A program made the translations under genes and the position numbers. From Escherichia phage vB_EcoP_Bp7: 52,615 bases of DNA. The notes beneath the pieces were generated by a model. That model made no database searches. It worked only from the letters and a program-made list of their open reading frames with translations, and had not been told where the DNA came from. Shown here one piece after another: positions 1 through 52,615 of this stretch. Position 1 is the stretch's first letter. Each line of letters begins with the position of its first letter. The DNA is taken from sequence record NC_079181.1; one strand, 5' to 3'.

Positions 1-1941
1 ATGACTACTATCACCACTCAAACTATCAAATCCGTTGTTCCTGCTATCACTGCTCTGGTATATCGTGCCAAAGAGAAACAGAACTATATGCAGCCTCAGA
101 CTTGTGCTATTGCTGCCTTAGCCATCTTCAAGATGATGACGTCTTTCACTCGTGATGACGTTGTTCCTGCCATCGCGATGGTTGAGCTGGCTTCTGCTTC
201 TATTGCTGATGCCAACCGTTATAACAACGATTTGAAAGCAATGCACTATGTTGACCCAGCTATCAACCTGATTGGTTTGGCTAAGCACTTTGGCTTCATC
301 ACCATGAACGAAGACAAGTCATTCCAACAAACTGATACATGGGTTGAACTGGTTACAACCAAAGACACAGCAGTGCCATTCACTGAGCGTGTTACATCTG
401 AATCTCGTCGCAAGCCTTTCGTTAAAGGTGGCAAAGTTAAGCCATCCAAAACTCTGAAAGCTGCAATCGAATTCCTGCAAGATACTGAGTACCATGTGGA
501 GACTGAGATGGTTCGCATCATCCAGTCCATGCTTGAACAACGTACCTACGGTGGTTTGCAGATGCCAGAAGCAATCCAGACTGAACTCCATGTTTGGAAC
601 AATGCTGTAGCAATGATGAATCAGGACACACTGTATTCTGATTACTTTGCTGATAACCGTGGTCGTCTGTATCACGTAGCATGTGCTGGTCCTAACCCAC
701 AATCATCTGACTTTGCTCGTTGCTTGTATTCTCACAATGTTGAGAACATCGTTAAGAAGTTTAACGAAGATGGTTCTACTACCATTGCATACAACATGTT
801 CATGGCAGAGCTGGAAGATATTTCTGGTGGTGAATGGTGCAGTGCTAAGCGTTTAACTTATGTTGCTCAGAATCCAGCTGGTTCACTTGCTCGCATGATG
901 AACATGCCTAAAGCTGAACGTCCTTCTAAGCCATTCACTTATGTTCGTCTGGCTCTGGATTGGTTCAAGTTTGAGACTACAGGTGAGTGCGATTCTCGTG
1001 TAGGCTTTGGCTTAGATGCTAAATGTTCTGGTACTCAATATCTGGCATTCATTGCTGGTAACATGGAAATGGCTCGTGCAACAGGTCTGGTTGATTCTGA
1101 GACTAAAGCATCTGACCCATACCAGTTGAGTCTTCGTGAACTGTTGAAGCTGCTGGACAAGTCTTCAATGAAGCCATCTCCTGAAATCATGGATGAATTC
1201 TTGAATCCGAAAGCTGGTCGTAAGTTTATCAAAACTCCGTACATGGCTATCCAATACGGTGGTGGTAAAGCTGCACTAACTGGTTCATCTGACTTCATCA
1301 GCTACATGACAGAAGCACTCCAGATTCCTATGGAGAAAGCAGAAGCATTTGCTGAACTGTGTGTGGAAGCAATCCATAACGCATTGGGTGCTAAGATTAA
1401 CATGTTCATTGAGAAAGCTGCTGAAGCTGCATACAACCGTTGTGTTGAACTTGGTAAAGAGTACATCACATATCGTCACACTGATGGTCAGGTTGTAATG
1501 AAGCCTTGCTTCCCATCTCGTGAAATCTGTGAGGCATTCAGCATTCGTGTTGATAGTCAAACTCGTGTTATCTTTGGTCAGATTCAGGAGAATAAGCCTT
1601 GGACCATTCGTGAATCCAATCCAACTAAAGAAGAATTCAAGCGTACTTTCGTTGTTAACTACATTCAGGGCATTGATGCACTTGTTGCTCGTACTGTTGC
1701 AGTTAAAGCTAAAGAAGCTGGTCTTCGTGGCTTCACTTCAATCCATGATTGTTTCCGTTGCTGTTTGGCAGACGCTCCACGTATGATGGAAGTTATTCGT
1801 GCAGCATATGTTGAAATCTTCGTAACCAACAATCAGTTCGAGAATCTGTCTAAGCAACTCGGTGGCATTCAGATGTATCATGAGAACATCGTAACTGAAG
1901 AGCTTCTGATGAGCGAACACGCTTACTACTTCTGTCAATAA
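1..1941 (+). CDS. T7-like single-subunit DNA-dependent RNA polymerase, compact (646 aa)
   Basis: Palm motifs in translation: motif A GFGLDAKCSGTQYLAF, motif B RKFIKTPYMAIQYGGGK, motif C SIHDCF. ATG at base 1; a GGAG lies 8 nt upstream across the window junction (52604-52607) if the sequence is circularly contiguous. Confidence 0.9.
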   Translation: MTTITTQTIKSVVPAITALVYRAKEKQNYMQPQTCAIAALAIFKMMTSFTRDDVVPAIAMVELASASIADANRYNNDLKAMHYVDPAINLIGLAKHFGFITMNEDKSFQQTDTWVELVTTKDTAVPFTERVTSESRRKPFVKGGKVKPSKTLKAAIEFLQDTEYHVETEMVRIIQSMLEQRTYGGLQMPEAIQTELHVWNNAVAMMNQDTLYSDYFADNRGRLYHVACAGPNPQSSDFARCLYSHNVENIVKKFNEDGSTTIAYNMFMAELEDISGGEWCSAKRLTYVAQNPAGSLARMMNMPKAERPSKPFTYVRLALDWFKFETTGECDSRVGFGLDAKCSGTQYLAFIAGNMEMARATGLVDSETKASDPYQLSLRELLKLLDKSSMKPSPEIMDEFLNPKAGRKFIKTPYMAIQYGGGKAALTGSSDFISYMTEALQIPMEKAEAFAELCVEAIHNALGAKINMFIEKAAEAAYNRCVELGKEYITYRHTDGQVVMKPCFPSREICEAFSIRVDSQTRVIFGQIQENKPWTIRESNPTKEEFKRTFVVNYIQGIDALVARTVAVKAKEAGLRGFTSIHDCFRCCLADAPRMMEVIRAAYVEIFVTNNQFENLSKQLGGIQMYHENIVTEELLMSEHAYYFCQ

Positions 1942-1990
1942 TCAGTAACACTAATTGGGTCAAGGATGACCACAAACTTGGAGACTTATA

Positions 1991-2191
1991 ATGAATACCA
2001 TGCAAATCAATCAAATCGAAAACTGTTTCAATCCTCATCACACCTGTGACATGAGCAACTTATCTCGTCCTACAGTGGAGGAGACTAAAGACTTCTTAGA
2101 ATTGTTAGCAGAATATAAGCAAGAATCGCATGTATTATTGCACGCATATTTGCACAATTCTGGATACTTTGATACAGAGATACCGTTCTGA
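1991..2191 (+). CDS. hypothetical protein (66 aa)
   Basis: ORF with GGAG 7 nt upstream; its initiation region cttggagacttataATG nearly repeats the one at the RNAP junction. Confidence 0.5.
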   Translation: MNTMQINQIENCFNPHHTCDMSNLSRPTVEETKDFLELLAEYKQESHVLLHAYLHNSGYFDTEIPF

Positions 2192-2196
2192 TACTT

Positions 2197-2222
2197 GGGA
2201 GCTTCGGCTCCCTTTTCTTATT
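2197..2222 (+). terminator. intrinsic terminator after the RNAP operon
   Basis: GGGAGC-TTCG-GCTCCC hairpin followed by TTTTCTTATTT. Confidence 0.8.
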
Positions 2223-2266
2223 TCAATTAATTTAAGAGCTGTCTTCAATATCGTCACACAACTCTT

Positions 2267-2285
2267 ACATTAGTTGGATGTGAAG
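2267..2285 (+). promoter_or_regulatory. phage promoter-like motif P1 (acattagttggatgtgaag)
   Basis: Member of a conserved motif family seen at 10 sites; no sigma70 -10/-35 pattern. Confidence 0.55.
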
Positions 2286-2299
2286 TAAAAGAATACGGA

Positions 2300-3135
2300 G
2301 AAATATTCCGCATGTCATGTTGAATCATTCTAGAAACATTCAGCATGTCAGCTTTGAGTTACAGTGTTGTAATGATGTGGCAATCATTGAACTCCCTAGG
2401 TAGGCCACCTACAGTTCCAGCAACCATGACTTAGAGTAGGAATATCTATCCGAAACTTGTACTTCACCTATAGCATGTTCAATTGCGACAATATTGCTCC
2501 ATCTCCTATTATAAAGGCCCACCCACAAGCCGGGAGATAACTTTGGTAATATTGGAACTTTTGGACATGCTTCTTTCTTTCTACAAGAATTCGAAAGAAG
2601 AGAAGAAGTCGGACAAAGCATCTCGTTTGCACGCAGAAGCCGCCCCGATTTTGAGCAACAAATATTGTGACAATTGCGTCGCAGTATGGCATGTAAATAT
2701 TGCTACAAATTGGCATGTTGGAATGTGGCAGAATTGTTAGAGGACTAATCACCTCGAAGATACAATCGTCTACCAATCTGGCATGTTAATTTTGTAACAG
2801 TATTTGTGCCAATTTCGCATGTAGTATTTAACCCAATATTCTTGCAACCCGCATGAATACTGGCTTCCAGCCAAGCGAAGGCTTTATCATCGCATGTAAT
2901 ATTGTGACAATATTGGGATAAAACCCTTTATTTAAATCATTTAGTTTATTAATTAAATGGTCGGTTTTCTGTACATAGGTATTCAGCTGTTTGTGCCAAA
3001 TACAAACAAGTTGGCTGCTTCTACAGAACTCCAGTGCTATAAATGTTCGTGCCAATCTGCTGCAATTTATCTCATTTGGCGGGGTAATATTGTATTAGAT
3101 TGGCATGTCATTCTTTCGATTAGTTGCATGTGAAT
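2300..3135. repeat. non-coding array of degenerate repeats (core GCATGT about 12 times, palindrome CAATATTG about 5 times) with an AT-rich stretch
   Basis: Read directly, e.g. tggcatgtaaat, tggcatgttgg, tggcatgttaat, tcgcatgtagta, tcgcatgtaat, tggcatgtcatt, ttgcatgtgaat; AT-rich 2925-2990; no credible ORF. Confidence 0.6.
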
Positions 3136-3316
3136 AAGACCAAATCTCTGTAAATTCTGTGACAGATTTTAGAGAGATTATGTCTCCAAGCTAATCATTG
3201 CAGTTCTTCGGCACTTGCTGTGTCACATACTCCCTACAACTTTAAGGTGGATTGAGGTAAGACAAGACCTCCACAATCGTTCTGTAGGGAGTTTTCTTTT
3301 AACTTAGGAGAATAAA

Positions 3317-3535
3317 ATGACTCGTTTTAAAGATTTGGAAGATGGTGCAATCTTCTTTACGCGTGGTGGAGAACATCTGCAAAAAGTTCTGGAAGATGAC
3401 GTTAATGTAAATGCCGTATTCGTTGGTGATTCTAACATTGGTGTTTTATTAAATGACAATGAGAGAACTTTTACCGAGGAGGAGTTTAAAGAAATCTCAG
3501 CCTCTGATTTAGTTCAAGAGCCAATTGAAGTTTAA
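3317..3535 (+). CDS. hypothetical protein (72 aa)
   Basis: ORF with AGGAG 6 nt upstream. Confidence 0.55.
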   Translation: MTRFKDLEDGAIFFTRGGEHLQKVLEDDVNVNAVFVGDSNIGVLLNDNERTFTEEEFKEISASDLVQEPIEV

Positions 3536-3550
3536 TACATAGGAGTAAAC

Positions 3551-3739
3551 ATGGACTTCATCGTCTACTTTAAGTTAAATGGTGTGGAGCAAAGATTGTA
3601 TTTCAATTCTTTACTTCGTTTGCAACAGTGGGCGGAGAAGTTTATTGGTTACGACTTTGAATACATCAACGCATGTACACCTGACGAACATGAGGAAATC
3701 GTGTTCAGTGGATTAAATCAGATTCTGGAGGCTAAGTGA
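3551..3739 (+). CDS. hypothetical protein (62 aa)
   Basis: ORF with AGGAG 5 nt upstream. Confidence 0.55.
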   Translation: MDFIVYFKLNGVEQRLYFNSLLRLQQWAEKFIGYDFEYINACTPDEHEEIVFSGLNQILEAK

Positions 3740-3930
3740 AGAGCAAATATGAAAATATATTGCTAAAGTCTTCAGTGGGAGTGTTGTATGTGTGCACTCC
3801 CGAATACAAATTTGCAGCAATGTACCTCACAAAGTTGAGAGGTTGGATTCCAGTAAATGTGAAAGTGAGTGTGCTGAAAGAATGTGCACTCATTGGTCGA
3901 AATCTGCAATCAAAGGTGGGTTGGGTATGA
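3736..3930 (+). CDS. hypothetical protein (64 aa, GTG start)
   Basis: GTG overlapping the upstream stop (GTGA), GGAGG 5 nt upstream. Confidence 0.4.
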   Translation: MKSKYENILLKSSVGVLYVCTPEYKFAAMYLTKLRGWIPVNVKVSVLKECALIGRNLQSKVGWV

Positions 3931-4193
3931 GTCAGTTTAAGTTAAAAGCAGATTTAATCGAATTGGCCTCTTATGAAGAAAAGATTGAATTCATCCAAGA
4001 GCGTTTGGTTGTCAACTACGGTGGTTGGATTGATGTTTCAACAAATGAGTTAGTGGTTCGTATCAAGGAGGAGTTTGGTATTGAAATCACTAACAAACAG
4101 TTTTATGAAGATGTTCTCACAGATAAAGTAATCCGAGGCATCACAAACAATTTCATGTCCAGCTTTATGGAAGGTGGGCCACACTTAAAATGA
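3927..4193 (+). CDS. hypothetical protein (88 aa)
   Basis: Internal ATG of the 3792..4193 ORF with AGGTGG upstream; ATGA overlap with the preceding gene. Confidence 0.5.
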   Translation: MSQFKLKADLIELASYEEKIEFIQERLVVNYGGWIDVSTNELVVRIKEEFGIEITNKQFYEDVLTDKVIRGITNNFMSSFMEGGPHLK

Positions 4194-4354
4194 AGAAATT
4201 AAAATATATGACCAAAACGGTCACGTATATGGCTATGTATGGTGCTTCAAAGCGTAAGGCTAAGAAATTGGCAAGAGCTGCAAATCCTCGTATGCCAGCA
4301 CGTAAGGTGGCCAAAATCGTTAATCTGGTATTTGGCAATTGGAGTGTTAAATGA
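4190..4354 (+). CDS. small basic protein (54 aa)
   Basis: Hand-translated; ATGA overlap with the upstream gene; K/R-rich. Below the ORF track cutoff. Confidence 0.4.
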   Translation: MKKLKYMTKTVTYMAMYGASKRKAKKLARAANPRMPARKVAKIVNLVFGNWSVK

Positions 4355-4518
4355 GCAAGATTCTAGAGTCAGCAATGTACAGCCTACATTTCGGATTTAG
4401 CTACGCTACAGTAAAGCGTCAGGAGAAACGATTTTCCCGACTACCTGCGCGAACTGTTGCCAAAGAAGTTAAGAAAGCGGGCGAAATCCTAAAGTTCTGT
4501 AGAAACGTGTTGTATTAA
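4351..4518 (+). CDS. hypothetical protein (55 aa)
   Basis: Hand-translated; GGAG 6 nt upstream; ATGA overlap. Confidence 0.4.
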   Translation: MSKILESAMYSLHFGFSYATVKRQEKRFSRLPARTVAKEVKKAGEILKFCRNVLY

Positions 4519-4531
4519 TTCCGGAGGCAAA

Positions 4532-4705
4532 ATGAACGACCAGCAATTCAACACATTCATGCAGCAGATTAATCATCAAGAACTGATGGATGCCATCAAA
4601 GGCAAGAAGCCTGTAGAACGTCGATATCGCAAAATTGATAATTATATGCCAACAATCATTGCATGTGTTGGATTCCTGATTGCTCTCTACTTCCTGGTGA
4701 AATAA
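4532..4705 (+). CDS. small tail-anchored membrane protein (57 aa)
   Basis: Hand-translated; GGAGG upstream; C-terminal hydrophobic segment TIIACVGFLIALYFLVK. Confidence 0.45.
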   Translation: MNDQQFNTFMQQINHQELMDAIKGKKPVERRYRKIDNYMPTIIACVGFLIALYFLVK

Positions 4706-4785
4706 TGTCTATTATCAAGAAATTAGTATTCTGTGCTTTAATGTTCCCTTTGGTGCTGCTCGTTGTGGGCAGCTTCATAATCTAA
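4705..4785 (+). CDS. 26-aa hydrophobic peptide (speculative)
   Basis: Hand-translated MSIIKKLVFCALMFPLVLLVVGSFII; TAATG overlap with the upstream gene. Confidence 0.25.
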   Translation: MSIIKKLVFCALMFPLVLLVVGSFII

Positions 4786-4799
4786 ACTAAGGTAATTAA

Positions 4800-5108
4800 A
4801 TGGCTTCTTTACTCGAATTCTCAAATATTGCAAATGTTGCTAAGAATTCAATTCCTGCAAATACTGATGTAATTGCATATATGCGTGTTGATGTGAGTCT
4901 GTTGGCTTTTGTAATGGACCACATCAATCTTGTTGAAGAGCAGTTGTCTCAGGCTAATGAAACAATTGACACTCTTCGTAAACTTCGTGAGGCAGAACAA
5001 AACGCCTACGATGAATTGATGGAGCAGAAGAACAAGCTCCAAGAACAACTGGCAGACGCACTTCAACAAATTGAAGACATGAAGCCACCAGCAGAATCAA
5101 CCAAATAA
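4800..5108 (+). CDS. hypothetical coiled-coil protein (102 aa)
   Basis: ORF with AAGG-type SD; heptad-like C-terminal half. Confidence 0.55.
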   Translation: MASLLEFSNIANVAKNSIPANTDVIAYMRVDVSLLAFVMDHINLVEEQLSQANETIDTLRKLREAEQNAYDELMEQKNKLQEQLADALQQIEDMKPPAESTK

Positions 5109-5126
5109 TCAAACTTAGGAGTTATT

Positions 5127-5387
5127 ATGGCTACTAGAACAGGCATGATGATTGTCCCAAGCCGTAATAACTCTTTAAGCGGCTTTACACCATATAAAAT
5201 CTACGAAGTGATTTCTGGCACTGGTGAAGCAAACCTGTCAGAAGTTGCTTTGAAGTTGGGCCGTATGGTCCACTCCGAAATCTCCTGTAACGTAGTTGAT
5301 GATGAAGGTAAAATCCGTTTTGTAACAATGGATTTCTTTCGTGAATTTAACCTCAAATCTGAATTAGGAGTTCTGTACCATGAATGA
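5127..5387 (+). CDS. hypothetical protein (86 aa)
   Basis: ORF with AGGAG upstream. Confidence 0.55.
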   Translation: MATRTGMMIVPSRNNSLSGFTPYKIYEVISGTGEANLSEVALKLGRMVHSEISCNVVDDEGKIRFVTMDFFREFNLKSELGVLYHE

Positions 5388-5562
5388 GGATGATGTTGTC
5401 TGCCCAAAGTGTGGCAGCAATAACATAGACCATGTAGCATACGAAGCAGTGGGAATGTACGGTCCCGTAGTTCTGGACAGCGCATTCTGTGTAGACTGTG
5501 GTTTAAACATTTATCGTGGAAAACTTATAGACAATAGTGGGAATATCCCGCCAAAAGGATAA
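5380..5562 (+). CDS. zinc-ribbon protein (60 aa)
   Basis: CPKCGS...CVDCG pair of CxxC motifs. Confidence 0.5.
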   Translation: MNEDDVVCPKCGSNNIDHVAYEAVGMYGPVVLDSAFCVDCGLNIYRGKLIDNSGNIPPKG

Positions 5563-5564
5563 TC

Positions 5565-5792
5565 ATGAAATTTAAATGTGTTGCTTCAACCAAAGATTAT
5601 GTTCCAGTTGGCTTCATCGTTGAGGGTGAAGCTATCTCACCTTTGGAATTTAAAGTGACTAAATCTGCTGAGAATGTTTCTCCAGCATTTCGTAAAGGTG
5701 CTGTAGTTCCTATGAATGGTGCATTCTGGACATGGCAGCGTGACCATGAAGCAGAATTTGCAGATATTTGTGAACAAGGTTTATTGCAATGA
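5565..5792 (+). CDS. hypothetical protein, paralog A (75 aa)
   Basis: Starts MKFKCVASTKDY; shares N-terminal KFKCV.ST and a W.W motif with the next gene. Confidence 0.5.
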   Translation: MKFKCVASTKDYVPVGFIVEGEAISPLEFKVTKSAENVSPAFRKGAVVPMNGAFWTWQRDHEAEFADICEQGLLQ

Positions 5793-5995
5793 CAAAGTTT
5801 AAATGTGTGAAATCAACCTCTTCTTCCAAACATTCTCCGAAAGTTGGAGATGTGATTGAAGGAGAACTTGTCGGCAATTTAATAGTTATTTCGGGCATTG
5901 GCGACCGAACGTACGCAAACGGAAGGCCATACTGGAGAATTGGTGAAAAAGTTCCGTTAAAAGGCAGTATCTGGTCCTGGGAAGAAGTTAAATAA
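5789..5995 (+). CDS. hypothetical protein, paralog B (68 aa)
   Basis: Starts MTKFKCVKSTSS; tandem paralog of 5565..5792. Confidence 0.5.
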   Translation: MTKFKCVKSTSSSKHSPKVGDVIEGELVGNLIVISGIGDRTYANGRPYWRIGEKVPLKGSIWSWEEVK

Positions 5996-6058
5996 TTTCC
6001 TCAACCACTTTTGTAATGAGAGTGGTTGCTGAATATTATTAATTAACTTGGAGCATTT

Positions 6059-6349
6059 ATGAAACAACGTACTCGTTTACAACGTGACCCAGCCACAGGT
6101 CGCTTGTTGCCAGCATACTTAAAAGTTGGTGACTTAGTTTACACTCGTGACTTTGCTTTTGACATTTGCCCAAGCAAAGCATATGAAGTTCTTGCCACCA
6201 GCTTGTCTGGTCCTAAAGTGATATTCGGTGCACTTGAGCCAATTCAATTAACCGGAACTCAGTTTGTCATTAAAGACGAATCTGGTTGCAATCGTATCTT
6301 CAATCTCGAAGGTGGATTATCCAAATGGGAGAAGGTGAAGCGTGGGTAA
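6059..6349 (+). CDS. hypothetical protein (96 aa)
   Basis: ORF with GGAG upstream; preceded by an 8-bp stem hairpin at 6002-6028. Confidence 0.5.
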   Translation: MKQRTRLQRDPATGRLLPAYLKVGDLVYTRDFAFDICPSKAYEVLATSLSGPKVIFGALEPIQLTGTQFVIKDESGCNRIFNLEGGLSKWEKVKRG

Positions 6350-6575
6350 GAATTATATCGAAATGTTTAAGCAACTGTCCATCAATGGGCAGGAGTTCTT
6401 GCTAAACGATGCAAGGCAAGATATTGAGCTGTCTGATAAATACAGCTCATCATATCAGAGAACTATTGTAAAATGGACGTTCTCTTACATATCTTACAAT
6501 CTTCCAGGAGAAACGCTTGTAATTAGTGGTTCTGGCGACTCCGTATTATCCGCTTTGGAGAAACTAAAGCAATGA
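6342..6575 (+). CDS. hypothetical protein (77 aa)
   Basis: ORF overlapping the upstream gene end. Confidence 0.45.
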   Translation: MGKNYIEMFKQLSINGQEFLLNDARQDIELSDKYSSSYQRTIVKWTFSYISYNLPGETLVISGSGDSVLSALEKLKQ

Positions 6576-6859
6576 ACAAGAATTCAATCTTACGTTATGT
6601 TGGTAAAACAAATTACAGCTTTACCTACGGTAAGAAGTACAAAATCGTCGCAGGTCGTGGTGACGGGGTTCCTCGCAACAACGGTACACTCGGTGCGTAT
6701 ATTCAATCTCCTTTGGGTTTTGTCGTTAATGATGATAACCGCAATTTATGTTATCGTACATTCTCCGATAATTGGGAACTTGTAAAAGATTCTGGTGAAG
6801 TTAGTTGGTATAAACCTGAATCAAACATGGACCCAATTCCAATTTCAAAGGTGATGTAA
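6572..6859 (+). CDS. hypothetical protein (95 aa)
   Basis: ORF with ATGA overlap to the previous gene. Confidence 0.5.
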   Translation: MNKNSILRYVGKTNYSFTYGKKYKIVAGRGDGVPRNNGTLGAYIQSPLGFVVNDDNRNLCYRTFSDNWELVKDSGEVSWYKPESNMDPIPISKVM

Positions 6860-7059
6860 TGCTTGTAAATACACACCTATTCAGTCACAACAGTTTTGCA
6901 ACAGAGAACATTGATGCAGGTTGGACACTTTGGTTTGTGGAAGCTCGTGGTAATCCGTATTGGGATAATGTTCAATCTATGCGCTTTCCAGTGAAGCCAA
7001 CCAAAAAGCAAATACGCAAATTGCGTAGAAAGTTCATAAACGATTGCAAGTCCTGTTAA
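6859..7059 (+). CDS. hypothetical protein (66 aa)
   Basis: ORF overlapping the stop of the previous gene. Confidence 0.45.
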   Translation: MLVNTHLFSHNSFATENIDAGWTLWFVEARGNPYWDNVQSMRFPVKPTKKQIRKLRRKFINDCKSC

Positions 7060-7101
7060 ATTAACAATGGGCATCTCTTGCAGGTGTCCATGATTAATCT
7101 A

Positions 7102-7120
7102 ACATTAGTTGATTGTGAAT
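7102..7120 (+). promoter_or_regulatory. phage promoter-like motif P2 (acattagttgattgtgaat)
   Basis: Part of a ~65-bp intergenic module (7055-7120) duplicated at 7446-7509. Confidence 0.55.
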
Positions 7121-7138
7121 AATAATTGGAGAATAAAG

Positions 7139-7450
7139 ATGGCAAAAGTTCTGAACTATTCGAAAGTTAAAGGTGTTCACAACAACGCAGTGTATATCGG
7201 TCGAGATATGAAGGGAATTGCTGGAAACAAGAAATTCCACAATCCTTTTAAAATGTTTAAAGAAAGCCAGAGAGACTACGTGTGCGAAGAGTATCGCAAA
7301 TATTTGTGGAAACAAATTAAATCTGGTGAAGTAACAATAGATGATTTGCTGGCATTAGATGGCAAAGATTTAGTTTGTTGGTGTGCCCCAGCACGCTGTC
7401 ATGGCGATACAATAATGGCCGCAATAGAGTGGGCGAAGAAGCAACGTTAA
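7139..7450 (+). CDS. conserved phage protein, possibly DUF4326-like (103 aa)
   Basis: ATG at 7139 with GGAG 7 nt upstream; C-terminal LVCWCAPARCHGD motif. Family assignment is from memory, not a search. Confidence 0.5.
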   Translation: MAKVLNYSKVKGVHNNAVYIGRDMKGIAGNKKFHNPFKMFKESQRDYVCEEYRKYLWKQIKSGEVTIDDLLALDGKDLVCWCAPARCHGDTIMAAIEWAKKQR

Positions 7451-7490
7451 ATTAACAAGGAGCATTCATTGAGTGTTCCTGATTAATCTA

Positions 7491-7509
7491 ACATTAGTTG
7501 GATTTGAAG
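7491..7509 (+). promoter_or_regulatory. phage promoter-like motif P3 (acattagttggatttgaag)
   Basis: Conserved motif about 75 bp upstream of the 7583 gene. Confidence 0.55.
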
Positions 7510-7582
7510 AGGGACAAAGCTATTCCGTGGTTAGCAATGTCACTGAAACTTAAACTGTAATTAACTTAAGAGAATCTTAATC

Positions 7583-7960
7583 ATGGCACAATATTCAGAT
7601 GTAAACACTGGCATCATCGGTCCTAACGGCTTCAAGAAAGACCCAAAACATCCCGACATTCGTGGGCGTATTAACGTTGACGGAATCTGGTATTGGGTAT
7701 CTGGTTGGAACAAGCAAGCAAATGGTAATGAGTTTACCTCACTTGCATTAACCATCATGACTCAGGAACAGGTTGATGAAATGATGCGTAAGCGTGAGGA
7801 GAAAGCTAAAGCCAAAGCTCAACCTCAAGCTGCCGCTCAACAGCAACAGCAACGTCAACAGCCGACTCAGCAGCAACAAACTCAGGCACAACAGCCTCAG
7901 GGAAATTCTGCATACAACCCAAATGAGCCGAAAGACTTCGACGACGACATTCCGTTCTAA
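7583..7960 (+). CDS. small protein with Q-rich linker and SSB-type acidic C-terminal tail (125 aa)
   Basis: C-terminus ...DFDDDIPF matches the E. coli SSB tail; ~70-aa N-terminal domain then a QQQQ-rich linker. Confidence 0.6.
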   Translation: MAQYSDVNTGIIGPNGFKKDPKHPDIRGRINVDGIWYWVSGWNKQANGNEFTSLALTIMTQEQVDEMMRKREEKAKAKAQPQAAAQQQQQRQQPTQQQQTQAQQPQGNSAYNPNEPKDFDDDIPF

Positions 7961-8057
7961 TGGAGATGCCCTATGAAAATTTTATGTTTTATAGGGCTAC
8001 ATAATTGGGAAATTTCACACGAAAACGATTATGTAACCATTTGGGTGTGCAAACACT

Positions 8058-8987
8058 GTGCAGCAATGCGTGAGGAATATCATGGACAATAAGGTTATCG
8101 AAATACCTGCCAACTTGGTTAAAACTGGCGACATTGTATTTCATGATGGTAGAGGGTATCCGATTGTACACATCAACAGACTTAGTGGTGTAGTTCAGCT
8201 ACAATACTCTGGCGGATTCTTTAACTTTGAGTTGGGCCGTATAGTCAGAGTATTGGAAAAACGTCCCACTACAGAATCTTTTACAAAGCCTACCACAACC
8301 CGTGCAGTATTGGCGCATGAAGTACGACCTGGAAACATTTTATCTTACGGAATCAGATTCTTTGAGATAAAGGAAGTTAAAGACCTTGGAGAAATACCTG
8401 AAAATGTGGTTCGATTAACCCATGTAACAGGATACTTTGACTTTTCACCCAACCGCATAGTCCACATTGTTAATACGCCACCAGCACAGGAAACTCCTAC
8501 GGTGAAGTTCGATACTCAAATAAAGCCAGTGTTCCTTCCATATGAGGAAGCGGTGAAACCATTCTCAGATGAAGAGGATGTTCTTGGAAAAGATTTGGAA
8601 GTTGGTGATATTATTTGGGTCAATAATACTTGGGCCACTATAACAAATATGTATAAACATCCAAATTCACCATTTAATAAAGTGAATGTGGACTATGATG
8701 GCGTTAAAGGTTTACAAGTGCGCCTCACATTAACTGGAACATTTTCAAGAAAGGTAAGGGCAGTTATGGAAACATTATATATTCAAAATGCAATCGAAGC
8801 ACAACGTATTCTTCTGCAAAAGCTCGAGCAAATGCTGGAATTAGCGCAGCTCCTACCAACAAAAGATGGCAAGATTGCAATCAGCAACTGCAACATTCGC
8901 GTGGACAAGGCATCAATCACTAAAGCCGCACGCGATGAAATGAAAGTTGCTGCAAGCAAATCCGCAGAACTTATCAAGAAGCTGTAA
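8058..8987 (+). CDS. hypothetical protein with three internal repeats and a C-terminal coiled coil (309 aa)
   Basis: Repeated modules around TGDIVFHDGRGYPIV / PGNILSYGIRFF / VGDIIWVNNTW; alternative ATG at 8082. Confidence 0.55.
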   Translation: MQQCVRNIMDNKVIEIPANLVKTGDIVFHDGRGYPIVHINRLSGVVQLQYSGGFFNFELGRIVRVLEKRPTTESFTKPTTTRAVLAHEVRPGNILSYGIRFFEIKEVKDLGEIPENVVRLTHVTGYFDFSPNRIVHIVNTPPAQETPTVKFDTQIKPVFLPYEEAVKPFSDEEDVLGKDLEVGDIIWVNNTWATITNMYKHPNSPFNKVNVDYDGVKGLQVRLTLTGTFSRKVRAVMETLYIQNAIEAQRILLQKLEQMLELAQLLPTKDGKIAISNCNIRVDKASITKAARDEMKVAASKSAELIKKL

Positions 8988-9042
8988 TTAACAGAGGTCA
9001 TTCCACTTCGAGTGGCCTCGATTAATTATTACTGGAGTATTT

Positions 9043-9393
9043 ATGAAAACTTTATATATTGCACTGACAATACTGTTCGGAGTATTCGCATTTAAATCGG
9101 AAGCGTCTGTTCGCAACTTCCAGTGTGGCGGATACAAAATGTCCGTTGAAACAATTACAATGAGCCAGCCACTCATTGCAACAATTTCCTTGCACGAAGG
9201 TACTTGGATTGAGATTCCAGACAATGGGAATCCTAACCCAATGTCCACAGTGTTCTATAACACACAGAGCAGTAAGCTGGCTTTAGTTGGTGTTGACGCT
9301 GAGGAACGTTTAGTGCTACAGATTTATCGTGACATTGACTTCTTTCATGCCAAATTTCCACTTTTATCAACATATTGTAAGGAAGTTAAATGA
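9043..9393 (+). CDS. secreted protein (116 aa)
   Basis: N-terminal signal peptide MKTLYIALTILFGVFAFKSEA. Confidence 0.55.
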   Translation: MKTLYIALTILFGVFAFKSEASVRNFQCGGYKMSVETITMSQPLIATISLHEGTWIEIPDNGNPNPMSTVFYNTQSSKLALVGVDAEERLVLQIYRDIDFFHAKFPLLSTYCKEVK

Positions 9394-9623
9394 CGTCATC
9401 CGAATTTACCATTGATGGAGTACCGTACTTACTTGAATCCAGTTGCGAATATCGTCACTGGTCAGTAATTCGCGACCGAGTAGTCAAATTCTTGGAGCGA
9501 GTAGGGAAAGATGCGGCTATTCTGACTACAGCCACAGTAGAAGGAACAACCGAAATCAATCGGGAGCTTGTATCTTTTAAATTAACCATCAACCCAACAG
9601 GAAATCCATTCCGTGAAAGTTGA
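9390..9623 (+). CDS. hypothetical protein (77 aa)
   Basis: ORF with ATGA overlap. Confidence 0.45.
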   Translation: MTSSEFTIDGVPYLLESSCEYRHWSVIRDRVVKFLERVGKDAAILTTATVEGTTEINRELVSFKLTINPTGNPFRES

Positions 9624-9882
9624 AGAACTGGCTGACCATCTTGAGGCAGCAAAACGAGAGTCTGCAATTCAGTCAGGACGTATTGCAAAACTGAAAGGGC
9701 AAGACTCAACGTCCGAAGAAATCCAGCTGTTCACAGACAATATCTGGTTTTCAATGAATCGTGCACAGTTTATCGAGATTCAGGAAGAACGCCTTACTGA
9801 ACTGGAAAAGCGTGTAGAAACACTTGAGAGCTTGCTTGTAACACTGCAAGAAACTCTGGACCAGGAACTGAAAAATGTCTAA
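9613..9882 (+). CDS. hypothetical coiled-coil protein (89 aa, non-ATG start)
   Basis: ORF from the track; helical heptad-like sequence. Confidence 0.4.
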   Translation: MKVEELADHLEAAKRESAIQSGRIAKLKGQDSTSEEIQLFTDNIWFSMNRAQFIEIQEERLTELEKRVETLESLLVTLQETLDQELKNV

Positions 9883-10273
9883 CGTTAAGCTGGGCCAACG
9901 CTCCCTTGACCGACTCAAAGGTGTAAATCCTTCATTGGTGGCAGTTTTCAAGCGTGCATGTGAAACAATGCCGTTTGATGTAACTGTTCTTGAAGGTTTG
10001 CGTACTTATGAGCGTCAACAAGAGCTTTTAAAGCAAGGTGCAACCAAAGTTTCAGTTAGCCGACACATGTCAGGCAATGCTTTAGACATTGCACCATATC
10101 CGATTGACTGGAATGACCTTGAACGATTCCAAATTGTAGCTGAACACATGTTCAAAGCTGCAAAAGAGCTTGGAATTACCATTCGTTGGGGTGGAACATG
10201 GGAACGAACCTTCACTAAGCCAGTGAAATGGGCTAAGTTCCTGGATGCACCACACTTCGAACTTCCAGCATAA
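9875..10273 (+). CDS. peptidase M15-type peptidoglycan hydrolase (132 aa)
   Basis: Zinc-binding motifs SRHMSGNALD (H-x6-D) and DAPHFE, as in M15_3 / T5-type L-Ala-D-Glu endopeptidases. Confidence 0.75.
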   Translation: MSNVKLGQRSLDRLKGVNPSLVAVFKRACETMPFDVTVLEGLRTYERQQELLKQGATKVSVSRHMSGNALDIAPYPIDWNDLERFQIVAEHMFKAAKELGITIRWGGTWERTFTKPVKWAKFLDAPHFELPA

Positions 10274-10281
10274 CTTCATCA

Positions 10282-10572
10282 ATGGAGCATCCGATGAATT
10301 ACGAAGATATTCCAAGAGAGTTGAATGCACTAGAGTCAAGAACCATCCGTGCAGAGAATATTCTCCACCAGCACCTATCAATTAACGTGGGTGATGAAAA
10401 GAAGATGCAGTACACTATGGAACTTGACGATGTAGTCTACACTGTCAGTTACAACGAGAAGGCTGCTATCCTCAGTGCACTTATCAAAGGTGGGAATGAG
10501 CGAATCAATCAACTTAAGATTCTGGACAAAGAATTGAGAGGTACTTGGGAGAAACTAAATGCAAAACGATAA
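10282..10572 (+). CDS. hypothetical protein (96 aa)
   Basis: ORF from the track. Confidence 0.5.
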   Translation: MEHPMNYEDIPRELNALESRTIRAENILHQHLSINVGDEKKMQYTMELDDVVYTVSYNEKAAILSALIKGGNERINQLKILDKELRGTWEKLNAKR

Positions 10573-11107
10573 CATTACTCAAGCAGTAGAACAACTTAAG
10601 TCCTGGCGTAGAGATGAAACCTTATTGGTTCGTTTCTACACAGGCGAAACTAATTCTGAATTTGTAGATGCGTGGATTGATGGCCTGTCTTGGCGTCACT
10701 ATGATTTCGACATGCGGGAGTATTTGCATGAAGAATATGGCATTGAATATCCAGAAACCGGTACATACGACGTAATTGAATCAAATGAAGAGGATGTTAC
10801 CGAAGTTTGCTTTGCCAATGGCCTATTCAGTATTCGTAAATATGATAAGTTCAATGAGCTGCTTGTTGACACCGATTTGGATGTAATTCTTGCAGCATTC
10901 CGCAGCGGTGAGATTGATATTTTCACTGTGGATGATTTGAACGATATGTTCATCACACGTTGCGACTCAATTACAGAGTATTTGAAGCAAAGTGAGGCAC
11001 TGGATATTCCAGACCGCCTTGCACCATATATTGATTGGGATGCAATCACCAGAGATTATGGAAGTGACTACATTTTCTCTGAGGGAATACTGTTCTTAAA
11101 TGCGTGA
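10559..11107 (+). CDS. highly acidic protein (182 aa)
   Basis: Very D/E-rich throughout (e.g. EEDVTEV, DTDLDV, DIFTVDDLNDMF). Confidence 0.55.
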   Translation: MQNDNITQAVEQLKSWRRDETLLVRFYTGETNSEFVDAWIDGLSWRHYDFDMREYLHEEYGIEYPETGTYDVIESNEEDVTEVCFANGLFSIRKYDKFNELLVDTDLDVILAAFRSGEIDIFTVDDLNDMFITRCDSITEYLKQSEALDIPDRLAPYIDWDAITRDYGSDYIFSEGILFLNA

Positions 11108-11342
11108 TTTAAATATTGCTGAACTTGAGGCTGGATTGATTGTTCACCACCAGCCTCGAAACACTTTCTATCGTATTCTTGGGCCTACAAAGATTAAAAC
11201 TCACTGCGGAAGTTGGGTGGATGGGTTTGCTTACCAAGAAGTGAAGAAGTACGGGGACCATACTTTCTTGAGTATTGATTCTTCTACTATCTACACACGA
11301 CCGAAAGAGCTGTTTGATTCAGACTGGAAGGTTCTGGGATAG
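11100..11342 (+). CDS. hypothetical protein (80 aa)
   Basis: ORF from the track. Confidence 0.45.
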   Translation: MRDLNIAELEAGLIVHHQPRNTFYRILGPTKIKTHCGSWVDGFAYQEVKKYGDHTFLSIDSSTIYTRPKELFDSDWKVLG

Positions 11343-11410
11343 TTCCAAGCTGTTCCGTCGAAGTGCCAAGCGGGTTTTGTGCTCGCATTGGCCTTCGGCT
11401 TTAGTCTGAA

Positions 11411-11429
11411 ACATTAGTGGGATTTGATT
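11411..11429 (+). promoter_or_regulatory. phage promoter-like motif P4 (acattagtgggatttgatt)
   Basis: Conserved motif, preceded by tctgaa as in P5 and P6. Confidence 0.5.
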
Positions 11430-11551
11430 CGGACCACTTAGGGAAGAAAGGCATTATACACTTATCGCCAAATGGGTGTCAAGCACTTTCTTCATTTATT
11501 TTAACTTATTCTTATTATTCTTTTTGTTTGGAATATTGGAATAATTCTGAA

Positions 11552-11570
11552 ACATTAGTTGGAATTGAAG
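11552..11570 (+). promoter_or_regulatory. phage promoter-like motif P5 (acattagttggaattgaag)
   Basis: Conserved motif; followed at 11590-11660 by a structured element. Confidence 0.55.
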
Positions 11571-11589
11571 AGACAACATCAGATAAGAG

Positions 11590-11660
11590 CTTTGTAACTA
11601 GGTAGTCCGTCTGGTACCAGGGCGTGTGAGAACGTTCGATTCGTTCTACAAAGTTCTTTT
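11590..11660 (+). ncRNA. promoter-proximal structured RNA candidate with a tRNA T-arm-like hairpin
   Basis: CTTTGTA (11590-11596) pairs with TACAAAG (11647-11653); inner GAACG-TTCGATT-CGTTC hairpin and palindrome CTGGTACCAG; followed by TTCTTTTCG. Confidence 0.35.
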
Positions 11661-12204
11661 CGATGGAATGTTTCCATCAAATACATTTATCTTTTAACAT
11701 AGGCCAAAGGGCCGGAATACTTCTTCGCAGAAAGCTGTTCACTTGTTATAGCGATGTATTGGGATGAATTGGTACTAAATAAGCAAGCTGTTAGGGCTGA
11801 ATAATTAGAGGGTTATGCCTCATGCTTATGTTAGTCATTCGAAAATAGGTTTGTGCCACAAGCTGCTGGTGCTCTGAGGAAGTCGGACAAACAGGGCTTA
11901 GAGTGGCATAATCCGCACAAAACCGCGCCACCAGCTATGCCAAAGCGGGTGGATTGGGTGAATGTATTGGGAAGGGTTGCAAAGCCTCTGTGACACGCCT
12001 GAGCCGCAAGGCGACGACACTCATGTGATTAGCGTATCGCACCCTAACGGGAGTAACCCTTCGCCAATGCAGTTATCCAGAATTGACACAAACGGTAGGC
12101 AGTGGCCCGATTTTCGGCCTTCCTGCGCTACCCTGTGGCCTGTTCCTGGGCCAAAAGATGAGAAGAGAAGTCACAAACACTGAATCGAAAATTGGAGAGT
12201 TCCT

Positions 12205-12525
12205 ATGATTCGCAAGCATTCTGCTAAAGTTTTGACGTTAAGAAACGTACTAATGTTTCCGTCGAGTGGGGAAGGAGAGGAAGAAACAATCCACTTCGTT
12301 CTCGTTGGCGGGCGTTGGTACTATAACGGCACCAATTCTTTCCACGTAAGTTTGTCGGAGAAAGATGGATTCTGGAAGCACACCTTTAAGGAGTTGCTTG
12401 AAAGCAGTGCCAACTACACCCCTGCCGAAGTTAAGAAATATTTCTACTGCGGCCCAAACAAGTCCATGCAAATCGCAACTCGCAATTGGACAACAAACCA
12501 ACCGATTTACGGAGTTCCATTTTGA
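12205..12525 (+). CDS. hypothetical protein (106 aa)
   Basis: ORF with GGAGAG 6 nt upstream. Confidence 0.5.
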   Translation: MIRKHSAKVLTLRNVLMFPSSGEGEEETIHFVLVGGRWYYNGTNSFHVSLSEKDGFWKHTFKELLESSANYTPAEVKKYFYCGPNKSMQIATRNWTTNQPIYGVPF

Positions 12526-12812
12526 ACTTACAGGACAAATCTAAAGAAGAGTTGATTGAGATTATCCAGAAAGAGCACGAACTCGCTGGCATCACAATTA
12601 ACTTTGAACTCCAGGCAATGCAAGCTGTTGCTTTGGGGCACGGTCTGATGGCTACACTCATTCATGCCAAGAATGTGTTAGGCGTTGACAACGAAAAATA
12701 CCAAATTCTGGAGAAAGCTGCGCAAGAGCGGATTTCGCAGTGCTTGGTGACATTAGTTGATTTGGGAATCGACGCAGAAACTGCGAACAAACGTATCCTA
12801 CAAGGCCACTAA
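12486..12812 (+). CDS. hypothetical protein (start uncertain)
   Basis: ORF from the track; overlaps the upstream gene, so the true start may be internal. Confidence 0.4.
   Translation: MDNKPTDLRSSILNLQDKSKEELIEIIQKEHELAGITINFELQAMQAVALGHGLMATLIHAKNVLGVDNEKYQILEKAAQERISQCLVTLVDLGIDAETANKRILQGH
12750..12768 (+). promoter_or_regulatory. phage promoter-like motif P9 (acattagttgatttgggaa)
   Basis: Conserved motif inside the 3' end of the preceding ORF, upstream of the 12814 gene. Confidence 0.45.
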
Positions 12813-12813
12813 A

Positions 12814-13488
12814 ATGTCTTATCATGATGATGACAAAGAGATTGCACTATCAACGTGTAAGCAATGGCTCAATGATAATGATGCCGTCTATCTTGCCAAG
12901 GAAGATGTTATCATTATGTGGGTCCATTTTAATCCAGAATCGAAGCGCGGTGAGTGGCAACGCTACAAGATGAAAGAGGCTTGTCGCATAATTAAAGCCA
13001 CACGCGCTGGCTTCTCTGCTATGAAGTATATTAAGCCAGAGATGCTTATGCTTGCTGCACAGGAAGAAGAACGTGCGTATAAGCAAGCTGTTAAATCTCG
13101 TTCAACTGTTCCTCCAGAGTTCTTTAATTTGGAGCGCGCTGGACACTTCAACAATTTAGAAATGTTGACACTGTGCCTGTTGCAAGAATTAGTTGGAAGA
13201 GGACAAAACATTGAAGCTGTTTGTCTTGGAGAACTCATGAAAGAGTTGTTCTCGGCAAAGGGCTTTGCTGTGCCAAACCGAACTTTACGCTGGAAATTGT
13301 TGCGAGCAGTCGCGCAAGAAGCTGGTGTAGTTGTTCGTGACAGAACAAACCGACTCACTGTAACTGGAGTTGGGCGTTTTGTAGCAATCCAGATTGAGGG
13401 TTATGACGAATCAATCATCACTGAACTCACTGTCGCTGAGACAAAGGATTTAGTAAATAAAACACTAGAACGATTCAATAGATATTGA
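12814..13488 (+). CDS. hypothetical protein (224 aa)
   Basis: ATG at 12814 in frame with the 12757 track ORF, directly after the upstream stop. Confidence 0.55.
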   Translation: MSYHDDDKEIALSTCKQWLNDNDAVYLAKEDVIIMWVHFNPESKRGEWQRYKMKEACRIIKATRAGFSAMKYIKPEMLMLAAQEEERAYKQAVKSRSTVPPEFFNLERAGHFNNLEMLTLCLLQELVGRGQNIEAVCLGELMKELFSAKGFAVPNRTLRWKLLRAVAQEAGVVVRDRTNRLTVTGVGRFVAIQIEGYDESIITELTVAETKDLVNKTLERFNRY

Positions 13489-13517
13489 GTCGTTTGACGA
13501 ATCAGAGCAGTTCTGAA

Positions 13518-13536
13518 ACATTAGTTGGATGTGGAA
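13518..13536 (+). promoter_or_regulatory. phage promoter-like motif P6 (acattagttggatgtggaa)
   Basis: Conserved motif about 75 bp upstream of the 13612 gene. Confidence 0.55.
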
Positions 13537-13611
13537 AGAGAAAGGCTCTTTAATTTTATCTAAGTCACGTCACCGTGGCGTGCAAAACTATTCAATATAA
13601 GGTATATACAA

Positions 13612-13950
13612 ATGGCTAAGATTGTAACCGTAACTCAGTACGAAGCTAACGATGGTTCCCTGTTCCTGACCGAAGCAGAGTGTAATGCACATGACTTCAA
13701 ACTGGAAAACGGTGCTAAAATTGAGAAAGCTGCCGAAGCGTACCTGAACACCGTTGGCGCTATCGACCGTTCTCGCTCCATGCAGAAGAACACCATCGAG
13801 CAGTTCCTGGCATTCTACCTGCCGTGGGTTGAAGCTGGTGAGCCGGAAGTTGAGCGTACTAAGTTCGATACTCCGAAAGAAGCTAAAGTTGCTGACGCAA
13901 GTGTTGCCGAAGCTGCCGAAGCTGCTGTTGAAGAAGCTCCGGTATTCTAA
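13612..13950 (+). CDS. hypothetical protein with acidic C-terminal tail ending in Phe (112 aa)
   Basis: Strong SD (TAAGGT); E. coli-like high-expression codons; C-terminus AEAAEAAVEEAPVF. Confidence 0.65.
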   Translation: MAKIVTVTQYEANDGSLFLTEAECNAHDFKLENGAKIEKAAEAYLNTVGAIDRSRSMQKNTIEQFLAFYLPWVEAGEPEVERTKFDTPKEAKVADASVAEAAEAAVEEAPVF

Positions 13951-14319
13951 GTTGCCGATGGCAGACTTGAGAGACTAAGCTAAATCGATCTGGCATGCAC
14001 TGGAAGTTTTCCGGTGCTGCCTTGAACCCATTCCAGAGTGAGTGGGCTTCAATTTGTACATAATCCAAACACCATTGCATGAGCCTTCGACGGGAGGCAA
14101 TGTTGGGAAATTTGTTGTGTACAAATTGAAGTAGTTTTCTGAGTCTTACGACGGGCCTAAACTGCCTGAAGTTATTGCGACTGTTTTATTCATTTAAAAT
14201 AAATGCAAATGATTCTGAAATGCGAGTTGCGGCTTAATTAAATTTAAGTCTTCTCCGTGGTCTTCCAATCCCACGTAACCAAATTTGGCGCATTGTGGCT
14301 CCGAGATGTGATTAATAAA

Positions 14320-14527
14320 TCGGAGCAATAATTAATTTGTATTCTGCGATGCAATGCAGGCTTAAGTCCCTCAGTGCGCGTGGGGATGTGACAGAGTACA
14401 AACTTAATTATTAATTTGTATTCTGGTGTTGTTCGCCAAGATTGGTGCACTCATGATTGGTAGTGTTGGAGAGCGCGGAGCCTAAAATATTATCTGGCAT
14501 CTCCTACCAGAGTACAAACTTAATTAT
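14320..14527. repeat. cluster of direct and inverted repeats in a non-coding island
   Basis: cagagtacaaacttaatta occurs twice (around 14390 and 14505); aattaatttgtattctg occurs twice; together they form an imperfect palindrome at 14393-14426. Confidence 0.55.
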
Positions 14528-14968
14528 GCAGTTGGATATTTCTAGAGGACGGACGAGCACACTGGAATGTCTTCAATTGGTTTAGTGTGAGAAGCTATGC
14601 CAATATGAAACGTAACTCCTTGGGGAAGTGCTCCTCTGGATTTCCCTCCACACAGGAATCTCAAGCCTGTGGCAGCGACTTCGAAGCTGCACTGCGTAAC
14701 CTAAATTCACCCTAAAGTGAGTTGCCCTGAGTATGGAAATAAACTGCTCATAACCGATGGTATCTACAAAGGTAGATTAAATCAGGTTGCCTGTTGGTAC
14801 TTGGGTTCAACACCTGCTTGCACTCGCAAAGTAGTGCCTCGTACCTGAGATGAAGTGAGTCGGGACCATCAATCCCACGTTATGTCAAAACGCAGTAGGC
14901 GGCTCACAGATTCTACAAGCCTCGCAGTTCGGGAAAACCTGCGTTATCAAAACCCCCTCTTATTCTTT

Positions 14969-15061
14969 GGACGAGTAGCTCAGAAGGTCTGCTCCAGAGC
15001 TTAGTCAGGTAGAGCAATCTGTTAGGCAGATGTGTCGTTGGTTCGAATCCAACCTCGTCCA
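14969..15061 (+). tRNA. atypical 93-nt tRNA-like gene (isotype unresolved, possibly Leu)
   Basis: Perfect 7-bp acceptor stem (GGACGAG / CTCGTCC) and canonical T-arm (GTTGG-TTCGAAT-CCAAC), but about 20 extra nt in the D-arm region; candidate anticodons UAG or CAG depending on the fold. Confidence 0.45.
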
Positions 15062-15093
15062 CCCACTTTAATAACCGCAATACTGGAGTCCTT

Positions 15094-15234
15094 ATGGATT
15101 TTGATGCACTTGATAATTTAGACTTCGGTGCTGCCGAAGAAGCAATTGAAGAACTTAAGAAGAAGCAGGACGAAGAAGCAATCGTTCCTGGTGAGGGCGA
15201 TAACGACTGCTCAAGTGGTGCGTGCGCCATCTAA
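15094..15234 (+). CDS. small acidic protein (46 aa)
   Basis: Hand-translated MDFDALDNLDFGAAEEAIEEL...; GGAG 6 nt upstream. Below the ORF track cutoff. Confidence 0.35.
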   Translation: MDFDALDNLDFGAAEEAIEELKKKQDEEAIVPGEGDNDCSSGACAI

Positions 15235-15242
15235 GGTGATTT

Positions 15243-15479
15243 ATGCAACAGCTTAAATCAATAGTTCTTGGCGTCCTGACTGCATTTGGTATTCTTATTG
15301 CAGTGTTCCTCAAAGGCAAAAGCTCAGGCAAAGCCGAGGAGCGTCAGGAAGCCACAGAGAAGCAACTAGATTCATTAAAAGAATCTATCGAGATTAAATC
15401 GCATGTTCAGAAAGAAGTGTCTAGCAGTTCTGATAGCAATGTCGATAGTGAGTTGCTCTCAAAGTGGGTTCGTAAGTGA
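15243..15479 (+). CDS. i-spanin-like membrane protein (78 aa)
   Basis: N-terminal TM segment IVLGVLTAFGILIAVFL followed by a charged helical region; AGGTGA SD. Confidence 0.45.
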   Translation: MQQLKSIVLGVLTAFGILIAVFLKGKSSGKAEERQEATEKQLDSLKESIEIKSHVQKEVSSSSDSNVDSELLSKWVRK

Positions 15480-15612
15480 TTATTGCTTAATTGCACAACC
15501 AATCTATTTGGATGTTGCAGAAGTGAAAATACTATCACGCGAAACCAAAACACAGATTTTAGTCCACAATGAAACGTGGGCACAAAAGTGTTCGAAACTT
15601 ACCCGACAGTGA
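15403..15612 (+). CDS. o-spanin-like lipoprotein (69 aa), overlapping the previous gene in another frame
   Basis: Lipoprotein signal MFRKKCLAVLIAMSIVSC with lipobox IVSC; overlapped two-frame layout as in Rz/Rz1 pairs. Confidence 0.45.
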   Translation: MFRKKCLAVLIAMSIVSCSQSGFVSDYCLIAQPIYLDVAEVKILSRETKTQILVHNETWAQKCSKLTRQ

Positions 15613-16555
15613 GTGAACAAGACGGACGTCTATAACTTCCCACATGGCCTAGCTAGTTGGTGGTGTAAAAGACTGACCAAGGTGACGACAGCCAAAGTCG
15701 AGGGAGTGCGCGACTTTAAATAACGAGACTCTAGCAACTTGTTGCGATGATGGTGTAAGCCCATGCGTTTGGAAGCAGGACTCCAACTCAAACAAACCTG
15801 CAAGTTGCTCTGGGCATAACAATTAAAATTGCTGCCTCGCATTGAACGCGAGAAAGTTCAGGTAGTCACTTCCTAGAACAGTGGCCGGGAACACACCTAG
15901 ACAAAAGTGCTTGAGAACGTTAGCTCTGTCTTGCCAGCATTAATGGCACGTTGGCCGCGTAAAGGCCACAGCGTCTGACCAACGTATCGGTCGCCAAATT
16001 CAATGGATTCGTAGAGTTAATTAAACCTGCACGATGGGATGGGGATGTAGCATCCGAGGCCGACTGTGTAATTGTGAACTTCGCGTTCACCGAATCCGCC
16101 AAATCCATGGGCTAGTGCAAATGTCAGTCACTAGAAGATGTGTTGCAAAACGTCTTCCATGATGTGCAAAGTGTCAGTCACGTGCCCGCCACTTTACCTC
16201 CAACAGTTATGCCTCTGTTCAAAAGGCTCAAGAGAGCGTCTGGCATACCGTAGCGATACGGCTTAGTTGCGCTGATTGTGTTGTGCAGAAAGAAAGTTCA
16301 GGCTTTCGTTTGGGTTACTCCTCATCCCGAAGTTAGCTGGATTCAAAATCCAGACTATGTTCCTATACACATGAAATATGCAAGTCGAGGGTTCTTAATG
16401 TTCAAACATGATGCGAGCATTAAGCGGGTTTATACTTTTCCCCGATGGTCCCCATAAACAAGGCTGATTCACTTGGGCGGTTCGAATCAAATTTAATAAG
16501 TGTTTTGTAACAGTTCACGTCAGGACACTTACTTAAATTTTAACTGGAGAGAAAC

Positions 16556-16786
16556 ATGAAAACTGCTGAAATTGCCGAAGAGATTTATAAGGCCGTAATA
16601 GCCAACCAAATTACCAGTGAAGTCCTGCACATGGATATTGAAGAAGTTCGCAATGCCTTTGGTGGTTTTGCAATCTTGTCAATTGAAGCTGCGGAAGCAC
16701 TAACAAGCACGTACAATCAACGCGAATATGAAAAGCGTTCTGTACTAAATGCGTCGATGAAAGAAATTCAGGCGTCATTAAAATAA
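16556..16786 (+). CDS. hypothetical protein (76 aa)
   Basis: ORF with GGAGAG upstream. Confidence 0.5.
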   Translation: MKTAEIAEEIYKAVIANQITSEVLHMDIEEVRNAFGGFAILSIEAAEALTSTYNQREYEKRSVLNASMKEIQASLK

Positions 16787-16842
16787 TACCATTATCATGG
16801 TGCGGAGCTAATTAATCTCCCACCATATGAACCGGAGAGCAA

Positions 16843-17493
16843 ATGATTACTGCAACACTCGTTGACCACATGGGCAGCGACCTTACAACTGTTAATGCTG
16901 CACGAGTTTCCTATGGTGCAGAGTCGCATGAAATGTCCTTACGTGACGAGAAGCTGATTGAGTTTCTTGCAAAGCATAAGCACATTACGCCGTTTCGCCA
17001 CGCACAGGTAACATTGCGTTGTAAAGCTCCAATCTTCATTGCACGTCAGCTTGGCAAACATCAAACTGGCTTTAGTTGGAATGAAGTTAGCCGTCGTTAC
17101 AAAGATGGTGAAGCAATCTCGATTGAATGTTTTGTACCAGGTGTAGTATTCGGTCGTCCTGAAAAGTTGATGACTCAGACTGCACAACCGTTGCCACAAG
17201 ATTTTGCTGACGATATTCATTATCGCATGGAAAGCCATAACAAGGCTTGCATCGCAGAGTATGAAACGTTAATTGGTTTGGGGATTGCCCCAGAGCAAGC
17301 TCGCATGGTTCTTCCACAATCCATGATGACTGAATGGATTTGGACTGGCTCACTTTATGGCTGGGCATCTATGTATAATCAACGTTCCTCCGAACATGCG
17401 CAATATGAAGTTCGCTTGTTTGCGGAAGAAGTGAATAAAATCATGTCAGAACTGTTCCCAATTTGTTGGAAGGCTCTGACCAACCAGGAATAA
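16843..17493 (+). CDS. thyX: ThyX-like (flavin-dependent thymidylate synthase family) protein, divergent
   Basis: Matches remembered ThyX sequence (VNAARVSYG, KAPIFIARQ, SRRY), but the canonical RHR motif reads KHQ here. Confidence 0.7.
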   Translation: MITATLVDHMGSDLTTVNAARVSYGAESHEMSLRDEKLIEFLAKHKHITPFRHAQVTLRCKAPIFIARQLGKHQTGFSWNEVSRRYKDGEAISIECFVPGVVFGRPEKLMTQTAQPLPQDFADDIHYRMESHNKACIAEYETLIGLGIAPEQARMVLPQSMMTEWIWTGSLYGWASMYNQRSSEHAQYEVRLFAEEVNKIMSELFPICWKALTNQE

Positions 17494-17497
17494 ATAA

Positions 17498-19261
17498 ATG
17501 AACGTCAAGCAATGTGTGGCTAAGATTAAGCACGATGTACCAGACTGTAAATCCACATCTGGCAAGTCTTTACAGGTTTGGTTGAATGTCGATGAAGCTG
17601 GTAATAAGAACTTCTCTGGTTACTGCTTTGCGTGTGGCGTTCTAGTACCAAATCCTTATGGCAATAATCCAGAGAACATTCCAGAGATTAAAGTCAAAAC
17701 TCCAGAAGAAATTCAGGAAGAAGTTGATGAAATCACTGCTTGTCCTCCGTTTGATTTAACCCATCGCAGCATTGAGCCGGAGTTCTGGAAAGCTGCTGGT
17801 GTCCGACTTCTGTATTCAGAGTATGATGGGAAGACTCCAAATGCTCTGGCGCATGGCTACACCAAAAATGGTAAACTTGTTCGTTGGAAGATTAAACTTC
17901 TGAACAAGAAAGTCATGTGGTCAGTTGGCGACACCCAGGGTAACGACCCTTACAACTGGATGGCTGCAAAAGCAATTGGCGGTAAGACACTGTTCATCAC
18001 AGAAGGTGAAGAAGACTGTATCGCATTGCGTCAAATCCTCAAAACTATGAACCGTGGTGGTGCATACGAAGATTTGGATTTTGCTGTAATTAGTTTGAGT
18101 GACGGGAGTGATTCCGTACACAAATGTTTGTCACCAGTTGCAGAAGAAATTAAGCAACGTTGGGAGCAGGTTGTTATCGTATTTGATGATGATGAACCTG
18201 GACGTAAAGCTGCAAAAGAAGCGTGTCGATTGTTGCCTGGTGCAATGATTGCAACACTTCCAGCTAACGATGCCAACGACTGTTTGAAGCGTGGCTTGCT
18301 CAAAGCTACTCAATCTGCTGTTGTATTCCGTGCTGCTCGTCCTCTACCTACAGCACTTGTCAACAAAGAACTTCTTATGGAAGAACTTGATGATGAGGTT
18401 GAACAGGGTGTGGATTATCCTTGGCCCAAGTTAACCGACTTAATGTTTGGTCAACGTCGAGCCGAAGTTATCACAATCGGTGGTGCAGAAGGTGGTGGTA
18501 AAACTACGCTGTCCCGTCAGATTGTGCATCACAACATTACCAAGCATGATTGGGGAGTGTTTACTGCATACATGGAGGAAACTCCTACAGAAACATTGCG
18601 CCGAATGGCTGGCCTCAATGACAACTTGCCATATTGGGAACCTGCGTTTACTCGTGAAGACCCTCGATATGATGAAGCTAAGTTCCGTCAAACTGCTGCG
18701 AAGATGCTTCGTAACATGGAGATTTGGGACCGCAAGCAAGCTGGAGAAGACCCTTATGAAACTTGGGATGGGTTAAAGACGATTCTTCGTCAGATTGGTC
18801 CAGACATTGATATGTTTGTTCTCGATAACTTAACCTACTTATCGGAAGGGATTTCTGCGTCAGAGAAGAACGACTTTCTGGGCAAGCTGTATGCAGACAT
18901 TACAAAGTTAGCAGACCAGTACCAGTTCCACGTTAATATCCTGTCGCACCTTAACCCTGTTGCAAAAGGTCAGCGACCTCATGAAGATGGTGGACGTATT
19001 AAGAAGTCAGACTTTACTGGCTCCCGTGCTGCTGCCAAATATTCTCATGGTATGTTTGGCTTTGAGCGTAATAGCCAGGCAGTTGACCCAAACTGTTCTA
19101 TCATTCGTTCCATTAAGGCTCGTAAGAGTGGTAAAACAGAAGGCTTCAAGACATATTACGACACCGAATCTGGTCGAATCATTCAACGTTCTTGGGATGA
19201 CTCGCTGTTCGAAACCAAAGAGATTGTTCAACTCACCAGGAAGAACGGTCCACACCAATAA
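17498..19261 (+). CDS. T7 gp4-like primase-helicase
   Basis: N-terminal zinc motif (CKS...CFACG), TOPRIM-like FITEGEEDCIALRQ, Walker A GGAEGGGKTT. Confidence 0.85.
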   Translation: MNVKQCVAKIKHDVPDCKSTSGKSLQVWLNVDEAGNKNFSGYCFACGVLVPNPYGNNPENIPEIKVKTPEEIQEEVDEITACPPFDLTHRSIEPEFWKAAGVRLLYSEYDGKTPNALAHGYTKNGKLVRWKIKLLNKKVMWSVGDTQGNDPYNWMAAKAIGGKTLFITEGEEDCIALRQILKTMNRGGAYEDLDFAVISLSDGSDSVHKCLSPVAEEIKQRWEQVVIVFDDDEPGRKAAKEACRLLPGAMIATLPANDANDCLKRGLLKATQSAVVFRAARPLPTALVNKELLMEELDDEVEQGVDYPWPKLTDLMFGQRRAEVITIGGAEGGGKTTLSRQIVHHNITKHDWGVFTAYMEETPTETLRRMAGLNDNLPYWEPAFTREDPRYDEAKFRQTAAKMLRNMEIWDRKQAGEDPYETWDGLKTILRQIGPDIDMFVLDNLTYLSEGISASEKNDFLGKLYADITKLADQYQFHVNILSHLNPVAKGQRPHEDGGRIKKSDFTGSRAAAKYSHGMFGFERNSQAVDPNCSIIRSIKARKSGKTEGFKTYYDTESGRIIQRSWDDSLFETKEIVQLTRKNGPHQ

Positions 19262-19268
19262 CAGAGCT

Positions 19269-19300
19269 GCTACGCTGCATGGTTCGCCCACCAGCGTAGC
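19269..19300 (+). promoter_or_regulatory. stable hairpin between helicase and polymerase genes
   Basis: GCTACGCTG ... CAGCGTAGC 9-bp stem with a 14-nt loop; no U-tract. Confidence 0.4.
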
Positions 19301-19326
19301 CCTCACCAATCCATTGGAGCCATACT

Positions 19327-21261
19327 GTGTTGTATCCTTGGGAAAATATGTATGCCAGTGACATTGAAACAACTGGCCTGTTGGAGCAAATGCGCAAGCA
19401 AGCTGCACCACGTCTTCACAACATTGGATATATTGATGTTCTGACTCGTGAAGAAACTGTAATAGAATGGACCGACAGAAAGTCTATCCAGGCATTTCTG
19501 GATACAGGCCCGACACTAATCATGCACAACGGCGCAACCTTTGACTTTGAAGCACTGAGGTTCCTTGGTTACGACGTTTCAAAGTGTACACTGATTGATA
19601 CTTTGTTTATCAGTTGGTATCTGCAACCTCGTCGTGTTAAGCACGGCTTAGAAGGTTACGGTGAAGAGTTTGGTGTGCCAAAACCAGTCATTGAAGATTG
19701 GGAAAATCAAACTCAAGAAGAATACAACCATCGTGTGATGGAAGACTGCAAGATTCAGTTGAAGCTGTGGGAACAGCAATACATTCAACTCTTGAAGATT
19801 TATAAATCTCCTAGCGAAGTTAAGCGCTTCGTTGAATACCTGATGACAAAAGCTCGTCAGCAAGTTATTCAGCAACGCACTCGCTGGAAGCTGAACATTG
19901 AGAAGGCATTGGCATTTAAGGCCAAGCTGGAGCCAATGATTAAAGAGAAGACGGACGCATTGGAAGCATCAATGCCTCGTGTTCCAGAATATGTTATCAA
20001 AACCCGTCCAGCTAAATGCCACAAGATGAACGGGCAACTGTCTGCCACTGGAATTAAGTGGAAGGCTATTTGTGATGCGAACGGTTTGGACTGGAAAGAC
20101 CCAGACCTGGCTATCAAAGTTCTTAAAGGCTATAAGAAGCCTAATGCTGGTTCACATGTTCAAATCAAAGACTGGTTATTCAGTCTTGGTTGGGAGCCAG
20201 AAACTTTTAAATTTGACCGCAACAAGGAAACAGGTGAAACTCGCCAGATTCCACAAATCACTGTGAAGGATGAAGATGGCAATCCTGAAATATGTCCGAG
20301 CTTGCATAAGTTGGCGGAAAGAAACCCCGACTCTGGTATTCAACATCTTATTGGGATGGGCGTGTATAAACACCGTCTGTCTGTTGTTAATGGCTTCCTT
20401 CGCGACGTCGATGAGGATGGGTTCCTTACTGCACGATGTGGTGGCCTTACCAATACTTTACGCCTTAAACATCGCGAACTTGTTAACCTCCCTTCTATTC
20501 GTGTATTTGGCGGTGAAGAACTGCGTTCAATGCTGGAAGCGTGGCGTGAAGACTACGAACAGTTAGGCTCTGACTTGTGCTCTCTGGAAGACCGTTGTAA
20601 ACACCACTTCCAGTGGATGTATGACCCTGAGTACGTTAAGAAGCAGTTGGCACCAGACTATGATGCTCACCTTGCAATCGGCGTAATTGGCGGATTTATT
20701 ACAGAACAAGAATCTCAGGACCACAAGGACGGAATTAAGAAGTGTAAACAACGTCCAATGTTTAAGACCACGAACTATGCTTGTCAGTATGGTGCTGGTG
20801 TACCGACTGTAGCTCGTTCTGCTGGCTGTGACCAGACTACTGCTGCACGACTGCATAAAGCATATTGGGACTTGAACTGGTCTATTAAAGAGATTGCTGC
20901 AAACACTAAAGTTATCACAGTTGATGGTCAGATGTGGCAACAGAATCCAGTAAACAAATTCTGGTATTCGCTGCGTACAGAGAAAGACCGATTCTCCACA
21001 TTGTGTCAGGGTACTGGTGCATATGTGTTTGATGTATGGTGTAACAACATTATTGCAATTTGCAACGAACGTTGGGGCTGTGACCCGCTTCTGTCTGGAC
21101 AATTCCACGATGAATTGATTCTCCAGGTTAAGAAAGGCTTCCGTGATTTGTGGACGGACTTGCTTAATGAGGCAATGGACCGAACCAACAAAGAACTTAA
21201 ACTTAACCGTGATTGTGCATGTGATGTACAATTTGGCGATAACTACGCAGAGATTCACTAA
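19327..21261 (+). CDS. family A DNA polymerase with 3'-5' exonuclease domain
   Basis: Exo I DIETTGL; motif B RPMFKTTNYACQYGAG; motif C FHDELIL. GTG at 19327 with GGAG 7 nt upstream; alternative ATG at 19348. Confidence 0.9.
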   Translation: MLYPWENMYASDIETTGLLEQMRKQAAPRLHNIGYIDVLTREETVIEWTDRKSIQAFLDTGPTLIMHNGATFDFEALRFLGYDVSKCTLIDTLFISWYLQPRRVKHGLEGYGEEFGVPKPVIEDWENQTQEEYNHRVMEDCKIQLKLWEQQYIQLLKIYKSPSEVKRFVEYLMTKARQQVIQQRTRWKLNIEKALAFKAKLEPMIKEKTDALEASMPRVPEYVIKTRPAKCHKMNGQLSATGIKWKAICDANGLDWKDPDLAIKVLKGYKKPNAGSHVQIKDWLFSLGWEPETFKFDRNKETGETRQIPQITVKDEDGNPEICPSLHKLAERNPDSGIQHLIGMGVYKHRLSVVNGFLRDVDEDGFLTARCGGLTNTLRLKHRELVNLPSIRVFGGEELRSMLEAWREDYEQLGSDLCSLEDRCKHHFQWMYDPEYVKKQLAPDYDAHLAIGVIGGFITEQESQDHKDGIKKCKQRPMFKTTNYACQYGAGVPTVARSAGCDQTTAARLHKAYWDLNWSIKEIAANTKVITVDGQMWQQNPVNKFWYSLRTEKDRFSTLCQGTGAYVFDVWCNNIIAICNERWGCDPLLSGQFHDELILQVKKGFRDLWTDLLNEAMDRTNKELKLNRDCACDVQFGDNYAEIH

Positions 21262-21533
21262 TGAAAACTGTATATTCTATTTTCGATATGCAGGAATTAG
21301 AGCACCATATGTTTGCTACTGATTCCGAAGTTCCGGCAAAGGACGCTGTAATGGCGTTCCTTGAAAAGATTAAGGACGAAGTGTTCGCTTCTTCTGACCC
21401 ACAGTCTCAAGCATTCAACGATGAGACATTCAAAAACATCCAAACTTTAATCTCGGCAACTACTTCAATTGAAGAGCTGTCCGAAGCATTAGTTGGATAT
21501 GACTTCCGACTTGCTGTGTTGCAGGTCGACTAA
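21261..21533 (+). CDS. hypothetical protein (90 aa)
   Basis: ORF with ATGA overlap to the polymerase stop. Confidence 0.5.
   Translation: MKTVYSIFDMQELEHHMFATDSEVPAKDAVMAFLEKIKDEVFASSDPQSQAFNDETFKNIQTLISATTSIEELSEALVGYDFRLAVLQVD
21486..21504 (+). promoter_or_regulatory. phage promoter-like motif P10 (gcattagttggatatgact)
   Basis: Conserved motif inside the 3' end of the upstream ORF, 60 bp before the 21564 gene. Confidence 0.45.
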
Positions 21534-21563
21534 CTCCTAAACTGAAATTTAAAGGTACTCAAA

Positions 21564-22430
21564 ATGGCATTTGCTGCTCCTACACTGGCCTCGAACAAGA
21601 CTCCTTCTGCTGCACCATTACTGGAAGCGGGTGGTTATCCTGCTCGTGTTTGCCGTATTATCGACCTGGGCTTACAGCCTGGTTCTGCTAAATATCCTAC
21701 TCCGTCCCTGAAACTTCTGGTGACTTTCGAACTGCTCGACGAGTACATGAAAGAAGTTGACAGCGAAGGTAAAATGGTCATGGTCCAAGACCCAGACGAA
21801 GATGACGGCATCATGATGGCGAAGAATCTTGAAGACAAGCCGCGTTGGTTTGACTTTGAGTTTACCTATAATGCTGACGGCTTCATGGGTGAGAACTCCC
21901 ACATCTACAAATTCGCTAAAGCGATTGATGCACTGGAAGTTAAACCTAATCTGGAACAAGGCATTCAGGGCCATCCTGCCAAGAACCTGCCGGATTGGTT
22001 GGGCGAACCTCTGATTGTTGGCATTGTTCAGTATACCAAGCAGTCAGGTAAGAATGCTGGCCAGGTTGCAAACAAAGTTGCTACCTTCTCTCCGATGAAA
22101 TCTAAGGAGAAGAAAGAAGCTAAAGCTCTGGTTAACCCGACTGTCTTCTTTGACATGTCCGAGCCGGACTTAGAAGTATTCAACAAACTGCCAGGTGGCG
22201 AATCTCCGTATGCAATCAAGAACCGTATTACTTCCGGTGTTGATTTCTACAAGACTAAGCTGTCTGCAATGTTAGGCGGTAAACCTGCCGATGAAGGCGC
22301 TGTACCGAATCAGGCTTCTGATGAAGAAGTTGATGCAGCTATGAAAGCTGAACTGGAAGCACAGGCTGCTGCAAAAGCACAGCGTGAAGCGGAAGGTGGT
22401 GCTGCTGGCGGTACGGGTATGCCGTTCTAA
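21564..22430 (+). CDS. abundant hypothetical protein in the replication module (288 aa); ssDNA-binding role speculative
   Basis: E. coli-like high-expression codons; acidic and Ala-rich C-terminal region ending GMPF; followed by a strong terminator. Confidence 0.55.
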   Translation: MAFAAPTLASNKTPSAAPLLEAGGYPARVCRIIDLGLQPGSAKYPTPSLKLLVTFELLDEYMKEVDSEGKMVMVQDPDEDDGIMMAKNLEDKPRWFDFEFTYNADGFMGENSHIYKFAKAIDALEVKPNLEQGIQGHPAKNLPDWLGEPLIVGIVQYTKQSGKNAGQVANKVATFSPMKSKEKKEAKALVNPTVFFDMSEPDLEVFNKLPGGESPYAIKNRITSGVDFYKTKLSAMLGGKPADEGAVPNQASDEEVDAAMKAELEAQAAAKAQREAEGGAAGGTGMPF

Positions 22431-22440
22431 CTATAAATAT

Positions 22441-22465
22441 GGCTCCTTCGGGAGCCTTTAATTTT
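22441..22465 (+). terminator. intrinsic terminator
   Basis: GGCTCC-TTCG-GGAGCC hairpin followed by TTTAATTTT. Confidence 0.8.
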
Positions 22466-23501
22466 GGAGCTTACCAAAGTGAGTAAGAAACGGGTTTTGT
22501 TGCTGGTTGACGGCGACATGGTTGCATTCAGTCACTGTGCTGCTGAGGAATACGGCAAAGATTCAGAAGATATTAACTTTGCTAAGATTCAAATGTCAAT
22601 GGATTCCAAGATGGAATTCCTTGCGAAACGTGTAGGCGCTACAGAAGTAGTTACCTGCATTTCACCATCCAAAACATTCCGTAACGTCCTTGCCGAGAAT
22701 TACAAAGGCAATCGTGATGATGTTTGGCGACCAGAAAACTTGAAGAATGCGAAAGCACACCTTATGGTTGCCTGGAACGGTGTGTGGATGAAGGGTCTGG
22801 AAGCAGATGACCTCCTTGCTGTATTCGCACGTCATGAATACGAAATGACAATGGGCAAACGTAATGAGATTAAGAGCCTCAAGCGCATTGGTCCTTGCAC
22901 ATATGATGAAGTCTGGATTGCGTCGTTGGACAAAGACTTGCGACAAATCGGGCAGAATGGTGGTGCTGGTCCAGTAATTAAACATTACCAATGGGAACGA
23001 GAAACCCAGGGTATTGGTGAGAAGGTTGTAACTCCGAAGGATTACGGCGAACTCAAACTAATCATCAAGGACAATGGCAAGTCGAAGAAGAAAGAAGTTA
23101 AAGGCAATGGCCCTAAATTCTTCTTGCATCAATTGCTTATCGGCGACTCAACGGATAATGTTATGGGTTGCGGAGTTCTTGAAGAAAGAATCTACAAAAC
23201 TGGTGCCAAAGCTGGTGAAACTTATTTCCGTCGTGATGGCATTGGTGCAGTTGCTTCATTCGAAATGCTGGATGGTACAACCTCCTATGCAGAAGGTTTG
23301 AAGAAAGTTATTGGTGCATATATTATGCGCTTCGGGGATGGTTGGGAACAAGAGCTGCTCAAAGTGGGCCGTCTTGTTTACATGCACCATCAAATTGAAA
23401 AGGGTAATTGTGTTCGCTTGTGGCATTACAAAAACATTAACGAATACTTTGACCTTAAAGAGAATCGTATCCTTACTCAAGAAGAGTACCTCCAGAAATA
23501 A
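22464..23501 (+). CDS. 5'-3' exonuclease / flap endonuclease (T7 gp6-like)
   Basis: N-terminal KRVLLLVDGDMVAF resembles the PIN-like metal site of 5'-3' exonucleases; likely true start GTG 22479 (GGAG 9 nt upstream). Confidence 0.65.
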   Translation: MELTKVSKKRVLLLVDGDMVAFSHCAAEEYGKDSEDINFAKIQMSMDSKMEFLAKRVGATEVVTCISPSKTFRNVLAENYKGNRDDVWRPENLKNAKAHLMVAWNGVWMKGLEADDLLAVFARHEYEMTMGKRNEIKSLKRIGPCTYDEVWIASLDKDLRQIGQNGGAGPVIKHYQWERETQGIGEKVVTPKDYGELKLIIKDNGKSKKKEVKGNGPKFFLHQLLIGDSTDNVMGCGVLEERIYKTGAKAGETYFRRDGIGAVASFEMLDGTTSYAEGLKKVIGAYIMRFGDGWEQELLKVGRLVYMHHQIEKGNCVRLWHYKNINEYFDLKENRILTQEEYLQK

Positions 23502-23512
23502 TTGGAGTTGGA

Positions 23513-24037
23513 ATGGCTTACGGTTATTGTGGAACGGAAGCCAAGTTCGTGTCTTGGCTCCAATCTGCTATTCGAAGTGTTTGGTCTAAACACCCAAGCA
23601 AACTCGCGCTAATACAATCTCGACGCATTGCATTGAAGGTTGGTGACTCAAAGAAACCAATCTTCCACATTCAATGCTACCACTGCAAGAAGTTGTATAA
23701 GCTCAAAGAGATTGAAGTAAACCACAAAGTTCAGGTTGGTGGCCTCCTTAAATTGGAAGACCTGCACCGCTTTGTGGACAACCTTCTACTGGTTCAGCCA
23801 GAAGATTTGGAATTGCTGTGTAAAGATTGTCACGGCATTATTACATACATGGAGCGATATGGTGTATCACGTCGTGATGCAGTCATTGAGAAGAAGTGTA
23901 TTGCATTTTCCAAATTAACTGACGAAGAGCAAATTGCCAAGTGCAATCTTGCCAAAATAGAGCCAGTTCCTAAAACCAAAATCGGACGCAAGAATGCTGT
24001 TCGAGAATACCTGAGAAAGAATCTTAATGTCTATTAA
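23513..24037 (+). CDS. HNH endonuclease
   Basis: CYHCKK ... EVNHK ... N ... CKDCHG (CxxC, NH, CxxCH) pattern. Confidence 0.65.
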   Translation: MAYGYCGTEAKFVSWLQSAIRSVWSKHPSKLALIQSRRIALKVGDSKKPIFHIQCYHCKKLYKLKEIEVNHKVQVGGLLKLEDLHRFVDNLLLVQPEDLELLCKDCHGIITYMERYGVSRRDAVIEKKCIAFSKLTDEEQIAKCNLAKIEPVPKTKIGRKNAVREYLRKNLNVY

Positions 24038-24782
24038 GCTCCTCGCTGATGGTACAAGATATACAAAGGCTCACGCACATGACTGGGAAGACCCAAACTG
24101 TCTTATTCGTGGTCGATGCGAATTGTACATCAAAATTGACGGCATACGAGCGATTCGTAATGCTTCTGGTGAGGTATGGAGCCGCAACTCTAAACCTCTC
24201 CCTCACTGCGACCATCTCAAATTTAAAGATGCAGAAATCTTTCGCGGTTCCTGGAACGAGACTTCATCTATCCTTGGGCGTATCGACCCTCCGACCATAC
24301 CGTTATCGCAAGAAAACGTTTATGAGTTGAGTGATGGTGCTGTTGACCCACGCCTGTACATCGGCTGGTGCAAGGACCCAAGCAATGAAAACCTTAAGGC
24401 ATTGATGGATAAATATCTGGCGCTTGGTCATGAAGGTATCATTGTCCGCGATGCAAAAGGTAAATGGTGGAAGATTGTACCATATAAATATGCCGATGTG
24501 AAGATTACTGGTATGAAAGAAGGTACTGGTGCTCTTAAAGGTATGTGCGGTTCTATCTCCTCGAACTACGGCAGTGCCGGTTCAATGGTGAAAGATTGTC
24601 TGGCAGACCACGGTGTTCCAGAATCTAACACATTGATTCGTAAGTGGTTGTGGGAACATCGCCACGAGCTAGTTGGTTCGATTATGCAAGTTCGGTATCG
24701 TGAGAAGACAGAAGCTGGTAAGTTCCGGTTCCCGTCACTCGTTCGTTTACGTGCAGACAAAAGTGAGGAAAGTTTTGATTAA
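24027..24782 (+). CDS. ATP-dependent ligase-like nucleotidyltransferase (251 aa)
   Basis: Motif I KIDGIR, motif IV-like EGIIVRD, motif V-like KWWKIV; overlaps the HNH gene end by 11 nt. Confidence 0.65.
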   Translation: MSIKLLADGTRYTKAHAHDWEDPNCLIRGRCELYIKIDGIRAIRNASGEVWSRNSKPLPHCDHLKFKDAEIFRGSWNETSSILGRIDPPTIPLSQENVYELSDGAVDPRLYIGWCKDPSNENLKALMDKYLALGHEGIIVRDAKGKWWKIVPYKYADVKITGMKEGTGALKGMCGSISSNYGSAGSMVKDCLADHGVPESNTLIRKWLWEHRHELVGSIMQVRYREKTEAGKFRFPSLVRLRADKSEESFD

Positions 24783-25401
24783 GCGATTAGCTGTTATTCT
24801 CAATGGACCTCCTGGCTGCGGCAAAGACACCATTGCAAATAAGATTGTTGCTGCTGAGGAACCTTACTTCCTCGGCAGACGCAAATTCATTAAACACCAG
24901 TTTAAGGATGCACTGTATGAGCATACTGCCAAACACTTTCAAGTTGATGTGGACAAGTTTATTCACTACGCTTCGGACCGTGACCTCAAAGACTCTATCT
25001 CCCTTGCAGGTCTTGGTGGCAGAACACCTCGTCAGGCTCTTATTCACGTTAGCGAAGATGTGTATAAGCCTCGCCACGGACAAGACTACTTCGGTAAGGT
25101 TGAAGCTGCTCGTGTTAAAGAACTCGCGGGGCGTATGGGTGGCATTATTAATGTCATTTATCCCGATGGCGGTTTTGGTGATGAAGTCGTTGCCATTGAG
25201 TCTGCTTATGATTTTGTCCTCGTTGTGCGTTTGCATCGTGATGGTTTTGATTTCACGGGCGATTCTCGCAGATACATCAACCTCCCAGACACACCTACCC
25301 GCGTAACAGTGGACGAACATTTAGTTGATGGTAAAGTGGGTGATTCTGTATTCAAAGTGTTCAACTGGATTGAACGCGTAACCTATAAAGTAGAGAAATA
25401 A
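24775..25401 (+). CDS. P-loop nucleotide/polynucleotide kinase-like protein
   Basis: Walker A ILNGPPGCGKDT; probable TTG start at 24775 (GAGG 6 nt upstream) or GTG at 24763. Confidence 0.6.
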   Translation: MIKRLAVILNGPPGCGKDTIANKIVAAEEPYFLGRRKFIKHQFKDALYEHTAKHFQVDVDKFIHYASDRDLKDSISLAGLGGRTPRQALIHVSEDVYKPRHGQDYFGKVEAARVKELAGRMGGIINVIYPDGGFGDEVVAIESAYDFVLVVRLHRDGFDFTGDSRRYINLPDTPTRVTVDEHLVDGKVGDSVFKVFNWIERVTYKVEK

Positions 25402-25403
25402 TC

Positions 25404-25925
25404 ATGTCTTGTATGACTCAAGTTGTTGCTGTAAAGCGAGTGCATCCTAATGCGAAATTACCTGTGTACGCTACTGCTGGCGCTGCTGCTGCTGACGTTT
25501 GCACTATCTCCGATAGCACTGTTGTTATCAATCCCGGCTGCTCTGCTGTTTTCGATACTGGCCTCCAATTCGAGATTCCAGTTGGATACGAACTCAAAGT
25601 ACATAGCCGTTCTGGTCACGGCTTTAAGTCTGGTATTCGCCTGGCAAACTGTACAGGAATTCTGGACTCCGATTATCGTGGTAATCTTATGGTTAAGTTG
25701 CACAACGACTCGGACACAGCCTTTGTGGTTCAACCAGGTGAACGTATTTGTCAGGTGCAAGTTAGTAAAGCTACTCAACACCATTTCGTTGAAGTTGACC
25801 GCTTGAATGCAACTGGTCGTGGTGAAGGTGGCTTTGGCTCAACTGGTCGTGTGGAACTTGGTCAGCATGAAAGACCACATATTCCAGAAGGCTTGACAGT
25901 CCACAATCACAGCATTGCCAAGTAA
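25404..25925 (+). CDS. dut: dUTP diphosphatase (dUTPase)
   Basis: All five trimeric dUTPase motifs: ATAGAAAADV, SRSGHG, GILDSDYRGN, GERICQ, RGEGGFGSTGR. Confidence 0.85.
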   Translation: MSCMTQVVAVKRVHPNAKLPVYATAGAAAADVCTISDSTVVINPGCSAVFDTGLQFEIPVGYELKVHSRSGHGFKSGIRLANCTGILDSDYRGNLMVKLHNDSDTAFVVQPGERICQVQVSKATQHHFVEVDRLNATGRGEGGFGSTGRVELGQHERPHIPEGLTVHNHSIAK

Positions 25926-25964
25926 TATTCGACATTCTCAGTAACCAATTGGAACCTATCTGAA

Positions 25965-26294
25965 ATGAAACTGTCCTCACCTGTCGTAGTAAATAACCGC
26001 AAAGTTAAATTTGCATACCTCAAGTCTAATGTCACCTCCACTGGTGGCGGGACTTATCTCACCCGTGCACTTGCAGTTCGCAACGAAACAGGTGCGGATG
26101 TTATCGTTTTCATGCTTCCTCATGGTGAAAACACAATCAAGAACGTCGAACGTATCAAGCGTGGGCGCGAAGATTTAATGTCGGCTGTTAAGCCGCTGAT
26201 ACTGCCATTCAAGATTGTGGTGGTTGTTGGTTCTACCCAAGCATATCTGGAAGATTTCTATAAAGATATGGCCTGGAGCGATATTAAATATTAA
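25965..26294 (+). CDS. hypothetical protein (109 aa)
   Basis: ORF from the track; followed by a hairpin. Confidence 0.5.
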   Translation: MKLSSPVVVNNRKVKFAYLKSNVTSTGGGTYLTRALAVRNETGADVIVFMLPHGENTIKNVERIKRGREDLMSAVKPLILPFKIVVVVGSTQAYLEDFYKDMAWSDIKY

Positions 26295-26312
26295 GCGACA
26301 CGCGTAATTAGG

Positions 26313-26340
26313 GAGGCTATCTGGCCTCCTATCTTATTCG
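26313..26340 (+). terminator. terminator-like hairpin
   Basis: GGAGGC-TATCTG-GCCTCC followed by a T-rich stretch. Confidence 0.5.
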
Positions 26341-26349
26341 GAGTCGCTT

Positions 26350-26535
26350 ATGCGCACAATACAATGTCCTAACTGCCACTATGAAATTGCAGAAGATGAT
26401 TTCATAACGCAGCAATGTCCTATCTGTGATTCATATATGCCACTAAACCGCCTGTATTTAAAGGCCGATTCTGGTTTAGGCAGCATCATTCGCATCAATC
26501 CCGTGCAAACTCAGCCATTAGTGGATTGTGATTAA
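26350..26535 (+). CDS. zinc-ribbon protein (61 aa)
   Basis: CPNCHY ... CPICD pair of CxxC motifs. Confidence 0.45.
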   Translation: MRTIQCPNCHYEIAEDDFITQQCPICDSYMPLNRLYLKADSGLGSIIRINPVQTQPLVDCD

Positions 26536-28573
26536 AAACAAAGAGAACGAATCAATGTCAAAGACTGATGACCTCGGACCGGAGTTTAATGATACAGTAG
26601 CCTCGTATCTTGCCAAGCACTACGGTGACGTATTAAAAGTCTCAAGAGAAAGATTCTGTATTCTATCTTTGCCATTGCTCCGTCGATATATTTCAGAAAA
26701 TACTGCAATAGTTGACAGCTATGAAGAACAAATTCAAGCAGAGTTAGAAGGCCAGGGTCTTGAAAACGATGCTGTACTGCGTTCCGTTTTCAGAGCACAA
26801 CTTGAGCGTCTTCGCTCTGGCGACAAGAAAGACTCAACTGCCTATGCAGATGAGTTGAAGAAAGGTATTCAAGCAGGTGTTACTGACCGTGTTGCAGGTT
26901 CCACTTTGGAGGAACCAAACTCGGAACATGATAACACCGATGAACTTGTAGACAAGATTCTGCATGACCCACATAACGTGGACCCAACTGTAATCCCTGC
27001 CAAGGTTGCAGAACGTGTTCGCAAAATCTTGATGAAAAGTTTCGAAGCCTTTGGTAAATGGCAGTTCCATATCCAGATGGGATTTCCATTTCAAGCACAA
27101 GACTTTCACGATGTAATATTCAGTGTTGGTCAGAAGGTTGTTGATGGCGAGATTGACCGCTTAATAGTGACCATTCCTCCACGACACTCTAAGACACAGC
27201 TTATGAGTATTGCATTACCCTTGTATTCATTTTGCCACAATGAATCGAGCCATAACATTATCACCTCGTATGCAGAAGACGTTGTTCTTGAATCGAGTGG
27301 TTACATTCGTGCTGTAATGATGGACCCACTGTTCCAACGCATATTTCCGAAGGTGAGAATCGACCCCAACAAACGTTCACTTGAGCGCTGGGGTACAACC
27401 AAAGCTGGAGTTATGCACGCAGTACCTACTGGTGGTAAGCTAACTGGTAAAGGTGCTGGTCTTCTTGTTGCAAAATACTCCGGCTGTTTCGTGGTGGATG
27501 ACGTTATCAAACCGAAAGATGCCTACTCTGACACAGTTCGAGCAGAAATCAACGACCGATTTGATAACACCTTTATGTCCCGTCTTGCCAACGATGGTTG
27601 CATAACTGATTCGTACGGAAACCAAATTAAGTGCGCCCGTACACCAATGGTTATCATCATGCAGCGAGTTCATGACCAGGATTTAGTTGGTTACATACTC
27701 CGTGGTGGCTCTTCTGACAAATACCATTATCTCAATATCCCAGCGATTATTGAGAAAGGCGTTGGAAGTGCCGAATGGTATGATAAGTTAATCAAGAAGC
27801 AGAACTACACTCATGCCATTCCCATTCTGTACAATTTGAACAGGAAGGAAGAGAAGTCTGCATTATGGCCTTCACGTAAGAGCTTAGAATCTCTGGAGGC
27901 AATGAAAGAGTCTAACCCATACACATACAATTCACAGTATGCTGGCGACCCATCTGCACAAGGCCACGGCCTTATCAAAGAAGATTGGTGGCAAGAGTAT
28001 GAGCCAGACGTTTTCGACAGAAGTCGCATAGTCAGAAGTTTTATCACAGCGGATACGGCATCAACTGCCAAATCCTATTCTGATTATTCGGTCCTTAAGC
28101 ATTGGGGCGTGACTAAAGAGCGTGATGTTTATTGTTTAGATATTATGCTCGGTAAGTTTGAAACTCCAGAACTCAAGACTGCTATCATCGACTTCTGGAA
28201 CAAATGCAACAAGTTGGACTTGAAGTGTGTGGGTTGTATTCCTCGTGCATTGTACATGGAAGACAAGTCTGCCGGACAATTCTTGAACCAACAATTTATT
28301 AGAGATGGGAGTGTCCGAGTTTTACCGCTGCCTCGTGATGGCATCAATGGTAATGACAAGGTAACTCGATTCCTTAACGCAATCCCATATTTCTCGCAAA
28401 AGAGAATATTCTTCCCTGCTGGTCATGAACACATTGACCACGTTAGACGTGAAATACTTGGATTCACTTCTTTGGGTAGTGGTACTGGACACGACGATTG
28501 TGTCGATAACGTTTCAGATATGGTTGCAATCGAATTCTCAGGCCCAAGTGCCAACTACTCCGCATGGATGTAA
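26528..28573 (+). CDS. terL: terminase large subunit with ~190-aa N-terminal extension
   Basis: Walker A-like IPPRHSKT, Walker B-like CFVVDD, nuclease-domain motifs FITADTAS and GHDDCVDN; alternative ATG at 26555. Confidence 0.75.
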   Translation: MIKNKENESMSKTDDLGPEFNDTVASYLAKHYGDVLKVSRERFCILSLPLLRRYISENTAIVDSYEEQIQAELEGQGLENDAVLRSVFRAQLERLRSGDKKDSTAYADELKKGIQAGVTDRVAGSTLEEPNSEHDNTDELVDKILHDPHNVDPTVIPAKVAERVRKILMKSFEAFGKWQFHIQMGFPFQAQDFHDVIFSVGQKVVDGEIDRLIVTIPPRHSKTQLMSIALPLYSFCHNESSHNIITSYAEDVVLESSGYIRAVMMDPLFQRIFPKVRIDPNKRSLERWGTTKAGVMHAVPTGGKLTGKGAGLLVAKYSGCFVVDDVIKPKDAYSDTVRAEINDRFDNTFMSRLANDGCITDSYGNQIKCARTPMVIIMQRVHDQDLVGYILRGGSSDKYHYLNIPAIIEKGVGSAEWYDKLIKKQNYTHAIPILYNLNRKEEKSALWPSRKSLESLEAMKESNPYTYNSQYAGDPSAQGHGLIKEDWWQEYEPDVFDRSRIVRSFITADTASTAKSYSDYSVLKHWGVTKERDVYCLDIMLGKFETPELKTAIIDFWNKCNKLDLKCVGCIPRALYMEDKSAGQFLNQQFIRDGSVRVLPLPRDGINGNDKVTRFLNAIPYFSQKRIFFPAGHEHIDHVRREILGFTSLGSGTGHDDCVDNVSDMVAIEFSGPSANYSAWM

Positions 28574-28788
28574 ATATGGCGGTTATCACTCGTTTAGATG
28601 CCCGCTCACGCAAGAACAACTCCTTCCAGATTCAAGATTTGGAAGGAAACATTTTATGTGTGATTGAGGCAGTTTCTACCACAGAGAGCGACTGTGTTAA
28701 GTTAAAGCACGAGTCAAATCTGCGACTCCACACCTCCGACAACATTCAAATTGTTAAGGGTAATGGAACTATTCTAAGGAAGAAATAA
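28564..28788 (+). CDS. hypothetical protein (74 aa)
   Basis: ORF from the track, overlapping the terminase end. Confidence 0.35.
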   Translation: MDVNMAVITRLDARSRKNNSFQIQDLEGNILCVIEAVSTTESDCVKLKHESNLRLHTSDNIQIVKGNGTILRKK

Positions 28789-30104
28789 TGACTTCCAAGA
28801 AGAAAAATAATCTCTCTGTTAAAGTTGCAGATGGGTTAGAAAACCTTGTAACGGGGTTGGGCGGTCAGGCAGATAAGTCCACTTTTAACCAGTGGACTTT
28901 CTCAAACAAGAACGCGAACTATCGCGAACTTATGAACCGCTTCCGTGAGGATTGGGTGGCACAGAAAGTGTGTACCGTTATTCCTCAAGATATGACGCGT
29001 AAGTGGCGGCATATTGATACCGAAGAGGGACGCAAAGCGGATAAGAAACTTCGTATTCGTAAGCTGTTCCGTGAGGCGTATCAATGGGCCAGATTGTATG
29101 GGACTTCATTTGTTCTGCTCGACCTAAAAGGTACGGGCAAACTTGATACACCATTGCGACTGGATAACTTGAAGACTGGGTGTATTAAATCCATGAGAGT
29201 TATTGACCGCTCACGCTTATTCGCCGCAGGGACTATGGTTCTGGACCCTTTGAGTCCTCACTATGGTTTGCCAGAGTACTACACTTTGGCTGGGTATCCC
29301 GGCTATATCCATTACACTCGTTTCCTTCGGTTCGAGGGTACTGAACTGCCACTGTTCGAATTCCAACGTAACATGTGGTATTCCGATTCGGTACTTATTC
29401 CGCTGTTGAAAACGATTGACCAATTCTACACAACTGCCGCTGCTGCTGCCAGCCTTGCTCAAGAAGCCACAATTGATGTGGTAACTGTCGAAGGCTTACA
29501 ATCTTTGCTCACATCACCGGAAGGTGAGGCTGCTGTGATGAAGCGCTTCAAACTCATGAAGCTGGCAAAGAGTATTTATAACGTCTTAATTCTCGACAAT
29601 ACTGAGAAGTATGACACCAAGTCAATTGCACTGTCTGGTGTGAAAGATTTGATTTGGGAATACTTGAAGATAGTTGCTGCCGCAGTTGGTATTCCGGCTA
29701 CACGTTTCCTTTCTGCATCTCCAGACGGTATGAATGCTACGGGCGAATCTGACCTCGTAAACTATATCGACTTGTTGACTGGCTTGCAGACTTCTGTGTT
29801 TGACCCTCGTTTAGATGTGGTAGACAAGATTGTCCAGGCGCACTTTGGCATTGAAGAATATAACTACGAATGGTTAGACATCTTCCCTGAATCCAATGTT
29901 GAGAAAGCGAAGCGAGCTAAAGATTTGGCATTTGCTGTTGACCTGCTGGTTAACAACGGCACCATTACCACGGAAGTTGCAAACGAAGTCATGTTCCATT
30001 CGGGCGTGTTCGGAACTTGTGACCTTGGTAAGCCAAATCCTAATCCTCCTAACATCCAAAAGGGTAACGCAAGTGAAGCAAAACCAAAACCTGGTTCAGC
30101 TTAA
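28788..30104 (+). CDS. putative portal protein (438 aa)
   Basis: Position between terminase and head genes; AAGGA SD. No motif verified. Confidence 0.5.
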   Translation: MTSKKKNNLSVKVADGLENLVTGLGGQADKSTFNQWTFSNKNANYRELMNRFREDWVAQKVCTVIPQDMTRKWRHIDTEEGRKADKKLRIRKLFREAYQWARLYGTSFVLLDLKGTGKLDTPLRLDNLKTGCIKSMRVIDRSRLFAAGTMVLDPLSPHYGLPEYYTLAGYPGYIHYTRFLRFEGTELPLFEFQRNMWYSDSVLIPLLKTIDQFYTTAAAAASLAQEATIDVVTVEGLQSLLTSPEGEAAVMKRFKLMKLAKSIYNVLILDNTEKYDTKSIALSGVKDLIWEYLKIVAAAVGIPATRFLSASPDGMNATGESDLVNYIDLLTGLQTSVFDPRLDVVDKIVQAHFGIEEYNYEWLDIFPESNVEKAKRAKDLAFAVDLLVNNGTITTEVANEVMFHSGVFGTCDLGKPNPNPPNIQKGNASEAKPKPGSA

Positions 30105-31137
30105 CGACGAAGATACCGTGAATGAAGTAGTTTTGTTGAACGACAAGGCTACTTTGACGACCCGTCGTTTACGTGACTCTGGCGAAATGATTGCAGAATG
30201 CACCATCGCCCGTACTGGCATCATGCTGTACAAGGCGAAAGAACTTGGTGAAATTGCAAAACATCTGGACCCAGAATCTATTTGCCGTGTTCGTACCAAG
30301 CCGGAAGTATTATTTGACGAAGCAACCATCGAAGGCTGTCGTTCAATCCCGGTTACTATCGGCCATCCGAAAAATGATGTTAACATCAAGAACAACAAAG
30401 AACTCCAGAAAGGGTTCATCGAAGGGCGTCCAGTTGCAGACGGTTCTTTCTTAGCTGCATCAATCGTTTTGAATGACGAGCAAGCTATTCGATTAGTTGA
30501 TTCTGGTGTTGACCAAATCTCCTTGGGCCATAGTGCTGAACTGGCTGTATCAGAAGATGATGAAGCCGACTTCGATAAAGTTCGCATTATCCCTAACCAT
30601 GCTGCAATTGTTGTTCGTGGTCGTGCTCAGACTACTCGCATTGGTGACTCTGGTGAAGAGATTGCCATTGTTGATAAGGCAACCTTTGACGTTGTTGAAG
30701 CAGAGCGTGATGCAGCGCTTGACAAGATTAGTGTCCTTGAACAGAAACTTGCTGATGCAGAAACTGCACGACTATCCGATGAAGCTATTCAGGCTGAGGT
30801 AGACAAACGTGTAGTTGCTCGTACGGCATTGCTTGTTGATGTGGCCCGTCTTGGCGACGAGTTCTCCAACCTAGATTTCTCCGGCAAGACCGATGCAGAA
30901 ATTAAGTTGGCTGTAGTTAATAAATTGCATGACAAGGATTTCAGCGATAAGAGCGAAGACTATATCTCCGCCCGTTTCGATGCAGCTCTTGAAGATTGCG
31001 ATTCCATTACTTTGGGAGATGCCCTGAATCAGTCTATGCAATTCTCTGCTAAGAAAGATTCAGAAGCTCGTAAACCTAAAGTTTCTATTTCCGAAGAAGC
31101 TAACAAACGTCGTTTAGAACGCTTCAACTCTTTATAA
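30073..31137 (+). CDS. head morphogenesis protein (putative prohead protease/scaffold)
   Basis: Position upstream of capsid genes; acidic coiled-coil C-terminal half; probable GTG start at 30073 in frame with the 29896 track ORF. Confidence 0.45.
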   Translation: MKQNQNLVQLNDEDTVNEVVLLNDKATLTTRRLRDSGEMIAECTIARTGIMLYKAKELGEIAKHLDPESICRVRTKPEVLFDEATIEGCRSIPVTIGHPKNDVNIKNNKELQKGFIEGRPVADGSFLAASIVLNDEQAIRLVDSGVDQISLGHSAELAVSEDDEADFDKVRIIPNHAAIVVRGRAQTTRIGDSGEEIAIVDKATFDVVEAERDAALDKISVLEQKLADAETARLSDEAIQAEVDKRVVARTALLVDVARLGDEFSNLDFSGKTDAEIKLAVVNKLHDKDFSDKSEDYISARFDAALEDCDSITLGDALNQSMQFSAKKDSEARKPKVSISEEANKRRLERFNSL

Positions 31138-31146
31138 GGTAAGACA

Positions 31147-31620
31147 ATGCCAAAGCAAGATTGGTCTATTAATACTGGTGAAGCATATGCAGGTGAACAA
31201 TACGGCCTGGCTACCACCAACTCCCAGCGCCTGACTTACGTTGCCGAAGAAGAAATGGCAAACTTTGGTCTGGCTGTTGTTCAAGGCACGGCCTCTAATC
31301 AGGTTAAACCTGGTATTGAATCTGATGGCACTGTTCTGGGCATTACCATGCGCCAGATTAACATCGAATCTGCTACTCGTCCTGGTGACGGTACTGTTGC
31401 TATTAAAGTTGGCTGGCCTCTGGGCGTTATGCTGTCTGGCCCAATCATGGTCAAACTGAAAACCGCAATCACCGACAAGAACATCGGCGTATCCACTAAA
31501 GGTGAATTTGGTGGCGTTGGTGCTGGCTATACTAAGGCAACCAACCTGACTGCCCTGCGTTATCCGGCTTCCGCTGGTGATGTTGTCCCGGTCATGATTA
31601 ACGTAGTCCCAAAGCCGTAA
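31147..31620 (+). CDS. capsid-associated protein (decoration/cement-like), short form
   Basis: E. coli-like high-expression codons; lies just before the major capsid gene; ends 6 nt after the slippery heptamer. Confidence 0.6.
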   Translation: MPKQDWSINTGEAYAGEQYGLATTNSQRLTYVAEEEMANFGLAVVQGTASNQVKPGIESDGTVLGITMRQINIESATRPGDGTVAIKVGWPLGVMLSGPIMVKLKTAITDKNIGVSTKGEFGGVGAGYTKATNLTALRYPASAGDVVPVMINVVPKP

Positions 31621-31913
31621 CGCCACCTCCAGCTCCTACAGTATCTGCTGTAGCAGGAGTTGTAACTGCTGACGCATCTGTATCTGATGCCACTGTGACT
31701 GTGGACAAACTGTTTAAGTTTGAGAACTCCACAGCAACAGACTATCACTTCGCTGTTACACCTCCGGTGACTGGTGTTTCCGTGGCGGCAAACGGCACTG
31801 TGACTGTCCTGAATGAGACAACCACAGGTACTTCTGCGACAATCAAGGCAACAAATAAAACAGCATCTGGCGTAACTGCAACCAAAGAAATTACCATTAC
31901 GCCGAAGGCTTAA
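31602..31913 (+). CDS. -1 frame extension carrying a Pro-rich linker and Ig-like domain (frameshift product)
   Basis: Open -1 frame from 31602; slippery X_XXY_YYZ heptamer C_CCA_AAG at 31608-31614; extension encodes TPPPAPT linker plus a beta-rich Thr/Val domain; hairpin 31922-31942 follows its stop. Confidence 0.55.
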   Translation, partial: RSPKAVTPPPAPTVSAVAGVVTADASVSDATVTVDKLFKFENSTATDYHFAVTPPVTGVSVAANGTVTVLNETTTGTSATIKATNKTASGVTATKEITITPKA

Positions 31914-31935
31914 GTTGCACTGGCGCAATTAATAG

Positions 31936-32976
31936 TTGCGCCTAACCAAACAATATGGATTAAATTACATGCCTAAGATGATTAAACTGGCGGACGGTTC
32001 TGAATTCGAACTGAACGACGCTATCACCCGTATTCAGGATTCTGGCACTGTTGTCCTGAATGACGACGATGCAGTATTCTTTCAACGCCAGCTTGAGTAC
32101 ATTGAAGCTCAAACTTACGACACTCTGTATCCAGAACTGGAAGCTCGTGCTGCTTTCGGTGTGGACACTACTGGTGGTGCTGGCGTAAACACTCTGACCT
32201 ACCGTTCTTACAACCATGTTGGTAAAGCTCAGGTAATTAATGCCCGCGCAACCGACCTGCCGAAGTCCAGCATTTCTGGCAAAGAATACAGTATCCCTGT
32301 TAAATCTGTTGGTACTGCATTCGACTACGATATTGATGAAGTGGCATCCGCTGCTGTTACTGGCCTCCCGCTGGAAACTCGTAAAGCAAATGCTGCTATT
32401 CGTGGTTACGAACAGTATGTTAACTCTGCTGCATGGTACGGCGATAAAGCTAACGGCTTTGTTGGCTTCTTCGAAAACCCAGACATTACCAAAGCAACTG
32501 TTGCTGCTGGTGCTGGTGGTTCTACCAAGTGGGCTGAGAAGACCCCGACCGAAGTTATTGCTGACCTGACCACTGCTGTGTCTGCAATGTATGCTTCTAC
32601 TCTGAAAATCATGCGCCCAGACGAAATCTGGATGCCTGTTGAGCATGAGCAGTACATCTTCAACACTGCACGTTCTGAACAGTCTGACAAGACGATTGGT
32701 CAGTTCTTCATTGACAACAACCAGTTCATCAACTCCCGCGATAAAATCAAGGGTCTGAACGCAATCAAAGGTCACGGCGACGCTGGTTCTGATTGCTTCG
32801 TTGTTGTTTGCCGCAATGCAATGGGCAACCGTACTTTCCGTCTGCGTGAACCTCTGCCGCTGACCTGGCAACCGGTACAGCTTCATGGCCTGGTTTATGA
32901 AGTTCCTGGTCGTGGTCGTTTCGCTGGCTTCCAAGCGATGTATCCGGCAGCAATCTCCATCAACTCCGGCATCTGA
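31936..32976 (+). CDS. putative major capsid protein
   Basis: ~340 aa, E. coli-like high-expression codons, followed by a strong hairpin; start uncertain (31936 lies inside a hairpin; ATG 31969 or 31978 more likely). Confidence 0.6.
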   Translation: MRLTKQYGLNYMPKMIKLADGSEFELNDAITRIQDSGTVVLNDDDAVFFQRQLEYIEAQTYDTLYPELEARAAFGVDTTGGAGVNTLTYRSYNHVGKAQVINARATDLPKSSISGKEYSIPVKSVGTAFDYDIDEVASAAVTGLPLETRKANAAIRGYEQYVNSAAWYGDKANGFVGFFENPDITKATVAAGAGGSTKWAEKTPTEVIADLTTAVSAMYASTLKIMRPDEIWMPVEHEQYIFNTARSEQSDKTIGQFFIDNNQFINSRDKIKGLNAIKGHGDAGSDCFVVVCRNAMGNRTFRLREPLPLTWQPVQLHGLVYEVPGRGRFAGFQAMYPAAISINSGI

Positions 32977-32982
32977 TAAATA

Positions 32983-33002
32983 GGGCGGGACTGTTCTCGC
33001 CC
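32983..33002 (+). terminator. hairpin after the capsid gene
   Basis: GGGCGGGA-CTGT-TCTCGCCC 8-bp stem; no clear U-tract. Confidence 0.45.
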
Positions 33003-33022
33003 ATAACTTAAGAGAAATAGTA

Positions 33023-33463
33023 ATGCAGATTAAGAACAACGAATCACGCAACCTTCAATTCTTCTTCTACAAGAAGGGAAAGTCTGGCAAAGCTGAGCTG
33101 GACTTTGTTCACATTCCTGGTGGCGCAACTGTAGAAATCGACGATGAAATCTACAAATCTCTTACGGCATCTCTAACGGAAGTTGAAGAACTGCGCGAAG
33201 AAGTGGTTCCGCTTGATGACGAGAATATCGGTGCTTCTGTTAAGACCGGTAAAGAAGCTCTTGTCATTAAAGAGTATTACAGCACCGGCAAAACTCGCAA
33301 AGTCAACCTGGTTAAAGAGGCAATCAAAGCTGGCTCCCTTACCATTGTTGAACGTGTGAAAGTTGGTATGCCTGACATTGATGCCATCCTGACTAAGAAT
33401 GGTATTGATATTAAGGGCATGCCGGAAGACGTTAAACTGGCACTCTACGATAAGTTGGCGTAA
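33023..33463 (+). CDS. head/neck structural protein (146 aa)
   Basis: ORF with AGAG SD in the head-tail joining block. Confidence 0.5.
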   Translation: MQIKNNESRNLQFFFYKKGKSGKAELDFVHIPGGATVEIDDEIYKSLTASLTEVEELREEVVPLDDENIGASVKTGKEALVIKEYYSTGKTRKVNLVKEAIKAGSLTIVERVKVGMPDIDAILTKNGIDIKGMPEDVKLALYDKLA

Positions 33464-33853
33464 ATGATAACACTGACCGATTTGGTTAAACGTTATCCGG
33501 CAATGGCTGACATGACCCCAGAGCGTTTTGATATTTTAGTTGAAGATGCAAAACTTATCATGGGGACAATCGAATCGCGTTGGTGTGGGTTTTATGACCC
33601 AGCTATGGCATCACTCGTAGCGCATTGGTCTGCAACAATTGATGACTTAATGCCTGGTGATGCCGCAATGCCAGCTATGCCTGTTAGTCGTACCGATGTG
33701 GACGATGTTCAGGTAGAGTTCAGCGACCGAATCATCTCAACAATTCCTTATGTTGAGGCTGATTTCATGTCTACTGTGTACGGTCAACGTTACTTGCAAT
33801 GGCGGCGAATGGCATTTGCTGGGCCGAGGGTTAGCCCTGGGTCGCAGTTTTGA
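33464..33853 (+). CDS. head-tail connector/adaptor candidate (129 aa)
   Basis: Position; tightly packed with neighbours. Confidence 0.45.
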   Translation: MITLTDLVKRYPAMADMTPERFDILVEDAKLIMGTIESRWCGFYDPAMASLVAHWSATIDDLMPGDAAMPAMPVSRTDVDDVQVEFSDRIISTIPYVEADFMSTVYGQRYLQWRRMAFAGPRVSPGSQF

Positions 33854-34212
33854 TTAACCAGCGTCGAGCATTTAACCGCTACACAACCACTCGTATGTAT
33901 CTTGAGGTATATCAAGAAGGTTACTACGATGACAAAAATAATTGGGTTGGTGATTCATATGCTCCAAAGAAACCCATCCGATGTACTCCCATACCTTATG
34001 GTGACAGGGATTCTGGCGTAAGCGGCCAATCGCTTAAAGCCACAGAAGTCGGAGAGCGCCAACCTGCATTCATGCAAGTACATTCCCGAACTGAAATGCC
34101 GATGAAGTCTATCCTAACTATCTACGGCCTTCGTTATAAAGTCATTTCTGTTTCTGACTACAAGGCAGCTGGATTTTTCGAAGTCATTGCTGCTAAGGAG
34201 CTAGAGAAATGA
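33850..34212 (+). CDS. head closure / tail completion candidate (120 aa)
   Basis: Position; ATGA overlap. Confidence 0.45.
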   Translation: MINQRRAFNRYTTTRMYLEVYQEGYYDDKNNWVGDSYAPKKPIRCTPIPYGDRDSGVSGQSLKATEVGERQPAFMQVHSRTEMPMKSILTIYGLRYKVISVSDYKAAGFFEVIAAKELEK

Positions 34213-34721
34213 TTTACGATGAAGATATTCAGGCAATGAAGGATATTGTGGACGTCTGTGTTGGCGTCCCACGCTTCTCTTATGAGATGCAGATGAACGC
34301 ACCTCGACCATCTGATAACTATGCCGCAATAAAATGCGTGTCGTCAGTTAATCCAGGCTTTGATGAAACTCGAATCGAAGTACGCAATGGTGAGGAGGTA
34401 TTTGTTACGAGAGGGGTTCGAATCTTAACCTTCTATATTCTTTTCTCACGTCGTGGGAGTGAATATGTTAAGTTTGACAATTCCTTCTTCCGTCCAGATG
34501 TTCAGGCCATGCTCAAGAGTAAAGGCTTTGCAACACTTGACAAAAATCCACTGAATCTTGCCTCGTTAACTCTTGAGACTAATTGGGAATTCCGAGAAGG
34601 AATCCAAATCAAATTCAATGTTCTGCGTGAAGACGTAATGAGCATTGGAACAATGTCTGACGCCAGTGTTGGCGGCAAATTCTACGACGGTGGTGAACCC
34701 ATCCTAATTAAGGGAATCTAA
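34209..34721 (+). CDS. tail completion / neck candidate (170 aa)
   Basis: Position; ATGA overlap. Confidence 0.45.
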   Translation: MIYDEDIQAMKDIVDVCVGVPRFSYEMQMNAPRPSDNYAAIKCVSSVNPGFDETRIEVRNGEEVFVTRGVRILTFYILFSRRGSEYVKFDNSFFRPDVQAMLKSKGFATLDKNPLNLASLTLETNWEFREGIQIKFNVLREDVMSIGTMSDASVGGKFYDGGEPILIKGI

Positions 34722-36170
34722 ATGGCAATTCCAATTTCCGACATCATCCAGGTCAACATCGCGGTAAGTCCTAACGCTGTTGCCGTGGAAGGTTTTGGTC
34801 CTCTTCTGTTTCTGAGTAAAGAGTTTACTCCAACTCCGGGCGAAGCTGTTCCTGTTCGCCAGTATACTAGCATGGCTGCTGTATCTGCTGATTTCCCATC
34901 TGGTGAAATCTATCAAGCTGCATTAGCATGGTTCTCTCAGAAGCCAACTCCAAAGTATTTCCTCGTGGGTGCTATTACTCATGAAGATGTTACTCTGGCA
35001 ACTCCTGGTACTGTAACCGCATCTTCTGCTGCGACCCTGGAAACCATTAATGCAGTAACTAATGGTGTTCTGTCCATCAATATTAATGGCGTTGATAAGT
35101 CCACTGCACCTATCAACTTCTCGTCTGCAAAAGACTTTGCTGCTGCTGCATCAATGATTAATGCCGCATTTGTTGCTGCTGACATTCCTGCAACTGCTTC
35201 GCAGACCACAGGCACTTTCAAAATCACTACTAACGACACTGGTTCCACTGCTATCATTGGTAACGTGTATGGTTCTGCTGCTGAGGCATTTGAGTTAGAT
35301 TCTGCTTCAAGCCCTGTACATGTTCAAGGTACTGATGAAGTGTCTATCGGCACCGACCTGAATGCAATCTTGAACTCTGCGTTCGACTTCTTCTTTGTTG
35401 CTATTGACCGCAAATATCGTGGCAGTGCTGAGGGTAATAACCAGATGACTGTTGCTAAGTGGGCAGAAGCAAACGGCAAAGTGTTTGGTTGGGCCGATAG
35501 CGACCCGCAGATTCTGGTTCCTGGTGCTGAGTCTAGCTTTAAGCGTGCCAAAGAGCAGAACCTCCAACGTACTTTGTTGGTGTATGATGCGTCTGATAAT
35601 GGCGACGAATATCCAGAAGTTTCTATCCTGGGTCGTGCATCTACTGTTAACTTCAACGTTGCAAACTCCTCGCTCGTTCTGGCGTTTAAGCAAGGTCCAG
35701 CTATTAAGACTGCTGACTTGTCCCCGAACCAGCTTGCTGCACTTGAGCGTGTGAATGGTAACGCATTCATCAACGTTGGTGGGAACACCATGTTCTACAA
35801 CGGCAAGATGGCTGACGGTACTTGGTTCGATACCGTGCAGGGTGTTTCTTGGTTAACCTCCAAGATTCGTGCTAACGTGTTCAACCTGTTCTACACTTCC
35901 ACTACCAAGATTCCTTGGACAGACACTGGTGTTGCACTGGTGAACCAGCAAGTAACCCTGGCTCTGGAACTGGCAGTGACCAATGGTCTGATTGCCCCAG
36001 GTTACGACAATGAAGGCAACTTCTACCCTGATGGTTACAAAGTCTTGTCTACTGACTTGGCTCTTATGCAATCTCAGAAAGGTGCTCGTATCTGGGAAGG
36101 CACTTCCTTCATTGCAATTGGCTCTGGCGCATTGCAGGGTGCAGTTATCTCCGGCAACTTCGTTCAGTAA
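34722..36170 (+). CDS. putative tail sheath protein (482 aa)
   Basis: Size and position before a ~150-aa tube-like gene, chaperone-like gene and tape measure; high-expression codons. Confidence 0.5.
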   Translation: MAIPISDIIQVNIAVSPNAVAVEGFGPLLFLSKEFTPTPGEAVPVRQYTSMAAVSADFPSGEIYQAALAWFSQKPTPKYFLVGAITHEDVTLATPGTVTASSAATLETINAVTNGVLSININGVDKSTAPINFSSAKDFAAAASMINAAFVAADIPATASQTTGTFKITTNDTGSTAIIGNVYGSAAEAFELDSASSPVHVQGTDEVSIGTDLNAILNSAFDFFFVAIDRKYRGSAEGNNQMTVAKWAEANGKVFGWADSDPQILVPGAESSFKRAKEQNLQRTLLVYDASDNGDEYPEVSILGRASTVNFNVANSSLVLAFKQGPAIKTADLSPNQLAALERVNGNAFINVGGNTMFYNGKMADGTWFDTVQGVSWLTSKIRANVFNLFYTSTTKIPWTDTGVALVNQQVTLALELAVTNGLIAPGYDNEGNFYPDGYKVLSTDLALMQSQKGARIWEGTSFIAIGSGALQGAVISGNFVQ

Positions 36171-36180
36171 GGTGCGATAA

Positions 36181-36636
36181 GTGAAACAATATTCTTTCTA
36201 TAATACCGACCTCATTATCGACGGTGCTCGTGTAGATGGTTTTACTTCTGGTAACTCTATCATCACTGCTCGTCGTAACGCACCTCAACACCTGCCTGTT
36301 ATTGACGCGTATGGTAAGTTGGCTGTAGCTACTACGGCTGACTTGTCTGGTACTATTACTTTCCCGCTTCTGCAAACCGCAGACTGGAACGAAATCCTGT
36401 ACAGCCGTGCTCAGTTAACTCAGGCAACTGGTCTATCTGGCAACAAATCTCTGTGGCAACCGCTCCAGATTCAGATTGTTGACAAGATGGGTGATGTGCT
36501 GGTCAACGGTGTAAACGGCGCTATCTTGCAGCAACCTGCAATTCAGCGTGGTGTGTCCTTCACGTCTAACGTGTGGTCTATCTTTGTAGAACGCCTCCAG
36601 ATTAAGACTGGCTCTTATCCGGAGATTGGCGTTTAA
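36181..36636 (+). CDS. putative tail tube protein (151 aa)
   Basis: Size and position after the sheath-like gene. Confidence 0.5.
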   Translation: MKQYSFYNTDLIIDGARVDGFTSGNSIITARRNAPQHLPVIDAYGKLAVATTADLSGTITFPLLQTADWNEILYSRAQLTQATGLSGNKSLWQPLQIQIVDKMGDVLVNGVNGAILQQPAIQRGVSFTSNVWSIFVERLQIKTGSYPEIGV

Positions 36637-36647
36637 TTGGAGTAAGT

Positions 36648-37106
36648 ATGGCTTGTGAATTGCTTCAACGTGAATTCACAAACTCCAAAGGTGAAACAGT
36701 GTTAGTCGTTGTTCGACAATTGTCGGCTTCGGCTGCACTGTCTCTTCACGCGGAGTTGGTAAGCAAGCTAGGCTCACGAGTATTCCCATTCATCGAAGGC
36801 AAATATAACTTCGCTGATATTATATACTTGATGCAGCAAGTGGAGCATACCGTATTCACAGAATTGTTTAAGCGTGTTATCAGCATGCACTCGTCCATAG
36901 ATGGACAAGAAATCAAACCTGCATTATATGATATGCAGTTTAATGGCGAATTGATGTTGTCTTGCCATGTCTTTGCTTTCGTGCTCGAAGCAAACTTCCT
37001 TGATTTTTTCAAGCAAGGGCTCGAAATCAACGAACAGAGACGATTGGAGGCGGAGGAAGCATCCAAGCTGGCAGAGCAGAAGAATTCGAGTCCGGAGACA
37101 GTTTAG
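36648..37106 (+). CDS. putative tail assembly chaperone (152 aa)
   Basis: Position between tube and tape measure; acidic C-terminus. Confidence 0.4.
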   Translation: MACELLQREFTNSKGETVLVVVRQLSASAALSLHAELVSKLGSRVFPFIEGKYNFADIIYLMQQVEHTVFTELFKRVISMHSSIDGQEIKPALYDMQFNGELMLSCHVFAFVLEANFLDFFKQGLEINEQRRLEAEEASKLAEQKNSSPETV

Positions 37107-37265
37107 TATCCCTGTTCCCCGACATAAAATATTTTCTGCATCGTCCTATAATCGAAGACAGTTCTCTTTGCAAGTTACATGAATTGCAAGATGGAACCTA
37201 TTCGATTATGGACTTATTGCTATTCCACGACATTCTCGATTTGCGTAAGAAACTCGAACCAGTAG

Positions 37266-40200
37266 ATGAAGACAATGGCTAATCAAAAAGATTTAATGAA
37301 GTTGAGCGTTAATGAGTTAATTGCATTAGGCTCTCAAAGCGGTCTGACTTTCCACGCTGGTATGAAGAAGTCGCACATGGTTCAACAACTTAGTGCGAGC
37401 GCTGCTTCGGGATGGCTGGATACAAATGCAGAATTAATGGGTGGGTCGTTTGAAGACGACAGTTTAATTACTGAATCTCTGGGCGACTCTTCCATGATTT
37501 CAGACGCTGCCCACATTGCACAAGTGCTTTCAAGTGCAGGCTACACAGAAGCATTTCATGCAGCAATGAATGGCCCATCACACCATGTAGAAGCTGTTCA
37601 CGCATACATGGAAAGGCTTGGTGTCAACACAGACGATGTGTGGATGCACATGCCAAAGCCAAATCCGAACTTACCGCAAGGTAGTTTCAATATGCTTAAT
37701 GCCTATATGCGAGATACTTTGCAAGGGCATCAAGACATTATGCCGGAAATCCCAGGCCATTATGCTGGCGATATTATGGCAGAATACTCCACCAACCGTG
37801 GAAACATTGCTGACTCTTATAACTACATGGCCCACATGTATGTTGACCGAGAGCAATACAGCAATCATGAACAATACGCAAGAGACATTAGTCGAGTTGC
37901 CAAACGTCTGGAACGAGAGTTACCCTCAGCCTTTAAGGAAGTTGGGTATACATCTGCATCTAATGTAGGAAATAAATCGGCCCCACATATTTCTTACATG
38001 GACGCACTCCCTCAGATTGGCTCTCCTTCAATTGTTTCTGGCATTGCACATCCTCGTGCGCCCCTTAACGCATCTGGACTTCCTCTCGGTTCTTATGGTT
38101 CTGGCATAAATCCAGAATACTCCCTCACTGCATCACTAACTGGTGGCACAGGTTGGAGCGAACCAAGCAAGGCTTTGTATTCTTCTATTAGTGAAGCTGT
38201 TAAATCTGCTGCCAAAGTTTATTCTGGCTCCAAAGGGATGCTGAATACCCGTCACGAAGTATCTGACCGTGACATGATTATGGATAGTGCAACACGCTAC
38301 ACAGATTTGGAAGAAGCCAGGAGCGGGTACGAAAACCTTCGTTCTGAACTTGCAGATGAGCCAGCTTATTCTGCATCAAGTGTTCGAGCTATTCTCGAAA
38401 ACACTTATGATAAAATGGATGCCGAACCTGTTCGCATTCCAAAGATGAAGGGAGCTTCACAGCGAGTCGATAAAGATTCACTGTCAACATCTACAGATTT
38501 TACAGCACAACTTGGGGAGGCCACCAATTGGAACTCTGCAAGAATGCGTCGTGAGGAACTTGCGATTGCAAATATGGATAGTGCTGGATTCCGTGATGTA
38601 TCAGACTATGGTACAGGACGTTCCGAGTCCCCCGTCCGATTCCATGACTTAGAACAGGGCAGCCAAGAGTGGCTGGACTTCCGTAAAAATTATGACATAA
38701 CTGGTTCAACTGTTGGAACCTTCTTAGGAAACAACCCATATACCCGACCTTGGGCTGGGATGATTGATAAGATTGGCTTATCTCGTAGTAAAGAGCACAG
38801 CGATTTCACCAAGAAGATGTTCGCTGATGGTCACAGGACGGAAGAAGAAGCACGCGCTCGTGTTGGTAAGGAATTTGGATTCGATATCAAACAAACTGGC
38901 GCTATAACAAATGACAACTATCCCGCCTTCATGTATTCTCCTGATGGTCTTATTGGGGATGATGCCATTTGGGAGCACAAGAATCCGCAAAGGGCTGGTA
39001 AGTTTGCTGACCTTCTTAAAGGCGACCATCCAGATTACATGGACCAAATTCAATTTGGCTTGCACGTTTCTGGTCGTTCTCGTGCTCTGTTCTCACAAAC
39101 CATCAACGACGAAACACGTTCACAATGGATTGAGAAGGACGAAGGATGGTACGAAAGAAACCGAAATCGCCTTGATTCTGTGCTTGGCCGTCTTGATGCT
39201 GGGCGAGAGTTTGTTAGAAACAATGCTGGGCTAGGGCGAGAAGAGCTGATTGCTGGTGCAAGAAGTGCAATGACTGGTGATGGAATCTGGAAGGATATTC
39301 GTCAAAAGTCCACTCGTGGCTATTCTGCTGCTGCTGGTACTCCAGAAGACCCGTTTATTGGCTCACGCTCTTCGTACAACCCAGAAGCATCCTACTCTGA
39401 CTACAAGCCAAACTTTGTAATGCACGAGCAAAACTTTCCAGCAACCACAGGAAACGGTGATACTGGAAATGACTCGATGGCATTGTCTGTTAAGAAAGGT
39501 ATTCTTGCTGCCCAGGAAGAAAACAGGCAGAAGGGTATTAGTGCAGATGCAGACTTTGATGGCAAAGCCGACTCAATGGGCTGGAACCGTGAAAGATTTG
39601 ATGCTGCCAATGGCGGTGGATATTCTGGCGGTGGCGGTGGTCGTGGCGGCAACTTCACAAGTGGTGGCAACTACTATGATGACTACGGTCGCATGGGTGG
39701 TTCGTTAGCTGCTGGCATTGCTGGTGGCAGTATTGGTTCAGCAACCAACGGAGTTATGCAAGCATTGATGGCGACTCCTGCTGGGCGTATGGCTGCTGTA
39801 GGCATTGGTGCTATTCAGATTGGCAATGAAGCTGCTGAATACATGAATGACTTTATCGGCAACTCGCTTGATGCTGGTGTGATAAATCCTAATGAATATT
39901 CTTCCATGTCGCAAGGCTTGGAGATGTTAGGACTCAACTCACAACAAGCGGCACGTCTGAATCAAACCACACATAGTGCCTACAACACCATGCTTAACGG
40001 CGACCCCAGCGCCGCTGTGAACATCGTTCGCGGAAGTAGGGGATTGCTCACCATAGGTGATATTCGTGCGACAGGCGGCGACCCTGTGGCCCTAGCTCGC
40101 ATCATGCAGGAAAGGGGCAAGGAGCGTGGCTGGAGTCAGGCCCGTATCGCAGGTGCTGCCGAAATGGCTGGCCTGAATGGGATGGCCCGTGCCTACGACC

Positions 40201-40991
40201 GCACGGAATACAGCCATGAGCAAGCTGGTTCGGTGGTAGAAGCGGGTAGAAACTCTGACTTTGCCGAAGGCATGGCTCAGTCAGAAATGTTGCAGGGAAG
40301 CCGCGTACGGATGCTGCCGAGCTACAACGTGCCACAAAGTGTCTTATCTAACGGTGCTTCTGTATTCGAAGCTGGTAGCGATGCACTTGACGGTGTACGA
40401 ACTGGATTCAACAAAACACGAGAATTTGCTGGAAGTGTTTACGACTTTATCGCTCAAGAAGAATCTGGCGGTAGTGAATATAACAGGGATGGTTCTCGTG
40501 TAACAAGTCGTACTGGTGCTCGTGGAATAATGCAAATTCTTCCTTCAACTGCCCGTGACCCAGGATTTGGAATCAAGCCGTCTGATGGAACTCCAGAAGA
40601 TGATGCACGAGTTGGTCGTGAATACTATGACGCAATGTACAAGCGTTATGGCGACCACGAAAAGGCAATGGCTGCTTACACCGATGGTCCTGGCACTGTT
40701 GACAAAGCTATTGACAAGAATGGGCTGGATTGGCTAACTGCTGTTCCTGCACAAGCACAGAATCGCGTTAAAGCATTCCGTGAATGGTCCAAGTCTTCTC
40801 AGTCTTTGGAAGAAGGTGCTACAGGGTTTACCCGTAATGGAATGTCATACGGACAAACCCAAACTGTTGTTAATGTTAAGATTGATGCTAAGGTCAACAA
40901 CCAGACTGCTTCTGCTACAGTTGCAATTCCTGGTGGCCAGACTGTGACTCAACAAATGAACATGAACAACGGTGCGCAACAAAGAAGGTAA
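37266..40991 (+). CDS. tape-measure-like protein with embedded YqaJ-like PD-(D/E)XK nuclease domain and C-terminal lytic transglycosylase domain (1241 aa)
   Basis: Rho_N/SAP-like N-terminus; YqaJ-like EQGSQEWLDFRKNYDITGS with SPDG...IWEHK (D-x10-ExK) around 38630-39090; Gly-rich hydrophobic segment; SLT-like QEESGG...TGARGIMQILPSTA around 40450-40750. Confidence 0.7.
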   Translation: MKTMANQKDLMKLSVNELIALGSQSGLTFHAGMKKSHMVQQLSASAASGWLDTNAELMGGSFEDDSLITESLGDSSMISDAAHIAQVLSSAGYTEAFHAAMNGPSHHVEAVHAYMERLGVNTDDVWMHMPKPNPNLPQGSFNMLNAYMRDTLQGHQDIMPEIPGHYAGDIMAEYSTNRGNIADSYNYMAHMYVDREQYSNHEQYARDISRVAKRLERELPSAFKEVGYTSASNVGNKSAPHISYMDALPQIGSPSIVSGIAHPRAPLNASGLPLGSYGSGINPEYSLTASLTGGTGWSEPSKALYSSISEAVKSAAKVYSGSKGMLNTRHEVSDRDMIMDSATRYTDLEEARSGYENLRSELADEPAYSASSVRAILENTYDKMDAEPVRIPKMKGASQRVDKDSLSTSTDFTAQLGEATNWNSARMRREELAIANMDSAGFRDVSDYGTGRSESPVRFHDLEQGSQEWLDFRKNYDITGSTVGTFLGNNPYTRPWAGMIDKIGLSRSKEHSDFTKKMFADGHRTEEEARARVGKEFGFDIKQTGAITNDNYPAFMYSPDGLIGDDAIWEHKNPQRAGKFADLLKGDHPDYMDQIQFGLHVSGRSRALFSQTINDETRSQWIEKDEGWYERNRNRLDSVLGRLDAGREFVRNNAGLGREELIAGARSAMTGDGIWKDIRQKSTRGYSAAAGTPEDPFIGSRSSYNPEASYSDYKPNFVMHEQNFPATTGNGDTGNDSMALSVKKGILAAQEENRQKGISADADFDGKADSMGWNRERFDAANGGGYSGGGGGRGGNFTSGGNYYDDYGRMGGSLAAGIAGGSIGSATNGVMQALMATPAGRMAAVGIGAIQIGNEAAEYMNDFIGNSLDAGVINPNEYSSMSQGLEMLGLNSQQAARLNQTTHSAYNTMLNGDPSAAVNIVRGSRGLLTIGDIRATGGDPVALARIMQERGKERGWSQARIAGAAEMAGLNGMARAYDRTEYSHEQAGSVVEAGRNSDFAEGMAQSEMLQGSRVRMLPSYNVPQSVLSNGASVFEAGSDALDGVRTGFNKTREFAGSVYDFIAQEESGGSEYNRDGSRVTSRTGARGIMQILPSTARDPGFGIKPSDGTPEDDARVGREYYDAMYKRYGDHEKAMAAYTDGPGTVDKAIDKNGLDWLTAVPAQAQNRVKAFREWSKSSQSLEEGATGFTRNGMSYGQTQTVVNVKIDAKVNNQTASATVAIPGGQTVTQQMNMNNGAQQRR

Positions 40992-40997
40992 GGAGTT

Positions 40998-41022
40998 GGG
41001 GAGAAATCCCCAGCTTTCCTTT
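40998..41022 (+). terminator. terminator-like hairpin after the tape-measure gene
   Basis: GGGGA-GAAA-TCCCC followed by AGCTTTCCTTTT. Confidence 0.55.
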
Positions 41023-41023
41023 T

Positions 41024-41042
41024 ACATTAGTTGAATATGTAT
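41024..41042 (+). promoter_or_regulatory. phage promoter-like motif P7 (acattagttgaatatgtat)
   Basis: Conserved motif 23 bp upstream of the 41065 gene. Confidence 0.5.
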
Positions 41043-41064
41043 TAATTTCAATAGGTATATCGCA

Positions 41065-42174
41065 ATGCCGTGGCTACGCAGAGTTGAAGTAATAGTTTCA
41101 CGTAAAGAAGACCCAAGCATTCGAACAGTATTTAAATCACATCGTATTGATTTTGAAGTCCGTTCTACTGTTGGGTGGCCCGCCGATACAGCAAACATAA
41201 CTCTGTTTAACTTGTCGTTAGAAGAAGTTAAGTTCCTCCAGGACAAGTCCTACGGAGATATGTATATTGAAATTCGTGCAGGGTATGCAGAAGATGAACG
41301 TTCAGACTCTAGTGGCGGGACTTCTAGTGGCGGTGTTAAGAAGTTTGGCCAGAAGGCTGAACAGAGTGACCGCGTAACAGTGTCTACATCACTACCAACC
41401 ATCTTCTCCGGAATTATTACAAACGCAGTTGGCTATAGAAAGCCTCCTGAACATGTAACACAGTTGTTTTGTATTTCCAAGGCATATGGTGCATCCACTG
41501 ATTTCAAACAGTTGACCGCAATCAAGCCTGGAACCAAACTCATTGATGCAATGCGCTCAATGTGTTCCGACTATGGGTTCAATACCATCTCTACATTTGG
41601 TGTTGAAGATTCGGTCCTTGAAACAGTGATGCCTCGTGGGCGTGTGTTCCATGACACGTTCTTAAACGAATTTCGTAACATGCTTGGCGAATACAATTTG
41701 TTATACACTGTTACAACTGGTGAAGTGCAAATCTTCCCAGATACCTTTGGTGATAAAGATGCTGTAAACAGAATGTCTAAAGACAGAGAGCCAGTCCAGC
41801 TAGATGAAGACTCTGTTATTGGCAACCCTGTTGCTGGAATCTGCACCTACACTTTAAATACATTCCTAAACCCATCTTTCCAACCAGGTATGATTCTTGA
41901 TGTATCTCCTTTGCTCGGTAAGAAGTTGCTTGCTAACGGTGTAACTTCTGTCAATGGTGAAGGTATTGTTCTTAACACTGACCAGTCTGTATTCCGGTGG
42001 GCTGTTGAGGACAAATACTTTATCATGGAAGTTGTGCATAAAGGTTCGACTCACACAACCACTTATCAAACATCAATCACTGCAATCTTGGGTGGTAATA
42101 CGATGATGGGTGGTAAGGAAGCTGCGTGGCAGGAAATGTATGCTAACAGTGGAATGGCAATGGAGTCATTTTAA
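41065..42174 (+). CDS. baseplate hub / tail protein candidate (369 aa)
   Basis: Position directly after the tape measure. Confidence 0.45.
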   Translation: MPWLRRVEVIVSRKEDPSIRTVFKSHRIDFEVRSTVGWPADTANITLFNLSLEEVKFLQDKSYGDMYIEIRAGYAEDERSDSSGGTSSGGVKKFGQKAEQSDRVTVSTSLPTIFSGIITNAVGYRKPPEHVTQLFCISKAYGASTDFKQLTAIKPGTKLIDAMRSMCSDYGFNTISTFGVEDSVLETVMPRGRVFHDTFLNEFRNMLGEYNLLYTVTTGEVQIFPDTFGDKDAVNRMSKDREPVQLDEDSVIGNPVAGICTYTLNTFLNPSFQPGMILDVSPLLGKKLLANGVTSVNGEGIVLNTDQSVFRWAVEDKYFIMEVVHKGSTHTTTYQTSITAILGGNTMMGGKEAAWQEMYANSGMAMESF

Positions 42175-43061
42175 TGTCTATCTTTGATACCGACCTCATT
42201 GGTGGTGTGTCCTCTGGCTTGAAGAATTTCAGTTATGGGCATCATCCATCTATTGTTATGTGGTCCAATGGACCTGCATCTCAGAAGGAAGAAGAGTCAG
42301 GACTGTTTGGTGGGTTTGCGAAATCTCTTGAGAGCTTGCCTATTGTTGGTGAATCTGCCGTAGAAAGTTTTAACTCTTTTAAATTCGATGCTATGGTTAG
42401 TGAAGAGCACGCATCGGAAACAACTGTAACCAAGTTCCCTGTCAGTTCTGGGTTCCTGGTTAGCGACCATGTTATTAATCAGAACAGGGTACTTAAGTTA
42501 ACCGCTGTTGCTGTCAACATGCAGAACTCCTCCATGTGGACTGCATCTGTACAAGGTTTGTCCGTTGCTTCTGGTGCAATCTTCAATAGCCCGATTATCC
42601 CAATTCTTGGTGGCATTGCTGGTGGCGTTGCTTCTGCATTTGAAACAAGCAACCGAATCCAGTCTACCTACGATTTGTTTAACAGCTTCCGTGTTACGGG
42701 GCAGAAGTTATACATCTCCACCATTCTGGGGCCTTATTTGAATTGCGTAGTAACCTCAATCAAAACCAAACATGATAAAATGTCTTCTGCAATGTTGGCA
42801 GTTGAAATTATGTTTGAGGAATTGCAGACAGTTGATGAAGATGCTCTTGCCAGCGAAGCTCGTAAAGCAATGGAATCAATGTCCGACTACTCTGAATTTG
42901 CAAAGGTTGCTCAAAGTTTGGGGATGGGTGTTCTTGGAGGTGTTCCGCTTCCTGGACTTGGTGCTCTTGGCACTCTTCCGACCAAACAGTTATCTAACTT
43001 GAAAGGTAAGTTAAGTAAACTGGCTTCTCCACTTTCTTCCATCAAGGGGCGTATCCTATGA
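42174..43061 (+). CDS. tail/baseplate protein (295 aa)
   Basis: Position; ATGA overlap. Confidence 0.45.
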   Translation: MSIFDTDLIGGVSSGLKNFSYGHHPSIVMWSNGPASQKEEESGLFGGFAKSLESLPIVGESAVESFNSFKFDAMVSEEHASETTVTKFPVSSGFLVSDHVINQNRVLKLTAVAVNMQNSSMWTASVQGLSVASGAIFNSPIIPILGGIAGGVASAFETSNRIQSTYDLFNSFRVTGQKLYISTILGPYLNCVVTSIKTKHDKMSSAMLAVEIMFEELQTVDEDALASEARKAMESMSDYSEFAKVAQSLGMGVLGGVPLPGLGALGTLPTKQLSNLKGKLSKLASPLSSIKGRIL

Positions 43062-43420
43062 TTGAGCAGGAACATCAAGCTCTAAAGCAAATTGCCGAAC
43101 TTCTGCCAACCGGATATGTGAAGAGTGTGCCTTACAGCATAAGGAAGGATGTATCGTTTGAGTTTAATGGTGTGACGGTTAAAATGTCCGCACTGTACTT
43201 AAACGAACCTTTAAACTGTTACATGTTTGACTTGGCGTGGGGAGCTACGAATAAAATATTCGGAATCCCTATTCGATGCGGTATTGATATTCTTAAGCAA
43301 TACAAGACTCCGCTCCCAAACATGTATGCAGCTAACACAGTATTCCCTGGTGAAGAAATAACAAGCTACCGACAACTCTACCTGTTCATTATTGACGAGA
43401 GTGTACTCGAACGTGGCTAG
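43058..43420 (+). CDS. baseplate protein (120 aa)
   Basis: Position; overlap with neighbours. Confidence 0.4.
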   Translation: MIEQEHQALKQIAELLPTGYVKSVPYSIRKDVSFEFNGVTVKMSALYLNEPLNCYMFDLAWGATNKIFGIPIRCGIDILKQYKTPLPNMYAANTVFPGEEITSYRQLYLFIIDESVLERG

Positions 43421-44207
43421 TCATAACAATAACCAAAATGCCCCTGACATTAACACAAGTTATCCAGGGCATATTTACAACTTCGATGCAGCAACCCAAA
43501 CTTGTGAGGTCCAGCTTGCAATCGAAAACCTGTTTGTGGGTTATGCCGAAGCCTACACCTTGCAGCCAAAACAAAGGTTGCAGGGTGTCCCTGTTCAGTT
43601 TATTCAGGGAGGCGGTTGGAGTTTAACTCATCCGGTTCCAGACGGAACTCCATGCTACGTCCATTTCTCCCAGCGAGGAATAGACCATTGGTTGTCGGAG
43701 AACAAGAGTAGTGCTGGCTTAGTAAACGGGCGACCTGCCCCAGAGTTCAGCCAACTGTTCTCCCATAATGCTGCCGTATGTACTATCGGGACTCAACCTT
43801 TGACCAAAGTTATTCCAGGATTTAATGGTGGAGTAACAGAACTGCGCAACGCAGACAGGAGCCAAAGACTAACACTGCATGGTGATGGTTTAATTGAAAT
43901 CATTACTGGTGCTGCGAAGATTCAAATCACAAAAGATTCGGAGATTCTGGTTGAAGTTACGTCGCAAGCTACAGTTAAAGCGCCGCAGATTACATTGGAT
44001 GGCGATACGACCGTTACAAAATCTTTAACAGTGTTAGGTGGCATGGCTGTATCTGGGACCAAAGATGGCTCTACTGCAACGTTCACTGGTGACTTCAAGA
44101 TGGACGGCAACATGGTTCAAACTGGCTCCCTCACTCTTAATGGTATTAAGGTTGATGGTCATACTCACACTAACCCAGAAGGCGGCGATGTTGGGCCGAT
44201 GAAATAA
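43392..44207 (+). CDS. baseplate spike (gpV-like) candidate (271 aa)
   Basis: Position before a gp25/W-like gene; beta-rich C-terminal repeats. Confidence 0.45.
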   Translation: MTRVYSNVASHNNNQNAPDINTSYPGHIYNFDAATQTCEVQLAIENLFVGYAEAYTLQPKQRLQGVPVQFIQGGGWSLTHPVPDGTPCYVHFSQRGIDHWLSENKSSAGLVNGRPAPEFSQLFSHNAAVCTIGTQPLTKVIPGFNGGVTELRNADRSQRLTLHGDGLIEIITGAAKIQITKDSEILVEVTSQATVKAPQITLDGDTTVTKSLTVLGGMAVSGTKDGSTATFTGDFKMDGNMVQTGSLTLNGIKVDGHTHTNPEGGDVGPMK

Positions 44208-44578
44208 TGGCTGGAAATTTAGCTCTTGATTCAAACCACGACATTATTATCGGTCGTGGAACAACTCGTATTTCAGGTGCTGCTCAAGTCGCTCAATTGG
44301 TTAAGTGCAGATTGCTGACAATCTTCGGAGAATGGAAGCTCGACAATTCGTTGGGCTTACCGTGGTTCGAGGCAATCTTCACAAAGCAAGTGCGTCCCTC
44401 GGATATTGAGGCGGCAATAGCCAACATTATTCGTGGAACTGCTGGTGTTCAGCAACTTATATCCATAGATATTGATGCAGACTACCGAGCAAGAAGCCTT
44501 GGAATCTCCTTTACTGCATTGTCTGATTATGGCAACATCACGGAATTCTTAACATGGCAACAATCAAATACGGCGTAA
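44207..44578 (+). CDS. baseplate wedge protein, gpW/gp25-like (123 aa)
   Basis: Size and a ...Q.V...L.TIFGEW...G pattern recalled from gpW/gp25 proteins; precedes a J-like gene. Confidence 0.5.
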   Translation: MAGNLALDSNHDIIIGRGTTRISGAAQVAQLVKCRLLTIFGEWKLDNSLGLPWFEAIFTKQVRPSDIEAAIANIIRGTAGVQQLISIDIDADYRARSLGISFTALSDYGNITEFLTWQQSNTA

Positions 44579-45711
44579 CAGAGAACGGTTTTGTTCGCAA
44601 GCCTGTGGCCGACGTTGTATCAAATCTTAATAACAAATTCATTGCTGCATTTGGTTCCAACTTTGATATAAGTCCGGAATCTCCTGACGGGCAATATATT
44701 GGAATTATGGCCGATGAAATCGCCTCGTGCTGGGAACAGGCTGAACAAGTATTTAACGCATTCCGTCCAGGTGCTGTATCAGGAATTGGACTAGACAACG
44801 TTTGCGAACTAACAAATACTGTTCGATATGTTGACAAGCCTTCTCAAGCAACTGTCTTGTGCGATGGTGATATGGGAACTACTGTTCCTGCTGGTTCTAT
44901 CGTAACGGATGGCACCATGCGCTTTATTCTCGACACAGATGTAACACTTCCAGGTGACGTAACTGTTATTGCAGAAGAGCCTGGTGAGTATTATGTTGCA
45001 CCGAGAACAATCAACCAAATCGTAACTCCTGTTGCCGGATGGAATTCCGTAATTAACGAAACAGTTGGCGAGACTGGCATTAACTATGAATCAGACCCAC
45101 AACTCCGAGCACGTCGAGAAAAGACTACGGCAGTCAGCAGCACAGCCACAGTCGAAGCCATCTATGCTTCACTCGCTGACCTCGATATTGATTACATTCG
45201 TGTTCGTGATAATGATACCGGCTCTCCTATTGGCAATCAGCCTTCGGGCACTATATTTGTTGTAGTTGATGGCGGTACGAGCAATGATATTGCACGTCGA
45301 ATCTACAATGCCAAAACTGGCGGAGTTCCGACATATGGCGATATCACAATTACTGTAGCAGACTCGAAAGGCTACCCACACGATATTCATTTCAGCCGAC
45401 CAACTTACACTGACATTTATGTCAAAGGTACGTTCCGTCGTCGTGCAAATGCCAACATAAGTTCGAACGATGCTATTCGTCAGCTTACAGATGCAACCAT
45501 TGAATATCTCAACTCCCTGCAACCAGGGCAGAGTGTGGTATGGTCCAACATGTTCGCTCCCATTATGGCTGCAACACAGTATCTTGAAATTGATTCGCTG
45601 TTTATTGGTATTGCACCAAACCCAACTGGCATAGCAACGATAGAGTTGGATATCGACAAACGTGCTCGCGGGGTTGCTGCTAACATAACTTACACTGATG
45701 TGACGGTATAA
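44554..45711 (+). CDS. baseplate J-like protein (385 aa)
   Basis: Size and position in a W-J-I type arrangement. Confidence 0.5.
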   Translation: MATIKYGVTENGFVRKPVADVVSNLNNKFIAAFGSNFDISPESPDGQYIGIMADEIASCWEQAEQVFNAFRPGAVSGIGLDNVCELTNTVRYVDKPSQATVLCDGDMGTTVPAGSIVTDGTMRFILDTDVTLPGDVTVIAEEPGEYYVAPRTINQIVTPVAGWNSVINETVGETGINYESDPQLRARREKTTAVSSTATVEAIYASLADLDIDYIRVRDNDTGSPIGNQPSGTIFVVVDGGTSNDIARRIYNAKTGGVPTYGDITITVADSKGYPHDIHFSRPTYTDIYVKGTFRRRANANISSNDAIRQLTDATIEYLNSLQPGQSVVWSNMFAPIMAATQYLEIDSLFIGIAPNPTGIATIELDIDKRARGVAANITYTDVTV

Positions 45712-45712
45712 T

Positions 45713-46354
45713 ATGGCTGGTAAACATGGCTTAGATATGCTGCTTTCACAGTATGCACTATCGCCAAACCTTCGTAAGTATATTTCAATCTTCTTAGAAG
45801 AGTTTGCAGAAGTTAAACAGGCCATGACTGACTCAGTTAAGTACAGATACTTAGCAGATTCGTTCGGAGTCATGGTTGACGACCTTGCGTATATTGTGGG
45901 AGCTTCTCGTGTAATACAAGGTGCTGCGGCACTTGGGTACTTTGGCTTCTACGCCAACCCAGGTGCATTTCCTGCTGGTGATGACAACGACCCAGGTATT
46001 GGTGGTATTCTGAAATCAGATTACGACAAAGACTCTGGGGACTTTGTTCGAACAGACGGGCAGTTAAAGGATGCAATACGTGCCCGAATCACCAAGATAA
46101 CTGGCAACTGCACCATTGAACAGCTTATCATGTATATTGAATTGGTCGTAGGAAGGAAGCTGAAACTCCAAATCGTAGAAGGGTTTCAGACAATGGACTA
46201 CATTATTCATGAGGAGTTGTCTGTGGCCGAGAAAGTTCTCATGGCCTATATGCTCCCGAACTTTAAGCCTGTTGGAGTTAAGATTACCCTAAGAGATGCT
46301 AAAGGTAACATTGCTCTGGTTTATGGTTCCAAAGATTATCCTCCGGAGAAATAA
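45713..46354 (+). CDS. baseplate/tail protein, gpI-like (213 aa)
   Basis: Position after the J-like gene. Confidence 0.45.
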   Translation: MAGKHGLDMLLSQYALSPNLRKYISIFLEEFAEVKQAMTDSVKYRYLADSFGVMVDDLAYIVGASRVIQGAAALGYFGFYANPGAFPAGDDNDPGIGGILKSDYDKDSGDFVRTDGQLKDAIRARITKITGNCTIEQLIMYIELVVGRKLKLQIVEGFQTMDYIIHEELSVAEKVLMAYMLPNFKPVGVKITLRDAKGNIALVYGSKDYPPEK

Positions 46355-47502
46355 TGACTCAACGTCTTAAGTTTAATTTTCCCTGGGCGCAAGATGGTGA
46401 AGTTAAAGACCCGGACTTGGATACCACTGCGCCAAGTTTTATCGAAAACAGGTACGCCAATCTGGGCTGGGAAGCTGAAAAGCCTCCCAATGAGTGGCAG
46501 AACTTCTTATCTCAAATTAGCGATTTGAAGATTATATCCCTGCTGTTCAGTGGCATTGCTGAGTTTGATTCAAGTGTGACTTATCAAGTTGGTGCAGTAT
46601 CTTCCCTCAATGGTGTTGTTCGTGTATATACACCAACAGGTTGGGAAGAGGTGATGGACCTCAAGAGGGTTGACTATCTTAATGACGTCAGTAACTTGAA
46701 GTCCCTCTACGATAGTCACTTGGCTGCAACCAATCCACATAAAGAAACTGTGGACACCATCACAGACAAAACTTATAGCAAAACTGATATAGATGATGCC
46801 TTTGGAAGCGCCACAGACCCAAGGACCATAGTGTATCATAAGCTACAAACTGGCCGTGTACACCAAGAAACTCCACAACAACTTGGAACACTTCCAACAT
46901 CTGGTGGTAAGTTTTCCGGTCCTGTGTCGCTGTTGGCTGGGATGAAGTTTGGGACAAACGTCACAATTCGAATGAACCCCGAAAACGGGAGAATTGAGAT
47001 GCGTGCAGGTAACAGAGTTCTATCCATTGATGCACTTGGCAATGTTCTGTGGAGCATAGTTGGTGGCGAAGAGTATCCAGTTATGACGGAACTGAACTAC
47101 TCAGAGTTTCAGATTCGCTGGGGAAACAGGTTCGCACTTCCTGTGCCATACCTTGACATGAACATCACCAAAACCCTAAACGACGCATCCTCCGTAAATG
47201 GCTGGACTATCACAACATCTGCCCCTCCTGTTTTCCAGGCTGTAGACGGAGGACTCAGGGTAGATAATAACACAGTAACTTTCGAAGGCTTTCAGAACGC
47301 AGCACCAGGAACTTTTGTGGTTTATGCTATGGATGGTACAGGCAAGAAGTTGCGAGCTGTGGTAGACGCTCCTAGTGGAAACTACACATCAATGGGCACA
47401 CTTCTAACAAACCTGGGCTTGACAAATGCAACGTATGTATCAAGGATTACATACTACCCAAGACTGACAGCCTACAATAAATCAATGTTAGCGAGCGTAT
47501 AA
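46354..47502 (+). CDS. tail fibre protein (382 aa)
   Basis: Position after baseplate genes; contains a fibre-type NPHK motif. Confidence 0.5.
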   Translation: MTQRLKFNFPWAQDGEVKDPDLDTTAPSFIENRYANLGWEAEKPPNEWQNFLSQISDLKIISLLFSGIAEFDSSVTYQVGAVSSLNGVVRVYTPTGWEEVMDLKRVDYLNDVSNLKSLYDSHLAATNPHKETVDTITDKTYSKTDIDDAFGSATDPRTIVYHKLQTGRVHQETPQQLGTLPTSGGKFSGPVSLLAGMKFGTNVTIRMNPENGRIEMRAGNRVLSIDALGNVLWSIVGGEEYPVMTELNYSEFQIRWGNRFALPVPYLDMNITKTLNDASSVNGWTITTSAPPVFQAVDGGLRVDNNTVTFEGFQNAAPGTFVVYAMDGTGKKLRAVVDAPSGNYTSMGTLLTNLGLTNATYVSRITYYPRLTAYNKSMLASV

Positions 47503-48876
47503 ATGGCGATTCGTCCTAAACTGAACCGAGTCTGGACCTCAAACAACTCTGTCGCAAGACGTGACCCAGGGGATGAAAAATATCTCAAGGGTTGGGTTGC
47601 GGAGATTCCGACCTATCAGGTTCTTAACTACCTACAATACAAGATTGACACCACAATGCTTGCACAAGCAGAACGTGGAATCTTTGAGTGGGGCAGTGAT
47701 GTAAGTTATGGCGTTGGTAGTTTGGCTTGGGACGAAACAAACAAAACGATTTATGTTTGTACTGTCGCCAACCCCAACAAAACCTTACGCCCAAGTGCAA
47801 ACTCTGCACAGTGGAGTCCAAGCTCCATTCAAGTTTCTCGTGCGAATTACGACTCAATTGTTGCAGCAATCAATGCACACATTGCAGACGTAACCACAAA
47901 CCCGCACAAGGTAACTGCTGCACAAATTGGTGCATACAACAAGTCTGAACTTGATGCGATTGTGGCCAACTATCGTGCAATGGTTCAAGCGCACGTAACG
48001 GATTACAACAATCCACACAAACTTACTGCGGTCCAGGTTGGTGCTGTCCCTGTGGCTGGTGGTGCATACACTGGTGAAGTTACCTTCACAACCGTGTTTC
48101 TGAATGATTCTAAGACTGCCCAGATTGTTAACGACGGTGGATTGTATCTTCGCAATGGAAGCTACTATCTTGGAATCAACGGGGCCACAGGAAATGCAGA
48201 AGTCGGAACAGCTTCAAGCAAGTCCCCTGTCGTAACTGACTTAACATTCCCGACACTCAAAGTTGCAACTGAACCTGAGTATGCAGTGCCGGAACCAATT
48301 GTTAACATGCCCCTTATTGGCAGCATCAACCTGCGAGCCGGGATTGGTAAGGTCAACAGCAGTGCCAACGAGCCAGTATATGCACCGCAGTTTGGTAATG
48401 CACTATTGGTAAGACATGGTGCTGCTTTTGGGATACGCGGCACTGAAGAGGTGCTGGCAGGTGGTAGACAAGCGACACTTGCCATTGACACCATATTCTC
48501 CGGTACTCCGATTGGAGGTAATTGGTTGTGGGACTTTGGTCTTGGTTGGTTTACAATTCTTGTAACACCCAACAGGGATGTCCGGTGTGAGATTAAAGGG
48601 ACAGGAACTGTTGCAGTATCTAATAGTGTAACCTTGCCGATGAACGAGTGGGTTCGCATTGTTGCTACATACAATGCGGCAACAGGGAGGGTTTGTCTGT
48701 ACATCAATGGCGTAAAAGCATTCGACCTTACCCCAAGTAACCTCCCAACAACAGGATTTAGGGAGGGGACTATCTATAATTCGGTATCAGCATCATATCC
48801 TAATATCTCCACATACTTGCGAAACTTCCGAGTATGGTCTGACGAGTTAACAGACAAACAAGTTTCAACCTTATAG
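47503..48876 (+). CDS. tail fibre protein (457 aa)
   Basis: Repeated tail-fibre motifs TTNPHKVTAAQIGA and NNPHKLTAVQVGA. Confidence 0.55.
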   Translation: MAIRPKLNRVWTSNNSVARRDPGDEKYLKGWVAEIPTYQVLNYLQYKIDTTMLAQAERGIFEWGSDVSYGVGSLAWDETNKTIYVCTVANPNKTLRPSANSAQWSPSSIQVSRANYDSIVAAINAHIADVTTNPHKVTAAQIGAYNKSELDAIVANYRAMVQAHVTDYNNPHKLTAVQVGAVPVAGGAYTGEVTFTTVFLNDSKTAQIVNDGGLYLRNGSYYLGINGATGNAEVGTASSKSPVVTDLTFPTLKVATEPEYAVPEPIVNMPLIGSINLRAGIGKVNSSANEPVYAPQFGNALLVRHGAAFGIRGTEEVLAGGRQATLAIDTIFSGTPIGGNWLWDFGLGWFTILVTPNRDVRCEIKGTGTVAVSNSVTLPMNEWVRIVATYNAATGRVCLYINGVKAFDLTPSNLPTTGFREGTIYNSVSASYPNISTYLRNFRVWSDELTDKQVSTL

Positions 48877-48885
48877 GAATTAAAA

Positions 48886-49929
48886 ATGGCTAAAGGTTAT
48901 TCTTTAGATGCGTTGGTTAGTGAGCACTACATGAAGTCTCGAGTTGCACTAGGGACAACAAACTTAGACACATATACCGGTATGGACAATATCGGTGTGT
49001 TCTACCAATACTCAAATGCCAACGCAACAAGTGAAAATGGGTATCCGGCAGGTGCACAAGCAGGTTCCCTAGAAGTTCTTCCCCACAACGCCAACAAAGA
49101 TGGTCATGTGCTGCAAAGGTACACAAACTTTTCAAATAAACGTATGTGGGTAAGAAGCCAGTCTGGTGGCGCAAGTGATGATAACTTCTACGAGTGGACT
49201 GAGTTCGTTAACATGAACAACATCTACAATGCTATCTACCCAATAGGCATTGTGTTGCAGTTTGACAACGCCACCAACCCGAACAATATGTTCACCGGTA
49301 CTGTGTGGGAACAAATCACAGATGGTCGTTCTGCCCGTGCTGCATTCTATGCGACAGCTGGCACTATTGATGGTCAGATTGGTTCTGTGGGTGGCAGCGA
49401 CTCTGTATCTATTGCTGTAGATAACTTGCCGAGCCACACACACAACATGCGAGCGCATACCCACTCCATCGGTGCTCATACCCACACAATGGCCCATACC
49501 CACTCCATAAACCATGACCACGGTGCGGTTAACACAAGCTCCACTGGTGCTCATACTCACAGTGTGAGTGGCTCTGCTGCCTCCAATGGTGCACACACAC
49601 ATGGTGTGGGTGAAAATGTTACAACCAATGCCGGTAGTGGTAGAACCGTAAACATGAGCACTGGTAAAATAAACCTCTATACTGGCTCTTCTGGTGCCCA
49701 CACTCACACAGTAAGCGGAACTGCTGCATCTGCTGGCGCACACTATCACTCCGTGGACTTGCCAAACTTCACTGGTACAAGTGGTGGCTCAAGTGCTGCA
49801 GACACTGGTGGAACGGCCTTGACTACAGGTGGCCCAAGCAACAACACTTCTGATGCTACGGGCGGTGGCAGCAACCTCAATGTGCGTAACTCCTCACACT
49901 ACTATGCCTTCTGGAAACGGACGGCTTAA
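48886..49929 (+). CDS. tail fibre distal/tip protein with His-rich HxH repeats (347 aa)
   Basis: Repeats of GAHTH / HTHS / HYHS around 49430-49760, resembling metal-coordinating HxH motifs of T4 gp37-type fibre tips. Confidence 0.55.
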   Translation: MAKGYSLDALVSEHYMKSRVALGTTNLDTYTGMDNIGVFYQYSNANATSENGYPAGAQAGSLEVLPHNANKDGHVLQRYTNFSNKRMWVRSQSGGASDDNFYEWTEFVNMNNIYNAIYPIGIVLQFDNATNPNNMFTGTVWEQITDGRSARAAFYATAGTIDGQIGSVGGSDSVSIAVDNLPSHTHNMRAHTHSIGAHTHTMAHTHSINHDHGAVNTSSTGAHTHSVSGSAASNGAHTHGVGENVTTNAGSGRTVNMSTGKINLYTGSSGAHTHTVSGTAASAGAHYHSVDLPNFTGTSGGSSAADTGGTALTTGGPSNNTSDATGGGSNLNVRNSSHYYAFWKRTA

Positions 49930-49936
49930 GGAAACA

Positions 49937-50278
49937 ATGGAACGATTATCCATTCAAATGTTTGTGGACCTGATGCACCAATATGGCGTATGGCATGGAT
50001 TATTGGCTGGTCTTACGGCTTTAATTCGTGGGGCATATGAGAGTGAAGGCTTAAGCAAGGCGCTGCTGGATGCGGCGCTGTGCAGCTTAATCGGCCTGTT
50101 TGCCTTTCATGTTGCTGGCACATTTGAGACTTTCACGACTAACGTCACTATGCAGTTAGTATTGGCTATCGTTATTGGTGTCATTGGTGCAAACCTCATT
50201 ATCACAACTGTCAGGGAAAGTTTCTCTGGCGCAATCAAACAACTTAACCCTTTGACGTGGTTCAAGAAGGTACGATGA
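49937..50278 (+). CDS. putative holin (113 aa, three predicted TM segments)
   Basis: ATG at 49937 with AAGGAAA upstream; three hydrophobic stretches; directly upstream of the endolysin. Confidence 0.5.
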   Translation: MERLSIQMFVDLMHQYGVWHGLLAGLTALIRGAYESEGLSKALLDAALCSLIGLFAFHVAGTFETFTTNVTMQLVLAIVIGVIGANLIITTVRESFSGAIKQLNPLTWFKKVR

Positions 50279-50295
50279 AATGATAAGGAACTCGA

Positions 50296-50850
50296 ATGCT
50301 ATCATTCAAAGTCCTTGCAGTTCTGGCAGCTTTAGTTCACATCAACGCCCCAGCTTCGGTTGGGGCAGTGAATTCTGCTATTACAGATTTTGCAAGTCAT
50401 TCCTATTTAAATGGAAGTCTGAAACTATCTTCTTCACAACGCAAAGAGCTAGAATGCTATACTAAAGTTATTTGGTATGAAGCTCGCGGAGAAGACAAAC
50501 ATGGAAAGATTCTGGTAGCTAATGTCGTCCGTAATAGAACCAAGTTCGGGAAGCCATTCGCTAACACCGTTTGTGATGTTGTCTATCAACGCAATCAATT
50601 TGCATGGACACGAGAAGCAAAGAAGAAGAATGCTCAATGGAAGCATGTAGCAAAGATTAATTATGCCACGGAACAACAACAAGTTCTGGACACCATTAAT
50701 GTTGCAATCTCTTTTGTATTATTTAATCAACCCTCTGTCACCAAAGCAACCCACTTTTGTACAGCATCGGAGAAGTGCAACTTCAAGAATGTCAAAGGTT
50801 TGGGACGTTACGGTGGCCACAAATTCTATGAGTATCTAGGAAATCTGTAA
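50296..50850 (+). CDS. endolysin, SleB-like cell wall hydrolase with N-terminal signal/SAR-like segment
   Basis: Hydrolase_2/SleB signature [22 protein letters not shown] ... VVYQRNQF; N-terminal hydrophobic [19 protein letters not shown]. Confidence 0.7.
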
Positions 50851-51950
50851 TGGCTTACACTACCTTTTCACAAACCAAGAATAACCAACTACTAGAGCCA
50901 ATGTTCTTTGGTCAGAACGTTAACGTTGCTCGATATGACCAACAGAAGTATAGCATCTTCGAGAAGTTAATCGAAAAGCAGTTATCTTTCTTTTGGCGAC
51001 CTGAAGAGGTTGATGTTAGTCAAGACCGAATTGACTATGCTGGTCTTCCTGAATGCGAGAAGCACATCTTCACCAGCAATTTACGATACCAAATCCTGCT
51101 TGATTCCATTCAGGGACGTGGACCAACCACAGTTTTGCTACCAATTGTGAGCATTCCTGAGCTGGAAACCTGGATTGAAACTTGGTCATTCTCAGAGACA
51201 ATTCACTCCCGTTCTTACACGCATATTATTCGTAATATTGTCACAGACCCAAGTGTAATTTTCGACGAAATTGTGGAGAATGAGCACATTAAAATGCGTG
51301 CAATTGGCATCTCCCAATATTATGACGAGCTTCAACATCTAACTTCCATGTGGCATCTGCATGAAGATGAAGTAGACCTTCGTGAGCTTAAGAAGAAGCT
51401 GTATTTATGCCTCATGTCCATTAATGCACTAGAAGCAATCCGCTTTTATGTCAGTTTTGCTTGCTCATTTGCCTTCGCTGAACGCAAGTTGATGGAAGGG
51501 AATGCCAAGATTATTCGCTTAATTGCTCGTGATGAAGCACTCCATTTGACCGGAACTCAACACATGCTGAACCTTCTTGCAAGCGGTGTTGATGACCCAG
51601 AAATGGCAGAAATTGCTAAAGAATGCCGTCAAGAATGCCAACTAATGTTCGAAAATGTAGCCCAACAAGAGAAAGATTGGGCTGATTATTTGTTCAAAGA
51701 TGGCTCAATGATTGGCCTAAACAAGCAAATTCTGTGCGGATATGTGGAATATATCACGAATATTCGTATGCAAGCAGTTGGATTAGATGCTCCATTCAAA
51801 GGTGCTACTAACCCGATTCCTTGGATTAACGCATGGCTGAATTCGGATGCTGTACAGGTTGCTCCACAAGAAACGGAAATTAGTTCGTACCTTGTCGGGC
51901 AGATTGATTCCGAAGTGGACACCAATGCTCTGGGCGGATTTGAGCTGTAA
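50850..51950 (+). CDS. nrdB: class Ia ribonucleotide reductase beta subunit, host-like
   Basis: Near-identical over most of its length to remembered E. coli NrdB ([11 protein letters not shown]..., [40 protein letters not shown]-terminal [14 protein letters not shown]). Confidence 0.92.
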
Positions 51951-52092
51951 CGATTATATGTGAGAAGAGATTCGATGCGTTAGCGTCGTTTCTCTTTGAG
52001 CTAGAATAAGACAAGTAAATTAAATATTTATTTATTCCCAATATTGCTACAATATTAAGAGTAGTATTAGGAATGCGTAAAGTTAAATGGTA

Positions 52093-52149
52093 CATGGTCG
52101 GTCAACTGTATCTGGATAGTAATTCGTTCATGGTCGGTCAGCTGTATCT
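52093..52149. repeat. two 21-bp direct repeats (catggtcggtcaRctgtatct)
   Basis: Copies at 52093-52113 and 52129-52149. Confidence 0.7.
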
Positions 52150-52208
52150 CCTTCGGAGAAGTTATCTCGCCGAAATTTGTTCGAATGGAAAACCGACTAT
52201 TAAATAAA

Positions 52209-52233
52209 TTTTTTTTTTTTTTTTTTTTTTTTT
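52209..52233. repeat. 25-nt poly(T) homopolymer
   Basis: Uninterrupted T run preceded by TAAATAAA. Confidence 0.9.
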
Positions 52234-52330
52234 CAATATTGCTACAGAATTAATGAGACTCAAATTGTTTCAATATTATCGAGACTCGAATTGTTACGAT
52301 ATTAATGAGACTAGAATTGTGGCAATTGCT
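52234..52330. repeat. three tandem degenerate ~30-bp repeats (core atattaNNgagactNNaattgt)
   Basis: attaatgagactcaaattgtt / attatcgagactcgaattgtt / attaatgagactagaattgtg. Confidence 0.65.
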
Positions 52331-52531
52331 CACTTCGCTCGCTTTATATTATAATTTTATTTTTGGGCCAGCGGGGAGGGGAAGCCCAACGTCCTATCGG
52401 ACTTAAAATACGGTCCCTACTCCAACTTTTTCCTACAGCCTATCGGCTTTCAAACAACACCAAGTTAGGCGCTTCGCTTATGGGTCAAGGTCAAAGTCTC
52501 CGTGCTGTTGTAACAATGGCACAGGTTTGTG

Positions 52532-52550
52532 ATATTAGTTGGACGTGAAT
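52532..52550 (+). promoter_or_regulatory. phage promoter-like motif P8 (atattagttggacgtgaat), upstream of the RNAP gene if circular
   Basis: Conserved motif about 65 bp before the window end; RNAP ATG is at base 1. Confidence 0.5.
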
Positions 52551-52615
52551 TGTGTAATGGCTACGCTATTATAATCCGTTTCAGTTAAATCATACACAAT
52601 CTTGGAGACTTACAA

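Follow-up and report, generated by a model that had tools for sequence, protein, structure and literature searches.

The sequence record of Escherichia phage Bp7 closes with 665 bp of repeat-rich DNA (positions 51951 to 52615 of the window, that is, of the 52,615 nucleotides analysed here), and this stretch raises the question of whether the phage genome physically ends there and what its repeats are for. The original prediction saw it as a terminal, non-coding region with the repeat arrays of a T7-like phage. The best explanation of the locus, and in our judgement a reasonably probable one, is that it is a control region between nrdB and the RNA polymerase (RNAP) gene, with a host promoter in the tandem array and a terminase cut at the hairpin GTCC-TATC-GGAC.

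The spacer between nrdB and the RNA polymerase gene

Judged by its sequence, the Bp7 record is the whole genome of a Chaseviridae phage of E. coli (Carltongylesvirus-like, phiEcoM-GJ1-like), and positions 51951 to 52615 are an ordinary non-coding intergenic control region. nrdB ends at 51950 and base 1 of the record is the start of the ATG of the single-subunit RNAP gene; relatives are arranged alike, with the spacer annotated between nrdB and RNAP or, in 4HA13, Y2, PM1 and Myduc, with endolysin instead of nrdB. Since the record starts with the first codon of the RNAP gene, "terminal" describes the region by record convention only: the 3' end of the record carries the Shine-Dalgarno sequence and promoters of the RNAP gene, and it is not a physical end. 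Nor does the T7-like label apply, Bp7 being a Chaseviridae myovirus with an RNAP-containing terminal repeat (DTR) of 2.3 to 3.2 kb and not a T7-like podovirus. All Bp7 genes lie on one strand.

The 665 bp match 68 phage records, all of them Chaseviridae except one labelled Staphylococcus; 35 cover at least 80% of the region, and identity to the same spacer in these records is 72 to 88%. That the region is non-coding was predicted correctly, the sole recurrent small open reading frame (ORF; 52073-52207) lying in two different frames among relatives. We rejected a small protein gene across the 21-bp repeats (an ORF beginning MRKV), which relatives read in two different frames and of which JL1 has a truncated form, as well as an ORF across the conserved block described below (52363-52548, TTG start), inside which a 1-nt indel separates close relatives. 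From left to right, the spacer and its flanking genes comprise the following features.

50850-51950, plus strand: nrdB, which closes the rightward gene array and encodes the small subunit of ribonucleotide reductase, from the ORF list; the homologous CDS is nrdB in flopper, JL1, PYps23T and Mangalitsa
51973-51998, plus strand: terminator-like hairpin, CGATGCGTTAGCGTCG then TTTCTCTTTG, just 3' of nrdB, from a terminator scan; same element in GJ1
52039-52056, no strand: double box CAATATTGCTACAATATT with CAATATT twice at an 11-bp distance (CAATATT-N4-CAATATT), conserved in Y2, PM1, 4HA13 and mg34
52093-52113, no strand: direct repeat copy 1, CATGGTCGGTCAACTGTATCT, with a conserved GGTCGGTCARCTGT box that is kept in Y2, PM1, 4HA13, Myduc and mg34
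52129-52149, no strand: direct repeat copy 2, CATGGTCGGTCAGCTGTATCT, from a repeat search
52209-52233, no strand: unbroken T25, where the GC content of the region is lowest (20% at 52200-52299)
52238-52320, plus strand: 26-bp units in tandem with the consensus ATTGTTACAATATTAATGAGACTCGA, counted by TRF as 3.2 copies; 2 to 3 copies in relatives
52326-52355, plus strand: host sigma70-like promoter TTGCTC-18 nt-TATAAT, positional equivalent of the host promoter annotated in GJ1 (TTGACG-18-TATTAT)
52534-52549, plus strand: phage-promoter-like motif ATTAGTTGGACGTGAA (P8 of the original prediction), upstream of RNAP; annotated "putative phage promoter" in GJ1
52570-52575, plus strand: TATAAT hexamer without a good -35 (TTGTGT, spaced by 14 nt); 4HA13, Y2 and PM1 do not keep it as a -10
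52604-52607, plus strand: Shine-Dalgarno GGAG of the RNAP gene; same Shine-Dalgarno in the ST32 ORF table
1-1941, plus strand: single-subunit RNAP gene, inside the predicted DTR, from the ORF list; annotated RNAP in relatives

The terminator-like hairpin is invariant across 16 aligned Carltongylesvirus-like and Yersinia relatives and has diverged in 4HA13. Both 21-bp direct repeats are present as predicted, with 1 mismatch in 21, and can be extended to 30 nt at 87% identity; BSBP01, TH24 and TH37 have a single copy. A variant of the CAATATT double box returns at 52234-52253.

The only unusual part of the spacer is the unbroken run of 25 T residues, which the original prediction had placed correctly. 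It sits where most relatives have a bipartite T-rich tract, typically T7-12 ATAA T8-11, and its length compares with T-runs of 7 to 16 nt in 24 relatives; Bp7 alone among the compared sequences lacks the internal ATAA. On the preferred explanation, this bipartite tract has been fused or expanded into T25 in a single lineage. When the 26-bp unit pattern was used to scan metagenomes for more T-tract variants, there was no match.

The tandem repeats that follow had been described as three units of about 30 bp; the array is real, but its period is 26 bp (3.2 copies, TRF score 103, 78% matches). Outside the array the genome contains no further full unit, 0 chance matches being expected, and the record of phage flopper already annotates the repeats as repeat_region. 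Each unit carries a -35-like TTAATG or TTATCG that is followed, 18 nt on, by a -10-like TATTAT or TATTAA in the next unit. In Bp7, a 21-bp insertion in the last unit creates the predicted sigma70-like element, with TTGCTC at 52326-52331, an 18-nt spacer and TATAAT at 52350-52355. This putative promoter agrees with the consensus at 9 of 12 positions (3/6 in the -35 and 6/6 in the -10), and the consensus scan does not list it because only 3/6 positions match in the -35 hexamer. phiEcoM-GJ1 has a host sigma70 promoter annotated in its last unit, which our scan reads as TTGACG-18-TATTAT (10/12), and the -10 element of the last-unit promoter is conserved across genera.

Further downstream, the predicted promoter P8 proved to be a perfect copy (0 mismatches) of the family's phage-promoter-like motif ATTAGTTGGANGTGAA. 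With up to 3 mismatches allowed, the motif matches the genome 13 times, always on the plus strand, against 1.8 expected. It is a putative promoter; according to ICTV, the promoters of these phages are not yet identified. The tandem units were also considered as extra phage-RNAP promoters, and this was not supported, as just 10 of 16 motif positions match and the conserved GTTGG core is absent.

The conserved block and the predicted genome ends

About 80 bp downstream of the tandem array lies a block of ~100 bp that is conserved across genera. This block and the two predicted boundaries of the DTR are the remaining features of the locus (a caret marks the cut, here and below).

52366-52463, no strand: conserved ~100-bp block GGGCC...GAGGGGAAGCCCAAC-GTCCTATCGGAC-TTAAAATACGGTCCCT...CTTTTTC...AGCCTATCGGCT, 77 to 80% identical in Erwinia and Aeromonas phages
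52398-52403, no strand: predicted left physical end, or left DTR boundary, 52397^52398 to 52402^52403, by homology to the ends of six relatives
2570-2614, no strand: predicted right DTR boundary, a 12-13 bp inverted repeat CTTCTTTCTTTC / GAAAGAAGAGAAG and then AAGTC^GGAC, from the right ends of relatives

The Bp7 block follows the pattern CCTATCGG(A/G)...AATACGGTCCCT...CTTTTTC...CCTATCGG, with both CCTATCGG copies present as hairpins or palindromes at 52391-52402 and 52437-52448. In an alignment with 17 relatives, AATACGGTCCCT and CCTATCGG are invariant, and identity over the block reaches 99.5%. Where the hairpin arms do change, in PM1, Faunus and Myduc, they change on both sides and stay complementary, GTCC/GGAC becoming CTCCC/GGGAG or ATCCC/GGGAT. 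We considered the block as an RNA gene and rejected this: Rfam covariance models found nothing better than E = 1.7 in the region, a tRNA scan of the region found none, RNA and DNA folding of the block was no better than for shuffled sequence (z about +0.6), and RNAalifold returned two 4-bp hairpins only, with negligible covariation (term -0.17). We retain it as a palindrome in the DNA or a cut site. A metagenome scan with the terminus-block pattern yielded ~6 true homologues among 30 mostly spurious matches.

The case for a genome end in this block comes from the left DTR ends, recorded or predicted by PhageTerm, of six relatives from five genera (Y2, PM1, JL1, Mangalitsa, 4HA13 and Myduc), which all fall within 5 nt of one another at the hairpin GTCC-TATC-GGAC. 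The left end is tat^CGGAC in JL1 (DTR 2,995 bp), ccctat^CGGGAG in Myduc (PhageTerm; DTR 3,202 bp), tgtcg^GAC in Y2 (DTR 2,608 bp), tatcg^GGAG in PM1 (DTR 2,665 bp) and cggac^TTAAA in both Mangalitsa and 4HA13 (PhageTerm). By this homology, a physical end of the Bp7 genome very probably lies inside 51951-52615. The right ends of relatives (gtc^GGACAA in JL1, gac^GGACAA in Myduc and gtc^GAACAA in PM1, with Mangalitsa also compared) place the predicted right boundary of Bp7 at about 2610^2611, which would give a DTR of ~2,828 bp that includes the RNAP gene; long terminal repeats of ~3 kb are described for the Chaseviridae (ICTV).

The claim that the arrays lie near a physical genome end is thus half right: the ends of six relatives map to one site in the region, but the end of the record is not that end and the arrays are not part of the terminal repeat. 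The T-tract and tandem array lie ~80 to 195 bp upstream of the predicted DTR, and so they would be ~2.9 to 3 kb from the right end in virion DNA. The putative promoter in the last unit is likewise outside the predicted DTR, and virion DNA would therefore carry a left-end RNAP gene without it.

Read from left to right, the region would begin with the terminator of the late gene array, followed by the boxes conserved in the family (CAATATT-N4-CAATATT and two copies of GGTCGGTCARCTGT) and by the very AT-rich T-tract, which probably is no switch but an AT-rich element upstream that bends or melts easily. Next would come the promoter-like 26-bp units, the last of which, with its 21-bp insertion, would be a host sigma70 promoter aimed at the RNAP gene; host RNAP may use it to express the right-end or a recombined copy of this gene. 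Terminase would then cut concatemers at the GTCC-TATC-GGAC hairpin, presumably at the same site in Bp7 as in its relatives, generating the left end of a ~2.8 kb DTR (~52398 through 2610), and the putative phage-RNAP promoter and the RNAP ribosome-binding site would complete the region.

Other readings of the repeats and ends

The strongest competitor, which we consider possible but tentative, makes the 26-bp units, the boxes and a bent or rigid T-tract a recognition site for the small terminase or another packaging protein, with the promoter role secondary. Such a site would position the nuclease on the hairpin ~80 bp downstream, as lambda cosB or SPP1 pacL do, and in every relative examined the arrays lie 80 to 195 bp from the homologous cut site. 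The repeat cores are lineage specific (GAGACT in coliphages, CGGCTC in PM1, GTCGTAAG in Myduc and GATTCG in Y2) within a conserved architecture, as expected of sites that coevolve with a phage protein, and this pattern suits binding by a phage-encoded protein no less than by host RNAP. The surroundings of the predicted right DTR boundary (2489-2909) again contain CAATATT-like boxes and a GGTCGGT...CTGTA-like box, 14 of the 36 AATATT hexamers of the genome falling within 4.3% of its length. However, Faunus and L060 have T-tract and units in another order (T-run downstream, sometimes with a small ORF between), which is unexpected for a fixed geometry, and right-end packaging as in T7 would put the putative recognition site near 2610. 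Like the R-sites of lambda cosB and like SPP1 pacL, Bp7 has iterated 20-30 bp sites and an A/T-tract less than ~200 bp from the cleavage site, but this likeness is one of architecture only, and the Bp7 sites lie upstream of the left end, not in the DNA packaged from that cut, with no IHF site.

A more general proposal, to which we attach similarly limited confidence, is that both DTR edges across Chaseviridae genera may be cut at a (T/A)C^GGAC-like sequence in or after a hairpin, with the upstream units and A/T-tract as a coevolving recognition array. The cut grammar that would form part of it, held just as tentatively, consists of the left hairpin GTCC-TATC-GGAC and, on the right, of the 12-13 bp stem CTTCTTTCTTTC/GAAAGAAGAGAAG followed by GTC^GGAC.

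Other accounts of genome ends exist in the family: phiEcoM-GJ1 was first described as circularly permuted, and PhageTerm classes Fifi44 as "headful". The ends of PYps23T were located with restriction digests, PCR on the ligated ends and primer walking or direct sequencing; its DTR is 2,339 bp, with ATTAGTTGGA^ at both boundaries, 141 bp further downstream than the hairpin site. By analogy, Bp7 would have its left end within the phage-promoter-like motif (ATTAGTTGGA^CGTGAA, 52543^52544) and its right end at 2278^2279, for a DTR of 2,350 bp. We find this unlikely, even with the direct experimental mapping in PYps23T, the placement of both of its boundaries at the same base of the motif and the fact that the only two zero-mismatch copies of the motif in Bp7 stand exactly at the homologous places. 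Six other relatives from five genera, studied by several groups and methods, end 141 to 146 bp upstream, and a junction within a shared 10-nt repeat would also be expected from PCR template switching or from recombination between motif copies.

We likewise doubt that the region is a replication origin, with the T-tract as unwinding element and the 26-bp repeats as iterons, or with a T7-style promoter beside an AT-rich origin. T7 origins do combine phage promoters with AT-rich DNA, and, as in iteron-type origins, an AT-rich tract here directly adjoins three phased direct repeats (3.2 x 26 bp right after the 20%-GC stretch at 52200-52299). The cumulative GC skew also has its minimum around the record junction and the first 3 kb, but this can be explained by transcription alone because all genes are on one strand. 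Unlike at iteron-type origins, searches of 51951-52615 for DnaA boxes (up to 1 mismatch) and for the IHF consensus found none, no initiator gene lies alongside (the flanks are nrdB and RNAP), the unit copy number falls to 2 in many relatives, and the 26-bp unit can be read as a promoter too.

Finally, it is highly improbable that T25 is a phase-variable (contingency) switch or that its stated length is a sequencing or assembly artefact: the length differences among relatives and the loss of the internal ATAA in Bp7 alone speak for such a reading, but the tract lies outside any conserved ORF (those crossing it are spurious, at 22 to 33 aa only, and the recurrent small ORF stops before it), is not placed between a -35 and a -10, whose spacer 25 nt would exceed in any case, and varies between species, which is not the same as variation within a population. 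Of the predicted slippage-prone, possibly phase-variable element, then, the length variation agrees with what slippage predicts, whereas phase variation is unsupported.

Bp7 among the Chaseviridae and other phages

The control region with its host promoter and hairpin cut site, as we prefer to read it, has close counterparts. Other Chaseviridae (phiEcoM-GJ1, ST32, JL1, Mangalitsa, 4HA13, Y2, PM1 and Myduc) have the homologous spacer with the same order of elements, and the host promoter annotated in phiEcoM-GJ1 is at the same position as the putative one of Bp7. Compared with these phages, whose DTR boundaries are annotated or deducible while those of Bp7 are predicted by homology, Bp7 has T25 in place of T7-12 ATAA T8-11, and three units plus 21 inserted bp in place of the usual -35.

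T7 (Dunn & Studier 1983) has a 160-bp terminal repeat with arrays of short repeats alongside and, before gene 1, the early host promoters A1-A3. Bp7 shares with it the short repeat arrays beside a (predicted) terminal-repeat boundary, putative host-type promoter(s) before a single-subunit RNAP gene and genes on one strand. Yet it differs from T7 in being a myovirus, in a DTR of ~2.3 to 3.2 kb (the family range) that includes the RNAP gene, and in the position of arrays and host promoter outside the terminal repeat. The comparison with T7 covers architecture.

The biology of the region is ordinary and largely known: its repeats belong to a family-wide control and packaging-adjacent region and are not something new. 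The value of the analysis lies mostly in annotation, as the Bp7 record was opened at an arbitrary point and the true ends are predicted at ~52398 and ~2610. If the cut grammar holds across the genera, it would supply specific, testable rules of cleavage for a type of long-DTR packaging that is not known to have been dissected. The termini of six phages, from several groups, converge on one hairpin and those of PYps23T do not, which offers a concrete target for studies of long-DTR genome ends.

The spacer between nrdB and the RNA polymerase gene

The 665-bp interval at 51951-52615 is the ordinary control region of a known phage family, some of it annotated previously, and it holds a predicted boundary of the long direct terminal repeat (DTR). 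Essentially all long open reading frames (ORFs) of the 52,615-bp window lie on the + strand, and the interval is framed by the following features.

Features framing the interval
1-1941, + strand: 646-aa ORF, the RNA polymerase (RNAP) gene; its ATG is exactly window base 1
50850-51950, + strand: 366-aa ORF, nrdB; the window ends 665 bp beyond it
51973-51988: terminator-like hairpin directly after nrdB
52604-52607, + strand: Shine-Dalgarno GGAG of the RNAP gene, at the window 3' end; cognate ATG at base 1

Because this ribosome-binding site is completed only by the ATG at base 1, and because nrdB and a single-subunit RNAP gene flank the homologous region in annotated relatives, the interval is an internal intergenic region; the choice of the RNAP gene as the record's start is conventional, and the record's end is no physical terminus. 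The original prediction of a nearby genome end was right in spirit, since the left ends of relatives map inside the interval, but not for the window end itself.

The interval matches 68 phage records, 35 of which span ≥80% of it; they belong to the Chaseviridae, mostly Carltongylesvirus (e.g., phiEcoM-GJ1, hereafter GJ1, and ST32), with one labelled Staphylococcus phage Pel53. No record identical to the window was found in the phage collection, the best match reaching 88% over the interval and ∼97% over the RNAP gene. The Pel53 record (PP952070.1; host S. hyicus) is 82% identical over the interval and ∼90% over the coliphage RNAP gene, and its host label looks doubtful. Prior annotations comprise a repeat_region in flopper, a promoter in GJ1, and terminal repeats in Mangalitsa, 4HA13, and Myduc. 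In some relatives (Bp10, JL1, TH37, and Mangalitsa, compared with window positions 1-60), the annotated RNAP gene is 2,115 bp long (704 aa) and begins differently (ATGACTAATGAAGAATATCG...). Other sequence also separates the promoter-like motif from the start codon there, a pattern suggestive of mosaic replacement of the RNAP gene's 5' end.

The only recurrent small ORF (52073-52207) starts with MRKV at a conserved ATG. A 1-nt indel places it in one frame in nine phages including the window (MRKVK(TK)WYMVGQLYL...) and in another in seven (MRKVQNQMVHGRSTV...), and it is truncated in JL1; it is thus probably not a gene, and what is conserved is DNA rather than protein. In the frame used by the window, MVGQLYL is encoded twice, by two 21-nt direct repeats (52093-52113 and 52129-52149, one base different). 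Neither a tRNA nor an Rfam match was found in the interval, which folds no better than shuffled sequence and has negligible covariation overall.

Shared architecture and a candidate host promoter

The interval was aligned with 16 relatives, to which Y2, PM1, Faunus, Myduc, and metagenomic contigs were then added. The architecture is common to the genera compared, with individual elements missing from some.

Elements shared across the spacer
Double CAATATT box
One or two GGTCGGTCARCTGT boxes
T-rich tract, usually with TATAAT just before it
Two or three tandem units starting ATTAA-
-10-like TATAAT/TATTAT, then TTTTATTTTT
Strongly conserved block (∼100 bp, 52366-52463)

Every element originally listed is present. 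The tandem array is real, with a period of 26 bp rather than ∼30 (3.2 copies, 52238-52320, TRF score 103); relatives carry 2-3 copies, and the window genome has no copy of the unit outside the array. The unit core varies by lineage (GAGACT..AATTGT in coliphages and Faunus, CGGCTC in PM1, GTCGTAAG in Myduc, GATTCG in Y2), and the order of T-tract and units differs in Faunus and in a further sequence, L060. The uninterrupted T25 at 52209-52233 was confirmed and is, as called in the record, the only feature peculiar to the window genome: the longest T-run is 7-16 nt in 24 relatives, whose tract is typically T7-12 ATAA T8-11, and the internal ATAA is absent from the window. T25 would therefore have arisen in this lineage through fusion or expansion within a conserved tract of variable length, unless its length was miscalled; the suggested phase variation is without support.

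A sigma70-like TTGCTC (52326-52331)-18 nt-TATAAT (52350-52355) is present as predicted, with a weak -35 and a consensus scan score below threshold. The TTGCTC is supplied by a 21-bp insertion, TGCTCACTTCGCTCGCTTTAT (52327-52347), in the window's last unit. Bp10 and TH37 also carry it after the last unit, and variants lie between units 1 and 2 in GJ1 (L002:∼316-336) and before unit 1 in another sequence, L050, as if the segment were a spacer able to move within the array.

On the best-supported reading, the array ends in a host sigma70 promoter for the RNAP gene, a gene that host RNAP must transcribe first. GJ1 has an annotated host promoter (TTGACG-18-TATTAT, 10/12), the -10 element is conserved across genera, and each 26-bp unit, as read from the sequence, places a -35-like hexamer 18 nt ahead of the next unit's -10-like hexamer; the T-tract stretch (20% GC) would then supply AT-rich or bent DNA upstream of the promoter. 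The main rival, that the array is a site for a phage-encoded DNA-binding protein, e.g., a terminase recognition array, would fit about as well, given that unit cores are lineage specific and that CAATATT-type boxes recur near both DTR boundaries. The architecture alone would allow an origin of replication, but the region has no DnaA or IHF sites and no adjacent initiator gene, and GC skew is uninformative because all genes lie on one strand.

Genome ends in relatives and their predicted counterparts

Chaseviridae carry long DTRs, and boundaries were taken from comparing record ends and from annotated repeats.

DTR boundaries in six relatives (^, cut position)
JL1 (record has both copies): 2,995 bp; left ...cctat^CGGACTTAAAT; right ...gaagtc^GGACAAAG
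Myduc (PhageTerm): 3,202 bp; left ...ccctat^CGGGAG; right ...gtgac^GGACAA
Y2: 2,608 bp; left ...cctgtcg^GACTTAAT; right ...ggcatcc^GGGTTTCG
PM1: 2,665 bp; left ...cctatcg^GGAGATAAAT; right ...gagagtc^GAACAAC
Mangalitsa (PhageTerm): 3,234 bp; left ...ctatcggac^TTAAA; right ...gaagagaag^AGTCGGAG
4HA13 (PhageTerm): 3,120 bp; left ...ctatcggac^TTAAA; right ...ccggaca^TTGTTCC

All six left ends fall at most 5 nt apart inside the hairpin/palindrome GTCC-TATC-GGAC of the conserved block, whose identity is still 77-80% in phages of Erwinia and Aeromonas and which has a 1-nt indel between close relatives. In other genera the hairpin arms are altered on both sides yet complementary (CTCCC/GGGAG in PM1 and Myduc, ATCCC/GGGAT in Faunus), and a second hairpin with the same CCTATCGG core lies 46 bp downstream of the first. 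By homology, the window's left end is predicted at 52397^52398 to 52402^52403, ∼80 bp downstream of the array and ∼165 bp downstream of T25.

Conservation extends to the right boundary region: TATTATAAAGGCCCACCCACAAGCCGGGA is followed by a 12-13 bp inverted repeat and then by AAGTC^GGAC, the mapped site of the right ends in JL1, Mangalitsa, PM1, and Myduc. The window's right end is accordingly predicted at ∼2610^2611, which would make its DTR ∼2,828 bp long and place the RNAP gene inside it. The inverted repeat, CTTCTTTCTTTC / GAAAGAAGAGAAG (2570-2614; sites also in JL1, Mangalitsa, PYps23T, and GJ1), immediately precedes AAGTC^GGAC. A TC^GGAC-like core common to both boundaries is suggestive only. 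The putative host promoter would lie outside the DTR, so that the RNAP gene would be linked to it only at the right end, in a recombinant, or in a concatemer.

Of the genome's 18 GCATGT hexamers, 11 lie in the ∼1-kb noncoding stretch after the RNAP gene and a small ORF (2280-3140), often in the form GGCATGT then AATATTG, and so do 9 of the 36 AATATT hexamers; GCATGT is also the core of a phage-promoter-like variant, TTAGTTGCATGTGAA. Straddling the predicted right boundary, this stretch resembles a closely packed set of binding sites or promoter-like elements.

The phage-promoter-like motif

The promoter "P8" of the original prediction is a perfect ATTAGTTGGANGTGAA at 52534-52549. This motif, labelled "putative phage promoter" in GJ1's GenBank record, has 13 matches at ≤3 mismatches in the window genome, all on the + strand, against 1.8 expected. 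Eleven + strand copies of (a/c)ATTAGTTGGAnnTGAA (2269, 3119, 7104, 7493, 11413, 11554, 13188, 13520, 21488, 41026, and 52534) correspond to GJ1's nine putative phage promoters plus one directly upstream of the RNAP gene.

The ends of Yersinia phage PYps23T (L004/L006, MW147598), mapped by restriction digests, PCR over ligated ends, and primer walking, disagree with those of the six other family members: its 2,339-bp DTR begins and ends at the same base, ATTAGTTGGA^NGTGAA, in two motif copies, and the window's only two perfect copies (52534-52549 and 2269-2284) are at the homologous positions. Possibly this lineage is genuinely cut differently, the junction is an exchange between two 10-nt repeats as a PCR or recombination product, or it reflects a link between promoter and end formation. 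Both candidate left ends, hairpin and motif, fall inside the interval. Older or other reports describe family members as circularly permuted or headful packaged.

The motif copy directly upstream of the RNAP gene is conserved in all genera compared and, as a putative promoter, would let the polymerase transcribe its own gene.
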